Positions 1 to 50,670 of a DNA stretch of 50,670 bases are shown here, one piece after another. The notes under the pieces were generated by a model. That model was not told the DNA's origin. It saw only the letters and a list, made by a program, of their open reading frames with translations, and did no database searches. Each line of letters begins with the position of its first letter. Positions within the stretch are counted from its first letter, which is position 1. The position numbers and the translations under genes are program-made. Location: positions 1 through 50,670 of the forward strand of contig JBKPRI010000189.1 of the NCBI GenBank assembly GCA_046734515.1, in the 5' to 3' direction. This DNA is from Candidatus Methylomirabilota bacterium. Its GTDB lineage: Bacteria > Methylomirabilota > Methylomirabilia > Rokubacteriales > CSP1-6.

Positions 1-266
1 GCCATGCCGACGGTGCGGTGCATGTGCATCGGGTCGCCGTAGCCGCAGGCGCCGTCGAGGATCAGGAGGAGCGGCGATACCGCGCGGATGTCGAGCGCGG
101 CCTGGCACATCTCGGTCAGGTTGAGGTTCGCTTCGAGCGCCACCTTCTGATAGCCGGTGGCGCCGCCGCCGAGATAGCCGGCGGGAAAGCCGGCGCGCTC
201 GGCCATGCGGGCCATCAAGGGATTCAGCACGAGCGGCGCGGTGACCGGCATCGCCCCCTGGATCAT
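1..266 (-). CDS. isocitrate lyase/PEP mutase superfamily enzyme, N-terminal fragment (gene continues past the left edge)
   Basis: Not in the ORF track because no stop lies in the window. Minus-strand translation from ATG 266-264 gives MIQGAMPVTAPLVLNPLMARMAERAGFPAGYLGGGATGYQKVALEANLNLTEMCQAALDIRAVSPLLLILDGACGYGDPMHMHRTVGM... The layout (NP..A...E.AGF.A.Y..G ... D.D.GYG) matches ICL/PEPM-family enzymes. An in-frame GTG at 284-282 is an alternative start 2 nt after the PIG-L stop. Confidence 0.6.
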   Translation of the reverse strand, partial: MIQGAMPVTAPLVLNPLMARMAERAGFPAGYLGGGATGYQKVALEANLNLTEMCQAALDIRAVSPLLLILDGACGYGDPMHMHRTVGM

Positions 267-286
267 CGTGCGCAGTGAGGTCACGG

Positions 287-1015
287 TTAGCGCCTCGCGA
301 TCAGGCGCCGGAAGACGGCGCCGTACTGGAAGTCGTAGCCTTTGGCGTGGTCGGCCGCGTTCTTCTTCACGCGCTCGCCGATGGTCTGGCCGGCCGGCAC
401 GTTGAAGCCCGGCATCTGGCTCTCGTGGCGCACGAGCGCGGCGATCTGCAGGTCGATCGACTCCGTCACGTCCACGATGACATTGGGCTCGTCCATCCCC
501 CAGTACCACAGCTCGCGCACGCGGTGCGGCTCCAGCCCGTCGCGCGTGATGTGCTCGGGGAAGTGCAGATGATCGCGCGCGTAGGGGTAGACGGCGTCGG
601 TGGTGACGGTGCCGGCCTTGCGGTGATCACGATGCTGGAAGCCGTTGACCCGGTAGGGATCGTGGACGAACACCGTGTGGGGACGATACTGGCGAATGGC
701 CTTCACCACGTTGCCCAGGACCTCGCGGGTGTCCTCGAGGAAGCCATCGGGGTAGCCCAGCATGACCACGTGCTTGACCCCCATGAAGTCGGCGGCGGCG
801 CGCTGTTCATCGGCGCGCTTGCGCGCCAGCTGCTCGGGCGTGAGGCTGCGATCGCCGGTTCCGGCATCGCCGTTCGTGCACAGGACGTACGTCACCTCGC
901 ACCCGGCCTTCACCCACTTGCCGACCACACCGCCGGAGCCGATCTCGGCGTCGTCGGGGTGGGCGAAGATCACCATCGCGCGCTCGGGCACTTCCGTGGC
1001 GATCTCCAGCATCAT
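287..1015 (-). CDS. PIG-L/LmbE family N-acetylglucosaminyl deacetylase
   Basis: This is the last 242 codons of track ORF 287..1909: [29 protein letters not shown]...HRDH... It carries the AHPDDxE and HxDH zinc-deacetylase signatures. The ATG at 1015-1013 overlaps the AKR stop (ATGA). The 5' part of the track ORF is an Arg/Gly-rich alternative frame of the AKR gene. Confidence 0.85.
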   Translation of the reverse strand: MMLEIATEVPERAMVIFAHPDDAEIGSGGVVGKWVKAGCEVTYVLCTNGDAGTGDRSLTPEQLARKRADEQRAAADFMGVKHVVMLGYPDGFLEDTREVLGNVVKAIRQYRPHTVFVHDPYRVNGFQHRDHRKAGTVTTDAVYPYARDHLHFPEHITRDGLEPHRVRELWYWGMDEPNVIVDVTESIDLQIAALVRHESQMPGFNVPAGQTIGERVKKNAADHAKGYDFQYGAVFRRLIARR

Positions 1016-1980
1016 GCCTCCCGCCACGCGCTGGCCGCGTCCAGCGTGGCGCGGGCGTCGGGGTCCAGCACCAGCTCGATACCGCCCATCAGCTCCTTGA
1101 GCTGGCCGACCGACGTGGCGCTGGCGATGGGCGCGGTGATGCCGGGCCGATGGGCCAGCCAGGACAGCGCCACCTGGGCCGGCGTGGTGCCGGTGCGCGC
1201 TGCCACCTTGTCGATGGCCTCCAGCACGGCGAAGCCGCGATCGGTCATGTAGCCCTTCTGCACGCCGGCCGCACGCGCCGTCGCGGGCAGCGCGGCGCCG
1301 CGGCGATACTTGCCGGACAGGAACCCGCTGCCGAGCGAGGAGTACGGGATGACGCCGATGGACTGCTCGAGGCAGAGCGGCTCCAGCTCCCGCTCGTACT
1401 CGTCGCGGAAGACGAGGTTGTATTTCGGCTGCAGGCACTCGTAGCGCACGTGGCGCCCGCGGTCGCTCTCCCACAACGCGCGCGTGAGCCGCCAGGCGAC
1501 GTAGTTGGAGGCGCCGATGTAGCGCACCTTGCCCGCCCGCACGAGATCGTCGAAGGCGCGCAGCGTCTCGTCGAGCGGTGTGTCCTTGTCGTCCCAGTGC
1601 GCCTGGTAGAGGTCGATGTAGTCGGTCTGCAGGCGCTTGAGCGAGGCCTCGACGCCTTCCACGATGTGCTGGCGCGAGAGGCCCTTGTCGTTCGGGCCGG
1701 GGCCCATCGGGCCGCACACCTTGGTGGCCATGACGACGGCGTGACGGTTGCGCCGGGCCGCCATCCAGATGCCGAGGGCCGTCTCCGACTCGCCGCCCTT
1801 GTTGCCCGGCGCCCACCGCGCGTAGACGTCGGCGGTGTCGATGAAGTTGCCGCCGGCCTCCATGTAGGCGTCGAGGACGGCTTCCGAGGCCTGCTGATCC
1901 GTGGTCCATCCGAAGGTGTTGCCGCCGAGGCAGAGGGCGGCGACGTTCAATCCGGTCCGGCCGAGCTTGCGCGTCAACAT
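1012..1980 (-). CDS. aldo/keto reductase
   Basis: 322 aa: [25 protein letters not shown]...NFIDTADVY...YIDLYQAH. This is a typical AKR N-terminus and length. AGGAGA lies 7 nt upstream of the ATG. Confidence 0.9.
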
Positions 1981-2011
1981 GCGTGGGTCTCCTTGGACAC
2001 CAGCGTCGTAC

Positions 2012-2017
2012 TATACT
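2012..2017 (+). promoter_or_regulatory. candidate -10 box TATACT for thrC, overlapping a minus-strand TATAGT (2015-2010) for the AKR operon
   Basis: These are the only AT-rich hexamers in the 47-bp divergent intergenic region 1981-2027. TATACT lies 10 nt upstream of the thrC GTG (no SD). TATAGT lies about 30 nt upstream of the AKR ATG, which does have an SD. Confidence 0.35.
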
Positions 2018-2027
2018 GAGCGGTACC

Positions 2028-3373
<1,346 letters not shown>

Positions 3374-3374
<1 letters not shown>

Positions 3375-4570
3375 TGGCCGAGCACATCGAGCCGCCCAAG
3401 AAGCCCGTCGGTCCCAGCACGCTGTCCGTGCACGGCGGCGAGCCGCGCCCGAAGCCGGCCAACTCGCTGGCCACACCCATCGTCCAGACGGCCACCTTCA
3501 CCTTCGCCAACACGCAGGAGCTGAAGGACCATTTCGACGGCAAGATCGACCGCGTCGAGTACGGCCGCTACGGCAACCCGACGCAGAAGATCGCCGAGGC
3601 CAAGCTGACCGCGCTGGAGGGCGCCGGCGACTGCCTGCTGTTCTCGAGCGGCATGGCGGCCATGACCACCGTGCTCTTCGCCATGCTCTCGCGCGGCACC
3701 CACGTGGTGGTCACCGACGACAGCTACCGGCGCACGCGCCAGTTCCTCAACCAGACGCTGCACCGCTACGGCATCGAGGTGTCGACGGTGCCGGCGGGGG
3801 ACTACGAGGCGCTGGAGGACGCGATCCGGCCGACCACGCGCGTGCTGCTGAGCGAGTCGCCGACCAATCCGTACAACCGCGTGCTCGACCTCGAGCGGTT
3901 CGCCGCCATCGGCCGCAAGCACCGCGTGAAGACGGTCATCGACGCCACCTTCGCCACCCCGTACAACGTCCGGCCGCTCGAGTGGGGCGTGGACATCGTC
4001 ATGCACTCGGCCACCAAGTACCTGGGCGGCCACAACGATCTGCTGGCCGGCGCCGTGCTGGGCTCGCGCGAGATCGTGGGCGCCGTGCGCAGCCTGCAGG
4101 GGATCACCGGCGCCATCGTGGATCCCTTCGCGGCCTACCTGCTGATCCGCGGCATCAAGACGTTCGCGCTGCGCATGGAGCGGCAGAACACCAACGCCCA
4201 GGCGCTGGCCGAGTTCCTGGCCGCCCATCCGCGCATCGCCGCCGTCCACTACCCGGGGCTGGCGAGCCACCGCGAGCACGACGTGGCCAAGCGGCAGATG
4301 CGCGGCTACGGCGGGGTAGTGTCGTTCGAGGTGCGCGGCGACATCGACGCGGCCGCGCGGGTGGTGGACGCCTGCACGATCCCCCACCTGGCGGTGTCGC
4401 TGGGCGGCGTGGAGAGCCTCATCGAGCAGCCGGCCATCATGAGCTTCTACGAGCTCACGAGCGAGGAGCGGCTGGAGATCGGCATCAAGGACAGCCTCAT
4501 CCGCTACTCCGTCGGCATCGAAGATGCCGACGACCTCATCGCCGACCTCGCCCAGGCCCTCGACCGCTAG
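3374..4570 (+). CDS. Cys/Met-metabolism PLP-dependent enzyme (cystathionine gamma-synthase / O-acylhomoserine thiol-lyase family)
   Basis: 398 aa. The PLP-lysine motif HSATKYLGGHND is present, with the family-typical YGRYGNPT and ESPTNP motifs. The ATG overlaps the thrC stop (TGATG). Confidence 0.9.
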
Positions 4571-5385
4571 GCCGCCGCCGCCGGCAGCTCGTCCGTCCAC
4601 ACGGTGAACTGCGTCAGGGTGGCCGCGCCGAACGACGTGGTGAGCGCGACGTCCACGGCGTCACGGCCGCGGGCCATGAGCACGCGGCCGATCCGCGGGC
4701 AGTTGTGACGGGCGTCGAGGGAACGCCAGGCGCCGTCCAGGTAGACCTCGGCCCACGCGGAGAAATCCATCGGCGACGGGCTCGGCGGCACCCCGATGTC
4801 ACCCAGGAAGCCGGTCGCGTAGCGCGCCGGGATGTTGAGCGCGCGCAGGAACGTGATGGCCAGGTGCTGGAAGTCGCGGCACACGCCCTGCCGCTCGAGG
4901 TAGACATCGACGGCGGACTTCGTCGCCCGCGCGAAAGGGTAGCCGAAGGTCACGTGCGTGTGCACCCAGTCCACCACCGCCTGCACGCGCTCCCAGGACT
5001 CGGGCGTGGCGCCGAAGAGCTCCCAGGCGATGGCGCAGAGGCGATCGACCTCGCAGTAGCGGCTGGCCAGCAGGTAGCGCCAGCAGTCGGGTGGCATCGC
5101 GTGCACGGGGGTGAGCCGGGCGCCGGCGATCGCCGGTTCCGGACGCCCCGAGTCCTCGACGACGTTGTCGTACCGGATCCGCACGGCGCCGGCCGGCGCC
5201 ACCAGGCGCGCGGCGCGATTGCCGAAGGCGTCGATGAAGTCCTCGACGGCGGTGGCCGGCTCGACCTCGATGCGCTCGGGCTGCCGCAGCCGCGCGGCGT
5301 GCTCGGGGTGGACGTAGAGCATGAGCTGCATCGGCGTCGGCTGCGGCACCTGGAAGCTGAGCTCGTAGCCCACCCGGATGTCCAT
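4567..5385 (-). CDS. transglutaminase-like family protein (Bact_transglu_N plus transglutaminase core)
   Basis: 272 aa. The N-terminus MDIRVGYELSFQVP...DAFGN is typical of bacterial transglutaminase N-domains. The catalytic Cys lies in the context QGVCRDFQHL, followed by His/Asp (..DARHN..). Confidence 0.85.
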   Translation of the reverse strand: MDIRVGYELSFQVPQPTPMQLMLYVHPEHAARLRQPERIEVEPATAVEDFIDAFGNRAARLVAPAGAVRIRYDNVVEDSGRPEPAIAGARLTPVHAMPPDCWRYLLASRYCEVDRLCAIAWELFGATPESWERVQAVVDWVHTHVTFGYPFARATKSAVDVYLERQGVCRDFQHLAITFLRALNIPARYATGFLGDIGVPPSPSPMDFSAWAEVYLDGAWRSLDARHNCPRIGRVLMARGRDAVDVALTTSFGAATLTQFTVWTDELPAAAA

Positions 5386-5422
5386 GAGGTCACCGTACCA
5401 CGGCGCTCTGGCGCGCCTCTGC

Positions 5423-5428
5423 TAGGAT
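5423..5428 (+). promoter_or_regulatory. candidate -10 box TAGGAT 6 nt upstream of the Anbu GTG (leaderless-type), overlapping minus-strand TATCCT (5429-5424) for the transglutaminase gene
   Basis: The sequence is gcTAGGATagccgcGTG. There is no SD between box and start, and this is the only AT-rich element in the 49-bp divergent spacer. Confidence 0.35.
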
Positions 5429-5434
5429 AGCCGC

Positions 5435-6211
5435 GTGACATACTGCGTCGGCATCTGGACCCGCGAAGGCCTCGTGATGGCCGCCGACTCGCGCACCAAC
5501 GCCGGCCACGACCAGGTGAACATCGCCCGCAAGATGCACGTGTTCGTGCAGCCCCGCGAGCGCGTGTTCGTCCTGCTCAGCAGCGGCAGCCTGTCCTGCA
5601 CGCAGTCGATCATCACGCTGTTGCGGCGCGACTTCGACGAGGGCAAGGGCCTGGCCCAGGCGCCCTCCCTCTACGACGCCGTGCGCATCATCGGCGACGA
5701 GGTGCGGCGCGTGTCGGACATGGATCGCCTGGCCCTGGAGCGGGACGACTTCAAGTTCAACGTGAACCTCATCGTGGGCGGCCAGGTGCGGGGCGAGCGG
5801 CCGGGACTCTTCATCGTCTATCCCCAGGGCAACCCGCTGCAGGCCAGCGAGGACTCGCCGTACCTGCAGATCGGCGAGACGAAGTACGGCCGCCCCATCC
5901 TCGACCGCGGCATCCGCTTCGACAAGACGACCCTGGAGGAGGCGGCGAAGTACGCCCTGCTGTCCCTGGACTCCACGATGCGCTCCAACGTGACCGTGGG
6001 GCCGCCGATCGACCTGCTCGCCTACGGCGTGGACGAGCTGGAGATCACGCGGCAGCGCCGGTTCCCGGCGAACGATCCCGACCTCGTGAAGATCGGCGTG
6101 CGCTGGGAGCAGGCCCTGCGCCAGGCGGTGGCCCGGCTGCCGCAGATCCGCTTCCGCGCCGGTGCCGAGAGCATCGTCCTCGTCGAGCCGCCGCCGCCCT
6201 CTCAAAGCTGA
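5435..6211 (+). CDS. Anbu (ancestral beta-subunit) proteasome-like Ntn peptidase
   Basis: 258 aa starting (GTG)M-TYCVGIWTREGLVMAADSRTNAG. The Thr directly after the initiator Met and the ..DSRTNAG.. motif are hallmarks of the Anbu clade of proteasome homologs. It sits next to a transglutaminase gene, as in Anbu operons. Confidence 0.8.
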   Translation: MTYCVGIWTREGLVMAADSRTNAGHDQVNIARKMHVFVQPRERVFVLLSSGSLSCTQSIITLLRRDFDEGKGLAQAPSLYDAVRIIGDEVRRVSDMDRLALERDDFKFNVNLIVGGQVRGERPGLFIVYPQGNPLQASEDSPYLQIGETKYGRPILDRGIRFDKTTLEEAAKYALLSLDSTMRSNVTVGPPIDLLAYGVDELEITRQRRFPANDPDLVKIGVRWEQALRQAVARLPQIRFRAGAESIVLVEPPPPSQS

Positions 6212-7458
6212 TCTCGCAGGGGAATCAGCGGCAGGTACAGCAGATGGCGCAGGACGTGGCGCCGCCACTCGTCGAGATTCACCGCGGTGGTCGACTGCAG
6301 GTCGCGCTCGAAGATCTCGGTCATGCGCTGGGCCAGGCGCCGGTCCAGGAACGTGACGTTCAGCTCGTTGTTCAGCGCGAACGAGGCGTTGTCGAGGTTC
6401 GCGCTGCCGATCGACACCCACTGGTCGTCGACCACCATGGTCTTGGCGTGCAGCATGGCCGGCCCGTACTCGTGGATCTTCACGCCCGCCTCCAGCACGT
6501 TGCCGAAGTGGGCCTGGCTGGCCTTGCGGACGATCTGGTTCTGCGTCCCGCTGACCGCCCCGGCCGTGATGATGGTCACGTCGACGCCGCGGCGGGCGGC
6601 GTCGGCGAGCGCGCGCGCCATGCGGGTGTCCGGGACGAAGTAGGGATTGGTGATCTTGATCGACGTCCGGGCCGCGTCGATGGTGAGCAGGAAGAGCAGG
6701 TAGGCCTCGGTGGCGCCGCTGGCCGGCGAGCTCTTGACCGACTGGATGGCCAGATCGCCGCGCGGCTCCAGCGGCGGGAAGTACGCGTCGCCGGCCAGGA
6801 GCAGCGTGGTGGCCTCGCGCCAGTCCTCGACGAAGGCCGCCTGCAGCGCGCGCACGACGGGACCCTCCACGCGCACGTCAGTCTGGCGCCAGTGCCCCGG
6901 CTGGCTGCCGTCGCCCGTCCATTTGTCGCCGATGCCGGTGCCGCCCGTGAAGCCGACGCGTCCGTCGACGACGAGCACGCGGCGATGGTTGCGATGGTTG
7001 ACGCGGCGGATCGTCAGCGGCCGCACCGGATGATAGCGCGCGAAGGCGCAGTTGGAGCCGGCCAGCGTGCGCACGAGCTCTTTCGGCATGGCGCTGGAGC
7101 CGATGGCGTCCACCAGGACGTTGACGCCCACGCCGGCGCGGCACCGCTCGGCCAGCGCCTCGACGATCTCGCGCGCAATCTCGCCGTCCTCCCACGAGAA
7201 GTTGGCGAAGGTGACGGTGCGCTGCGCGCCGCGGATCGCCTCCAGCATCGCCGGAAAGATCTCGTCGCCGTTGACCAGCACCTGCGCGCGGTTGCCCTCG
7301 ATGAGCCCCGAGAGCGTATGGGCCTCGACGGCGCGCACGAAGGCGGACTCGCCGATGGACACACCGGGCGCGATGTAGTCCGGCCGGCTGAGCGTGCAGC
7401 CGGCCAGCGTGACGCACAGCGCGGCGGCCATGACCAGGGCGTCCCTGAGCGCGCCCAT
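6202..7458 (-). CDS. phospholipase D / cardiolipin-synthase-like lipoprotein (two HKD-type motifs), copy 1
   Basis: 418 aa. The lipobox is VTLAGC. The first motif is NHRNHRRVLVVDG (Lys replaced by Arg). The second is canonical: LHAKTMVVDDQWVSIGSANLD. Confidence 0.85.
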   Translation of the reverse strand: MGALRDALVMAAALCVTLAGCTLSRPDYIAPGVSIGESAFVRAVEAHTLSGLIEGNRAQVLVNGDEIFPAMLEAIRGAQRTVTFANFSWEDGEIAREIVEALAERCRAGVGVNVLVDAIGSSAMPKELVRTLAGSNCAFARYHPVRPLTIRRVNHRNHRRVLVVDGRVGFTGGTGIGDKWTGDGSQPGHWRQTDVRVEGPVVRALQAAFVEDWREATTLLLAGDAYFPPLEPRGDLAIQSVKSSPASGATEAYLLFLLTIDAARTSIKITNPYFVPDTRMARALADAARRGVDVTIITAGAVSGTQNQIVRKASQAHFGNVLEAGVKIHEYGPAMLHAKTMVVDDQWVSIGSANLDNASFALNNELNVTFLDRRLAQRMTEIFERDLQSTTAVNLDEWRRHVLRHLLYLPLIPLRDQL

Positions 7459-8715
7459 CTAGAGCTGATCCCGCAGCGGCACCAGCGGCAGGTAGAAGAG
7501 ATAGCCCAGGCGATGCCGCATCCAGTCCTCCCGCGAGACGACGGTGGTGTACTTCAGGTCCTCCTCGAAGATCTCGGTGAGCCGACGCGCGAGCTGGCGA
7601 TCGAGGAAGGTGACGTTGAGCTCGTTGTTGATCGCGAACGACCGGTTGTCCAGGTTGGCGCTGCCGATGCTGACCCACTGATCGTCCACCACCATGGTCT
7701 TGGCGTGCAGCATGGCGGGGCCGTACTCGTGGATCTTCACGCCCGCCTCCAGCGCGTGGCCATAGTGGGCCTGGCTGGCCTTGCGCACCAGGCGGTCGAG
7801 CGTGGAATCGACCGCGCCGGCCGTGATGATCGTGACGTCCACCCCGCGCCCGGCGGCGGCGGCCAGCGCGCGCGCCATCTGCTTGTCCGGCACGAAGTAG
7901 GGGTTGGTCAGCTTGATCGACGACCGGGCCGAGTCGATGGCCAGCAGGAACAGCAGGTACGCCTCGGCGGCGCCGCTGGCCGGCGAGCTCTTCACCGACT
8001 GGATCGCCAGGTCGCCGGTCCGCTGGGGCTCCGGGAAGTAGGCGTCGCCGGCCAGCAGGATGCCGGTGGCATCGCGCCAGTTCTCCGCAAATGCCGCCTG
8101 CAGGAAGCGGACGATCGGCCCTTCCACGCGCACGTCGGTCTGCCGCCAGTGCCCCTCGTGGCGACCGTCGCCCGTCCACTTGTCCCCGACGCCGGTGCCG
8201 CCGGTGAAGCCGACGCGGCCGTCGACGACCAGGATGCGGCGGTGGTTGCGGTGGTTGAAGCGCTTGAGCGCGAACGGGTTGACCGAATGGTAGCGCGCAA
8301 AGTGACACCCGCTGGCGCTGAGCATCTTGCGCAGGGGCTTGGGCATCTTGCTGGAGCCGACGGCGTCGACGAGGACGTTGACGCCCACGCCGGCGCGGCA
8401 GCGTTCGGCCAGCGCCTCGGCCATCTCGTCGGCAATGGGGCCGTCTTCATAGATGAAGTTGGCGAACGTGATGGTCGTGCGGGCCGAGCGAATCGCGGCC
8501 AGCATCGCGGGGAAGATCTGCTCGCCGTTGACGAGCACCTCGGCCCGGTTGCCCTCGACGCGGCCCGACATCGTGTGGGCTTCCATCGCCCGGATGAAGG
8601 CAGACTCCCCCACATGGACGTCGGGGGCGGCATACTGGGGACGGCTGAGTGTGCAACCTGGAAATACGATGCACAGCGCGAGGGCGGCGAGGCGTGCTGA
8701 CCATGGCATACCCAT
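7459..8715 (-). CDS. phospholipase D / cardiolipin-synthase-like lipoprotein, copy 2 (tandem paralog)
   Basis: 418 aa. It aligns without gaps to copy 1 and is roughly three quarters identical by eye. The lipobox-like sequence is VFPGC. Motifs are NHRNHRRILVVDG and LHAKTMVVDDQWVSIGSANLD. Its stop TAG (7461-7459) directly abuts the ATG of copy 1 (7458-7456). Confidence 0.85.
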   Translation of the reverse strand: MGMPWSARLAALALCIVFPGCTLSRPQYAAPDVHVGESAFIRAMEAHTMSGRVEGNRAEVLVNGEQIFPAMLAAIRSARTTITFANFIYEDGPIADEMAEALAERCRAGVGVNVLVDAVGSSKMPKPLRKMLSASGCHFARYHSVNPFALKRFNHRNHRRILVVDGRVGFTGGTGVGDKWTGDGRHEGHWRQTDVRVEGPIVRFLQAAFAENWRDATGILLAGDAYFPEPQRTGDLAIQSVKSSPASGAAEAYLLFLLAIDSARSSIKLTNPYFVPDKQMARALAAAAGRGVDVTIITAGAVDSTLDRLVRKASQAHYGHALEAGVKIHEYGPAMLHAKTMVVDDQWVSIGSANLDNRSFAINNELNVTFLDRQLARRLTEIFEEDLKYTTVVSREDWMRHRLGYLFYLPLVPLRDQL

Positions 8716-9131
8716 GGGTGGTGCAGCAGGCGTGCCAGGTCACGATCCTGGTCCTCGTCCTCGCCGTGGCCCCGGTCTTCGGACAGCCCGGCGATGAAGG
8801 CTTCATCGAATATCTCCGGCGGCAAGATCCCGCGGCCGCCGAGCGCTTCGTGACCCTGCGCAGCGCGCGCGATGCCGCCCTGGCCGACTACCGCCAGGCC
8901 TCCGAGCGCTATAGCGCCGGGGGGCCTGCGCTCCGGTCGGTCTCGCTTCCCGCGCTCCAGCAGGCGAAGCGGCGCTACGCGGAGGCCTCGCTGGCCCTGC
9001 TGGACTTCCTCGACGAGCGCGATCGCGGGCTCATCACCAAGCTGGAGGCCGACATCGCGCGCGTGAATCGCACGCTGGAGGAGCGCGCCCGGGATCGCAC
9101 GGAGCTGCAGCGGATGCTGCGCGGCGAATGA
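8703..9131 (+). CDS. hypothetical secreted protein (signal peptide plus helical/coiled region)
   Basis: Track ORF 8649..9131, trimmed to MAYPWVVQQACQVTILVLVLAVAPVFGQPGDEG..., which has a hydrophobic signal-like N-terminus. I recognise no family. GTG at 8718 is an alternative start that avoids overlap with the divergent PLD start. Confidence 0.5.
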   Translation: MAYPWVVQQACQVTILVLVLAVAPVFGQPGDEGFIEYLRRQDPAAAERFVTLRSARDAALADYRQASERYSAGGPALRSVSLPALQQAKRRYAEASLALLDFLDERDRGLITKLEADIARVNRTLEERARDRTELQRMLRGE

Positions 9132-9185
9132 GGTCATCGGCCGCTTCACCGATCCGGTATCCTGTCGAGAGAGGGAGGCGCGTGG

Positions 9186-9374
9186 ATGAGCGAGGAGTGC
9201 AAGCACGGCTTGAGGACCGGATGCGCCTACTGTCACGCGCGCACGCCGGCCGATCCCGCGCCGCGGACCCCCGGCCAGCGACGGCGCGCACGCAGCACCC
9301 CGATGTCCGAGAAGATGAACGACCGCATGACGGCGCTGCAGCGCCGGCTCAAGCAGATCCGCGGCAACACGTAG
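9186..9374 (+). CDS. small Cys/His-motif protein (62 aa), unknown function
   Basis: MSEECKHGLRTGCAYCHARTP...RMTALQRRLKQIRGNT. GGGAGG lies 7 nt upstream of the ATG. GC3 is high in this frame. The motif is C-x-H-x5-C-x2-C-H. Confidence 0.55.
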   Translation: MSEECKHGLRTGCAYCHARTPADPAPRTPGQRRRARSTPMSEKMNDRMTALQRRLKQIRGNT

Positions 9375-9393
9375 GCGCACGGGGGCCGCACCC

Positions 9394-9774
9394 ATGGACG
9401 ACTCGCTCGCGCGGCGTCGCATCCTGATCGTGGACGACCATCCCGACACGCTCGACATGCTCAGCCAGGCGTGCGAGGCGAACGGCGCCCAGGTGCAGAC
9501 GGCGCTCTCGGCGCGCGCCGCCCTCGAGCTGCTGACGGCCCAGCCGCCTCACGTGTTGATCACCGACATCGGTCTGCGCGGCGAGGACGGCGTGTGGCTG
9601 CTGGGCGAGGTGCGGCGCGGCCATCCCACGCTGCCCGTCATCGCCCTCACCGGCCGCAGCCCGGAGGACGCGCTGGCCGCCGGCTTCGACGCCGTCCTGC
9701 TGAAGCCGACCGATCCCTGGCAGCTCTGCGACGAGATCCGCCGCGTGCTGGGGGAGCACTCGACCACCCGCTAG
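9394..9774 (+). CDS. single-domain response regulator (CheY-like receiver)
   Basis: 126 aa. Receiver features are present: RILIVDDHPD, phospho-acceptor context VLITDIGL, LTG, and LLKP (conserved Lys). Confidence 0.9.
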   Translation: MDDSLARRRILIVDDHPDTLDMLSQACEANGAQVQTALSARAALELLTAQPPHVLITDIGLRGEDGVWLLGEVRRGHPTLPVIALTGRSPEDALAAGFDAVLLKPTDPWQLCDEIRRVLGEHSTTR

Positions 9775-10889
9775 ACGTAGACCCGCGGCACCCGCGTGTT
9801 GATGTTGGTCAGCACCTCGTAGGGAATGGTGCCGGCCCAGCCGGCCACGTCCTCGCAGGTGATCAGCGCCTCGCCGTCGGTCCCCAGCAGCGTGACCGGA
9901 TCGCCGTTGTAGGCCGTGTCCCACTCGATGTTCACCATGATCTGGTCCATGCACACGCGGCCGACGACCGGATACTTCTTGCCGCGGATGAGCACCTGCG
10001 CCGTGTTGGACAGTGCGCGGAAGTAGCCGTCGCCATACCCCACGGGAACGGTGACCACGCGTACCTGGTGATCGCTCTGCCAGGTCGAGCCGTAGCTGAC
10101 CGGGTGGCCGGGCCTGACCACCTTGAAGTACACGACACGCGACTTCCAGGACAGCGCCGGCCGCACCGCGATGGTCTTCCGGACCTCCATGGAGGGATAG
10201 ACGCCGTACAGCAGGATGCCGGGGCGCACGAGGTCGAGATAGCTCTCGGGCAGCTGTAATACTGCGCCGGAATTCGCCATGTGCCGGACCGGCGGCCGCA
10301 CGCCGTGCTTGTCGTACCACTGCAGGACCTCCAGAAACCGCTCGAGCTGCACGCGGGCGGAGCCGAGGTCGGAGGCGTCCGCGTTGGCGAAGTGCGAGTA
10401 GATGCCTTCGACATCCGAGTGGCGGCCATCGCCGGCGCGCTCCAGGAGCTTCTCGGCGCTGTACCAGTGCACGCCGATCCGCTCCATGCCGGTGTCGATC
10501 TTGAGATGGACCCTGGCGCGCACGCCCAGCTCGCGGGCGGCGTCGTCGATGGCGCGCAGCTTGTCGATCGACGAGGCGGTCAGCGTGAGCCCGTGACGCA
10601 GGAAGATGGGGATCTGGTCGCCGAGGATGCCGCCCATGACGAGGATCGGCACGGTGATGCCCGCCTCGCGCAACGCCACGGCTTCCTCGAGGAACGCCAC
10701 CCCGAACGAGGTGACGCCGAGCCCCGCGAGATGACGGGCGACCGCGATCATGCCGTGGCCGTACGCGTTGGCCTTGAGGATGGGCATCACCACGGCCGGC
10801 GCCACCGCCGCGGCGATGGCGCGGTAATTTTCGGCCAGCCGCGCCAGGCTGACCTCGACCACGGTGGGCCGTCCGACGTCGTCCGTCAT
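9771..10889 (-). CDS. alr: alanine racemase
   Basis: This is the last 372 codons of track ORF 9771..12143: MTDDVGRPTVVEVSLARLAENYRAI...VMPILKANAYGHG (PLP-Lys motif)...VPVGYGDGY...GRVCMDQ. The ATG 10889-10887 overlaps the dctM stop (ATGA). Confidence 0.92.
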   Translation of the reverse strand: MTDDVGRPTVVEVSLARLAENYRAIAAAVAPAVVMPILKANAYGHGMIAVARHLAGLGVTSFGVAFLEEAVALREAGITVPILVMGGILGDQIPIFLRHGLTLTASSIDKLRAIDDAARELGVRARVHLKIDTGMERIGVHWYSAEKLLERAGDGRHSDVEGIYSHFANADASDLGSARVQLERFLEVLQWYDKHGVRPPVRHMANSGAVLQLPESYLDLVRPGILLYGVYPSMEVRKTIAVRPALSWKSRVVYFKVVRPGHPVSYGSTWQSDHQVRVVTVPVGYGDGYFRALSNTAQVLIRGKKYPVVGRVCMDQIMVNIEWDTAYNGDPVTLLGTDGEALITCEDVAGWAGTIPYEVLTNINTRVPRVYV

Positions 10890-12184
10890 CGCATGAAGCT
10901 GGGCAGCCACAGCGCCAGGATGGGGAAGGCGACCAGAATGGCCAGCCGCAGCACGTCGGCCCACATGAACGGCAGCACGCCGCTGAAGATGGTGGCCGTG
11001 CTCAGCTCGGGGATGAGCGTGCGCAGTACGAACATGTTCATGCCCACCGGCGGGCTGATGAGCCCGATCTCCACCACGCACACGATGATGATCCCGAACC
11101 AGATCGGGTCGAAGCCCAGGTGCACGATCACCGGGAAGAAGACCGGGATCGTCAGCAGGATCATCGACAACTCCTCCATGGCGGTGCCCAGCACCACGTA
11201 GATCGCGCAGATGGCCGCCACCACCACGGTCGGCCCCACGTTGAAGCGCGTGACGAACGCCTTGAGGTCGGCGGGCATCGTCGTGATGTTGACGAACTCG
11301 GCGAAGATGAGGGCGCCGATGAGGATCATGAACAGCATGGCGGTGGTCCGCGCGCTCTCCAGCAGCGCGGCATAGAGCGTGGTCCACGTGAGCGCGCGGC
11401 GCCAGAGCGCGAACACCATGGCGCCGAAGGCCCCCATGGCCGCGCCCTCGGTGGCGGTGAAGAACCCGCCGTAGATGCCGCCCATCACGAAGAGGAACAG
11501 CACCGCCACCGCCCACACGTCCTTGAGCGCCCGGAACCGCTCGCGCCAGGTCGAGCGCTCGCCGCGCGGGCCGCTGGCAGGATCGCGCCAGGTCATGTAC
11601 TGCACGGCGCCGCAGAGCAGGATCGCCCCGAGAATGCCCGGGATGATGCCGGCCGCGAAGAGCTTTCCGATGTTGGTCTCGGTGAAGATGCCGTAGATCA
11701 CCATGATGGTCGAGGGCGGGATCATGATTCCCAGCGTGCCGCCCCCCGCCACCACCCCGGCGGCCAGCCGGTCGGAGTAGCCGAACTTCTTCATGGACGG
11801 ATAGGCCACCTTGGCGAAGGTGGCCGCGGTGGCGATCGAGGAGCCGCAGATGCCGCCGAAGCCGGCCGAGGCCCACACGGTGGCCATGGCGAGGCCGCCG
11901 CGCAGGTGGCCGATGAACGCGTAGGCCGCCCGGAAGAGCTCGTTCGACATGCCGGCCCGCGTGACGAAGTTGCCCATGAGGATGAAGAGCGGCACCACCG
12001 ACAGCGTGTAGTTGCGGCCCGTCTCGTAGAGCTTGGTCTGCACGGTCGCGAACGCCACCGCCCAGTTCCAGTCCCGCATGTACGCGTAGCCGACCATGCC
12101 CACGATGGCCATCGAGAACGCGATGGGCACGCGCAGGAAGCACAGCGCCATCATGAGGAGGAGCCCGACGAGGCCCTCGATCAT
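10886..12184 (-). CDS. dctM: TRAP transporter large permease
   Basis: Track ORF 10886..12334 trimmed to MIEGLVGLLLMMALCFLRVPIAF... (432 aa, polytopic, typical DctM). The ATG overlaps the dctQ stop (ATGA). Confidence 0.9.
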   Translation of the reverse strand: MIEGLVGLLLMMALCFLRVPIAFSMAIVGMVGYAYMRDWNWAVAFATVQTKLYETGRNYTLSVVPLFILMGNFVTRAGMSNELFRAAYAFIGHLRGGLAMATVWASAGFGGICGSSIATAATFAKVAYPSMKKFGYSDRLAAGVVAGGGTLGIMIPPSTIMVIYGIFTETNIGKLFAAGIIPGILGAILLCGAVQYMTWRDPASGPRGERSTWRERFRALKDVWAVAVLFLFVMGGIYGGFFTATEGAAMGAFGAMVFALWRRALTWTTLYAALLESARTTAMLFMILIGALIFAEFVNITTMPADLKAFVTRFNVGPTVVVAAICAIYVVLGTAMEELSMILLTIPVFFPVIVHLGFDPIWFGIIIVCVVEIGLISPPVGMNMFVLRTLIPELSTATIFSGVLPFMWADVLRLAILVAFPILALWLPSFMR

Positions 12185-12654
12185 CCGCGCTCCACGGTCT
12201 TGTAGAGGTGGATGAGCCCGGCCAGGGCCAGCGTGAGCACCATGAAGTAGACGAACGGCCCGTACAGGATGCGCAGCACGTCGGTGGCGTCGCGGTAGGC
12301 CCAAATGCGGTCGGCCTTCAGCCACATGAGCCACGTGAGCAGGAACATGAAGGCCGCGCTCACCACGTGCACGACGCGCTGGAGCGCGCGCCGGCCGCGC
12401 GGGCCGAGCAGACGGTCCACGAAGTCCATCACGGCGTGCTCGTCGGAAAAGGACACCAGCGGCAGGCCGGCGAAGATGAGCACCACCAGCATGAGCTCGG
12501 TCACCTCGAACGCCCCGCGCACCGGCATCTTGAGGCGGTAGCGGGCCACCACGTCGACCACGGTGAGCAGCATCATGGCGAGGAGCACGACGGAAGCGGC
12601 GACGCCGAGCAGTGCGTCGGTGCGCCGCTTCCAGTCGGGAGCGGGCGCGGTCAC
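12181..12654 (-). CDS. dctQ: TRAP transporter small permease
   Basis: 157 aa with four hydrophobic segments. The GTG start overlaps the dctP stop (GTGA). Confidence 0.85.
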   Translation of the reverse strand: MTAPAPDWKRRTDALLGVAASVVLLAMMLLTVVDVVARYRLKMPVRGAFEVTELMLVVLIFAGLPLVSFSDEHAVMDFVDRLLGPRGRRALQRVVHVVSAAFMFLLTWLMWLKADRIWAYRDATDVLRILYGPFVYFMVLTLALAGLIHLYKTVERG

Positions 12655-13676
12655 TTCGAGGCGGGGACCTTCTTCAGCTCGTCACGGAACTCGGCGAGGA
12701 CCTTGGCGCCGTCCACGCCCTTGGCGCCCGCGGCCTGCACCCACTCGTCGACGATCGGCGCCGAGCGCTTCTTCACCTCGGCCACGAACTCGGAGTTGGC
12801 GTTGACGATCTTGACGCCGGACTTCTTCAGCGCCTCCATCCCCTTGCGGTCGGCCTCGTCCCAGGAGGCGCCGGCCAGCCGCGCGATGTGCTCGCCGGAG
12901 ATCTTCTCGATGGCGTCCTGGTCCTGCTTGGGCAGCTTGTTCCACTTGTCCTCGTTCATGAAGAAGCCGAAGGCGGAGCTGTACATGCCGCCGGGAAACA
13001 GCGTGGCCTGCTCCAGCACCGTGTCGAGCTTGAACGAGATGATCGACTCCAGCGGGAAGAACACGCCGTCGGCCACGCCCGAGCTCAGCAGCTCGTAGGA
13101 CTCCGGCGCCGGCTTCACGAACGCGGAGGCGCCCAGGGCCTTGGCGACCTTCTCGGCGATGCCGCCGCCGGTGCGGATCTTGAGCCCCTGCACGTCGGCG
13201 ATGGAGCGCACCGGCTTCTTGGTGAACATCTGGCCGGGGCCGTGCGTGAACACGCCCAGCAGCTTCACGCCCTTGTACTCGCCGACCTTGTGGAAGTGCT
13301 TCCAGTAGACGCGCGAGTACGCGATGGAGTTGGCCAGCGCGGTGTCGCCGCCGCCGGGGAGCTCGGGCAGGAGCGGCAGGAGGTGGCGGGCCGGCGTGTA
13401 GCTGGCCGTCACGAAGGAGAGGTCGACGAGCCCGTCGCGCACGGCGTCGAAGGTGCCGGGCGGCGCCGAGGGATGCTTGGGCAGCATCGTGAACTTCACG
13501 CGCCCGCCGGTCGCCTTCTCGACCTCGGTCGCCCAACCCTGCAGCACGTTGGCCGTGAGGTGATGCTGCGGTGAGACCCACGATGACATCGTCAGCGTGG
13601 TGGTCTGGGCCAGGGCGGGCACCGCGGTGAGGACGACCACCAGCGCGGCGAGCGCGAGCGTACGGACTTGCGGCAT
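12651..13676 (-). CDS. dctP: TRAP transporter substrate-binding protein
   Basis: Track ORF 12651..14030 trimmed to MPQVRTLALAALVVVLTAVPALAQTTTLTMSSW... (341 aa, signal peptide, DctP-type). GGGAGG lies 5 nt upstream of ATG 13676. Confidence 0.9.
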   Translation of the reverse strand: MPQVRTLALAALVVVLTAVPALAQTTTLTMSSWVSPQHHLTANVLQGWATEVEKATGGRVKFTMLPKHPSAPPGTFDAVRDGLVDLSFVTASYTPARHLLPLLPELPGGGDTALANSIAYSRVYWKHFHKVGEYKGVKLLGVFTHGPGQMFTKKPVRSIADVQGLKIRTGGGIAEKVAKALGASAFVKPAPESYELLSSGVADGVFFPLESIISFKLDTVLEQATLFPGGMYSSAFGFFMNEDKWNKLPKQDQDAIEKISGEHIARLAGASWDEADRKGMEALKKSGVKIVNANSEFVAEVKKRSAPIVDEWVQAAGAKGVDGAKVLAEFRDELKKVPASK

Positions 13677-13740
13677 GTCGACCTCCCGTCGCAGCGAATA
13701 CGTGCGCCGGTAGTCTAACAGCCCGCGCGGGAAATCCTTC

Positions 13741-14148
13741 CTACCTGAGCCGGATCTTGCCGCCCGGGGGCATGCCGCCGGGGCCGCCCATCGGATCGAA
13801 GCCGCCGGGGATGCGATCGGGCGTGATGATCGAGGACGACGCCTCGCGATGCAGCCGCTCGATCTCGCGCCGGGTGCGCTCCACGGCCTCGTTGGCGCCC
13901 GCCGCGAACTTCTCCACGGCGTCGGCCAGCGTGGTGGCCTCGATCTGGAAGGCCAGCGGCAGCAGGCCGCCGGAGGTGAGGAGCTGCGTCTCGCCGACGT
14001 AGATGACGGGCCGGCTGGAGTCGGTTCCACCGAGGCTCGTGACCGGGGTCATGACGCGGATCGTCCCGATCTTCCGGTCGGTGTACACGTCCTCCCGGTA
14101 CAGGTTGGTGCCATCCATCTTGAGGTCGGCGGGGTTCATGGTGCTCAT
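13741..14148 (-). CDS. conserved hypothetical protein with Gly/Pro-rich C-terminal tail
   Basis: 135 aa: MSTMNPADLKMDGTNLYREDVYTDRKIGTIRVMTPV...GGFDPMGGPGGMPPGGKIRLR. The frame has good GC3. I recognise no family. TATCCT lies 7 nt upstream of the ATG. Confidence 0.6.
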   Translation of the reverse strand: MSTMNPADLKMDGTNLYREDVYTDRKIGTIRVMTPVTSLGGTDSSRPVIYVGETQLLTSGGLLPLAFQIEATTLADAVEKFAAGANEAVERTRREIERLHREASSSIITPDRIPGGFDPMGGPGGMPPGGKIRLR

Positions 14149-14169
14149 GGGGCTGAGGATACCTCATTC

Positions 14170-14198
14170 TTGACAGCGCTTCCCGGCCACGGTACGAC
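14170..14198 (+). promoter_or_regulatory. candidate sigma70 promoter (TTGACA-N17-TACGAC) for the 14217 operon
   Basis: TTGACA at 14170-14175, a 17-nt spacer, and TACGAC at 14193-14198. These are followed by a GGAGG SD and ATG 14217. Confidence 0.3.
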
Positions 14199-14216
14199 AG
14201 CGCCCGGAGGGCCCCC

Positions 14217-15878
14217 ATGAAGATCCAGGCGGTGAACGGCATCGCGCGCATCCTCAAGGCCGAAGGCATCCCGTGGGTGAGCTGCTATCCCACCTCGCCG
14301 GTCAACAACGCCCTCGGCGAGGAAGGCGTGCCCATCCTGATGATGGGCGAGGAGCGCTTCGCCGTGGCCGTCGCCGACGCGTTCTCGCGCGTGACGTGCG
14401 GCAAGCAGATCGGCGCTTGCACGGTGATGGCCGGGCTCAACGCGGCCGGCATCCAGATGGCCTACGGCGCGGTCGCGCAGGCCTGGGAGGACTCCTCGCC
14501 GCTGCTGGTCATGGCGGAAGGCGTCGGCGCCGGCGCCACGCGCCACACGCACTACGACATCGGCGCGGCGTTCAAGTCGGTGACGAAGTGGGTGGGCGAG
14601 ATCGGCCGCGCGGATCAGGTGCCCGACTACGTGCGGCGCGCCTTCACGCACCTGCGCTCGGGCCGGCCCGGTCCCGTGCTCCTGCTGATCCCGCGCGACC
14701 TCGGCGAATACGACGAGGCCGAGCATCCGTACGCGCCGGTGAAGGGCTGGCGCTCGGGGCCCGATCCCGAGGACGTCACCAGCGCCATCAAGGTACTGCT
14801 GGCCGCGAAGCATCCCCTGCTCCACGTCGGCGAGGGCGTCCTCTACGCCGACGCCACCGCCGAGCTGCTGCACTTCGCCGAGGCGGCCCAGGTGCCGGTG
14901 ATGACCACGCTCAAGGCCAAGGGGGCGTTCCCCGAGAACCACCCGCTGTCCGTCGGCGTGCGCGGCGCGATGACCGAGCACTACCTGCGCGGCTGCGACG
15001 TGCTGTTCTCCATCGGCTCCAGCCTCTTCCCGAACCGCTTCAGCCACGCGGTGCCGGAGGCCGACAAGAAGACGATCGTGCAGTGCACGGTCGATCTGCT
15101 CGACATCAACCGCTCCTACGAGACTCGTCACGCGGTGATCGGCGACGCCCGGCTGACGCTGCAGGCGCTGATCGAGGAGCTGAGCAAGCGCGGCGGCGTG
15201 GCGAAGAAGCCGGCGCTGCTCGAGGAGATCCGCGGGCACAAGCAGGCGTTCATGGCGAAGTTCCAGCCGTGGCTGACGTCGAACGACACGCCGATCAATC
15301 CCTACCGCGTGCTCGGCGACCTCATGAAGGTGCTCGACCCCAAGAGCTCGTTCGTCACCGCGGACTCGGGCAACACGCGCGATCAGACGAGCACGGTGTA
15401 CGAGACGCACATCCCGCGCGGGTTCCTCGGCTGGGGCAACGTCTCCACGCTGGGCTTCAGCCTGGCCGGCGCGGTCGGCGCCAAGCTCGCCTACCCGAAC
15501 CGCCAGTCCGTGCTCGTCACCGGCGACGCGGGCGTCTGCTACATGATGGGCAACTTCGAGGCGGTGGCGCGGTACAAGATCGGCGTCACGGTGCTCCACA
15601 TCAACAACGGCGGCTACTCGGGTTACGGCCCCGGCTTCTGGGGGGCCGGGCACGATCCCTACACGTGGAAGGTGTCCGACCACGGGACGGCGTGCATGGC
15701 GAACATGGCCAAGGCCGTCGGCTTCCACGCCGAAGACGTGGCGCAGCCGAGCGAGATCATCCCGGCGCTGAAGCGGGCGCTCGACGAGAATGCCAAGGGA
15801 CGGCCGGCCTTCATCGAATTCCAGGCCTCGCACCACCCGGTTCACGGCGGCTGGGTACGCGCCGGCGGAGGGCACTAG
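14217..15878 (+). CDS. thiamine-pyrophosphate-dependent enzyme (acetolactate synthase / sulfoacetaldehyde acetyltransferase-like)
   Basis: 553 aa with three-domain ThDP-enzyme architecture. The ThDP/Mg motif is GDAGVCYMMGNFEAVARYKIGVTVLHINNGGY. Confidence 0.85.
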   Translation: MKIQAVNGIARILKAEGIPWVSCYPTSPVNNALGEEGVPILMMGEERFAVAVADAFSRVTCGKQIGACTVMAGLNAAGIQMAYGAVAQAWEDSSPLLVMAEGVGAGATRHTHYDIGAAFKSVTKWVGEIGRADQVPDYVRRAFTHLRSGRPGPVLLLIPRDLGEYDEAEHPYAPVKGWRSGPDPEDVTSAIKVLLAAKHPLLHVGEGVLYADATAELLHFAEAAQVPVMTTLKAKGAFPENHPLSVGVRGAMTEHYLRGCDVLFSIGSSLFPNRFSHAVPEADKKTIVQCTVDLLDINRSYETRHAVIGDARLTLQALIEELSKRGGVAKKPALLEEIRGHKQAFMAKFQPWLTSNDTPINPYRVLGDLMKVLDPKSSFVTADSGNTRDQTSTVYETHIPRGFLGWGNVSTLGFSLAGAVGAKLAYPNRQSVLVTGDAGVCYMMGNFEAVARYKIGVTVLHINNGGYSGYGPGFWGAGHDPYTWKVSDHGTACMANMAKAVGFHAEDVAQPSEIIPALKRALDENAKGRPAFIEFQASHHPVHGGWVRAGGGH

Positions 15879-15879
15879 A

Positions 15880-17103
15880 ATGCTTCGCACGCTGCTCTTC
15901 CTCTTCCTGTTCGCCGTCGGCGTGGCGCCGGCCGCCGCCGGCGAGCTCGAGCGTGTGACGCCCGAGCAAGTCGGTCTCTCCTCCGAACGGCTGGAGCGCA
16001 TCACCCAGACGCTGCGCGCCGACGTCGAGCGCGGTCGCATCCCGGGCGCGGTGGTCATCGTCGCGCGCAAGGACCGCATCGCCTATGCGCGGGCGATCGG
16101 CTTCCGCGACAAGGCGGCCGCCGCGGTCATGACGCCCGATACGATGTTCCGCATCGCGTCCATGACGAAGCCGCTGGTGACCGTGGCGGCGCTCTCGCTC
16201 TACGAGGAAGGGCGTTTGTTCCTGAGCGATCCCGTGTCGAAGTACATTCCCGCGCTCAAGAACCAGACGGTCGGTCTCGAGCGCGCGCCGGCGCAGCGCG
16301 AGATGACCATCCAGGACCTGATGCGTCACACCTCGGGCCTCACCTACGGCAACCGCGGGACGACCGAGCTGTACAAGCTCTACCCCGAGTCCTCGAACGC
16401 GGCCTCCCTGACCCTGACGATGGACGAGTTCATCGCGACGCTCAGCAAGGCGCCGCTGCTCCACCAGCCGGGCACGCAGTGGGAGTACAGCCTGTCCACC
16501 GACGTGCTCGGCCGCGTGGTGGAAGTCGTGGCCGGCAAGCCGCTGGGCGAGGTCCTGGCCGAGCGGGTGTATGGGCCCCTCAAGATGTCCGACACGACGT
16601 TCCTGGTGCCGGCCGACAAGAGTGGCCGCGTGGCGCAGGCGTTGCCGGCGCATCCCGACACCGGCGCGCCCTATCCCCTGGCCGATCCCACGAAGCCGCG
16701 AAAGTTCGACTGCGGCGGAGGCTGCGCCGTCTCGACCGCCGGCGATTACGCGCGCTTCGCGCAGATGCTGCTCAACCGCGGCACGCTCGACGGCGTGCGA
16801 GTGCTGGCGCCGAAGACCGTGCAGCTGATGACCGCCGATCACCTCGGCCCCATCGCCCGCGGTCCGGTCTACTATGCCGGCCCCGGCTACACGTGGGGCC
16901 TGGGGCTCGCCGTTCGTCAGGAGAACGGTCTCTCGCCACTGGCGGGCTCGGCCGGCGATTTCTTCTGGCCCGGCGCCTACGCGACGTACTGGTGGGCCGA
17001 CCCCAAGGCGGAGCTGGTCGTCGTCTCGATGCTCCAGTCGCCCCTCGGGCGTCACTACCAGGAGCTGCTGCGCGCGCTCGTCAATCAGGCCATCGTGGAG
17101 TAG
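15880..17103 (+). CDS. serine hydrolase, class C beta-lactamase/esterase family (secreted)
   Basis: Track ORF 15790..17103 trimmed to MLRTLLFLFLFAVGVAPAAAGE.. (signal peptide). The SxxK motif is SMTK and a Tyr motif YGN is present. The ATG lies 1 nt after the upstream stop. Confidence 0.85.
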   Translation: MLRTLLFLFLFAVGVAPAAAGELERVTPEQVGLSSERLERITQTLRADVERGRIPGAVVIVARKDRIAYARAIGFRDKAAAAVMTPDTMFRIASMTKPLVTVAALSLYEEGRLFLSDPVSKYIPALKNQTVGLERAPAQREMTIQDLMRHTSGLTYGNRGTTELYKLYPESSNAASLTLTMDEFIATLSKAPLLHQPGTQWEYSLSTDVLGRVVEVVAGKPLGEVLAERVYGPLKMSDTTFLVPADKSGRVAQALPAHPDTGAPYPLADPTKPRKFDCGGGCAVSTAGDYARFAQMLLNRGTLDGVRVLAPKTVQLMTADHLGPIARGPVYYAGPGYTWGLGLAVRQENGLSPLAGSAGDFFWPGAYATYWWADPKAELVVVSMLQSPLGRHYQELLRALVNQAIVE

Positions 17104-17107
17104 GCGC

Positions 17108-17917
17108 ATGCTCATCGTCGACGCGCAGGTTCACATCTGGTCGGGCGGCAAGCCGAGCAACGCCAATCACCGGCAGGTGACGACATTCACGGCCGAGGAG
17201 CTGCTGAAGGAGATGGACGAGGCCGGCGTGAACGCCGCCGTGATCCATCCACCCGCCTCGTGGGATCCCCACAGCAACGAGCTGGCGGTCGAGGCGGCAC
17301 GCCGGCACCCCGATCGCCTTGCCATCCTCGGCAACTTCCCGCTCGACAGGCCCGAGAACCACAAGCTGGTCGACACGTGGAAGCAGCGCCCGGGCATGCT
17401 GGGCCTGCGCTTCGCGCTCCTGCAGCCACAGCAGCAGACGTGGCTGACCGACGGCACGCTGGACTGGCTGTGGCCCGCTGCCGAGCGGGCCGGGCTGCCC
17501 GTGGCGCTCATCGGCGCAAACTTCGTGCAGGCGATGCCGAAGATCGCCGAGCGTCATCCCGGGCTCAAGCTCATCGTCGATCACTTCGGCCGGCCCGACG
17601 CGGCCTGGTCCAATCTGAACGAGGTGGTAGCGCTGGCGAAGTTTCCCAACGTCGCACTCAAGGCCACCGGCGCCCCGAGCTATTCCACCGATCCGTATCC
17701 CTACCGGAACATTCATGGCCACATCCGCCGGCTCTACGACGCGTTCGGCCCCGCGCGGATGTTCTGGGGCACCGACATCACGCGCATGCCGTGCTCCTGG
17801 CGGCAGTGCGTGACGATGTTCACCGAGGAGCTGCCGTGGCTGAAGGGCCGTGACCTCGAGCTGGTGATGGGCCGGGCGGTGTGCGACTGGCTCGGCTGGA
17901 CGCTGCCCGTGCGATGA
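17108..17917 (+). CDS. amidohydrolase-2 family metal-dependent hydrolase
   Basis: Track ORF 16874..17917 trimmed to MLIVDAQVHIW... (HxH-type metal motif). It has ..VDHFG.. and a C-terminal ..WGTD.. motif. Length is 269 aa. Confidence 0.8.
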   Translation: MLIVDAQVHIWSGGKPSNANHRQVTTFTAEELLKEMDEAGVNAAVIHPPASWDPHSNELAVEAARRHPDRLAILGNFPLDRPENHKLVDTWKQRPGMLGLRFALLQPQQQTWLTDGTLDWLWPAAERAGLPVALIGANFVQAMPKIAERHPGLKLIVDHFGRPDAAWSNLNEVVALAKFPNVALKATGAPSYSTDPYPYRNIHGHIRRLYDAFGPARMFWGTDITRMPCSWRQCVTMFTEELPWLKGRDLELVMGRAVCDWLGWTLPVR

Positions 17918-18897
17918 AGCGCGTCGACATCGACCGCTACGGCGCGCCCGAGGAGGTCGCCCGGTGCGTGGACGTGGCGGATGTCGGCGCACCGGGCGCC
18001 GGGGAGGTGGTCTTCGACGTCCTGCTCTTTCCGATCAATCCGGCCGACGTCTCGTTCTGCCGCGGCACCTACCGCCTGCGTCCGCCGCTGCCGGCCACGC
18101 CGGGCGCCGAGTGCGTGGGCCGCGTCACCGCCGTCGGCGCCGGCGTCGCGCACGTGAAGGCCGGCGACCTGGTCATCAACCTGCAGCGCGAGAACTGGGC
18201 GGAGCGCCGCCGCGTGAAGGCCGACGACGTGATCCTGGTGCCGGCCGGCACCGACCTGCCGCAGGCCGCGATGCTGCGTATCAACCCGCCGACGGCGCTG
18301 CTGCTCCTGAGCGACTTCGTCGAGCTGAAGCCGGGCGACTGGATCGTCCAGAACGTAGCCAACTCCGCGGTCGGCCGGCTGGTGATTCGCCTGGCGCGCG
18401 CACTCGGCGTGCGCACCCTCAACGTCGTGCGCCGCGAGTCGCTCTTCGCCGAGCTGACCGCGCTGGGCGCGGATGCGTGCATCGTGGACGGGCCCGATCT
18501 CGCCGCGCGCGCGACGGCGGCTACCGGCGGCGCTGCCGTGCGCCTCGCACTCGACGCCGTCTCCGGCCAGGCCACGGGACGCCTCTCGAGCTGCCTGACC
18601 GAGGGCGGCGTGGTGGTGAACTACGGGTCGATGAGCGGCGAGGACCCGGTGATGTCGCGCGCCGGGCTGATCGGCGGCGGTCAGAAGCTGGTGGGCTTCA
18701 TCCTCGGGCGTGGTCTCGCCACACGAACGCTCGATCAGGTGCGCGCGCTGTACGGAGAGCTCGGGCGCCAGGTGAAGGACGGCTACCTCGCGGCGCCGGT
18801 CGAGAAGATCTATCCGATCGAGGAGATCACCGCTGCGCTCGCCCACGCCCAGCGGGGCGAGCGCAGCGGCAAGATCCTCGTGGCGCCCAACGGCTAG
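17914..18897 (+). CDS. MDR-family NAD(P)H-dependent oxidoreductase (quinone oxidoreductase / enoyl reductase-like)
   Basis: Track ORF 17881..18897 trimmed to MKRVDIDRYGAPEEV... The ATG overlaps the upstream stop (ATGA). A GroES-like N-domain and a Rossmann segment VANSAVGRLVIRLAR are present. Confidence 0.85.
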   Translation: MKRVDIDRYGAPEEVARCVDVADVGAPGAGEVVFDVLLFPINPADVSFCRGTYRLRPPLPATPGAECVGRVTAVGAGVAHVKAGDLVINLQRENWAERRRVKADDVILVPAGTDLPQAAMLRINPPTALLLLSDFVELKPGDWIVQNVANSAVGRLVIRLARALGVRTLNVVRRESLFAELTALGADACIVDGPDLAARATAATGGAAVRLALDAVSGQATGRLSSCLTEGGVVVNYGSMSGEDPVMSRAGLIGGGQKLVGFILGRGLATRTLDQVRALYGELGRQVKDGYLAAPVEKIYPIEEITAALAHAQRGERSGKILVAPNG

Positions 18898-18903
18898 CGT
18901 CGA

Positions 18904-19017
18904 TCAGAAGTCCTTCGGCTCTCCGCCCGCCTTGCGCACTCCGCCCTTCACCTTGGCGCCGCCCTTCACGTTCAGGTCCTGGACCTTCTTGCCGCCGGTC
19001 TTCTTGGTCGTGCCCAT
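18904..19017 (-). CDS. small ORF A: 37-aa Lys-rich peptide (MGTTKKTGGKKVQDLNVKGGAKVKGGVRKAGGEPKDF)
   Basis: Below the 60-aa track cutoff and found by manual translation. The start is ATG 19017-19015, with GAGGAG 10 nt upstream and a TGA stop at 18906-18904. 35 of 37 codons end in G/C. It shares the KK-V-x-DL-x-VK..GG motif with ORFs B and C. Confidence 0.6.
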   Translation of the reverse strand: MGTTKKTGGKKVQDLNVKGGAKVKGGVRKAGGEPKDF

Positions 19018-19044
19018 CGCCGTCTGTCTCCTCAAGGATGGCTG

Positions 19045-19194
19045 CTAAGTGATGATGACCTCGTTGAGTTTCACGACCAGGTATTCCTGCTGACCGCCCC
19101 CGGACTTGCGTCCGCCGGCGACCTGCGCGGCCTTGGCGGCGTCCAGATCCTTGACGACCTTCTTGCTGCCCTTGCTCTTCTTCGGCTTCGCCAT
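19045..19194 (-). CDS. small ORF B: 49-aa Lys-rich peptide (MAKPKKSKGSKKVVKDLDAAKAAQVAGGRKSGGGQQEYLVVKLNEVIIT)
   Basis: Manual translation. The start is ATG 19194-19192, with AGGAG 6 nt upstream and a TAG stop at 19047-19045. 43 of 49 codons end in G/C. The N-terminus MAKPKK is identical to ORF C. Confidence 0.65.
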   Translation of the reverse strand: MAKPKKSKGSKKVVKDLDAAKAAQVAGGRKSGGGQQEYLVVKLNEVIIT

Positions 19195-19224
19195 GATCGG
19201 CTCCTTTCCCAGGAACGGGTTCGG

Positions 19225-19398
19225 TCAGAAACCCGGTGAGGCCGTGTCCGTGGTCTTCTTGATGGTGATTTCGGACAGCGACACCCTGCCGTCCGCGCCA
19301 CCGCTCACCCCTTGCGCCTCGCCGGTCGCGACGTCCTTCACCGCGAGATCCTCGACCGCCTTCTTACCCTTCGCCCGGTCCTTCTTCGGCTTGGCCAT
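19225..19398 (-). CDS. small ORF C: 57-aa Lys-rich peptide (MAKPKKDRAKGKKAVEDLAVKDVATGEAQGVSGGADGRVSLSEITIKKTTDTASPGF)
   Basis: Manual translation. The start is ATG 19398-19396, with AGGAG 7 nt upstream and a TGA stop at 19227-19225. 50 of 57 codons end in G/C. Confidence 0.65.
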   Translation of the reverse strand: MAKPKKDRAKGKKAVEDLAVKDVATGEAQGVSGGADGRVSLSEITIKKTTDTASPGF

Positions 19399-19458
19399 CG
19401 CCTGGCTCCTTCCTGTTCCCCGGCTGCTCGGGCCGGTCGCCTGACGCGGGGTCCCAGG

Positions 19459-19475
19459 TGCATCGAGCCTGCCAG
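19459..19475 (-). promoter_or_regulatory. candidate sigma54 (-24/-12) promoter upstream of the small-ORF trio
   Basis: The minus strand reads CTGGCAGGCTCGATGCA, against the consensus YTGGCACGrNNNTTGCW. GG and GC have the exact canonical spacing. It lies about 60 nt upstream of the ORF C ATG. Confidence 0.35.
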
Positions 19476-19550
19476 AGCGGGATCCCCGCTAATCACGCGA
19501 TTCTGCCGCGGGTCGCCCAGGCGCGGGGTCGTTTCGCCCGGGCAGGCCCC

Positions 19551-21077
19551 CTAGCGCTTGAGGCGGATCTCCTCGTAGGGGTAGGAGAAGGCGTGGCCGG
19601 GGATGAGGCTGAGGGTCGACGGATCGACGCGCGGCCCGACGCCGCTGAGGAAGGCGGGCTCCACGATCGGGGCGAACATGGCGCGCTCGTACATGAGCTG
19701 CTGGATCTTGTGGAGCATGGCCTCGCGCTTCCGGGGGTCGAGCTCGACGGCCTGCTCGCGGAAGAGGCCGTCGATATCCGGGTAGCCGCCGTAGGACCGG
19801 ATGCCGCCGGTGATGACGAAGGCCTCGATGCGCGTGGCCGCATTGCCGGCCGCCGCACTCCCGGGGCGCACGAGCTTCTTGAAGCTCTTCTCGGCATCGC
19901 CCTTGTAGAAGGCTGCGCGCTCCAGCGGGCGGAGCTTGGCCCGGATGCCGACGTTGAGCAGGTTGTTCACCACGGCCTCGCCGGTGCCGGCATAGACGGC
20001 ATCGCAGACCAGCTCGCCGGCGTCGAAGCCCTTCGCGTAGCCGGCCTCGGCCAGCAGCTTCCTGGCGCGCTCCGGCTCGTAGGGATACGGCGGCGCCGGC
20101 CAGTAGAACTCGAAGACGTGCGGGATGATGCTGGCCGTCGGGCGCGCGTGCCCGAGGTACTCGGCGTCGTTCAGCGCCTTGCGATCGATGGCGAGGTTCG
20201 CGGCCAGGCGCACCCGCTGGTCGTGCCACGGTGATTTCGGATCCCACTGCTCCGTGAAGACGACCCACTCCGTGAAGGTCGGCGTGGAGGCCTTGAGCGT
20301 GAGCCCAGTCGTGCGCTTGACCTCCTCGGCCAGCGCCCCGCGCAGCGAGTAGGCGATGTCGGCCTCTCCGCGCTTGAGCATGGCCAGGCGCGTGGTGTCG
20401 TCGGGCACCGAGCGGAACACCAGCCGCTTGACGCTCGGCACCTTGCGCCAGTACTGCTCGTTGGCCTCCAGCACCAGCTCGACGCCCGGGTTGAACGACA
20501 CGAACTTGTAGGGCCCGGCGCCGATCGGCGCCTTCTTGAAGCCGTCGTCGCCGACCTTCTCCACGTACTTCTTCGGCACGATCCACGCGGCGCCCGTGGC
20601 CGGCGTGCCGTAGAACGTCATGAAGTCCGGCCACGGCTGCTTGAGCCGCATCCGTACGCGCCCGGCGTCCACCACCTCGACGCCCGCAATCTTTTCCTTC
20701 AGCGTACCGGCCGCCGCGCCCTTGTAGCGCTCGAAGGAGAACTTCACGTCCTCCGCGGTGACCGGTTCGCCGTTGTGGAACTTGACGCCCTTGCGCAAGA
20801 CGAACTCGTAGACGCGCCCGTCCTTCGACACCGTCCACGACTCGGCCAGGCTCGGAGCCACGGTCTTGTCGGGCATCGGCTTCACGAGGGCGTCATGCAT
20901 GGCGTACAGCATCATGAACGGCGTGATCACGGCCGGCGTCTCGGCCGGATCGAACCACGTCGGGGCCAGCGAGACGTGGACCGCCCACGTCACCTGGCCC
21001 TCGGGCGCGGCAAGGGCCGGCGCGCCGCCCGCGAGGAGAAGGATCAGGACGACGGCGAGCGTGGCAACGCGCCTCAT
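19551..21077 (-). CDS. ABC transporter substrate-binding protein, family 5 (peptide/nickel type), orphan
   Basis: 508 aa with signal peptide MRRVATLAVVLILLLAGGAPALAAP. Family-5 SBP motifs are present (..HNGEPVTAEDVKFSFER.., ..GAGPYKFV..). GGAG lies upstream of the ATG. Confidence 0.88.
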   Translation of the reverse strand: MRRVATLAVVLILLLAGGAPALAAPEGQVTWAVHVSLAPTWFDPAETPAVITPFMMLYAMHDALVKPMPDKTVAPSLAESWTVSKDGRVYEFVLRKGVKFHNGEPVTAEDVKFSFERYKGAAAGTLKEKIAGVEVVDAGRVRMRLKQPWPDFMTFYGTPATGAAWIVPKKYVEKVGDDGFKKAPIGAGPYKFVSFNPGVELVLEANEQYWRKVPSVKRLVFRSVPDDTTRLAMLKRGEADIAYSLRGALAEEVKRTTGLTLKASTPTFTEWVVFTEQWDPKSPWHDQRVRLAANLAIDRKALNDAEYLGHARPTASIIPHVFEFYWPAPPYPYEPERARKLLAEAGYAKGFDAGELVCDAVYAGTGEAVVNNLLNVGIRAKLRPLERAAFYKGDAEKSFKKLVRPGSAAAGNAATRIEAFVITGGIRSYGGYPDIDGLFREQAVELDPRKREAMLHKIQQLMYERAMFAPIVEPAFLSGVGPRVDPSTLSLIPGHAFSYPYEEIRLKR

Positions 21078-21081
21078 GCGG

Positions 21082-22674
21082 TTACTCCGCCAGCCACACC
21101 GTGTCGAGCTGCTGGTTCAGGAAGTGGCTGGGCATGATCGTCCAGCCGCGCACCTTGGAGAGGTGCGGAACGATCCGGTGCCACTGGAAGCCCATGATGA
21201 AGTGCACTTCCTCGTCGTAGAGGCGCTTCTCGAACTGGCGCAGGAGCTTCCGCCTTTCCTCGGGATCGATCGTCCGCGACTGCCGGGAGTAGAGATCGTC
21301 CATCACGGTGTCCTTGTGCTTGCCGTAGTTCACCGGCGACGTCGAGGTGAACCAGTGGATGTCGAGGTCGGGTTCGACGATCGAGTTGCAGGGGGCGGTG
21401 ACGGCCACCTCGAAGTCGCCGTTACGGAGCGCGCCGAACCACGACGAGGTCTCGAGCGGGTTGTGCTTGACCGTGACGCCGATCTGTCGCCACTGGTCGA
21501 TCAGCCAGATGCCGAACGGCTCGTAGGGCTGGGGCACCGCGCGGTTCACCAGCGTGAACGAGAGATTCTCGGCCCCGGCTTCCTTCAACAGCCGCTTGGC
21601 CTCGGCGCGGGCGGCGGTGATGTTGCGGCCGTAGCCGGCCAGCTTCTCCAGCTCGGCGGGCGGCGTGGCCCACGGCGTGCCGGGCACCTGGATGCCGGCC
21701 ACTTCCTTGATGAGCGCGATCTTCGACAGGGCCTTGGAGCCTTCCCAGCGATCGAGCGCCAGGCTGAGCGCGCGGCGCACGCGCTTGTCGTCGTAGGGCT
21801 TCTTCTGCTCGTTGGGCGTGACGCCGATCGAGCAGTTCCACGCGCTCTCCTGCACCGTGATCTTGTTGCCGAGCGCGTTGACCAGGGCGTCGCGGTCGCC
21901 CGGCGTGAAGCTCCGGAACTGGATGTGGGCGCGCTCGCCGCGGACGGCCGCCACCTGCGCGGAGGCGCTGGGAATGAAGATCGCGCGGAAGCCGTCGAGG
22001 TAGGGCTTGCCCTTGTCCCAGTAGTCCGGGTTCTTCTTGCCGACCCAGTGCGAGCCGCGCACGTACTCGACGAACTTGAAGGGGCCGGTGCCCATGACGT
22101 TCGTCTTGTACCAGTTCGGATCCTTGGCGAGGAGATCGGCCTTGTAGATCCAGTTCCACGGCTGGGCGAGGTTCGCCATGAACGAGGCTTCCGGATACTT
22201 CAGCCGGAACACGATCGTATCGGGCGCGGGCGCCTCCACCGATTCCACCGAGCCGTAGGTGGCCTTGCGGCTCGACACCACGTTGCCGGGCGGGAAGATG
22301 ATGTGGTCGTACGAGGCCTTCACGTCCTTCGACGTCATCACGCTGCCGTCGTGAAACTTCACGCCCTGGCGGACCTTGAACGTGTAGGTGCGCCGGTCGG
22401 GCGAGATCGTCCACGACTCCGCCAGATCGCCGATGAACTTCGTCCCCGTCCGGTCGGTGGGGTCCACGCGCATCAGGGTGTTGTACTGCGGCGCGCCGGG
22501 GTGGAGCATCGCGAACGTCTCTTCCTGGTGGGCGTCGAAGCTCGGCGGCTCGGCGGCAACCACGAAGAGCAGCTCGCCGCCCGAGCGCGGCTTGTCCTGG
22601 GCGTCGGCCGGCGCGACGAGCGCCAGGACGCAGAAGAGGAACAGCGCGAACAAGCCCCGGACACGTTGACTCAT
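21082..22674 (-). CDS. ABC transporter substrate-binding protein, family 5 (peptide/nickel type), orphan
   Basis: Track ORF 21082..22722 trimmed to MSQRVRGLFALFLFCVLALVAPADAQ.. (signal peptide), with GGAGGA 7 nt upstream. Motifs ..FHDGSVMTSKDVKASYDH.. and ..GTGPFKFV.. are present. Confidence 0.88.
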   Translation of the reverse strand: MSQRVRGLFALFLFCVLALVAPADAQDKPRSGGELLFVVAAEPPSFDAHQEETFAMLHPGAPQYNTLMRVDPTDRTGTKFIGDLAESWTISPDRRTYTFKVRQGVKFHDGSVMTSKDVKASYDHIIFPPGNVVSSRKATYGSVESVEAPAPDTIVFRLKYPEASFMANLAQPWNWIYKADLLAKDPNWYKTNVMGTGPFKFVEYVRGSHWVGKKNPDYWDKGKPYLDGFRAIFIPSASAQVAAVRGERAHIQFRSFTPGDRDALVNALGNKITVQESAWNCSIGVTPNEQKKPYDDKRVRRALSLALDRWEGSKALSKIALIKEVAGIQVPGTPWATPPAELEKLAGYGRNITAARAEAKRLLKEAGAENLSFTLVNRAVPQPYEPFGIWLIDQWRQIGVTVKHNPLETSSWFGALRNGDFEVAVTAPCNSIVEPDLDIHWFTSTSPVNYGKHKDTVMDDLYSRQSRTIDPEERRKLLRQFEKRLYDEEVHFIMGFQWHRIVPHLSKVRGWTIMPSHFLNQQLDTVWLAE

Positions 22675-22785
22675 GTGGTCATCCTCCGAGGGAAACGAAG
22701 TGGCCGGTACGATACCACGCACTTGACTCCGCCGCGTGTGAGCGCGATCCTCCCGCCGGGTGAGCGGGCGACAATGGAAGGGAAG

Positions 22786-22810
22786 AGGGGAACCCTGCTA
22801 GGGTTCCCCT
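22786..22810. promoter_or_regulatory. perfect 11-bp inverted repeat (AGGGGAACCCT-gct-AGGGTTCCCCT) in a divergent promoter region, flanked by 9-bp direct repeats GACAATGGA (22770-22778, 22812-22820)
   Basis: Read directly from the sequence. It lies between the SBP start (22674, minus) and the ABM monooxygenase start (22816/22828, plus), so it is not a terminator. It is a candidate operator or 5'-UTR hairpin. Confidence 0.5.
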
Positions 22811-22827
22811 AGACAATGGAGATCCCA

Positions 22828-23136
22828 ATGGCAAACGTGCTGACGGTGGTGGCGAAGATCCGGGCGGCGAAGGGCAAGGGCGATGCGCTGGCGGCGATGC
22901 TGGCCGAGCAGGCCGGCGTGGTGCGCAAGGCGGAGCCGGGCTGTCTCGTCTATCGCCCGCACCGCTCGACGAAGGATCCCGATCTCTTCTACTTCTACGA
23001 GCAGTACAAGGACGACGCCGCGTTCGATGCGCACCGCAAGGCCCCGCACCTGGCCGCCTACCGCGAGCGCCGCGAGAAGGAAGGCCTCACCGAAGGCCCG
23101 CCCGAGGTCGAGATCTACCGCTCGCTCACCGACTGA
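22828..23136 (+). CDS. antibiotic-biosynthesis-monooxygenase (ABM) domain protein / putative quinol monooxygenase
   Basis: Track ORF 22816..23136. MANVLTVVAKIRAAKGKGDALAAML..., about 100 aa, is typical of the ferredoxin-like ABM fold. GGAG lies 6 nt upstream of ATG 22828. ATG 22816 is the alternative start. Confidence 0.75.
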   Translation: MANVLTVVAKIRAAKGKGDALAAMLAEQAGVVRKAEPGCLVYRPHRSTKDPDLFYFYEQYKDDAAFDAHRKAPHLAAYRERREKEGLTEGPPEVEIYRSLTD

Positions 23137-23140
23137 GCGC

Positions 23141-25060
23141 GTGGAGCCCAACGACGCGACGGCGATCACGCGGGCCCACAATCGCGCGGTCCTGGCCGCG
23201 CTGCCGTTCGGCGACACGCAGGACTTCGAGGACGCCCGGCGCGGGCTGCTCGGCTCGCTGCCGGACGTCGAGGTCACCAACGCGCAGGGCCGTGTCGTGT
23301 GGAGCCTGCGCGACTATGGCTTCCTCGACGAGGAGACCGCGCCGCCCACCGTCAATCCGAGCCTCTGGCGCCACGCCCGGCTCAACATGCACCACGGCCT
23401 GTTCGAGGTCACCGAGGGCCTCTACCAGGTGCGCGGCTACGACATCTCCAACATGACGCTGATCGAGGGCGAGAGCGGGGTCATCGTGATCGACCCGCTC
23501 ATCTCGACGGAGGTCGCGGCCGCCGGCCTCGCGCTCTACGCGCAGCACCGCGGCGAGCGGCCGGTGAGCGCGGTCATCTACACGCACAGCCACGTGGATC
23601 ACTACGGCGGTGTGCGCGGCGTGGTGGACGAGGCCGACGTGACGCACGGCCGCGTGCCGGTGTGGGCGCCCGACCGCTTCATGCAGGAAGTGGTGACGGA
23701 GAACGTGCTGGCCGGCACGGCCATGGTGCGCCGCGCGCAGTTCCAGTTCGGCGCCACCCTGCCCCGCGGCCCGCGTGGCCAGGTGGACGCCGGCATCGGC
23801 AAGGCCACCTCGCGCGGAACGGTCACGCTGATCCCACCCACCCATCTGGTGACCGCCGCGGTGGAGACGCACGTGATCGACGGCGTCGAGATCGTCTTCC
23901 AGATGGTGCCGGACACGGAAGCACCGGCCGAGATGAACATGTTCTTCCCCGCCTTCCGCGCGCTCGACGTGGCCGAGAACGCCACGCACAACCTGCACAA
24001 CCTCTACCCGCTGCGCGGCGCCCAGGTGCGTGACGGCAACGCGTGGGCGCGCTACCTCAACGAGGCCATCGAGCGCTTCGGGGCCGATACCGACGTGGTC
24101 TTCGCCCAGCATCACTGGCCGGTGTGGGGCCAGGCCCGCGCGCTGGAGTTCCTCGGCGTGCAGCGCGACCTCTACAAGTTCCTCCACGACCAGACCGTGC
24201 GGCTCATGAACCACGGCCTCAAGGCCGCCGAGATCGCCGAGCGCTTGCGGTTGCCGGCCAGCCTGAGCTCGACGTGGCACGTCCGCGGCTACTACGGCAC
24301 GCTGAGCCACAACGCCAAGGCCGTCTACCAGCGCTACCTCGGCTGGTACGACGCCAATCCCGCCACACTCAACCCGCTCGCGCCGGTCGAGCGCGGGCAG
24401 AAGTACGTCGAGTACATGGGCGGCGCCGAGGCGGCGATCCACCGCGCGCGCGAGGACTACGCGCGGGGCGAGTACCGGTTCGTGGCCGAGGTCATGAGCC
24501 ACGTGGTGTTCGCGGACCCGGCGAACACCGAGGCGCGCGGGCTCGGCGCCGACGCGCTCGAGCAGCTCGGCTACGCCGCCGAATCCGCCACGTGGCGCAA
24601 CGCCTACCTGCTCGGCGCGCGCGAGCTGCGCCAGGGCCCCGGCGCGGGCGTGGCCCGCGCCCCGGTCAGCCCCGACGTGATCCGCGCCATGAGCCCCGAG
24701 CTGTTCTTCGACTACCTCGGCGTGCGGCTCAACGGCGAGGCGGCCGAGGGCAAGCGCATCGTGGTCAACTGGGCCTTCGACGACCTCGCGCGCCGCTTCG
24801 TCTCCTCCGTGGAGCACTGCGCGCTCACCTGGCTGGCCGACCGCCACCACGACGACGCCGACGCCACGGTGACGCTGGACTGGACGGTACTCATCCGCCT
24901 GGTACTGCGCGAGCTGTCGTTCGCCGACGTGCTGGAGCAGGGCCTGGTGACGATCGATGGCGATCCCGCGCGCGTCGTCGAGCTCTTCAGCCTGCTCGAC
25001 GACTTCACGCTGATGTTCGAGGTGGTGGAGCCCCGGGCGGCGGCACGTCCACGCGTCTGA
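23141..25060 (+). CDS. alkyl/aryl-sulfatase, metallo-beta-lactamase fold (SdsA1/BDS1-like) with SCP2-like C-terminus, no signal peptide
   Basis: In frame with track ORF 22883..25060. The family begins at GTG 23141 (VEPNDATAITRAHNRAVLAALPF...). The MBL motif is YTHSHVDHYGG. The dimerisation region ..YYGTLSHNAKAVYQRYLGWYD.. and an SCP2-like tail are present. Confidence 0.85.
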   Translation: MEPNDATAITRAHNRAVLAALPFGDTQDFEDARRGLLGSLPDVEVTNAQGRVVWSLRDYGFLDEETAPPTVNPSLWRHARLNMHHGLFEVTEGLYQVRGYDISNMTLIEGESGVIVIDPLISTEVAAAGLALYAQHRGERPVSAVIYTHSHVDHYGGVRGVVDEADVTHGRVPVWAPDRFMQEVVTENVLAGTAMVRRAQFQFGATLPRGPRGQVDAGIGKATSRGTVTLIPPTHLVTAAVETHVIDGVEIVFQMVPDTEAPAEMNMFFPAFRALDVAENATHNLHNLYPLRGAQVRDGNAWARYLNEAIERFGADTDVVFAQHHWPVWGQARALEFLGVQRDLYKFLHDQTVRLMNHGLKAAEIAERLRLPASLSSTWHVRGYYGTLSHNAKAVYQRYLGWYDANPATLNPLAPVERGQKYVEYMGGAEAAIHRAREDYARGEYRFVAEVMSHVVFADPANTEARGLGADALEQLGYAAESATWRNAYLLGARELRQGPGAGVARAPVSPDVIRAMSPELFFDYLGVRLNGEAAEGKRIVVNWAFDDLARRFVSSVEHCALTWLADRHHDDADATVTLDWTVLIRLVLRELSFADVLEQGLVTIDGDPARVVELFSLLDDFTLMFEVVEPRAAARPRV

Positions 25061-25898
25061 CCGCGTGCGCCTCGCCCGTCGTCCCGCGATTGACGCCCGC
25101 CTTGCCGCGCCGTCCGGGATCGCCGCCGAGGCGATCATTGAGGCGCACGCCGGCCGCCAGCAAGCCGCCGTCGATCACCACGTTCTCGCCCGTCATGAAG
25201 CGCGCGCCGTCGCCCGCGAGGAACTCGACCACCCGCGCGATGTCGTCGGGCTGGCCCAGGTCGGCCCACGGCTGGATGCCCTCGATCGCGGCGCGCGGAT
25301 CGCGCTTGCCCGTGTCGACGAGCGGCGTGTGGATCACGCCGGGCGAGATGCTGTTCACGCGAATACGGTGCGGGGCCAGCTCGGCGGCGATCATCCGGGT
25401 GAAGTGAATCACCGCGGCCTTCGCGGCCGAGTAGGCCTGCGGGCCGCCGCCACCCGCCATCCCGGCGATGGAGCCCGTGTTGACGATGGCGCCGCCGGTC
25501 CCCTGCCGCTGCATCACACGCGCGGCGTGCTTGGTCCCGAGGAAGACACCGCGCACCAGCACGGCGAACGTGTAATCCCAGTCGTCCACCTCGAGGTCGG
25601 TCACCGGGCCGAAGGCGCCGCCCACGCCGGCGTTGTTGAAGACGAAGTCGAGGCGCCCGAAGCGCTCGCTCACGCGGCGCACGGCCGCTTCCACGTCCGC
25701 CTCGCGCGAGACGTCGGTGCGGACGAAGTCCACGCGATCGCGATGCTGGGCGGCCAGGGCCTCGAGCGCGGTCTTGCCCGTCGCCGCGTTGTAGTCCGCG
25801 ATGACCACGCGCCAGCCGGCCGTCAGCAGCCGCTCGGCCGTCGCGCGGCCGATGCCGCTGGCGCCGCCGGTGATCAGCGCGCCGCGCGCCTCGGCCAT
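25005..25898 (-). CDS. SDR family oxidoreductase (with about 45-aa C-terminal extension)
   Basis: Track ORF 25005..26003 trimmed to MAEARGALITGGASGIGRA.. (TGxxxGIG), with NNAG and YSAAK motifs. The ATG overlaps the upstream stop (ATGA). The tail overlaps the convergent sulfatase gene end by 56 bp. Confidence 0.85.
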   Translation of the reverse strand: MAEARGALITGGASGIGRATAERLLTAGWRVVIADYNAATGKTALEALAAQHRDRVDFVRTDVSREADVEAAVRRVSERFGRLDFVFNNAGVGGAFGPVTDLEVDDWDYTFAVLVRGVFLGTKHAARVMQRQGTGGAIVNTGSIAGMAGGGGPQAYSAAKAAVIHFTRMIAAELAPHRIRVNSISPGVIHTPLVDTGKRDPRAAIEGIQPWADLGQPDDIARVVEFLAGDGARFMTGENVVIDGGLLAAGVRLNDRLGGDPGRRGKAGVNRGTTGEAHAVRRVDVPPPGAPPPRTSA

Positions 25899-26698
25899 CA
25901 CACGACCTTGCACGAGAGCCCGCCGTCGACGACGAGCTGGGCGCCGGTGACGTACTTGGCCTCGTCGGAGGCGAGGTAGAGCGCGGCGTAGGCCACGTCC
26001 CACGCGTCACCCATCTTGCCCGTTGGGCACTGCGCCGAGCGCGCGGCCAGCATCGACTCGAAATTGCCGCCGTAGGCGCTCGAGAGCGGCTTGACGATCA
26101 TCGGCGTGTTCATGAGACCCGGCAGGATGGCGTTGGCGCGCACGCCCTTCTTGGCGTACTCGAGCGCGATGGACTGCGTGAGGCCGAGGATGCCGGCCTT
26201 GGTCGCCGCATAGGAGACGTACGGCACGCCGAGCCAGCGGATGCCGGAGACGGACGAGATGTTCACGATGGCGCCCTTCCCCTGGCGCTCCATGTGCGGC
26301 AGCACGGCCTTGCACGTGAGGAACATGCTGGTGAGGTTCACGTCCACCACGCGGCCCCACGATTCCTCGCTGGCGCCGGCGCCGCCGCCCAGCTCGACGA
26401 TGCCCACGTTGTTGTGGAGCACGTCGATGCGGCCGTGCGCCGCGATGCAGGCGCTCACCACGCGCTCGACCTCGCCCGCCTGCGTGACGTCGGCCACGTG
26501 CGCCTCGCCGCGCTTGCCCTCGCCGCGGATGATCCCGACGGTCTCCTCCACCGCCTCGCGCTTGAGATCGACCGCGACCACGTGGGCGCCCTCGCGCGCG
26601 AACAGCACGGCGGTGGCCTTGCCGTTGCCCCAGCCCGGCCCCGACGAGCCGGCGCCGGTGACGATGGCGATCTTGTCCTGCAGCCGTCCCGGCATCAT
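25898..26698 (-). CDS. SDR family oxidoreductase
   Basis: 266 aa: KIAIVTGAGSSGPGWGNGKA.., with HNNVG and YAATK motifs. The start overlaps the cupin stop. Confidence 0.88.
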   Translation of the reverse strand: MMPGRLQDKIAIVTGAGSSGPGWGNGKATAVLFAREGAHVVAVDLKREAVEETVGIIRGEGKRGEAHVADVTQAGEVERVVSACIAAHGRIDVLHNNVGIVELGGGAGASEESWGRVVDVNLTSMFLTCKAVLPHMERQGKGAIVNISSVSGIRWLGVPYVSYAATKAGILGLTQSIALEYAKKGVRANAILPGLMNTPMIVKPLSSAYGGNFESMLAARSAQCPTGKMGDAWDVAYAALYLASDEAKYVTGAQLVVDGGLSCKVV

Positions 26699-27066
26699 CC
26701 GTCGGCGAGCGGCACGATCGCGTAGAAGCGCGGCTGGTCGCCGACGACGCGCGTGACGTGCCCGCGGCCCGTGAGATCCTCCGCCAGCACCACGTCGCCG
26801 GGACCGACGCGCGCCTTCGTCCCGTCCCCCACCTCGATCTCCGCAACGCCGGAGAGCGAGATGGAATACTGCCGCCGCGGGGCGCAGTGCCAGTCGAGCA
26901 CGTAGCCCGCCGGCGCCACGCGGAACGCGATGCCGGAGACCTTCTGCATCGCGCTCGCCTCGCCGTAGGAGCCCTCGTGGTCCTTGAACGGCTTCATGTC
27001 GAGCGTCACTTCTTCCAGGTGCGACTGCCCGTCCTTGCCGCTGTAGACACGCCAGATGGTCGGCAT
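26695..27066 (-). CDS. cupin domain protein
   Basis: This is the last 123 codons of track ORF 26695..27798: MPTIWRVYSGKDGQSHLEEV...GDVVLAEDLTGRGH... It has small beta-barrel size and pattern. The ATG overlaps the TPP-enzyme stop (ATGA). Confidence 0.65.
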   Translation of the reverse strand: MPTIWRVYSGKDGQSHLEEVTLDMKPFKDHEGSYGEASAMQKVSGIAFRVAPAGYVLDWHCAPRRQYSISLSGVAEIEVGDGTKARVGPGDVVLAEDLTGRGHVTRVVGDQPRFYAIVPLADG

Positions 27067-28790
27067 CACATCTCCCAGTCGTCGTACCAGGTGGCCTCGG
27101 CGCCGATGCCCTCGCGCGCGACGCTGACGTCGAGCAGGTAGGGCCGCCGCTGCTTGTTGACGACGTCCAGCCCGCGGCGGAGCGCCGGCTCGAGGTCCTT
27201 CAGCGTGGCGACGGTCTCGCCGTCCACGCCCTGCGACTTCGCGAGCGCGGCGTAGTCGATGGCCGGGTCGCCGAGGAACAGGCCCGGATACTTGTTGTCG
27301 CGCACCATCTTGCTGTCGGGCATCTGGTTGGCCCAGTTGTGGCGCACGACCTGGTAACTCTCGTTGTTCGACACGATGGTGAGGATCGGCGTCTTGTAGC
27401 GCGCCATCGTCCAGAACCCGCTGGCGCTGTAGCCGAGCGCCCCGTCGCCGAGGTGCAGCACCACCGGGCGCTCGTGGCCGGCGGCGATCTTGGCGCCGAT
27501 GGCGGCGCCCACGCCGAAGCCGAGCGAGCCGCCGCCGCTGCGCGTCCACGTCATGCCCTGATGGCCGAACGCGATCAGCCCCGTGCGCGCCGTCGAGCTC
27601 TCCTGCACCATCACGGTGTCGCGCGGAAGCATGTCGGCGAGCTGCGCGCCGAGGACCGCCGGGTGGATGACCGCGTCGTGCGCATGCTCGCGGACCAGCG
27701 TCTCCTCGCGCTCGATCAGCGTCTTCGCGAACGCGCGCACCTTGGCCCGCTGCTTCGCCCAGCCCTCGGCGCCCGGCCGCTTCTTGAGCGCCTCGCACAC
27801 CGCGGCCAGCGTCCCCTTCACGTCCGTCTGGGCCGCGAGATCGAGCGGGTAGTGCCGGCCCATCAGGATGGGATTGGGGCCGATCTGGAGCACGCTCGGC
27901 TCACCGACGGCGCCGTGCACGCCCTGGCAGCCGACGAGGAACAGCACGTCGGGCTTGAGCCCGGCGATCTTCTCGAAGTCCTTGGCCACCGGATAGTTGC
28001 CGCAGAAAAGCGGATGGCGATTGGGGAAGTTGACGAAGATCTGCCGGCTCGCGAAGACGGGAGCTTCCAGCAGCTCGGCGAGCTTCACGGCCTCCGCCTG
28101 CGCGCCGTCGCGCCACACGTCGTCGCCGAACATCAGCGCCGGGCACTTCGCCTCGGCCAGGCGCCTGGCGATCGCCTCGACCGTGGCCGCCCGCGCCGGC
28201 GCCGGCGGCTCGATGCGATAGCCCGCGCCCTCGCCGATCTCGACTTCGAGCCCCTCGCGGTTCAACAGCTCGGCGCTGATGGAGAGGTACACGGGCCCCG
28301 TCGGGGGCGTGGAGGCCTCGCGCAGCGCCCGCACGGTGGCGACCGGAATCGCGGCGGGATTGGCGTGCACCTGGTACGAACAGCGCGCTTCCTTCGTGAT
28401 GGGCCGCATCGACTCCGCCTGGCTGAGCCCGGGGAAGGGCGCCAGCCCCCGATAGTCCTGCAGCTCGGACGCCCAGTCGCCCGCGATGACGAGCACGGCG
28501 GAGCCGGCGACCTGCGCGTTGAAGAGCTGGCCGCTCAGCTGATGCGAGCCGCCCATCACGTGCGCGATCACCACGCCGACCTTGCCGCTGATGCGGTGAT
28601 AGCCATCGGCCATCGCGGCCACCAGCCCCTCGTGCTTGCCGATCACCAGACGCGGGTCCTCCGTCTCGGCGAGCGCGGCGAAGATGCCGGTCTCGGCGGA
28701 GCCGGGATTGGTGAACAGGTAGTCGACGCCCGCGTCCTTCAGCGTCTGCACCAGGAGCATGCCGCCCGTGCCGGTGATCGTCTTGCGCAT
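27066..28790 (-). CDS. thiamine-pyrophosphate-dependent enzyme (benzoylformate decarboxylase / acetolactate synthase-like)
   Basis: 574 aa. The N-terminus is GGMLLVQTLKDAGVDYLFTNPGSAE. The ThDP-binding motif is GDGALGYSASGFWTMARYKTPILTIVSNNESY. Confidence 0.88.
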   Translation of the reverse strand: MRKTITGTGGMLLVQTLKDAGVDYLFTNPGSAETGIFAALAETEDPRLVIGKHEGLVAAMADGYHRISGKVGVVIAHVMGGSHQLSGQLFNAQVAGSAVLVIAGDWASELQDYRGLAPFPGLSQAESMRPITKEARCSYQVHANPAAIPVATVRALREASTPPTGPVYLSISAELLNREGLEVEIGEGAGYRIEPPAPARAATVEAIARRLAEAKCPALMFGDDVWRDGAQAEAVKLAELLEAPVFASRQIFVNFPNRHPLFCGNYPVAKDFEKIAGLKPDVLFLVGCQGVHGAVGEPSVLQIGPNPILMGRHYPLDLAAQTDVKGTLAAVCEALKKRPGAEGWAKQRAKVRAFAKTLIEREETLVREHAHDAVIHPAVLGAQLADMLPRDTVMVQESSTARTGLIAFGHQGMTWTRSGGGSLGFGVGAAIGAKIAAGHERPVVLHLGDGALGYSASGFWTMARYKTPILTIVSNNESYQVVRHNWANQMPDSKMVRDNKYPGLFLGDPAIDYAALAKSQGVDGETVATLKDLEPALRRGLDVVNKQRRPYLLDVSVAREGIGAEATWYDDWEM

Positions 28791-28792
28791 GG

Positions 28793-29884
28793 CTATCTCG
28801 CTTTCTCCAGCATCGTGGAATCAGGATCGAGGCCGAGGCCCGGACCCTGCGGGACGGCGATGCGGCCGTTCCGGGGGTGAATCGCGTCGCCCAGCGGATT
28901 CTCGGCGAAGTCGCAGTAGAAGCGCTCGACCCAGGAGCCGCCGGGCATGGCCGCGATGCAGTGAATCGAGGCCAGCAGGCCGGGGCCAAAATACGCCGAA
29001 TGGGGCACGACGGTGACGCCGAACGACTCGGCCAGCGTCATCACCCGGCGCATCTCGGTGATGCCGCCGATCTTGGTGACGCTGGGCTGCGCGTACGTGA
29101 GCGCCCCCGCCTCGAAGGCGCGGCGGAAGTCCCACGCGGTGCCGTAGTTCTCCCCCGCCGCGGTGGAGAGCCCGCCGCGCGCACGCACCTCGGCGAGGCC
29201 GCCGAGATTCTCGGGCGGCCACACGGGCTCTTCCAGCCAGTGCACGTCGAGCGGCGCCATCGCCCTGGCCATCGCGATGGCCTCGGGCACCGTCCAGGGG
29301 CAGTTGGTGTCGACCATGAGCGGGATGCCCGATCCGGCGGCGTCGCGCGCGGCCTTGATCTCCGGCAGCGTGATCTCGTGGATCTTGATGTGGCGATAGC
29401 CGCGCTGGAGCGCCTGCTCCGTGTAGCGCGCGACCGCCTTGGCGTTGCCGTAGCGCAGCAGGCTCGCGTACGCGGGCAGGTCCTCGGTGCGGCTGCCGCC
29501 GAGCAGCCGGTAGAGCGGCAGACCCGCGGCCTTGCCGGCGATGTCCCAGAGCGCGATGTCGATGCCGGAGAGCGCGTAGATCGTCGGCCCGCCGCGGCCC
29601 ACGCCGTGCAGCGTGCGCTGCAGGTCGTCGGTGATGGCGGCGATCTGGCGCGCGTCGCGCCCGACGATCATCGGCCCCAGCAGCGTATCGATCGCCGCGC
29701 GCGTGGCGGGGAAGATCCGATGGCCGAACGCCTCGCCCCAGCCGCTGATCCCGGCGTCGGTATCGACGCGGACGAGGAGCATGTCGATGCTGGTGCGCGC
29801 GCGCCCGCCGAGCATCGGCGTGGCATCGCTGTCCACCTGCATCGGCAGCGTGAGGACACGCGTCTCGACCCGGGTGATCTTCAT
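28793..29884 (-). CDS. enolase-superfamily enzyme (mandelate racemase / muconate lactonizing enzyme family)
   Basis: This is the last 363 codons of track ORF 28793..31129: MKITRVETRVLTLPM...GISGWGEA...MVDTNCPW...WLEEP...AAGEN... The Asp/Glu/Glu metal ligand pattern is present. The ATG overlaps the upstream stop (ATGA). Confidence 0.88.
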   Translation of the reverse strand: MKITRVETRVLTLPMQVDSDATPMLGGRARTSIDMLLVRVDTDAGISGWGEAFGHRIFPATRAAIDTLLGPMIVGRDARQIAAITDDLQRTLHGVGRGGPTIYALSGIDIALWDIAGKAAGLPLYRLLGGSRTEDLPAYASLLRYGNAKAVARYTEQALQRGYRHIKIHEITLPEIKAARDAAGSGIPLMVDTNCPWTVPEAIAMARAMAPLDVHWLEEPVWPPENLGGLAEVRARGGLSTAAGENYGTAWDFRRAFEAGALTYAQPSVTKIGGITEMRRVMTLAESFGVTVVPHSAYFGPGLLASIHCIAAMPGGSWVERFYCDFAENPLGDAIHPRNGRIAVPQGPGLGLDPDSTMLEKAR

Positions 29885-30882
29885 CGCGCCGACTCCAGCC
29901 GCGCCCGGTAGGTCGTGAGGATCTCGGCCCCCGTCGGCCCCATGGTGCGCGCCCAGTCGGTCACCACACCCTGGCCCGCCTTGCGCAGCGCCTCGCGGTA
30001 TTCCGGCGTGAGCTCGGTCGTGATGGTGACGCCGGCCTCCCGCATGGCCTTGTAGTTGGCGGCCACCCGCGTCTTGAGCACATCCCACTGCCGCGCCTCC
30101 ACGATGGAGGCGGCCGCCAGCACCGCGCGCTGCAGGTCGTCGTCCAGCGCGTTCCAGGCATCCGCGTTCAGCGTGACGACGCTCATCGTCACCGCGTAGT
30201 CGATCTGCGTGAAGTGCTTCAGGGTCTCCATGAGGAGCTGACCGGCGCCGCCGTCGCCGGACGAGAGCACCGCGTCGAGCTGTCCGGCCTTCAGCTGCGG
30301 GATCGCGTCGGTGAACGAGATCTGCACCGGCGCGGCGCCGGCGGCCTTGAAGGCCGCCACGCCGTTGGCGTCCGCCGTGCGCACGCGCAGGCCCTGCAGC
30401 GCCTGGGCGTTGTCGATGGGCTTGTTGGCCCACAGCCCCGCCGCCGGCCACGGCGAGAGATAGAGCAGCTTCTGATTGTGCTTCTCGAGGACCGCCTCGT
30501 AGGCCGGCCGCGCGATCTGCGCCAGCACCTGCGCCTGCTCGGGGGTGGCGGCGAGGAACGGCAGCGAGGGCAGCAGGAACACGGGGTCGACCTGGCCCAG
30601 CGCACCCATGTAGGCGTTGGCCAGCGGGACCGCGTTCTTCGCGACCGCGTCCACCATCTCCCGGGACTTGAAGCCGCTGGCGGCGTCGTACTGGTTCGTG
30701 ATCTGGACGCGCGTGCCCGTGCGCTCCGAGACCTCCCTGGCAAAGCGCGCGTCGGCCTCGCCCTGGATCGAGGTGGCGGGATACTCGTTGGCCATCGTCC
30801 AGCGGACGTCCTGGCCGTGCGCGACGCCGGCCGCGAGGAGCGGCAGGAGGAGGAGCGCGAGGACGGCGACTCGTCGTGTCAT
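29881..30882 (-). CDS. TRAP-type substrate-binding protein (DctP family), no adjacent DctQM
   Basis: 333 aa with signal peptide MTRRVAVLALLLLPLLAAGVAHGQ and DctP-like length and pattern. It is the first gene of a six-gene minus-strand operon. Confidence 0.8.
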   Translation of the reverse strand: MTRRVAVLALLLLPLLAAGVAHGQDVRWTMANEYPATSIQGEADARFAREVSERTGTRVQITNQYDAASGFKSREMVDAVAKNAVPLANAYMGALGQVDPVFLLPSLPFLAATPEQAQVLAQIARPAYEAVLEKHNQKLLYLSPWPAAGLWANKPIDNAQALQGLRVRTADANGVAAFKAAGAAPVQISFTDAIPQLKAGQLDAVLSSGDGGAGQLLMETLKHFTQIDYAVTMSVVTLNADAWNALDDDLQRAVLAAASIVEARQWDVLKTRVAANYKAMREAGVTITTELTPEYREALRKAGQGVVTDWARTMGPTGAEILTTYRARLESAR

Positions 30883-30897
30883 GGGCGCCAGCGCGCA

Positions 30898-30908
30898 GGT
30901 AAGATACC
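30898..30908 (+). promoter_or_regulatory. GGTAAGATACC box (candidate -10 region TAAGAT) upstream of the PF04392-like SBP gene
   Basis: An identical 11-mer recurs at 31932-31942, and a 13/14 match recurs at 43831-43844. All copies lie upstream of plus-strand first-in-operon genes. Confidence 0.4.
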
Positions 30909-30941
30909 TGACGGCCCGCCCCGGCGCGAGGCCACCACCCG

Positions 30942-31922
30942 ATGGAACGCCGAACGCTGCTCCTGGCCCCTCTGCTCCTGCTCCTCGGCTCCCGCCCGGC
31001 CGCGGCGCAGACGGCGAGCGGGGTGCGGCGGGTCGGCGTGCTCGCCTCGAGCACGAAGGAGAGCTTCGGTGACAACATCCGCACGTTCCGGGAGGAGCTC
31101 GCCGCGCTGGGATGGGCCGAAGGCCGCAACCTGGCGATCGAAACCCGTTACGCGAGCGAGCGCTACGAGCAGCTTCCCCATCTCGCCGCCGAGCTGGTGA
31201 AGGCCAAGGTCGAGGTGATCTTCGCCATGGCGGTGCCCGCGATCCAGGCCGCGAAGCGGGAGACGACGACGATCCCCATCGTCTTCGAGACCCTCGGCGA
31301 CGCCGTCAGCACCGGGATGGTGACCAACCTCTCCCGACCGGGCGGCAACGTGACAGGCGTCTCGGGGTTCGCGCCCGAGCTGAGCAGCAAGCGCCTGGCC
31401 CTGCTCCGCGACATTCTGCCGGGCGCGACGCGGATCGCCTTGATGGCGAACCGCGGGAATCCCGCGACGGCCGTGGTGATCCGGACGACGGAGGCCGCGG
31501 CCGAGGAGCTACGCGTTCACCTCCTGGTGATCGACGTCCCGCGGACGGATGCGCTCGATGCGGCGTTCACCACCATGGTGCGCGAGCGCTGCGATGCCTT
31601 CGTGCTGGCCGCGGACCCGATGCTGTTCAGCCAGCGGCGGCGGATCGTCGAGCTGGCCATGCGACACCGGCGGCCGGGCTGTTACGAGTACCGGGACTTC
31701 GCGGAATTCGGCGGCTTGCTCTCCTATGGACCCGATCCGCATGAGCGCTTCCGGCGCGGGGCGGCGTACGTGGACCGGATCCTGCGCGGCGCCCAGCCCG
31801 GCGACCTGCCGGTGGAGCAGCCCCGCACATTCCAGCTCGTCCTGAATCTCAAAACGGCCAGGGGCCTGGGGCTGACGATCCCGCCATCGGTCCGGGTGCG
31901 GGCCGATCACGTGATCGAATGA
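30942..31922 (+). CDS. ABC transporter substrate-binding protein (PF04392-like, BMP/periplasmic-binding fold), orphan
   Basis: 326 aa with signal peptide MERRTLLLAPLLLLLGSRPAAAQ. The characteristic ..RRVGVL....F.E.L..LGW.EG.N..IE.R.A....L... and ..GGLLSYG.. motifs are present. Confidence 0.75.
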   Translation: MERRTLLLAPLLLLLGSRPAAAQTASGVRRVGVLASSTKESFGDNIRTFREELAALGWAEGRNLAIETRYASERYEQLPHLAAELVKAKVEVIFAMAVPAIQAAKRETTTIPIVFETLGDAVSTGMVTNLSRPGGNVTGVSGFAPELSSKRLALLRDILPGATRIALMANRGNPATAVVIRTTEAAAEELRVHLLVIDVPRTDALDAAFTTMVRERCDAFVLAADPMLFSQRRRIVELAMRHRRPGCYEYRDFAEFGGLLSYGPDPHERFRRGAAYVDRILRGAQPGDLPVEQPRTFQLVLNLKTARGLGLTIPPSVRVRADHVIE

Positions 31923-31931
31923 CCGATTGCC

Positions 31932-31942
31932 GGTAAGATACC
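31932..31942 (+). promoter_or_regulatory. GGTAAGATACC box; TAAGAT lies 8 nt upstream of the hydantoinase-A ATG with no SD (leaderless-type)
   Basis: The sequence is ccGGTAAGATACCggcccATG. It is the same 11-mer as at 30898-30908. Confidence 0.4.
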
Positions 31943-31947
31943 GGCCC

Positions 31948-34053
31948 ATGCCTCACATCATCGGCATCGACACCGGCGGCACCTTCACGGATTGCGTCGT
32001 GATGGACAACGACGGCCGCATCGTCACCGCCAAGGCCGCCTCCACCCCGGACGATTTTTCCGAGGGCGTGATGGAGTCGCTGCGCCTGGCCGGCGAGCGG
32101 CTGGGCATCACGACCGAGGCGCTGCTGCGCGACACCGCGCGGCTGGCGCTCGGCACCACGGTCGGCACCAACGCCATGCTGCAGCGGCGCGGCGCCAAGG
32201 TCGGCCTCATCACCACCAAGGGCCATCGCGACGTCATCCACATCATGCGCGGCGCGCGCGGCGTGCCGGGGCTCAACAACGTCCAGGTGCTCCACTTCCC
32301 CGAGAGCGGCAAGCCCGACCCGATCGTGCCCAAGCCCCTCATCGCCGAGGTGAGCGAGCGCGTGGACTGCAAGGGCCAGGTCGTCGTGGAGCTCAACGAG
32401 CAGGAGGCCGAGGCGGCCATCCGCAAGCTCGTGGCCAAGGGCGTCGAGGCCATCGCCATCTGCTTCTTGTGGTCGTTCAAGCACGCCGAGCACGAGCGGC
32501 ACGTGAAAGCCATGGCCGAGCGGCTGGCGCCGAACGTGTTCGTGTGCTGCTCGGCCGACCTCATCCCGCGCTGGGGCGAGTACGAGCGCACGGTGGCCAC
32601 GGTGCTCAACGCCTATCTCGGACCGGTGATGTCGCGCTATCTCGGGCGGCTCGAGTCGCGCGCGCAGAGCGCCGGGCTGCGCTACCCGCTGCAGGTCATG
32701 CAGTGCGGCGGCGGCGTGATTCCCGCCGACGAATCCGCTCGCCGTGCGTTCCTCACGCTCGACTCCGGGCCGGTGGCGGGCGTGCTGGCCTCGCAGTACC
32801 TGGGCTCGATCATCGGCCACAAGCACATCATCGCGACGGACATGGGCGGCACGTCGTTCGACGTCGGCCTCGTGTGGGACGGCGAGCCCGTGGCCTCGTA
32901 CCAGTCGGTCGTGCACCAGTACGAGTACTTCGTGCCGCGCATCGACATCCGCTCGATCGGCAGCGGCGGGGGCTCGATCGTCTGGGTGGACGACGTCAGC
33001 GGCACGATGCGCGTGGGCCCGATCTCGGCCGGGGCCATGCCGGGCCCGGCGTGCTACGCGCGCGGCGGCACCCAGCCCACGGTCACCGACGCCGACCTGC
33101 TGCTGGGCTACGTGGACGCCGACTATTTCCTGGGCGGCCGGCTGCGGCTCGATCGCGACAAGGCGCGCGCGGCGTTCGAGCCCATCGGCACGCGCGTGGG
33201 CATGGGGCTGGTGGAGACCGCGGCGGGCGCCGTGCGCGTGGTCGAGCACCAGATGGCGGATCTCATCCGCAAGGCGACCGTGCAGAAGGGCTACGACCCG
33301 CGCGACTGCGTGGTGTACGCCTACGGCGGGGCGGGGCCGGTACACGCCGGCGTGTACGCGCGCGAGCTGGGGGCGCAGGGCGTGGTCGTGCCGCTGGGCG
33401 GATTGTGCTCGCTGTGGTCGGCGCTGGGTGCGGCCTCGGCGGACCTGCTCCATATATATGAGGCGGTCGACATCCTGCCGAGCCCCTTCGACCCCGCGCG
33501 CGTCATGGGACACTTCACCGCGCTCGAGGCGCGGGGCCGCGAGCAGCTCCGGGTGGACGGCATCGATCCGGCGCAGGCTCGCCTCGCGCGCTCGGCCGAC
33601 ATCCGCTACAAGGGCCAGATCAACGAGGTCGAGGTGCCCGTGCCCCCGGGCCCGCTCGACGCGGCCGCGCTGACGCAGCTCATCGCGGACTTCCACCGGC
33701 GCTACGAGACCGTGTACGGACGCGGCGCCGGCTTCCACGAGGCGCGTGTGGAGATCGTGACCTATCGCGTGCGCGCCTCCGCCATCAGCGCCAAGCCGCG
33801 CATCGTGGCCGCGCGCGAGGCCGATCGCGCGCCGTCGTCGGAGGCGCGCGCAGGCACGAGGCCCGTGTACTGGTCGGAGCTGGGCGACTTCGAGGCCACG
33901 CCGGTGTTCTGGGGCGAGAAGCTGGCGCCGGGCAACGTCGTGCCGGGGCCGGCCATCATCCAGGTGCCCGACACGACGATCGTCGTGCATCCGTTCGAGA
34001 GCGCGCGGCTCGATCCCTACGGCAACGTGCTGATCGACCTGGGAGGCCGCTGA
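31948..34053 (+). CDS. hydantoinase/oxoprolinase family, A-type subunit (HyuA / acetone carboxylase beta-like)
   Basis: Track ORF 31927..34053 (TTG start) trimmed to MPHIIGIDTGGTFTDCVV.., the ASKHA-type N-terminus typical of HyuA. Length is 701 aa. Confidence 0.9.
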   Translation: MPHIIGIDTGGTFTDCVVMDNDGRIVTAKAASTPDDFSEGVMESLRLAGERLGITTEALLRDTARLALGTTVGTNAMLQRRGAKVGLITTKGHRDVIHIMRGARGVPGLNNVQVLHFPESGKPDPIVPKPLIAEVSERVDCKGQVVVELNEQEAEAAIRKLVAKGVEAIAICFLWSFKHAEHERHVKAMAERLAPNVFVCCSADLIPRWGEYERTVATVLNAYLGPVMSRYLGRLESRAQSAGLRYPLQVMQCGGGVIPADESARRAFLTLDSGPVAGVLASQYLGSIIGHKHIIATDMGGTSFDVGLVWDGEPVASYQSVVHQYEYFVPRIDIRSIGSGGGSIVWVDDVSGTMRVGPISAGAMPGPACYARGGTQPTVTDADLLLGYVDADYFLGGRLRLDRDKARAAFEPIGTRVGMGLVETAAGAVRVVEHQMADLIRKATVQKGYDPRDCVVYAYGGAGPVHAGVYARELGAQGVVVPLGGLCSLWSALGAASADLLHIYEAVDILPSPFDPARVMGHFTALEARGREQLRVDGIDPAQARLARSADIRYKGQINEVEVPVPPGPLDAAALTQLIADFHRRYETVYGRGAGFHEARVEIVTYRVRASAISAKPRIVAAREADRAPSSEARAGTRPVYWSELGDFEATPVFWGEKLAPGNVVPGPAIIQVPDTTIVVHPFESARLDPYGNVLIDLGGR

Positions 34054-34055
34054 CC

Positions 34056-35396
34056 ATGATCGGCAAGCAGGCGATCGTCGTCGGCGCCGGCATGGGCGGC
34101 CTGACCGCCGCGCAGGCGCTCGCCGCCCACTTCGAGCGCGTGACCGTGCTCGACGCCGACGTCCTGCCCGACGACACGCACGACCGCGCGGGCGTGCCGC
34201 AGGGCAAGCACGTCCACCTTCTGCTCGCCGGCGGTCTCCGGGCGCTGGGAGCGCTGTTCCCCGGCTTCGAGGGCGACCTGGCGCGTGCCGGCGCCGTGCC
34301 CATGCGCATCGGGCTCGACATCCGCGCGGAGACGCCGGCGCTCAATCCCTTCCCCCAGCGCGACCTCGGCATTCTCGGGTATGCGATGTCGCGGCCCCTG
34401 GTGGAGCTGACGGCGCGCCGCCGGGTCCAATCCAATCCCGCCATCGAGATCCGCCAGCGCTGCCGCGTGCAGGAGCTGCTGTCGGACGCGGGCGGCGCCG
34501 CCGTCACCGGCGTGCGCTACGAAGATGCCGACGGGACGATCGAGACGGCGCCCGCCGATTTCATCGTGGACGCGTCCGGACGCGGGACCTTGACACTGCG
34601 CCTGCTGGAGGCCCTCGGCCGGCCGGCGCCCGCGGAGACGACCATCGGGGTCGATCTCGCCTACGCGACGGCCGTGTTCGAGATTCCGGCCGGCGCCCCG
34701 AGCGACTGGAAAGGCGTGTTCACCCTCCCCGGCGGCGACGGCCGCGGCGGACTCATGCTGCCGCTCGAGGGCCACCGGTGGATCCTCACGGTCGCCGGCC
34801 GGCACAGTCTCAAGCCGCCGGGAGACGAGACGGGCTTCATGGAGTACGTGCGCGGACTGCGCACGAAGACCATCCACGACGCCATCACGCGCGCCAAGCG
34901 CGTCGGCGACATCACCCGCTTCGCCTTCACGGTCAGCACCCGGCGGCACTACGACGGGCTGCCGGAGTTTCCGGCCGGCCTGGTTCCGCTCGGCGATGCC
35001 GTGTGTCGCTTCAACCCCATCTACGGTCAGGGCATGAGCGTGGCCGCCCAGGAAGCCGTCGGGCTGGGCGCGCTGCTGCCGCGCCGTGCGGCGGAGCGCG
35101 ACCCGCTTGGCGGGCTGGCCGCGGAGTTCTTCGCCGAGGCCGTTCCGCTCATCGACACGCCGTGGGCCTCGGCCGTGATTCCCGACTTCATTCATCCCGA
35201 GACGCGCGGTGAGCGGCCGGCCAACTTCGAGCAGACCCTGAAGTTCGGGCTGGCGCTCGGCCGGCTCGCCGCCCAGGATCCCGACGTGCACCGCCTCACC
35301 GCCGAGGTGCAGCACCTGCTCAAGCCCCGCAGCGTCTATCAGGACCCCGCGCTCGTCCAGCGCGTACTGGCCGTGATGCGTGGAGGAACGACATGA
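34056..35396 (+). CDS. FAD-dependent oxidoreductase/monooxygenase
   Basis: 446 aa. MIGKQAIVVGAGMGGLTAAQAL contains the GxGxxG motif. ..DASGR.. and ..GDAVCRFNPIYGQGM.. are typical of flavin monooxygenases. It starts 2 nt after the hyuA-like stop. Confidence 0.85.
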   Translation: MIGKQAIVVGAGMGGLTAAQALAAHFERVTVLDADVLPDDTHDRAGVPQGKHVHLLLAGGLRALGALFPGFEGDLARAGAVPMRIGLDIRAETPALNPFPQRDLGILGYAMSRPLVELTARRRVQSNPAIEIRQRCRVQELLSDAGGAAVTGVRYEDADGTIETAPADFIVDASGRGTLTLRLLEALGRPAPAETTIGVDLAYATAVFEIPAGAPSDWKGVFTLPGGDGRGGLMLPLEGHRWILTVAGRHSLKPPGDETGFMEYVRGLRTKTIHDAITRAKRVGDITRFAFTVSTRRHYDGLPEFPAGLVPLGDAVCRFNPIYGQGMSVAAQEAVGLGALLPRRAAERDPLGGLAAEFFAEAVPLIDTPWASAVIPDFIHPETRGERPANFEQTLKFGLALGRLAAQDPDVHRLTAEVQHLLKPRSVYQDPALVQRVLAVMRGGTT

Positions 35397-36364
35397 GCGA
35401 CATCCGCCATCGCACGGTCGAGACCAATGGTCTGCGAATGCACGTGGCCGAGGCCGGCAGCGGGCCGCTCGTCGTGCTCTGCCATGGCTTCCCGGAGTCC
35501 TGGTACTCGTGGCGGCACCAGCTCGTCGCGCTCGCCGAAGCCGGCTACCGCGCGGTGGCGCCGGACATGCGCGGCTACGGTCAGACGGAGGCGCCCGAGG
35601 CGATCGAGGCCTACACGCTCCTGCACCTCGTCGGCGACATGGTGGGCGTGGTGCGCGCGCTCGGCGAGAGCCAGGCGGTGATCGCCGGCCACGACTGGGG
35701 GGCGCCCGTCGCGTGGCACGCCGCGCTGATCCGTCCGGACATCTTCCGCGGGATCATCGCGCTCAGCGTGCCGTTCCGGCCGCGCGGGGCCACGCGGCCG
35801 ACCGCGATGATGCCACAGACCGACGAGGCCGTCTTCTACCAGCTCTACTTCCAGACGCCTGGCGTCGCCGAGGCGGAGCTCGGGCGCGACCCGCGCGCCA
35901 CGATCCGGCGCCTGCTCTATACGGGCTCGGGCGACATGACCTCGCGCGAGGGCGGCGCCGGGCTGCCCGGCATGGTGCGGCGCGGTGGCGGCTTTCTCGA
36001 TCACACCGTCGATCCCTATCCGCTGCCCTCGTGGCTCACCCTCGACGACATCGACTTTTATGCGGGCGAGTACGAGCGCACGGGCTTCCGCGGCGGGCTG
36101 AACTGGTACCGCAACATCGATCGCAACTGGGAGCTGCTGGCGCCGTACGCCAACGCGCTCGTGACCGTGCCCGCCCTCTACGTCGCCGGCGACCGCGACC
36201 TGGTCGTGCGGTTCCCCGGCATGGACAAGCTCATCCCGAACCTCGCGACCTTCGTGCCCCGTCTCTCGCGCACCGTGATGCTGCCGGGCTGCGGCCACTG
36301 GACGCAGCAGGAGCGCGCGGCCGAGGTGAACGCCGCGATGCTCGAGTTCCTCAAGGGTCTGTAG
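35393..36364 (+). CDS. alpha/beta hydrolase, epoxide hydrolase-like
   Basis: 323 aa. Motifs are HGFPESWYSWRHQ, the nucleophile motif GHDWGA, and a C-terminal GCGHW. The ATG overlaps the upstream stop (ATGA). Confidence 0.9.
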   Translation: MSDIRHRTVETNGLRMHVAEAGSGPLVVLCHGFPESWYSWRHQLVALAEAGYRAVAPDMRGYGQTEAPEAIEAYTLLHLVGDMVGVVRALGESQAVIAGHDWGAPVAWHAALIRPDIFRGIIALSVPFRPRGATRPTAMMPQTDEAVFYQLYFQTPGVAEAELGRDPRATIRRLLYTGSGDMTSREGGAGLPGMVRRGGGFLDHTVDPYPLPSWLTLDDIDFYAGEYERTGFRGGLNWYRNIDRNWELLAPYANALVTVPALYVAGDRDLVVRFPGMDKLIPNLATFVPRLSRTVMLPGCGHWTQQERAAEVNAAMLEFLKGL

Positions 36365-36368
36365 CGCG

Positions 36369-36941
36369 CTACGGCGCGGGGCGAGCGGAGCGCAGCAGGT
36401 CGAGCGCGGCGGCGTGATCGGCGCCGGGCACGCTGTTGGACAGGAAGATGAAATTCACGGCCACGTTGCCGACGACGAGCGCGCCCTGCGTCATGTAGTG
36501 GTAGTCCTCGGAGCCCGGCTTCCACGTCTTGTCCGTGACGCTGAAGTAGTAGCCGGCGCGCGACGGCCCGCCCAGGTCCTGGATCGGGACTTGCGGGTTG
36601 TCGGCCCGCTCCTTGATCTCCGGCGAGCCGGCCATTCTCTCGACGGCGGCACGGACGCGCTCCGGTGACGGCGACCCGGCGCCGGCGGGAATCGCCACCG
36701 GCGCCACCGTCATCGCGAAGTCATGACCGGGCGCCGTGACCTGCACCGTCGGCGGTGAGCTCGCACCGCCGCCCTGCACGTCGGCAACCCAGCCGTCGGG
36801 CAACTGGATCTCGAGCGCGCCATCATTGGCGACCGGAATGCGCCTTGACTGTGCCGCCTGGGCGCCCGGGAGCGTGACGAGAAGGACGGCGACACTGACC
36901 AGCAGCGGTATCACCCGCGAGCGCGATGGCGTCAGGCTCAT
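36369..36941 (-). CDS. hypothetical secreted protein
   Basis: This is the last 190 codons of track ORF 36369..37505: MSLTPSRSRVIPLLVSVAVLLVTLPGAQAAQ.. (signal peptide). I recognise no family. TATAGT lies 6 nt upstream of the ATG with no SD. Confidence 0.55.
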   Translation of the reverse strand: MSLTPSRSRVIPLLVSVAVLLVTLPGAQAAQSRRIPVANDGALEIQLPDGWVADVQGGGASSPPTVQVTAPGHDFAMTVAPVAIPAGAGSPSPERVRAAVERMAGSPEIKERADNPQVPIQDLGGPSRAGYYFSVTDKTWKPGSEDYHYMTQGALVVGNVAVNFIFLSNSVPGADHAAALDLLRSARPAP

Positions 36942-36947
36942 GTCCGG

Positions 36948-36953
36948 ACTATA
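36948..36953 (-). promoter_or_regulatory. candidate -10 box TATAGT 6 nt upstream of ATG 36941 (leaderless-type)
   Basis: The minus strand reads gcgcTATAGTccggacATG. No SD lies between box and start. Confidence 0.35.
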
Positions 36954-37007
36954 GCGCTCCGGGCAAGCGCAAACTGGCAGTAGAATGGCCGCCCAGGAGG
37001 CCACGAG

Positions 37008-39311
37008 ATGGCTGATCGGCCGCATCCGTCCTCGATCGCCGGCGGGCCGTACGACGGCACCACGTTCTCGTACATCCCCGGCCCGACGCTCAGCATCGAT
37101 CCGAGCCTGACGCTGCACCGCGAGTGGACGGACAAGATCGACCCGATCACCTACGAGGTCATCCGCCACAACCTCTGGAACATCAACGAAGAGCTGGGGA
37201 TGACCATCCAGCGCATCTCCGGCTCGCCGGTGGCCATGTACGCGTTCGATCTGAACTCCTCGATCTTCACCGAGGACGGCGAGTTCATCTACTACGGCCC
37301 CTACCAGCTCTACATGTCGGGCGTCTCCGACGTGCAGGTGAAGTGGACGCTCGAGCACCGGAGCAAGAATCCCGGGATCCACGAGGACGACATGTTCCTC
37401 AGCAACGATCCCTGGGTGGGCGCCGCCCACCAGATGGACGTGACCCTGCTCACGCCGGTGTTCTGGGAGGGCAAGCTCTTCTGCTGGATCACCAACGTGC
37501 TGCACCAGTACGACGTGGGCGGGATCACGCCGGGCTCGTTCTGCCCCAACGCGCGCGACTCCTTCGACGAGGGCATCCTGATTCCCCCGGTGAAGATCGT
37601 GGAGCGGGGCGAGCTGCGCAAGGACATCGAGGCGGTCTATCTCCGCTCGTCACGGAAGCCATATCTCGTCGCCCTGGACCTGCGCGCGCAGATCGCCGGC
37701 AACAACACGGCCAAGGATCGCATCCTCACGCTGATCCGCCGCTACGGCGCCGACGTGGTCAAGGGCGTCATGCGCAAGATCATCGACAACGCCGAGCAGG
37801 CGTTCCTGGCCAAGCTCGCCAAGGTCCCGGACGGCACGTGGCGCGAGCGCTCGTACGTGGAAGTGGCCTACGTCGGCGACCGCAAGACCTACCAGGTCAT
37901 GCTCACGATGAAGAAGGAGGGCGACAAGCTCATCTTCGACAACGCGGGCACGGCCGACCAGGTCGGCGCCATCAACACGACGTACTCGGGCTGGCGCGGC
38001 TCGCTCATGACCGCGATCAACGAGCTGCTCTGCTGGGACCAGCTCTACGCCATCGGCGGCGCGCTACGGCACATAGAATTTCGGCCAGCGTTGGGTTGTT
38101 TCACTTCAGCGACACATCCAGCATCAGTTTCGACCGCGCCCGTGCAGGCGATGGAGATCTCGCTTTATCCTGCGTACAACACCATCAGCAAGATGCTGTC
38201 GTGCGATCCCGAGCTGAAGAAGGACGTGATGACCATCGGCGGGACGTCGCAGTTCCCGCTCACGGTTTTCCGCGGCATCGACCAGTGGGGCGAGAAGTTC
38301 GGCTACCTCCTGCTCGACCCCATGGTGGGTGCCATCGGCGCGTTCAGCTTCAAGGACGGCATCGCCACCGGCGGCCAGGTGCGCAGCCCCATCTGCCGCA
38401 TCGGCAACGTGGAGCACAACGAGCAGTCGTTCCCACTCCTGATCCTCTACCGCAAGGAAAACACCGACTCCGGCGGCGCCGGCAAGTTCCGCGGCGGCAA
38501 CTCTGCGTCGGTGTCGTTCATCCCCCACGGGACCACGCACATCACTCAGGACACCGAATCATCGGGCGCCGCCATCCCGACGGCGCCCGGCCTGGCCGGT
38601 GGCTATCCGGCCACGACGAACTACTACCAGTTCAAGCGCAACAGCGACATCCTGCAGCGCCACGCGCAGCGCCGGATGATCGGCGACATCGCGGAGGCGC
38701 AGGGCCAAGACGAGCTGCTGCAGCTGCGGCAGATCGATATCCATCAAGGGCCGGCGGATGTCTATGAAGTCGCGTTCGCCGCGGGTGCGGGCTACGGCGA
38801 TCCGATCGAGCGCGATCCAGAGTCCGTGCGCAAGGACGTCTACCTCGAGGACATCTCGCTGAACGCCGCGCGCGAGATCTTCAAGGTGGCGCTGACGGGG
38901 TCCGACGAGTCGCTGCACGTGGATGTGGAGGCGACGGCGGCGCTACGGCGCCAGGCTCTGACCGAACGGCTGGGGCGCGAACCGCGGCCGTACTCCGGGC
39001 CACGGCTACGCGTCGTGCGCACGATCACCGAGTATCTGGACCTCGTCGAGCGCGACGGCGCTCCGTGGCTCGGCTGCTCGCGCTGCGGCCAGCCGCTCGG
39101 GCCGGCGCGGGACAACTACAAGGATCACTGCCATCGGCTCGATCGTCCGATCCAGGCGGCGAGCACCCTCATCGGCGACCCCGAGCGCTTCATCGAGGAC
39201 GCCGTCCAGTTCCGCCAGTTCTGCTGTCCGGCGTGCGGTGGGTTGATCGAAAATGAGGTGTGCCGCGCGCAGGATGCCGTACTCCGGGACATCGAGCTGG
39301 CAGGCGAGTAA
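37008..39311 (+). CDS. hydantoinase B/oxoprolinase family subunit (HyuB / acetone carboxylase alpha-like) fused to a C-terminal acetone-carboxylase-gamma-like Cys4 zinc domain
   Basis: 767 aa. The HyuB core runs from DPITYEVIRHNLWNINEE to ..GGAGKFRGGNS..GAGYGDPIERD. The last roughly 120 aa carry CSRCG...NYK...FRQFCCPACGGLIENEV, resembling the gamma-subunit zinc motif. TAGAAT (36981-36986) and AGGAGG lie upstream. Confidence 0.85.
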   Translation: MADRPHPSSIAGGPYDGTTFSYIPGPTLSIDPSLTLHREWTDKIDPITYEVIRHNLWNINEELGMTIQRISGSPVAMYAFDLNSSIFTEDGEFIYYGPYQLYMSGVSDVQVKWTLEHRSKNPGIHEDDMFLSNDPWVGAAHQMDVTLLTPVFWEGKLFCWITNVLHQYDVGGITPGSFCPNARDSFDEGILIPPVKIVERGELRKDIEAVYLRSSRKPYLVALDLRAQIAGNNTAKDRILTLIRRYGADVVKGVMRKIIDNAEQAFLAKLAKVPDGTWRERSYVEVAYVGDRKTYQVMLTMKKEGDKLIFDNAGTADQVGAINTTYSGWRGSLMTAINELLCWDQLYAIGGALRHIEFRPALGCFTSATHPASVSTAPVQAMEISLYPAYNTISKMLSCDPELKKDVMTIGGTSQFPLTVFRGIDQWGEKFGYLLLDPMVGAIGAFSFKDGIATGGQVRSPICRIGNVEHNEQSFPLLILYRKENTDSGGAGKFRGGNSASVSFIPHGTTHITQDTESSGAAIPTAPGLAGGYPATTNYYQFKRNSDILQRHAQRRMIGDIAEAQGQDELLQLRQIDIHQGPADVYEVAFAAGAGYGDPIERDPESVRKDVYLEDISLNAAREIFKVALTGSDESLHVDVEATAALRRQALTERLGREPRPYSGPRLRVVRTITEYLDLVERDGAPWLGCSRCGQPLGPARDNYKDHCHRLDRPIQAASTLIGDPERFIEDAVQFRQFCCPACGGLIENEVCRAQDAVLRDIELAGE

Positions 39312-39483
39312 CTACTCCTTCCTCGTCGCCCCCCATCGAGTCGGTCGGACCCTGGCGTCATTGTGAGCCAGGCGTCCCGGCCGGGCCATTCGCGTAGGAC
39401 CTTAGGGTCGGACCATTGACAGCAAGGTGATACCGGCTGAGCATCGCCTCCGTTAGAATCGTTAAACGCGATAGGAGGCATCG

Positions 39484-41160
39484 ATGCGGACACGCGCGGC
39501 GATCACGGTCGCGACTCTCGCTCTCGTTCTCGTGTGCGCGAGCTTGGCACAGGCGAGCGTCGTGAGCGACTGGAACGCTGCCGCCCTCGGCGAGGTCCGC
39601 CTGAGCCGCGCGCTGCGGAACGGGCCGCCGATCGTCGCGCGGGCGCTTGCCATCGCCCACACGTGCATGTATGACGCGTGGGCCGCGTACGACGATGTCG
39701 CCGTCGGCACCACCGACATCGAGGGCCAGCGGCGACGACCTGCCGAGGAGCGGACCGACGAGAACAAGGCGAAGGCCGTCAGCTTTGCCGCGTACCGCTG
39801 CCTTGGAAACCTGTACCCTGACGGCTCGCTGCCGCCACCGCTCCTGCAGCCCAGCGTGCGGTTGAACGCGAGGCTGGTGAGCCTGGGCTACCGCCTCGAC
39901 GAGACCTGCCCCACAGACGAGGAATGCCGGGCCGCTGATCCCGGGACCCCCGCCGGCATCGGCAACCTCGCCGCCCAGGCGGTCATCGATGCCCGCCGCC
40001 ACGACGGCTCGAACCAGTACGGCGACCTCCCACCCGCCCCGTGTCCGGTGTTCACGCCGTGGCCGCATCCCTGCGCGGCGGCCGCCTATGGACAGACGTC
40101 CCTGAATCCCGGCCGGACCGGCGCGTATGCCGACTACGTGGTGGACGGCTATACGCCGTACGTGCCGAGCAATCCCCTGATGGGGTACTGCAATCCCCTG
40201 GTCGGCGTCTGCGAACGGCAGGACATCGTCGACCCGAACCACTGGCAGCCGCTGATCTTCGTCAATGGCCAGGCGTGCCTGGACGCCGACATCGGGACCG
40301 AGGAAACGTGTCCGGGCATCCAGTCCTTCATCGCCCCACACTGGGAACGGGTCACACCCTTCGCACTGACGTCGGCCAGCCAGTTCGACGACCTGGCGAC
40401 GATCCCGCCGCCGGACTACCTGAAGAACTCCGGTCGGTATAAGGACGACGTCAGCGACATGATCCAGTTCAGCCGCAGCCTGACCCTCGAGCGCAAGCTG
40501 ATCGTCGAGTACTGGGCGGACGGGCCGTCGTCCGAGCTGCCGCCGGGGCACTGGGGCGTGTTTGCTCAGTTCGTCTCGCAGCGTGACAGCCACACGATCG
40601 ATCAGGACGCCAAGATGTTCTTCGCGATGCACAACGCCTCGTTCGACGCCGGCATCGTGGCGTGGCACATCAAGCGGAAATACAACGGGGTGCGTCCGAT
40701 CACGGCCGTGCGCTTCTCGAAGCAGGGACAGACGATCATGGCGTGGGGCGGCCCGGGGAGGCCGGTCGAGCAGATCCCCGGCGAGAAGTGGTCGCCGTAC
40801 AATCCGGGAACCAACCTGACGCCGCCGTTTCCCGGCTACTTCTCCGGTCACTCCGTGTTCTCGCGGTCGAGCGCCACCGTGCTGGCCCTGTTCACGGGCG
40901 ACGATTACTTCGGCTTCTCGGTCGTCCTCCCCGCGAATTTCGGTCGTGTGGAGCCGGGCGTCCCGCTCGTGCCCACCGCGCTGTCCTACGAGACGTTCAG
41001 CGACGCAGCGGACGAGGCGGGGCTGTCACGGCTCTATGGCGGGATCCACTTCCCCGACGACAACACGACTGCTCAGCAGGTCGGCCGCCTCATCGGCGTC
41101 CAGGCGTGGTCCAGGGCACTGGACTACTTCAACGGGACGGCGTCGCCAGCACCTCGCTGA
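39484..41160 (+). CDS. secreted vanadium-dependent haloperoxidase-like / PAP2-superfamily protein
   Basis: 558 aa with signal peptide MRTRAAITVATLALVLVCASLAQA. The N-domain is ..SDWNAAAL..PP..ARALAI.H..MYDAW. PAP2 motifs are KRKYNGVRP, FSGHS and SRLYGGIHFPDD. AGGAGG lies 5 nt upstream of the ATG, preceded by TAGAAT. Confidence 0.8.
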   Translation: MRTRAAITVATLALVLVCASLAQASVVSDWNAAALGEVRLSRALRNGPPIVARALAIAHTCMYDAWAAYDDVAVGTTDIEGQRRRPAEERTDENKAKAVSFAAYRCLGNLYPDGSLPPPLLQPSVRLNARLVSLGYRLDETCPTDEECRAADPGTPAGIGNLAAQAVIDARRHDGSNQYGDLPPAPCPVFTPWPHPCAAAAYGQTSLNPGRTGAYADYVVDGYTPYVPSNPLMGYCNPLVGVCERQDIVDPNHWQPLIFVNGQACLDADIGTEETCPGIQSFIAPHWERVTPFALTSASQFDDLATIPPPDYLKNSGRYKDDVSDMIQFSRSLTLERKLIVEYWADGPSSELPPGHWGVFAQFVSQRDSHTIDQDAKMFFAMHNASFDAGIVAWHIKRKYNGVRPITAVRFSKQGQTIMAWGGPGRPVEQIPGEKWSPYNPGTNLTPPFPGYFSGHSVFSRSSATVLALFTGDDYFGFSVVLPANFGRVEPGVPLVPTALSYETFSDAADEAGLSRLYGGIHFPDDNTTAQQVGRLIGVQAWSRALDYFNGTASPAPR

Positions 41161-43630
41161 CCACGCGTCCCACGTCGTCCATCGTGAAGGGCTTGAGCAG
41201 GAAGGGCCGCCGGGCCTCTTCGAGGAAGCCCTGGGTCTCGCCGCTCATGATGTCCCCGGTCATGAACACCACGCGGTCGGCAAGCCGGGAATCGCTTGAC
41301 AGGGCGCGCTCCCATACCACCTGGCCATCCACGTCCGGGAGCCGCAGGTCGAGCATCACCAGGTCCCAGGTGCGCTCGCGCAGCCGGCTCAACGCCTCGT
41401 AGCCCGTCGTGGCGCCGACCACGCGGTGCCCGAGACCGTGGAGGACCTCGGTCAACGCCTCCCGCAGCGGCTCCTCGTCCTCGACCACCAGCACGTCGCC
41501 GCTCGCCATCGCCGCCACGCGCGGCGGCGGCGGCGCCGGCGCCGTGGCCTCGGCGTGCTCGCCGACGGGCAGGGACACGATGAAGCGAGCCCCGGCGTCC
41601 GGCAGGTTCTCGGCATGCAGGCGCCCACCGTGGGACTCGACGATGCCGATGGCCAGGCTCAGGCCGAGCCCGGTGCCGGCGCCCGTGGCCTTGGTGGTGA
41701 AGAACGGATCGAAGATTCGCCCCAGGTGCTCCGGGGGGATGCCGGGCCCATCGTCCTCGATCGTCACCAGGACCTCGGAGCCGCGCTGCGCGGAGGTGAC
41801 GGTCAGGACGCCGTGGCGCCGGGTCATCTTCATGGCGTGGATGGCATTGCTGAACAGGTTCAGAAACACCTGCTGGAGCTGATGCGGGTCGGCCCAGATC
41901 TCCGCGATCGGCGTCAGGCCCGTGACGACCCGGATCTTGTTGAGCTCGAGCTGCGACGTCTGCAGATTCAGCGTCGACTGGACGACCTGGTTCAGGTCGA
42001 CTCGCCGCCGCTCGGGAGGCTGTCGGCGCGCGAACGCGAGCAGGTCGCGGATGATCCGTGACGCCCGCACGCAGGCGGTTTCCATGACCTCCATGCGCCG
42101 GGTCAGCGCGTCGTTCATGGGCACGGTGCGCCGGACGAGCTGAATCGAGAGACGGATCGTCGACAGTGGATTGTTGAGCTCGTGCGCCACGCCCGAGAGC
42201 ATCGTGCCGAGCGCCTTGAGCTTGTCGGCCTGCATGAGCTGCGCCTGCGTTTCCTGAAGGCGCTGCAGGTTGTTCCGGAGCTCGGCGTGGACGCGGACCT
42301 TGTCGAGCGCGACGGCGACGTGATGGGCGAGGCTCGTGAGCGCGCGCCGGTCCTCGTCCGCGAAACGGCGGGGCGCCCGGTTGGCGGACACCAGCACACC
42401 GACCGGTCGCTCCTGACGGCCGAGGGGCGCCATGAGCAGCGCGCGCATACCGAGCGTGTCGAGCTCACGGTAATGCCGTGTGACGTCCTCGATCTCCAGC
42501 GTCTCCTTGGTATCGAGCGCGGCTCGCAGGAAGAGATCGATGCCGGCGCCCTCCTCCGTGACGTCGCTCCGCCAGTGCATCGCGGCGGCCAGCCGTAGAC
42601 GACCGCCCGCGCCGGCCAGGAACAACGCGACGCCATCGGCCTGCAGGAGGCGCCGGGTCGTCTCGACGGCGTCGTCGAGGATGTCCTGCTCGGTCGCCGC
42701 TTCCAGCGAGCGCCGGCCGTATCCCTGCAGGGCGGCATCGTGCCCGAGCGTGGTCACGAGCGCCTGGCTGGCCTCGTGCAGCCGCTCCAGGTCGCGCACG
42801 CGGCTGCGCGCCTCGCGATACAGCCACACCTGCTCGCGCAGCAGCGCGACGAAGATCACGCCGACCCCGAATGGGCGCGCAAGGCCGGCCAGGTACCAGC
42901 TCACACCGTACCGGTAGGGATAGAGCAGGAACCCGACAAGGCCGAGGACCCAGACGACCGCGGCCAGCGCGAGGAGGTTCACGAAACCCTGCGGCATCCG
43001 CGCCTGGCGCAGCTGACGCTGCCAGGCCCACAGCGCCCACACCGCCGCGAGTCCATTGAGGACGCCTGCGGTCCACACGGCAAACGGCGTGAGTCGCCCC
43101 GGAGACATCACGACAGCCGGCAGGAGGGGACCCGCGATGCGCACCAGGACCACGATGACGACGCTGAGCGCGATGCAACCCGCGATCACCAGCGTGCGCC
43201 CGCGGTCGGTGAGCGGGAGCTGGCGATAGGCGTAGTGCGTGCCGAGGGCGACGCCGGTCAGCGCGGCCAGATAGCTCGCGAAGAAGAGATACGGGGCGAT
43301 CCCCGGGTTCACCCCCTCGGAGAACGGGTAATCGGGCTGCGTGAGGATGTGGCCGATCGCCAGGAGCGCGGCCAGGAAGAGCGCGGTCCCGATCGCCGCC
43401 GACTGGAAGTCCTGGCGGGTCCGATGGCGCTCCCGGCAGAGATAGGCAATACCGGTGGCCACCAGGACGAATGGGATGTCGAAGAGGGGAACGGCATACG
43501 GAATCGGGAACCGGTAGGGCGCCAGGAGAGACGTGAACAGCAGGAGCGCCTCGTACCCGAGCCCCGCCATCGCGACGAGCACGAGCAGGAGCGGCACGCG
43601 CTGGCCGAAGTCCGATCTATCCTTGTTCAT
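41129..43630 (-). CDS. hybrid sensor histidine kinase/response regulator (polytopic membrane sensor, GAF-like, HisKA, HATPase, REC)
   Basis: Track ORF 41129..43870 trimmed to MNKDRSDFGQRVPLLLVLVAMAG... About 8-10 hydrophobic helices are present. Kinase boxes are the H-box SGVAHELNNPLS, the N-box LFSNAIHAM, G-box 1 EDDGPGI and G-box 2 GTGLGLS. The receiver has VLVVEDEE, MLDLRLPDVDG and LLKPF. Confidence 0.88.
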   Translation of the reverse strand: MNKDRSDFGQRVPLLLVLVAMAGLGYEALLLFTSLLAPYRFPIPYAVPLFDIPFVLVATGIAYLCRERHRTRQDFQSAAIGTALFLAALLAIGHILTQPDYPFSEGVNPGIAPYLFFASYLAALTGVALGTHYAYRQLPLTDRGRTLVIAGCIALSVVIVVLVRIAGPLLPAVVMSPGRLTPFAVWTAGVLNGLAAVWALWAWQRQLRQARMPQGFVNLLALAAVVWVLGLVGFLLYPYRYGVSWYLAGLARPFGVGVIFVALLREQVWLYREARSRVRDLERLHEASQALVTTLGHDAALQGYGRRSLEAATEQDILDDAVETTRRLLQADGVALFLAGAGGRLRLAAAMHWRSDVTEEGAGIDLFLRAALDTKETLEIEDVTRHYRELDTLGMRALLMAPLGRQERPVGVLVSANRAPRRFADEDRRALTSLAHHVAVALDKVRVHAELRNNLQRLQETQAQLMQADKLKALGTMLSGVAHELNNPLSTIRLSIQLVRRTVPMNDALTRRMEVMETACVRASRIIRDLLAFARRQPPERRRVDLNQVVQSTLNLQTSQLELNKIRVVTGLTPIAEIWADPHQLQQVFLNLFSNAIHAMKMTRRHGVLTVTSAQRGSEVLVTIEDDGPGIPPEHLGRIFDPFFTTKATGAGTGLGLSLAIGIVESHGGRLHAENLPDAGARFIVSLPVGEHAEATAPAPPPPRVAAMASGDVLVVEDEEPLREALTEVLHGLGHRVVGATTGYEALSRLRERTWDLVMLDLRLPDVDGQVVWERALSSDSRLADRVVFMTGDIMSGETQGFLEEARRPFLLKPFTMDDVGRVVSEVLATPSR

Positions 43631-43830
43631 GACGCCATTGCACACGGACGGCGGGCGAGCGGCCCACGAGATCGCTCGGTGAGCCACAGCCGCGCGACCC
43701 GCGACCTTCGAGGAATAGCGCCGCTGCGGCAAGCGGTCAAGTCGAAACGACCCCTCAGATCCTGCCAATACCAGCCTGCTCGAATGCCGACGCGGCCCGA
43801 TAGATCGACACGGCGGCTTCTGCGGGCAGC

Positions 43831-43844
43831 GTATGATACCGGCC
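43831..43844 (+). promoter_or_regulatory. GTATGATACCGGCC box (candidate -10 TATGAT) upstream of the beta-helix gene
   Basis: It matches GTAAGATACCGGCC at 31933-31946 at 13 of 14 positions and lies about 76 nt upstream of ATG 43920. Confidence 0.35.
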
Positions 43845-43919
43845 TCATGCCGGTCGGCGTCTGTCCACACGCGGATGCCGCCGAAGCGTGCAGCGCCCTC
43901 TCACGCCGGAGGAACATCG

Positions 43920-45143
43920 ATGATCTCGATCCGTCCTCTCGATCGTGTGCTGTGCCTGCTCGTGGTCCTGATGCTGGCGATCGTGCTCCCGAGCACGGCC
44001 GGCGGTGCCGCCCCCACCAAGGTCGTGACGGTCCGTTGCGATAAGGGCGAGACGATCGGTCACGTCCTCGAGGCGCACGACGGCCCGCTCACGATCCAGG
44101 TCGTGGGGACGTGCGACGAGCACGTCGCCATCGACCGCAACGACGTGGGGTTGATCACCGGAGGTTCCGGCGCCGGCATCCACGGTCCCGACCCCGCCAC
44201 GAATACCGTGATGGTGACCGGCGATCGCTTCGTGCTCGACGGGCTGAGCGTCACCGGAGGGCGCAACGCCGTGGTCGTCTCGGGCGGCGGGCGGGCCCAG
44301 CTGCGCAATTGCCGCGTCCAGGCCGCCGGCAGCGGCATCGTGGGCGGCATCGGCATTCTCTTCTTTCAGGGCGCCAGCGGCACCGTCGATGCCTGCGAGG
44401 CGACCGGCAATCCAGTGGACGGGATGATGATCGATGGGGCGACCGCCATCATCACGAACAGCCGGTTCACGTCCAACGGGCGCAACGGCGTGTTCGTCTT
44501 CGGCGGCAGCACCGCGCGGATCGGCTTGACGAGCGCCTTCGGGCCGGCACCGAACGTCATCAGCGACAACGGGGGCAATGGCATCCACATCACGCAGGGC
44601 GCGGTCGCGTTGGTCTTCGGCAACACCATCTCGGGCAACGGCACGAATCCCGCCAGCCCTGTGGGGCGCTTCGGGGTCATCGTCTTCCAGTCGCGCGCCG
44701 ACCTGGTCGGCCGCAACACGATCACCGGCAACTTCGGCTCGGGCCTCTTCATGATTGCGTCCACGGCCTTCGTCGGCGATCCCGGCTTCGGGCTGCCCTT
44801 CGACAACCTCATTCGAGGCAACTCGACGGCCGCGCCCTCCCAGGGCGTGCTGGTCGGCACCGGATCGACGGTGACCCTGCGCAACGCCACGGTCGACGCC
44901 AACAACGGCGCCGGCGTCGCGCTCAGCGAGCGCTCCACCGCCGTCATCGCCTCCACCACCGTCACCGGGAACACCGCCAACGGCGTGCAGCTGATCCAGG
45001 GCAGCGGGGCGATCTTCCGGCCTTTGCTCCCGCTCTCGGTGCTGACGGGCAATACCGGCTTCGACCTGAAGTGCCTGGACGGCGAGTCGAGCTTCACGGG
45101 GCCGATCGCGCCGGGCGCGACCATCGACTGCACGGGGTTCTAG
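43920..45143 (+). CDS. secreted right-handed parallel beta-helix repeat protein
   Basis: Track ORF 43833..45143 trimmed to MISIRPLDRVLCLLVVLMLAIVLPSTAGG.., with GGAGGA 7 nt upstream. It contains repeated Gly/Asn-rich segments of about 22-25 aa (..GNGI.I......V..N.I..N..) characteristic of pectate-lyase-fold repeats. Confidence 0.75.
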   Translation: MISIRPLDRVLCLLVVLMLAIVLPSTAGGAAPTKVVTVRCDKGETIGHVLEAHDGPLTIQVVGTCDEHVAIDRNDVGLITGGSGAGIHGPDPATNTVMVTGDRFVLDGLSVTGGRNAVVVSGGGRAQLRNCRVQAAGSGIVGGIGILFFQGASGTVDACEATGNPVDGMMIDGATAIITNSRFTSNGRNGVFVFGGSTARIGLTSAFGPAPNVISDNGGNGIHITQGAVALVFGNTISGNGTNPASPVGRFGVIVFQSRADLVGRNTITGNFGSGLFMIASTAFVGDPGFGLPFDNLIRGNSTAAPSQGVLVGTGSTVTLRNATVDANNGAGVALSERSTAVIASTTVTGNTANGVQLIQGSGAIFRPLLPLSVLTGNTGFDLKCLDGESSFTGPIAPGATIDCTGF

Positions 45144-45153
45144 TTCGGAGGAA

Positions 45154-45187
45154 ACCGGCCGCCGCCGGACAGCCGGCGGCGGCCGGT
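45154..45187. terminator. GC-rich hairpin between convergent genes (bidirectional terminator candidate)
   Basis: Perfect 14-bp stem CCGGCCGCCGCCGG / CCGGCGGCGGCCGG (45155-45168 and 45173-45186) with loop ACAG, plus an A-T closing pair. A TTTCC run follows on the minus strand. It lies between the stops at 45143 and 45201. Confidence 0.55.
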
Positions 45188-45200
45188 CTGGCTCGACTGG

Positions 45201-46646
45201 CTAGCGGCCGGCCGCCGCGGCGAGAGTCGGGCGCCGTCCGATCCACGGCCGCGCGCTCTCGAGCTGCGCGGCCAGCCGTAACAGCATGCCCTCGTCCCCG
45301 AAGCGTGAGACGAACTGCACGCCGAGCGGCAGCCCGCTGGATGACCATGCCAGCGGCACGGACATCCCCGGCTGGCCGGTGGAGTTGAAGAGCGACGTGA
45401 AGCCGATGCTCGCGAAGACGGCCTTCAAGTACGCGTCGACATCGGTCGTCATCATGTCGAGCACGCCGAGCGGCCAGGGGGGCGCGGCCATCGTGGGGGT
45501 GAGGATGATGTCGTAGCGCTCCATGAAGCGGGCGACCTGGCGGCCGACGAGATGCACGATGCGGGTCGCCATGGCGTAGTCGGACGCCGAGAACGCGCGG
45601 GCGTCCTTCACGCGGTCCCACACCATGCGCTCGACATCGTCCTCGGCGAGCGCGCGGCCCATCAGCGCGGCGCGGGCGTCGAGCGTGGCGGCCACGTTGG
45701 CGGCCACGATCATGCGATTGGCCTGCCGCCACTTGGCCACGTCGAACTCCGGACGCGCTTCCTCCACCTCGTGACCGAGGCTCGCGCAGAGCCTGGCGGC
45801 GTCGCGCGCGGCCTCCGCGCACTCGCGATCGACGTCACCCGGGAACCACGGCGTCAGGTTGAACGCGATGCGCAGCTTGCCGGGCTCGCGGCCCACTTCC
45901 TCGAGGTACGGGCGCGGCGGCGGCGGAGCCCAGTAAGGATCGCCCAGCGCCGGGCCAGCCGTCGCGTCGAGCAGCGCGGCGCTGTCGCGCACGGTGCGGG
46001 TGACGGCGTGAGCGACCGACGCGCCGCCCCAGCCCTCGCCGGCATCCGGCGCCATCGAGACGCGGCCGCGCGTGGGCTTCAGACCGAAGAGGCCGCAGCA
46101 CGAGGCCGGAATGCGGATGGAGCCGCCGCCGTCGGTCGCGTGGGCCATCGGCAGGATGCCGGCGGCCACGGCCGCGGCCGCGCCGCCGCTGGAGCCGCCG
46201 GCGCTGTGCGTGAGCTTCCACGGGTTCTTCGTCGGGCCGAACAAGCGCGGCTCGGTGGACGGGGCCAGGCCCATCTCCGGCGTGCTGGACTTTCCGACGA
46301 CCACGAGGCCGGCGCGGCGCAGGCGGATCGTCAGCTCGCTGTCGTGATCGGCGACGTCCTTGGCGAAGAGCCGGCTGCCGCCCGCGGTGACGACGCCCGT
46401 GTACTGCGCGCCGAGATCCTTCAGGAGATACGGCACGCCGGCGAACGGACCGTCCGGCAGCCCGGCAGCGACCACCTTGCGCGCCTCGTCGTACATCGTG
46501 TTGACGACGGCATTGACGATCGGATTGCGCACCTCGATCCGCGCGATCGTCTCCTCGATGATCTCGCCGGCCGTCACTTCCTTGCGCCGGACCAGGTCGG
46601 CCAGCGCGAGGGCGTCGTAGCGCTCGAACTCGCTGAGCACGCTCAT
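45201..46646 (-). CDS. amidase (amidase-signature family)
   Basis: This is the last 481 codons of track ORF 45201..47111: MSVLSEFERYDALALADLV... The AS signature is GGSSGGAAAAVAAG...DGGGSIRIPAS. The ATG overlaps the upstream stop (ATGA). Confidence 0.9.
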   Translation of the reverse strand: MSVLSEFERYDALALADLVRRKEVTAGEIIEETIARIEVRNPIVNAVVNTMYDEARKVVAAGLPDGPFAGVPYLLKDLGAQYTGVVTAGGSRLFAKDVADHDSELTIRLRRAGLVVVGKSSTPEMGLAPSTEPRLFGPTKNPWKLTHSAGGSSGGAAAAVAAGILPMAHATDGGGSIRIPASCCGLFGLKPTRGRVSMAPDAGEGWGGASVAHAVTRTVRDSAALLDATAGPALGDPYWAPPPPRPYLEEVGREPGKLRIAFNLTPWFPGDVDRECAEAARDAARLCASLGHEVEEARPEFDVAKWRQANRMIVAANVAATLDARAALMGRALAEDDVERMVWDRVKDARAFSASDYAMATRIVHLVGRQVARFMERYDIILTPTMAAPPWPLGVLDMMTTDVDAYLKAVFASIGFTSLFNSTGQPGMSVPLAWSSSGLPLGVQFVSRFGDEGMLLRLAAQLESARPWIGRRPTLAAAAGR

Positions 46647-48217
46647 GCGAGGGCCTCCGTGAACCGCCGGTAGCACTCGAGCGGATCGCCGAACTTCTGG
46701 TGGCCGGCCGTGTGATGCGCGCACGCCAGCAAGAGCGTGTCGCGATCGTGGGCGGTGCTGGAGGCCCAGTCCTCCACGAGGCCGAGCCCGATCTCCTGGT
46801 TGTGCGGGTCGTTGCCTTCCTTCACCGCGCACAGCGCCAGCGTGGCAGCCAGCGGCGCGCGGTCGTGACCCGCGTCGAGATATGCGCGCGTCCACGCCAC
46901 GCTCTCCTCCATCTTCAGCGCCGTCTGCGCCTCGTCGAGCCGCTGCAGCAGCGCGTCGGCCGTGAGGCCGCCCGCGCTGGCCGGCGGCCGCGCCTCGACG
47001 GTCCCGTTGCCCGGCGTGTTGCGCGTCCAGTACGCGGCCTGGTTGACGAACGAGCCGGCCACGTAGAGGAGCTTCAGGCGATGCGGGTGGTCGAACGTGT
47101 CGTAGAACCACCGCAGCGTGTTCGTGTACTCGAACGAGTGGTGCGGCATCGAGAAGTTGGCGGGATGCCCGACCGACAGCACCACGCGCGCCGAGGCGAC
47201 CTGGATCGCATCCAGGATCTGGCGCGGGTCCGCGCCGCCTAGCAGCAGCGACGTGATCTCGTGGATGTAGGCGGGCTCGGGCTCCTCGAGCAGCGCGCGC
47301 TGCAGGCGCTCACCCTCGGCCGGCGTCAGCGGCGTGCGGTTGGCGAGCAGGCGCGCCTCGACCAGCCGCTTGGGCGAGGGCTCCATGGACGACTTCACCT
47401 TGGCGTCGTCCTCCGCGAGGTGCATCCAGCTCACCTGACAGGCCATCTCGTACGCGGAGTGCCAGCGCGGCCCCACGGCCATGTCGAGCGCGCCCGCGTA
47501 GAGCACGTCGTGCGCGTCATCCCAGCCGATGGCGTCGCCGATCTCGATGGTGGCGCGCGCGCGGTGGGCCTTGTGGCCGGTGGTGTAGGAGCGGTTGTAG
47601 AGCATGCGGTCCTGCACGTCGATGAGCCCGGCAAAGGCCAGGTGCCCGAGCAGCTCGCGCCGCCGCTCGCGCTCGGCGAAGAGGCCGAGGAACACGCGAT
47701 AGGCCTCCAGCACCTCGCCGCGCTGGACCAGCGTCAGCCAGTGGTTCAGGCGCGTCTCGAAGGGGCCGTCGAGGGTGATGGGCTCCTGATCGGGCCAGTG
47801 GCGCTCGGGCGGCAGGATCGGCGCATTCGGATCGCGCCGCGCACCACGCCCGCCGTAATGGCCGGGCATCTTGCCGAGGAGCTGGTTCCACGGGTCGAGC
47901 CCCGTCGGCACGTACCAGACGGTCTGCGCCAGCGGCAGGTACGCGAGGGCCGACGGCAGCAGCTTGGGCAAGCGCAAGCTCGTCCGCGCGCTCAGCAGGC
48001 AGTGGTCGTTGTTCACGAAGCGCACGAACCCGTCATCGATTCGCTGATGATACGGCACGTGCGTGTAGGGCGCGTGGATGCGCACGGTCTCGCGGACGAT
48101 CTCGGGGCGCGGCCGGCCGGCGCGCACGAGGTCGTAGTACACCGCGCTGGCCCCGACCTGGTCGCGCGCCAGGATGCGCTCTTCGAGCTTGCTGTAAAGG
48201 CCTCCGGCCTGGTCCAT
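46643..48217 (-). CDS. conserved hypothetical protein, 524 aa, His-rich, no recognisable domain
   Basis: The ORF is clean with high GC3. GAGGGAG lies 7 nt upstream of the ATG. It is translationally coupled to the amidase. I recognise no family motif. Confidence 0.7.
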   Translation of the reverse strand: MDQAGGLYSKLEERILARDQVGASAVYYDLVRAGRPRPEIVRETVRIHAPYTHVPYHQRIDDGFVRFVNNDHCLLSARTSLRLPKLLPSALAYLPLAQTVWYVPTGLDPWNQLLGKMPGHYGGRGARRDPNAPILPPERHWPDQEPITLDGPFETRLNHWLTLVQRGEVLEAYRVFLGLFAERERRRELLGHLAFAGLIDVQDRMLYNRSYTTGHKAHRARATIEIGDAIGWDDAHDVLYAGALDMAVGPRWHSAYEMACQVSWMHLAEDDAKVKSSMEPSPKRLVEARLLANRTPLTPAEGERLQRALLEEPEPAYIHEITSLLLGGADPRQILDAIQVASARVVLSVGHPANFSMPHHSFEYTNTLRWFYDTFDHPHRLKLLYVAGSFVNQAAYWTRNTPGNGTVEARPPASAGGLTADALLQRLDEAQTALKMEESVAWTRAYLDAGHDRAPLAATLALCAVKEGNDPHNQEIGLGLVEDWASSTAHDRDTLLLACAHHTAGHQKFGDPLECYRRFTEALA

Positions 48218-48237
48218 GGATCACTCCCTCGTGATTG

Positions 48238-49233
48238 TCAGGTCTTCCGCAGCCGATCCTCGGCGGCCTGCATGGGTGAATCGCCGCGCATCATCTCGCG
48301 GGCGATGCCGAGCATGGGGTAGCCTTCCTTGGCCTCGGCCTGGAATCGCTGCGCAAAGCCGCCGCTGCGGATGTCCTCCAGGATTGTCCGGAAGCTGTCG
48401 AGCATGGCGCCCCGATCCATCGCCAGCGTGCGCGTGATGCCGCCGAAGAGCGCGGTCGGTCCGTGCTCCTCGCTGGCGCGGAAGAAGCCCGTGTCCCGGA
48501 ACGAGGCGAAGACCGACTCCATCTCCCCGGAGGCGTACATCTCCATGACCATCGCCTCGGGCGGGATCCCCGCCTCGCAGCCGACCTCGAATGCCGCCAT
48601 GACGGCCATGCCCAGCACGGCGCCGACGCTCTGCTCGATGAACAGATCCAGCAGCGCTTCCTGCCGGGCGCTCATCTCGATGGCGCCCGTGCGGAGCACA
48701 CCGAGCGCGGCGGCCAGCGCCAGCATCCGCTGGCGCGCCCGGCCACTGGCGTCGGTCTCGACACTGACGTACGCCCAGAACCCCTGTCCTGCCACGTACC
48801 GCGCGCGCGCGACGCTGCCTGGACTGCGGGGCGCCACCAGCAACACGTCGACCCCCGCCGGGGGCTGGATCAGCCCGAAGGCCAGGCAGTAGCCCGAGGC
48901 GAACGCGATGGCGCTGCGGGGCCGCAGGGCCGGCGCGATGTCGCGGGTGAAGGCCTCGGGGATGACCTCGTCGGGCAGCAGGACGAAGCTCACATCGAGG
49001 GCGGCGGCGGCGGCCAGCGGCAGGACCGGGAAGCCGTCCGCCCGCGCGGTCACGGCGTACTCGTCGTCACGGTTGCCGATGGTCACGTCCACGCCCGAGT
49101 CGCGCAGATTGAGCGCCGCGGCCCGGCCGAGGTTGCCATAGCCGAGGACGGCCACACGCTCACGGTCAAAACCGCCCACCGGCGCGTCGGCGGCGCCAAA
49201 GACCTTGAACGTTGTCGAACGCTGATCCGCCAT
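48238..49233 (-). CDS. ketol-acid reductoisomerase-like NAD(P)-dependent oxidoreductase (divergent class-I KARI paralog)
   Basis: Track ORF 48238..49356 trimmed to MADQRSTTFKVFG.., with GGGAGG upstream. The Rossmann motif is VAVLGYGNLGRAAALNLRDSGVDVTIG (canonical KARI has GYGSQGHAHALNLRDSG). The knotted-domain motif is LLDLFIEQSVG (canonical DLFGEQ). Confidence 0.75.
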   Translation of the reverse strand: MADQRSTTFKVFGAADAPVGGFDRERVAVLGYGNLGRAAALNLRDSGVDVTIGNRDDEYAVTARADGFPVLPLAAAAALDVSFVLLPDEVIPEAFTRDIAPALRPRSAIAFASGYCLAFGLIQPPAGVDVLLVAPRSPGSVARARYVAGQGFWAYVSVETDASGRARQRMLALAAALGVLRTGAIEMSARQEALLDLFIEQSVGAVLGMAVMAAFEVGCEAGIPPEAMVMEMYASGEMESVFASFRDTGFFRASEEHGPTALFGGITRTLAMDRGAMLDSFRTILEDIRSGGFAQRFQAEAKEGYPMLGIAREMMRGDSPMQAAEDRLRKT

Positions 49234-49316
49234 CAGCCGGCCTCCCGCGCAGAAGTGCTTCGCTCGGGGGAATAGTACACTTCCCTGCCGCAAGCCGTCA
49301 GCCGAGGAGGCGTGCC

Positions 49317-50327
49317 ATGAGATTCGGTCTCTACAGCTCGATCGCCAACCCGCCACGTGGCGAGCACCTCGAGCGCGCCGTCGACGAGGTGATCGCCGAG
49401 GCCGAGCTGGCGGAATCGCTGGGGTTCGACTCGTGCTTCTTCGGCGAGCACCACCAGGACCGCGACGGCTTCCTGCCCTCCCCGCTCATCGTCGCCACCG
49501 CGGTGGCCGCGCGCACGAAGACGCTGCGCGTGGGGACCTCCGTCATCCTCCTGCCGCTGCACCACCCGGTGCGGATCGCCGAGGACGTCATCACGCTGGA
49601 CCTGGTGTCCAAGGGGCGCATCGTCCTCGGCGTCGGCATCGGCTACCAGGCCGACGACTTCCGCGCGTTCAGCGTGCCGTTCGAGGACCGCATGCGGCGC
49701 TTCGAGGAGAGCGTGGAGATCATCCGCCTGTGCTGGGCGGGCGAGCGGTTTTCGTTCCGCGGCAAGCACTACACGCTGGAGGACGTGCAGATCACCCCGC
49801 GGCCGTTCCAGAAGCCGGGGCCGCCCCTCTGGATCGGCGCCAGCGTGCCGGCCGCCGCGCGCCGCGCCGGGCGCATCGCCGACGGGTTCGTGGGCACGCC
49901 CAGCACCGGCCTCGAGAACGCCACGCGCCTGGCCGATCTCTACAAGGCGGCGGCGCGCGAGGCGGGCCGGCCGGCCGAGGTCATCCAGATGCGGGATGCG
50001 TGGGTGGCGACGACGCGGGCGGAGGCCGACCGGGTGTACGGCCCGCACGTGATGACGGCCTACCGCTACTACTGGGAGCACCGGCTGGCCGAGTTCGCCG
50101 GCATGCCGCCCGAGACGAAGTTCACCCTGGAGAACCTGGCGCCCGACCGGCTGATCCTGGGGGAGCCCGAGACGTGCGTGCGGGAGTTCCAGCGCTGGCA
50201 GAAGGTCACCGGTGCCGGCACGTTCCTGCTGCGCCTGCGCCACGCGCACTCCGGCGGGCCGCCGCACGCCGAGATCATGAAGGCGATCCGGCTCTTCGGC
50301 GAGCGCGTGCTGCCCTACTGCCGGTAA
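49317..50327 (+). CDS. LLM-class (luciferase-like) flavin/F420-dependent oxidoreductase
   Basis: Track ORF 49212..50327 trimmed to MRFGLYSSIANPP...LGFDSCFFGEHH.. (typical LLM N-terminus). GAGGAGG lies 6 nt upstream of the ATG. Length is 336 aa. Confidence 0.85.
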   Translation: MRFGLYSSIANPPRGEHLERAVDEVIAEAELAESLGFDSCFFGEHHQDRDGFLPSPLIVATAVAARTKTLRVGTSVILLPLHHPVRIAEDVITLDLVSKGRIVLGVGIGYQADDFRAFSVPFEDRMRRFEESVEIIRLCWAGERFSFRGKHYTLEDVQITPRPFQKPGPPLWIGASVPAAARRAGRIADGFVGTPSTGLENATRLADLYKAAAREAGRPAEVIQMRDAWVATTRAEADRVYGPHVMTAYRYYWEHRLAEFAGMPPETKFTLENLAPDRLILGEPETCVREFQRWQKVTGAGTFLLRLRHAHSGGPPHAEIMKAIRLFGERVLPYCR

Positions 50328-50339
50328 CCGCGGGTCGCG

Positions 50340-50670
50340 CTACACCGCGAGCAAGCCGGCGCGCAGCGCCACGGTCACCGCTTCGGTCCGGCTGCGCGCG
50401 CCCAGCTTGGCCAGCATCGAGGCGACGTGGAACTTGACCGTGTGGCGCGAGATGGCCAGGCGCGCGGCGATGAGGCGATTGTTCGCGCCCTCGGCGATGA
50501 GCTCCAGGATCTCGCGCTCGCGCAAGGTCAAGGCCAGGCCGTGCGCCGGGGCCGCGGCGGCCGCGGGCGGCGCGAGCGCCTCCTGATGGGCGACCAGCAG
50601 ACCGGCGTGCACGGCGCGCACGGCACCGGCCAGCTCGTCCGGCGTAGCGTGCAGCGGCAGGGCCGCGCGC
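50340..50670 (-). CDS. LuxR/NarL-family response regulator, C-terminal part (gene continues past the right edge)
   Basis: LTLREREILELIAEGANNRLIAARLAISRHTVKFHVASMLAKLGARSRTEAV is a GerE/LuxR HTH. The frame stays open upstream of the track start to the window edge (..LPLHATPDELAGAVRAVHAG..), which is typical of a receiver-HTH linker. Confidence 0.8.
   Translation of the reverse strand, partial: RAALPLHATPDELAGAVRAVHAGLLVAHQEALAPPAAAAAPAHGLALTLREREILELIAEGANNRLIAARLAISRHTVKFHVASMLAKLGARSRTEAVTVALRAGLLAV

What the first reader, a model, noticed from the sequence alone, without database searches (positions are those of the whole stretch)
18904..19475. Unannotated tandem trio of small ORFs encoding Lys-rich peptides with a shared Gly-Gly leader-like motif and Hcp-like C-terminal strands
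The 653-bp gap between the stops at 18897 and 19551 has no credible ORF in the >=60-aa track. The listed 19071..19301(-), 19106..19444(+) and 19312..19554(+) ORFs are Arg/Pro-rich off-frame shadows.

Manual translation of the minus strand gives three consecutive genes. Each has its own ATG and Shine-Dalgarno site, and they are separated by only 30 and 27 nt:
- C (19398-19225): MAKPKKDRAKGKKAVEDLAVKDVATGEAQGVSGGADGRVSLSEITIKKTTDTASPGF
- B (19194-19045): MAKPKKSKGSKKVVKDLDAAKAAQVAGGRKSGGGQQEYLVVKLNEVIIT
- A (19017-18904): MGTTKKTGGKKVQDLNVKGGAKVKGGVRKAGGEPKDF

Evidence that these are coding:
- 88-95% of codons end in G/C, as in the neighbouring genes.
- Lysines are almost all AAG.
- 9-10 Lys per peptide is a costly composition in a roughly 70% GC genome.

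The three share an N-terminal module: M-[AG]-K/T-P/T-KK ... KK-[VA]-V/Q-x-DL-x-[VA]-[KA] ... GG. This module resembles double-glycine-type leader peptides.

After the GG, the sequences resemble conserved strands of the T6SS tube protein Hcp, as I recall P. aeruginosa Hcp1:
- C: GRVSLSEITIKKTTDTASPGF versus GKVNVQDLSFTKYIDKSTPNLM
- B: RKSGGGQQEYLVVKLNEVIIT versus RKAGGENQVEYLIITLKEVLVSS
- A: VRKAGGEPKDF versus IRKAGGENQVEY

The window contains no T6SS genes, no C39 peptidase/ABC exporter and no modification enzymes. The trio lies just downstream of two orphan peptide-type SBPs and behind a sigma54-like promoter. I know of no described family of Hcp-strand mini-peptides with a Lys-rich GG leader. 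This may therefore be an undescribed small-peptide system, with possible roles as secreted or processed peptides, Hcp-mimicking assembly modulators, or basic nucleic-acid or ribosome binders.
Basis: partly seen in the sequence, partly recalled or inferred. Interest (0 to 1): 0.85.

Follow-up and report, generated by a model that had tools for sequence, protein, structure and literature searches.

The report
Exported-type peptides built from Hcp fragments
Three tiny genes in an uncultured soil bacterium (Rokubacteria) each join a secretion-type "double-glycine" leader to a short copy of a conserved piece of Hcp, the tube protein of the type VI secretion weapon; they belong to a widespread peptide family for which I found no name or description.

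Summary
Three minus-strand genes (57, 49 and 37 aa) lie at the stated coordinates with the stated Shine-Dalgarno sites, spacers and codon bias. They are not strictly unannotated: all three exact products are on record for this contig, unnamed.

- **Family.** Relatives have a near-invariant leader and a variable core. Gly-Gly is invariant in 52 diverse members, with V/I at -4, A at -7, L/V at -12 and D/E at -13, which matches the double-glycine leader consensus.
- **Cores are Hcp fragments.** Peptide B is 18/21 identical to a full-length Hcp. Profile-profile E-values are 1.9e-17 (type b) and 8.8e-12 (type a).
- **Other leaders.** The same cores occur behind acidic bacteriocin-type leaders and one Nif11-like leader.
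- **Promoter.** A sigma54 -24/-12 element is conserved upstream, and also at independent loci.
- **Exporter link.** In one relative (L110) the array follows an ABC exporter of the HlyB/PCAT clade, a HlyD adaptor and a sigma54 activator.
- **This window.** It holds only an orphan array, inserted between convergent genes. The adjacent SBP genes are probably coincidental.

Best reading: these are sigma54-controlled precursors, cleaved after Gly-Gly and exported, releasing 11-23-aa Hcp-mimicking peptides. What the mature peptides do is unknown. I found no literature on them. I rate this a new variant of a known kind, with high interest.

The parts
19459..19474 (-). Sigma54-type -24/-12 promoter element TGGCAGGCTCGATGCA (GG and GC at consensus spacing). 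It ends 60 nt upstream of the ATG of gene C.
   Evidence: One search finds the pattern (2 hits in the window against 0.63 expected). The stretch CTCTGGCAGGC[T/G]CGATGCAC is invariant in the window and in L001, L002, L007 and L013, while its flanks vary. TGGC-N8-TGC lies 58-76 nt upstream of the first peptide ATG at independent loci (L095/L096, L102); L110/L113/L114 and L116 have it at a similar distance; background is 0.021 per 150 nt.
19399..19550 (-). Conserved 5' region of the array, from the SBP stop codon to the first peptide ATG. It contains the promoter element and the Shine-Dalgarno site AAGGAG at 19411-19406.
   Evidence: The same upstream region precedes a different first gene (pep1) in L001, L007 and L013, so the window's array has lost pep1 and pep2.
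19225..19398 (-). Gene C (57 aa), orthologue of pep3. Leader (34 aa) MAKPKKDRAKGKKAVEDLAVKDVATGEAQGVSGG at 19398-19297. Core (23 aa) ADGRVSLSEITIKKTTDTASPGF at 19296-19228, corresponding to Hcp segment a (Hcp residues 48-66: strand, loop and start of the helix).
   Evidence: Pfam T6SS_HCP E 0.0047, profile positions 33-65, below the cutoff. Family-level hhalign against Hcp gives E 8.8e-12. Mapping is and Hcp secondary structure.
19045..19194 (-). Gene B (49 aa), orthologue of pep4. Leader (28 aa) MAKPKKSKGSKKVVKDLDAAKAAQVAGG at 19194-19111. Core (21 aa) RKSGGGQQEYLVVKLNEVIIT at 19110-19048, corresponding to Hcp segment b (Hcp residues 86-106: turn plus long strand). Shine-Dalgarno site AAGGAG at 19206-19201.
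   Evidence: 18/21 identity to Hcp P0130, E 6e-11. hhalign E 1.9e-17. Shuffle z-score 19.
18904..19017 (-). Gene A (37 aa), orthologue of pep5. Leader (26 aa) MGTTKKTGGKKVQDLNVKGGAKVKGG at 19017-18940. Short core (11 aa) VRKAGGEPKDF at 18939-18907, corresponding to the Hcp 86-95 loop. This is a recurrent 'short' core type ending in [DE][YF]-stop. Shine-Dalgarno site GAGGAG at 19033-19028. The stop codon lies 6 nt from the stop of the convergent ADH gene.
   Evidence: The same short type occurs in unrelated arrays: RKAGEKPIEF, RKAGEKPLEY, RKAGGGQVDY and RKAGKPQQEY. The orthologue pep5 maps to Hcp 86-95 with z 8.8. The window copy alone scores only z 1.2.
17881..18897 (+). Convergent zinc-type alcohol dehydrogenase / quinone oxidoreductase gene. 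It marks the right border of the insertion and is not part of the system.
   Evidence: Pfam ADH_N and ADH_zinc_N. In L020 this gene directly abuts the SBP gene with a 17-bp gap and no peptides.
19551..21077 (-). SBP_bac_5 solute-binding protein gene. It marks the left border of the insertion and is probably not part of the system.
   Evidence: There are 543 relatives in Rokubacteria MAG loci. None of the 80 fetched loci carries a leader peptide.

Best explanation
The region is an orphan three-gene array of double-glycine-leader precursor peptides. It belongs to an unnamed family found in soil metagenomes, in Rokubacteria/Methylomirabilota and in other organisms of lower GC content.

**Anatomy (shown).** Each product has two parts.
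- A leader of about 26-34 aa with a basic N-terminus, whose last 15 residues follow the motif V-K-D-L-x4-A-x2-V-x-G-G.
- A short core that is a copy of a conserved segment of the T6SS tube protein Hcp. C corresponds to Hcp 48-66, B to Hcp 86-106 and A to the Hcp 86-95 loop.

**Proposed working.**
1. A sigma54 holoenzyme, activated by an enhancer-binding protein encoded elsewhere in the genome, transcribes the array from the conserved -24/-12 element at 19474-19459. The promoter is shown; its activity is inferred.
2. Each gene is translated from its own Shine-Dalgarno site (sites shown).
3. A C39-peptidase ABC exporter with a HlyD adaptor, also encoded elsewhere, recognises the -15 to -1 motif, cuts after Gly-Gly and exports the peptide. 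This step is inferred from the leader profile, from relatives with bacteriocin-type and Nif11-like leaders, and from one relative whose array sits beside such an exporter and a sigma54 activator.
4. The released 11-23-residue peptides keep the residues that are conserved in Hcp. They therefore most likely act by mimicking those Hcp segments, for example by interfering with Hcp or T6SS tube assembly, or by acting as an Hcp-like signal. This last step is speculative.
For: **Real genes.**
- Frames are kept in 13 related contigs.
- Differences are codon indels and third-position-biased substitutions; the leader is conserved and the core variable.

**Family size.**
- 68 representatives at E<1e-3 in 1.84 billion cluster representatives, about 50 of them 37-86-aa peptides.
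- 501 hits in the 5.8-billion-protein set; this count includes full-length Hcp proteins.

**Leader.**
- GG invariant, V/I-4 94%, A-7 69%, L/V-12 83%, D/E-13 75%.
- This matches the published consensus and the stated C39/HlyD dependence (PMC3140520).
- That paper also records positively charged double-glycine precursor families.

**Same cores on other leaders.**
- ...LSEAEIDKVTGG|RKAGGEQQDYLVVKIEEVIVTS and ...LTDEELQIVAGG|RKAGEGQKEF....
- A Nif11-like leader in P0140: TIGR03798 E 3.7e-6 and PF07862 E 7e-4, both sub-threshold.

**Hcp homology.**. The consensus of 43 distinct type-b cores equals the Hcp consensus at 18 of 21 positions.

**Exporter link (L110).**
- Gene order is ABC exporter (ABC_membrane + ABC_tran), HlyD adaptor, sigma54 activator (Sigma54_activat + HTH_8), then TGGCGCGAAGTTTGC, then the peptides.
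- The exporter's best NCBIfam matches are HlyB, the NHLP bacteriocin exporter and bacteriocin_ABC. Its best bacterial PDB matches are HlyB and PCAT1.
- L113 and L114 repeat the activator-plus-array arrangement.

**Sigma54 elements at independent loci.**

**No maturase.** No maturase gene lies next to any of about 12 independent loci. Only 3 of 52 cores contain Cys.
Against: - The window has no exporter, no C39 peptidase, no activator and no immunity gene.
- The rest of this organism's genome could not be searched.
- In L110 the ABC exporter is cut by the contig end, exactly where a C39 domain would lie, so the peptidase is unverified.
- The window peptides do not reach significance against any curated leader or bacteriocin model.
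- Position -7 is Ala rather than Ile/Leu, and -8 is often Lys. A net +6 leader is atypical for bacteriocin, NHLP or Nif11 leaders.
- No expression or cleavage data exist.
- AlphaFold of B alone is uninformative (pLDDT 58.8).
- Most contexts are short metagenome contigs.
- The action of the mature peptides is pure inference.
Confidence: 0.6

Rival explanations
1. These are RiPP precursors. The Gly-Gly leader recruits unlinked tailoring enzymes (for example ATP-grasp, radical SAM or epimerase) before export, and the Hcp-like cores are only scaffolds for cross-links.
For: One relative has a Nif11-like leader, a class known from modified peptides. P0080 gives a weak hit to an 'ATP-grasp target RiPP' model, E 0.006. 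The cores are rich in Ser, Thr, Lys, Asp and Glu.
Against: No maturase gene lies beside any array in about 12 independent neighbourhoods, including the L110 cluster, which holds only an exporter, an adaptor and a regulator. Cys occurs in only 3 of 52 cores. The cores retain the Hcp consensus at 18 of 21 positions rather than a modification motif.
Confidence: 0.13
2. These are exported peptide pheromones or quorum signals of the double-glycine type, like ComC or BlpC. They would be sensed by the producer population and would not act on Hcp at all.
For: Very short cores of 10-11 aa, such as A, recur across arrays. A dedicated transcriptional activator sits beside the array in L110, L113 and L114. 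P0031 gave a sub-threshold hit to the double-glycine pheromone model BlpC (E 1.5e-4, 21 bits vs cutoff 70).
Against: No sensor kinase is linked to the arrays. Up to six different cores occur per array. The strict retention of Hcp-conserved residues is unexplained by signalling alone.
Confidence: 0.1
3. These are intracellular small basic proteins that are never cleaved. The Lys-rich N-terminus would bind nucleic acid or ribosomes, or the whole peptide would modulate the producer's own Hcp assembly in the cytoplasm.
For: The leader has a net charge of about +6. No exporter is present in the window or beside most arrays. Orphan full-length Hcp genes occur in similar soil assemblies.
Against: The same cores occur with acidic leaders (P0030, P0041, P0079) and with bacteriocin-type or Nif11-like leaders, so the basic charge is dispensable while GG, V-4 and L-12 are not. 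The L110 array is adjacent to an ABC exporter and a HlyD adaptor.
Confidence: 0.12
4. These are non-functional debris: decaying hcp gene fragments or chance ORFs in GC-rich DNA.
For: The cores are fragments of a known gene. Array content varies from 3 to 6 genes, with a leaderless remnant in L001. The array is confined to a narrow clade at this locus.
Against: Each fragment carries its own ATG, Shine-Dalgarno site and conserved leader. Frames are preserved with codon indels only. Dozens of distinct family members across several leader types keep GG and the Hcp-conserved residues. Promoter elements are conserved.
Confidence: 0.03

Closest known systems
Double-glycine-leader peptides exported by peptidase-containing ABC transporters (class II bacteriocins, Gram-negative GG-type peptides, ComC/BlpC pheromones)
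   Same: - A small precursor made of an N-terminal leader ending in Gly-Gly plus a C-terminal core.
- Leader positions -4, -7, -12, -13 and -15 follow the published consensus.
- Tandem arrays carry different cores.
- One related locus carries a HlyB/PCAT-clade ABC exporter plus a HlyD adaptor.
   Different: - The leader N-terminus is strongly basic (net about +6).
- Position -7 is Ala.
- No curated leader or bacteriocin model is matched by the window peptides.
- Most arrays, including this one, are orphans with no transporter or immunity gene nearby.
- Transcription appears to be sigma54-dependent.
- The cores are copies of segments of a structural protein (Hcp).
Nif11-like and NHLP leader RiPP precursor families (Haft et al. 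2010, as summarised in PMC3140520)
   Same: - The leader ends in Gly-Gly.
- Many paralogous precursors share one leader with hypervariable cores.
- Precursors are often far from the transport cassette (C39-ABC, second ABC, HlyD).
- One family member (P0140) has a Nif11-like leader.
- The L110 exporter scores well against the NHLP-system exporter models TIGR03796 and TIGR03797.
   Different: - The window leaders are 26-34 aa and show no similarity to the Nif11 or NHLP domains.
- No LanM, cyclodehydratase or radical SAM partner was seen.
- The cores are not rich in Cys, Ser, Thr or Gly in the way those precursors are.
Hcp / TssD, the T6SS tube protein (PF05638, TIGR03344)
   Same: The cores are homologous to Hcp residues about 48-68, 64-89 and 86-115 and keep its conserved motifs DKASP, ACATGxH and RKAGxGQQEYL.
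   Different: - They cover only 10-35 residues of a fold of about 160 residues, so they cannot form the beta-barrel or the hexamer ring.
- The N- and C-terminal thirds of Hcp are never represented.
- No T6SS genes are nearby.
- Each fragment is fused to an export-type leader.
VasH-type sigma54 control of hcp operons (from my own knowledge of V. cholerae and Aeromonas T6SS regulation; not checked in the library)
   Same: A sigma54 promoter with an enhancer-binding protein drives Hcp-related coding sequence.
   Different: - The activator beside the arrays has 330 aa and no N-terminal sensory domain.
- The one full-length hcp gene examined in a similar soil assembly has no -24/-12 element.
- Inheritance of the promoter from hcp is therefore unsupported.

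Membership tests
Double-glycine (GG) leader peptides / PCAT substrates | Gly at -2 and Gly/Ala/Ser at -1, at the junction of leader and core | tested here: met
   GG is invariant in 52 of 52 aligned family members, including C, B and A.
Double-glycine (GG) leader peptides / PCAT substrates | Leader consensus E(-13) L(-12) x3 E(-8) I/L(-7) x2 I/V(-4) x G G (quoted in PMC3140520) | tested here: met
   D/E-13 75%, L/V-12 83%, V/I-4 94%, and -15 is V/I/A in 62%. There are two deviations: -7 is Ala in 69% (I/L only about 6%) and -8 is mixed E/K/D. C reads D V x3 E A x2 V S G G. B reads D L x3 K A x2 V A G G.
Double-glycine (GG) leader peptides / PCAT substrates | Significant match to a curated leader or bacteriocin model (PF10439, TIGR01847, TIGR03949 and others) | tested here: not met
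   The window peptides have no such hit at E<=10. Relatives with acidic leaders give only sub-threshold hits.
Double-glycine (GG) leader peptides / PCAT substrates | Cognate ABC exporter with an N-terminal C39 peptidase domain, plus a HlyD-type accessory protein | tested here: inconclusive
   Absent from the window. In relative L110 an ABC exporter of the HlyB/PCAT clade and a HlyD adaptor directly precede the activator and the array. The exporter's N-terminus, where C39 would be, lies off the contig. The rest of this genome is not available.
Double-glycine (GG) leader peptides / PCAT substrates | Proteolytic removal of the leader after GG, with export | not testable with these tools
   This needs biochemistry or peptidomics.
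Hcp / TssD (PF05638) | Complete Hcp beta-barrel domain of about 130-160 aa that passes the Pfam gathering score | tested here: not met
   C scores 17.7 bits and B 13.3 bits against a cutoff of 23.5, and A has no hit. The aligned stretches are only 10-23 residues.
Hcp / TssD (PF05638) | Sequence homology to Hcp (descent from an hcp gene) | tested here: met
   B is 18/21 identical to Hcp, E 6e-11. hhalign E-values are 1.9e-17 and 8.8e-12. All significant PDB profile hits (E<=2e-3) are Hcp chains.
Hcp / TssD (PF05638) | T6SS gene neighbourhood or genome context | tested here: not met
   No T6SS gene is in the window or in any related locus.
Nif11-like / NHLP leader RiPP precursors | Leader of about 60-80 aa homologous to Nif11 or the nitrile hydratase alpha subunit | tested here: not met
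   The window peptides have no TIGR03798, TIGR03793 or PF07862 hit. Only the distant member P0140 has a sub-threshold Nif11-like leader.
Sigma54-dependent promoter | GG at -24 and GC at -12 with exact spacing (TGGCAC-N5-TTGCW), upstream of the gene | tested here: met
   TGGCAGGCTCGATGCA at 19474-19459. It is invariant in orthologous loci. Analogous sites lie 58-76 nt upstream of peptide genes at independent loci, against a background of 0.021 per 150 nt.
Sigma54-dependent promoter | Enhancer-binding protein (AAA+ with GAFTGA) available to activate it | tested here: inconclusive
   There is none in the window. One is present immediately upstream of the arrays in L110, L113 and L114.

The most novel reading that the evidence does not exclude
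These are natural 'fragment-mimic' peptides. On this reading bacteria export short copies of the most conserved, assembly-critical segments of another cell's machine, here the T6SS tube protein Hcp. The peptides would poison or co-aggregate with that protein, or decoy its partners, giving an anti-T6SS defence or weapon that is switched on through sigma54.

Three observations fit this reading:
- The cores tile only the central strand-helix-strand region of Hcp (residues 48-115).
- They keep the Hcp consensus at 18 of 21 positions.
- In one array they sit beside a core that looks like a pilin N-terminal helix. That resemblance is unverified.
Probability: 0.22. Interest if true: 0.92.

Novelty: new variant of a known kind. 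Interest (0 to 1): 0.75.

Why it matters
If the reading is right, a common but overlooked group of soil bacteria makes secreted peptides whose active parts are lifted from the tube protein of the type VI secretion system.

- **A new principle for core evolution.** It would mean that exported peptide cores can arise by capture of conserved fragments of structural proteins.
- **A possible natural way to sense, mimic or sabotage T6SS.** T6SS is one of the main contact weapons in microbial communities.
- **Testable reagents.** It yields short, synthesisable peptides (11-23 aa) that can be tested directly on Hcp assembly and on T6SS killing.
- **Wider leader definition.** It extends the recognised double-glycine leader family to a basic, sigma54-regulated leader type that current bacteriocin and RiPP miners and curated HMMs miss.
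- **Annotation.** These genes are currently unnamed, or are mislabelled 'Hcp'.

Tried and rejected
1. **Curated models.** Pfam and NCBIfam on the three window peptides gave only sub-threshold Hcp hits and no leader family.
2. **GTDB representative genomes.** A scan with the leader pattern gave no true hit. A scan with the neighbouring SBP returned 80 Rokubacteria loci, and a six-frame hmmsearch found no leader peptide in any of them. The array is therefore confined to a narrow clade at this locus.
3. **Functional link to the SBP genes: rejected.** SBP and ADH abut directly in L020, and another gene occupies the site in L026.
4. **Viral contigs.** None found.
5. **AlphaFold of B with a family alignment.** pLDDT was 58.8, with only a short helix before GG. 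It is not informative, so no fold search was run.
6. **Promoter inherited from hcp.** I asked whether the sigma54 promoter came from hcp. The one full-length hcp locus examined (L118-L121) has no -24/-12 element and no T6SS genes. The idea is unsupported.
7. **Pilin-like core in L094.** Pfam, NCBIfam and a PDB sequence search gave nothing. It stays an unverified recollection.
8. **The repeat core 'NDNVTLVR' as an Hcp C-terminal strand.** Not significant, z = 0.
9. **Literature.** Six full-text searches (Hcp with double-glycine or Nif11; Rokubacteria with T6SS; sequence motifs; sigma-54 with double-glycine) found no description of such peptides.
10. **Pseudogene or chance-ORF explanation: rejected.** See the rival explanations.
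Full report
**1. The observation**

Reading the minus strand of 18700-19700 shows three consecutive small ORFs:
- C, 19398-19225, 57 aa
- B, 19194-19045, 49 aa
- A, 19017-18904, 37 aa

Each is preceded by AAGGAG or GAGGAG. The spacers are 30 and 27 nt. GC3 is 0.88, 0.88 and 0.95. There are 9, 10 and 9 lysines, and 27 of the 28 Lys codons are AAG. The plus-strand and off-frame ORFs in the gap are Arg/Pro-rich shadows.

The genes are not strictly unannotated. All three exact products are in the public protein collection, from the NCBI copy of this same 50,670-bp contig. Only C carries a name, 'hypothetical protein'.

**2. Are they real genes?**

Protein searches found a small set of close relatives. 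All are 36-68 aa and all come from soil or rhizosphere metagenomes.

Thirteen contigs carry the same locus, with this gene order:
- ABM
- two SBP_bac_5 genes
- an array of 3-6 small genes
- convergent ADH_zinc
- Amidohydro_2
- beta-lactamase

The flanking SBP is 95-96% identical among these contigs. The peptides differ more, but only by whole-codon indels and by substitutions biased to third positions (B: 9 of 12; C: 11 of 21). The leaders are almost invariant and the cores variable.

The fuller arrays (L001, L007) contain six peptide types. The window retains pep3 (C), pep4 (B) and pep5 (A). It keeps the conserved upstream region that precedes pep1 elsewhere, so pep1 and pep2 have been lost here. 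Leader-coding DNA repeats within the window are short and diverged. The paralogues are therefore old, not recent duplicates.

**3. Organism and locus history**

The neighbouring SBP has hundreds of relatives, nearly all in Candidatus Rokubacteria/Methylomirabilota MAGs.
- None of 80 such loci, and no GTDB representative genome, encodes a leader peptide.
- In L020 the SBP and ADH genes abut with a 17-bp gap.
- In L026, where the SBP is 90% identical, a 974-aa ORF occupies the site.

The array plus its promoter is thus a lineage-specific insertion between convergent genes. The adjacent 'peptide-type SBPs' are probably coincidental.

The window otherwise holds metabolic genes, two PLD-like lipoproteins, a response regulator and a hybrid kinase. 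I found no T6SS gene, ABC ATPase, C39 peptidase, sigma54 activator or RiPP enzyme among the motif scans and the 20 larger ORFs put through Pfam.

**4. A wide family**

A profile search of 1.84 billion cluster representatives gave 68 hits at E<1e-3. About 50 of them are peptides of 37-86 aa. A profile search of the 5.8-billion-protein set gave 501 hits, which also include full-length Hcp proteins.

Over 52 diverse peptides the Gly-Gly pair is invariant. The leader profile is V/I at -4 (94%), Ala at -7 (69%), L/V at -12 (83%), D/E at -13 (75%) and V/I/A at -15 (62%). The median leader is 30.5 aa with net charge +6. The median core is 22.5 aa with net charge +1. Cys occurs in 3 of 52 cores.

This profile is the published double-glycine consensus M(R/K)ELX3E(I/L)X2(I/V)XG(G/A). 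Such leaders are processed by C39-peptidase ABC transporters working with HlyD. Positively charged precursor families have also been noted (PMC3140520).

The same cores occur behind quite different leaders:
- acidic bacteriocin-type leaders, for example ...IVELSEAEIDKVTGG|RKAGGEQQDYLVVKIEEVIVTS...LTDEELQIVAGG|... and ...ELTADELEHVAGG|...
- acidic variants of the KDL leader (P0030, P0041, P0079)
- one Nif11-like leader, P0140: TIGR03798 E 3.7e-6 and PF07862 E 7e-4, both below cutoff

So the basic N-terminus is dispensable, whereas the -15 to -1 motif is not.

**5. The cores are Hcp fragments**

- The B core is 18/21 identical to a 158-aa Hcp (P0130), E 6e-11.
- Profile-profile comparison with a 51-member Hcp family gave 98.9% probability and E 1.9e-17 for type b (30 columns, Hcp 86-115). 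For type a it gave 97.5% and E 8.8e-12 (24 columns, Hcp 48-71).
- The family profile hits Hcp chains in the PDB (3v4h, 1y12, 8yun, 4tv4) as its only significant matches (E<=2e-3); three weaker rows at E 0.08-0.9 are fimbrial and ribosomal chains.
- One 54-aa member passes the Pfam Hcp gathering score.

An AlphaFold model of P0130 (pLDDT 87.8) places type a on strand 50-60, the following loop and the first half of helix 65-74. It places type b on the turn 88-94 plus strand 95-111.

Mapping all cores onto P0130 shows four types:
- a, Hcp 48-68
- c, Hcp 64-89 (LLNACATGTHIQK)
- a recurrent short type, Hcp 83-95, ending [DE][YF]-stop, to which window peptide A belongs
- b, Hcp 86-106/115

Nothing maps to Hcp 1-47 or 116-158. 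The consensus of 43 distinct type-b cores equals the Hcp consensus at 18 of 21 positions.

Taken alone, the window's C (z 3.5) and A (z 1.2) are weak. Their orthologues and families carry the significance.

**6. Regulation**

The element TGGCAGGCTCGATGCA (19474-19459) has GG and GC at sigma54 spacing. It sits in a block that is invariant across orthologous loci while the flanks vary.

The relaxed pattern TGGC-N8-TGC occurs 58-76 nt upstream of the first peptide ATG at independent insertion sites (L095/L096, L102); L110/L113/L114 and L116 carry it at a similar distance. In L114 it occurs before three of the four peptide genes found there. The background rate is 0.021 per 150 nt in 1.8 Mb of related DNA.

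In L110, L113 and L114 a 330-aa sigma54 activator lies immediately upstream of the array. It has Sigma54_activat and HTH_8 domains and no receiver domain.

**7. Export machinery**

L110 reads, in order:
- an ABC exporter (ABC_membrane + ABC_tran)
- a HlyD adaptor
- the sigma54 activator
- the promoter element
- the peptide genes

The exporter's best curated matches are HlyB-type T1SS, the NHLP bacteriocin exporter and bacteriocin_ABC. Its best bacterial structures are HlyB and PCAT1. Those alignments begin near residue 220-250 of the full-length proteins. Any C39 domain would therefore lie beyond the contig end and cannot be checked.

About a dozen other neighbourhoods show unrelated metabolic genes and no exporter or maturase. 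Orphan precursors of this kind are also usual for Nif11/NHLP peptides (PMC3140520).

**8. Interpretation**

Shown:
- real small genes
- a two-part architecture of leader and core
- a double-glycine-type leader profile
- Hcp descent of the cores
- a conserved sigma54-type promoter
- one physical link to an ABC/HlyD/activator cassette

Inferred:
- cleavage after GG
- export

Speculative:
- what the mature peptides do

Because the cores keep the residues that Hcp itself conserves, I favour action by mimicry of Hcp segments. This could be interference with tube assembly, a decoy, or an Hcp-like cue. The rivals are listed with their tests in the rival explanations: modified RiPP, pheromone, uncleaved intracellular basic peptide, and debris.

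**9. Novelty**

The export-leader logic is a known kind. The following appear undescribed:
- the basic KDL...VKGG leader subtype
- sigma54 control
- above all, cores that are fragments of a structural protein of the T6SS

No curated model names these peptides. Some source annotations mislabel them 'Hcp'. Six literature searches found nothing. I therefore rate the finding a new variant of a known kind, with interest 0.75.

Noticed in passing
window 8722-8737 (-): A second sigma54-like site, TGGCACGCCTGCTGCA, lies directly upstream of the first of two tandem PLD-like lipoprotein genes (7459-8715 and 6202-7458, both on the minus strand).
   Followed up: no
L020 2290-2308; L026 4242-7166: The SBP|ADH junction that holds the peptide array in the window is empty in one Rokubacteria MAG (17-bp gap). 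In another it holds a 974-aa ORF that I did not run through any domain search. This convergent intergenic site looks like an insertion hotspot.
   Followed up: partly
L094 237-1453: A lower-GC (0.60) array with acidic double-glycine leaders mixes two Hcp-fragment cores with two other cores. One is GG|LVVIAIIGVLIGMLLPSTQAAVETN, which from memory resembles the N-terminal helix of prepilin or DUF1559 proteins. The other is GG|FVIYGAEVRGFIVDGCAEVRGFIIDGS. The pilin resemblance could not be confirmed with Pfam, NCBIfam or the PDB.
   Followed up: partly
L105 5291-5764 (-); L107 1190-1420 (-); proteins P0031, P0076: Single ORFs contain several tandem units, each a mini-leader (for example AKPAKKDLPAGKDVKGG) plus a short core ending NDN[VL]TLVR or NHNET.V. 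These look like multi-core precursors using the same leader logic. The last unit in L105 carries an Hcp short core. The resemblance of 'NDNVTLV' to an Hcp strand was not significant.
   Followed up: partly
proteins P0035, P0053, P0050: Proteins of 200-570 aa carry 4-8 tandem copies of Hcp segment a (GKAVFQDLSVTKYIDKATPKLL...) embedded in larger repeat units. This is another, different reuse of the same Hcp fragment.
   Followed up: no
L096 10001-12553 (also L097, L098): A single type-b peptide gene is followed by DUF2167, an unknown 241-aa membrane protein and a rhomboid protease. This trio is absent at the related site of the contig carrying P0088, which has no DNA on hand.
   Followed up: no
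L118-L121 10001-10492 and 1-4700: A full-length Hcp whose central segment is nearly identical to the type-b cores sits as an orphan with no T6SS genes within 10 kb. Its C-terminus looks frameshifted. About 5 kb upstream lies an RTX-type T1SS: a HemolysinCabind protein, a C39-ABC exporter and an adaptor.
   Followed up: partly
window 4567-5385 (-) and 5435-6211 (+): A transglutaminase-like protein gene lies next to a proteasome-type subunit gene. It is unrelated to the finding.
   Followed up: no
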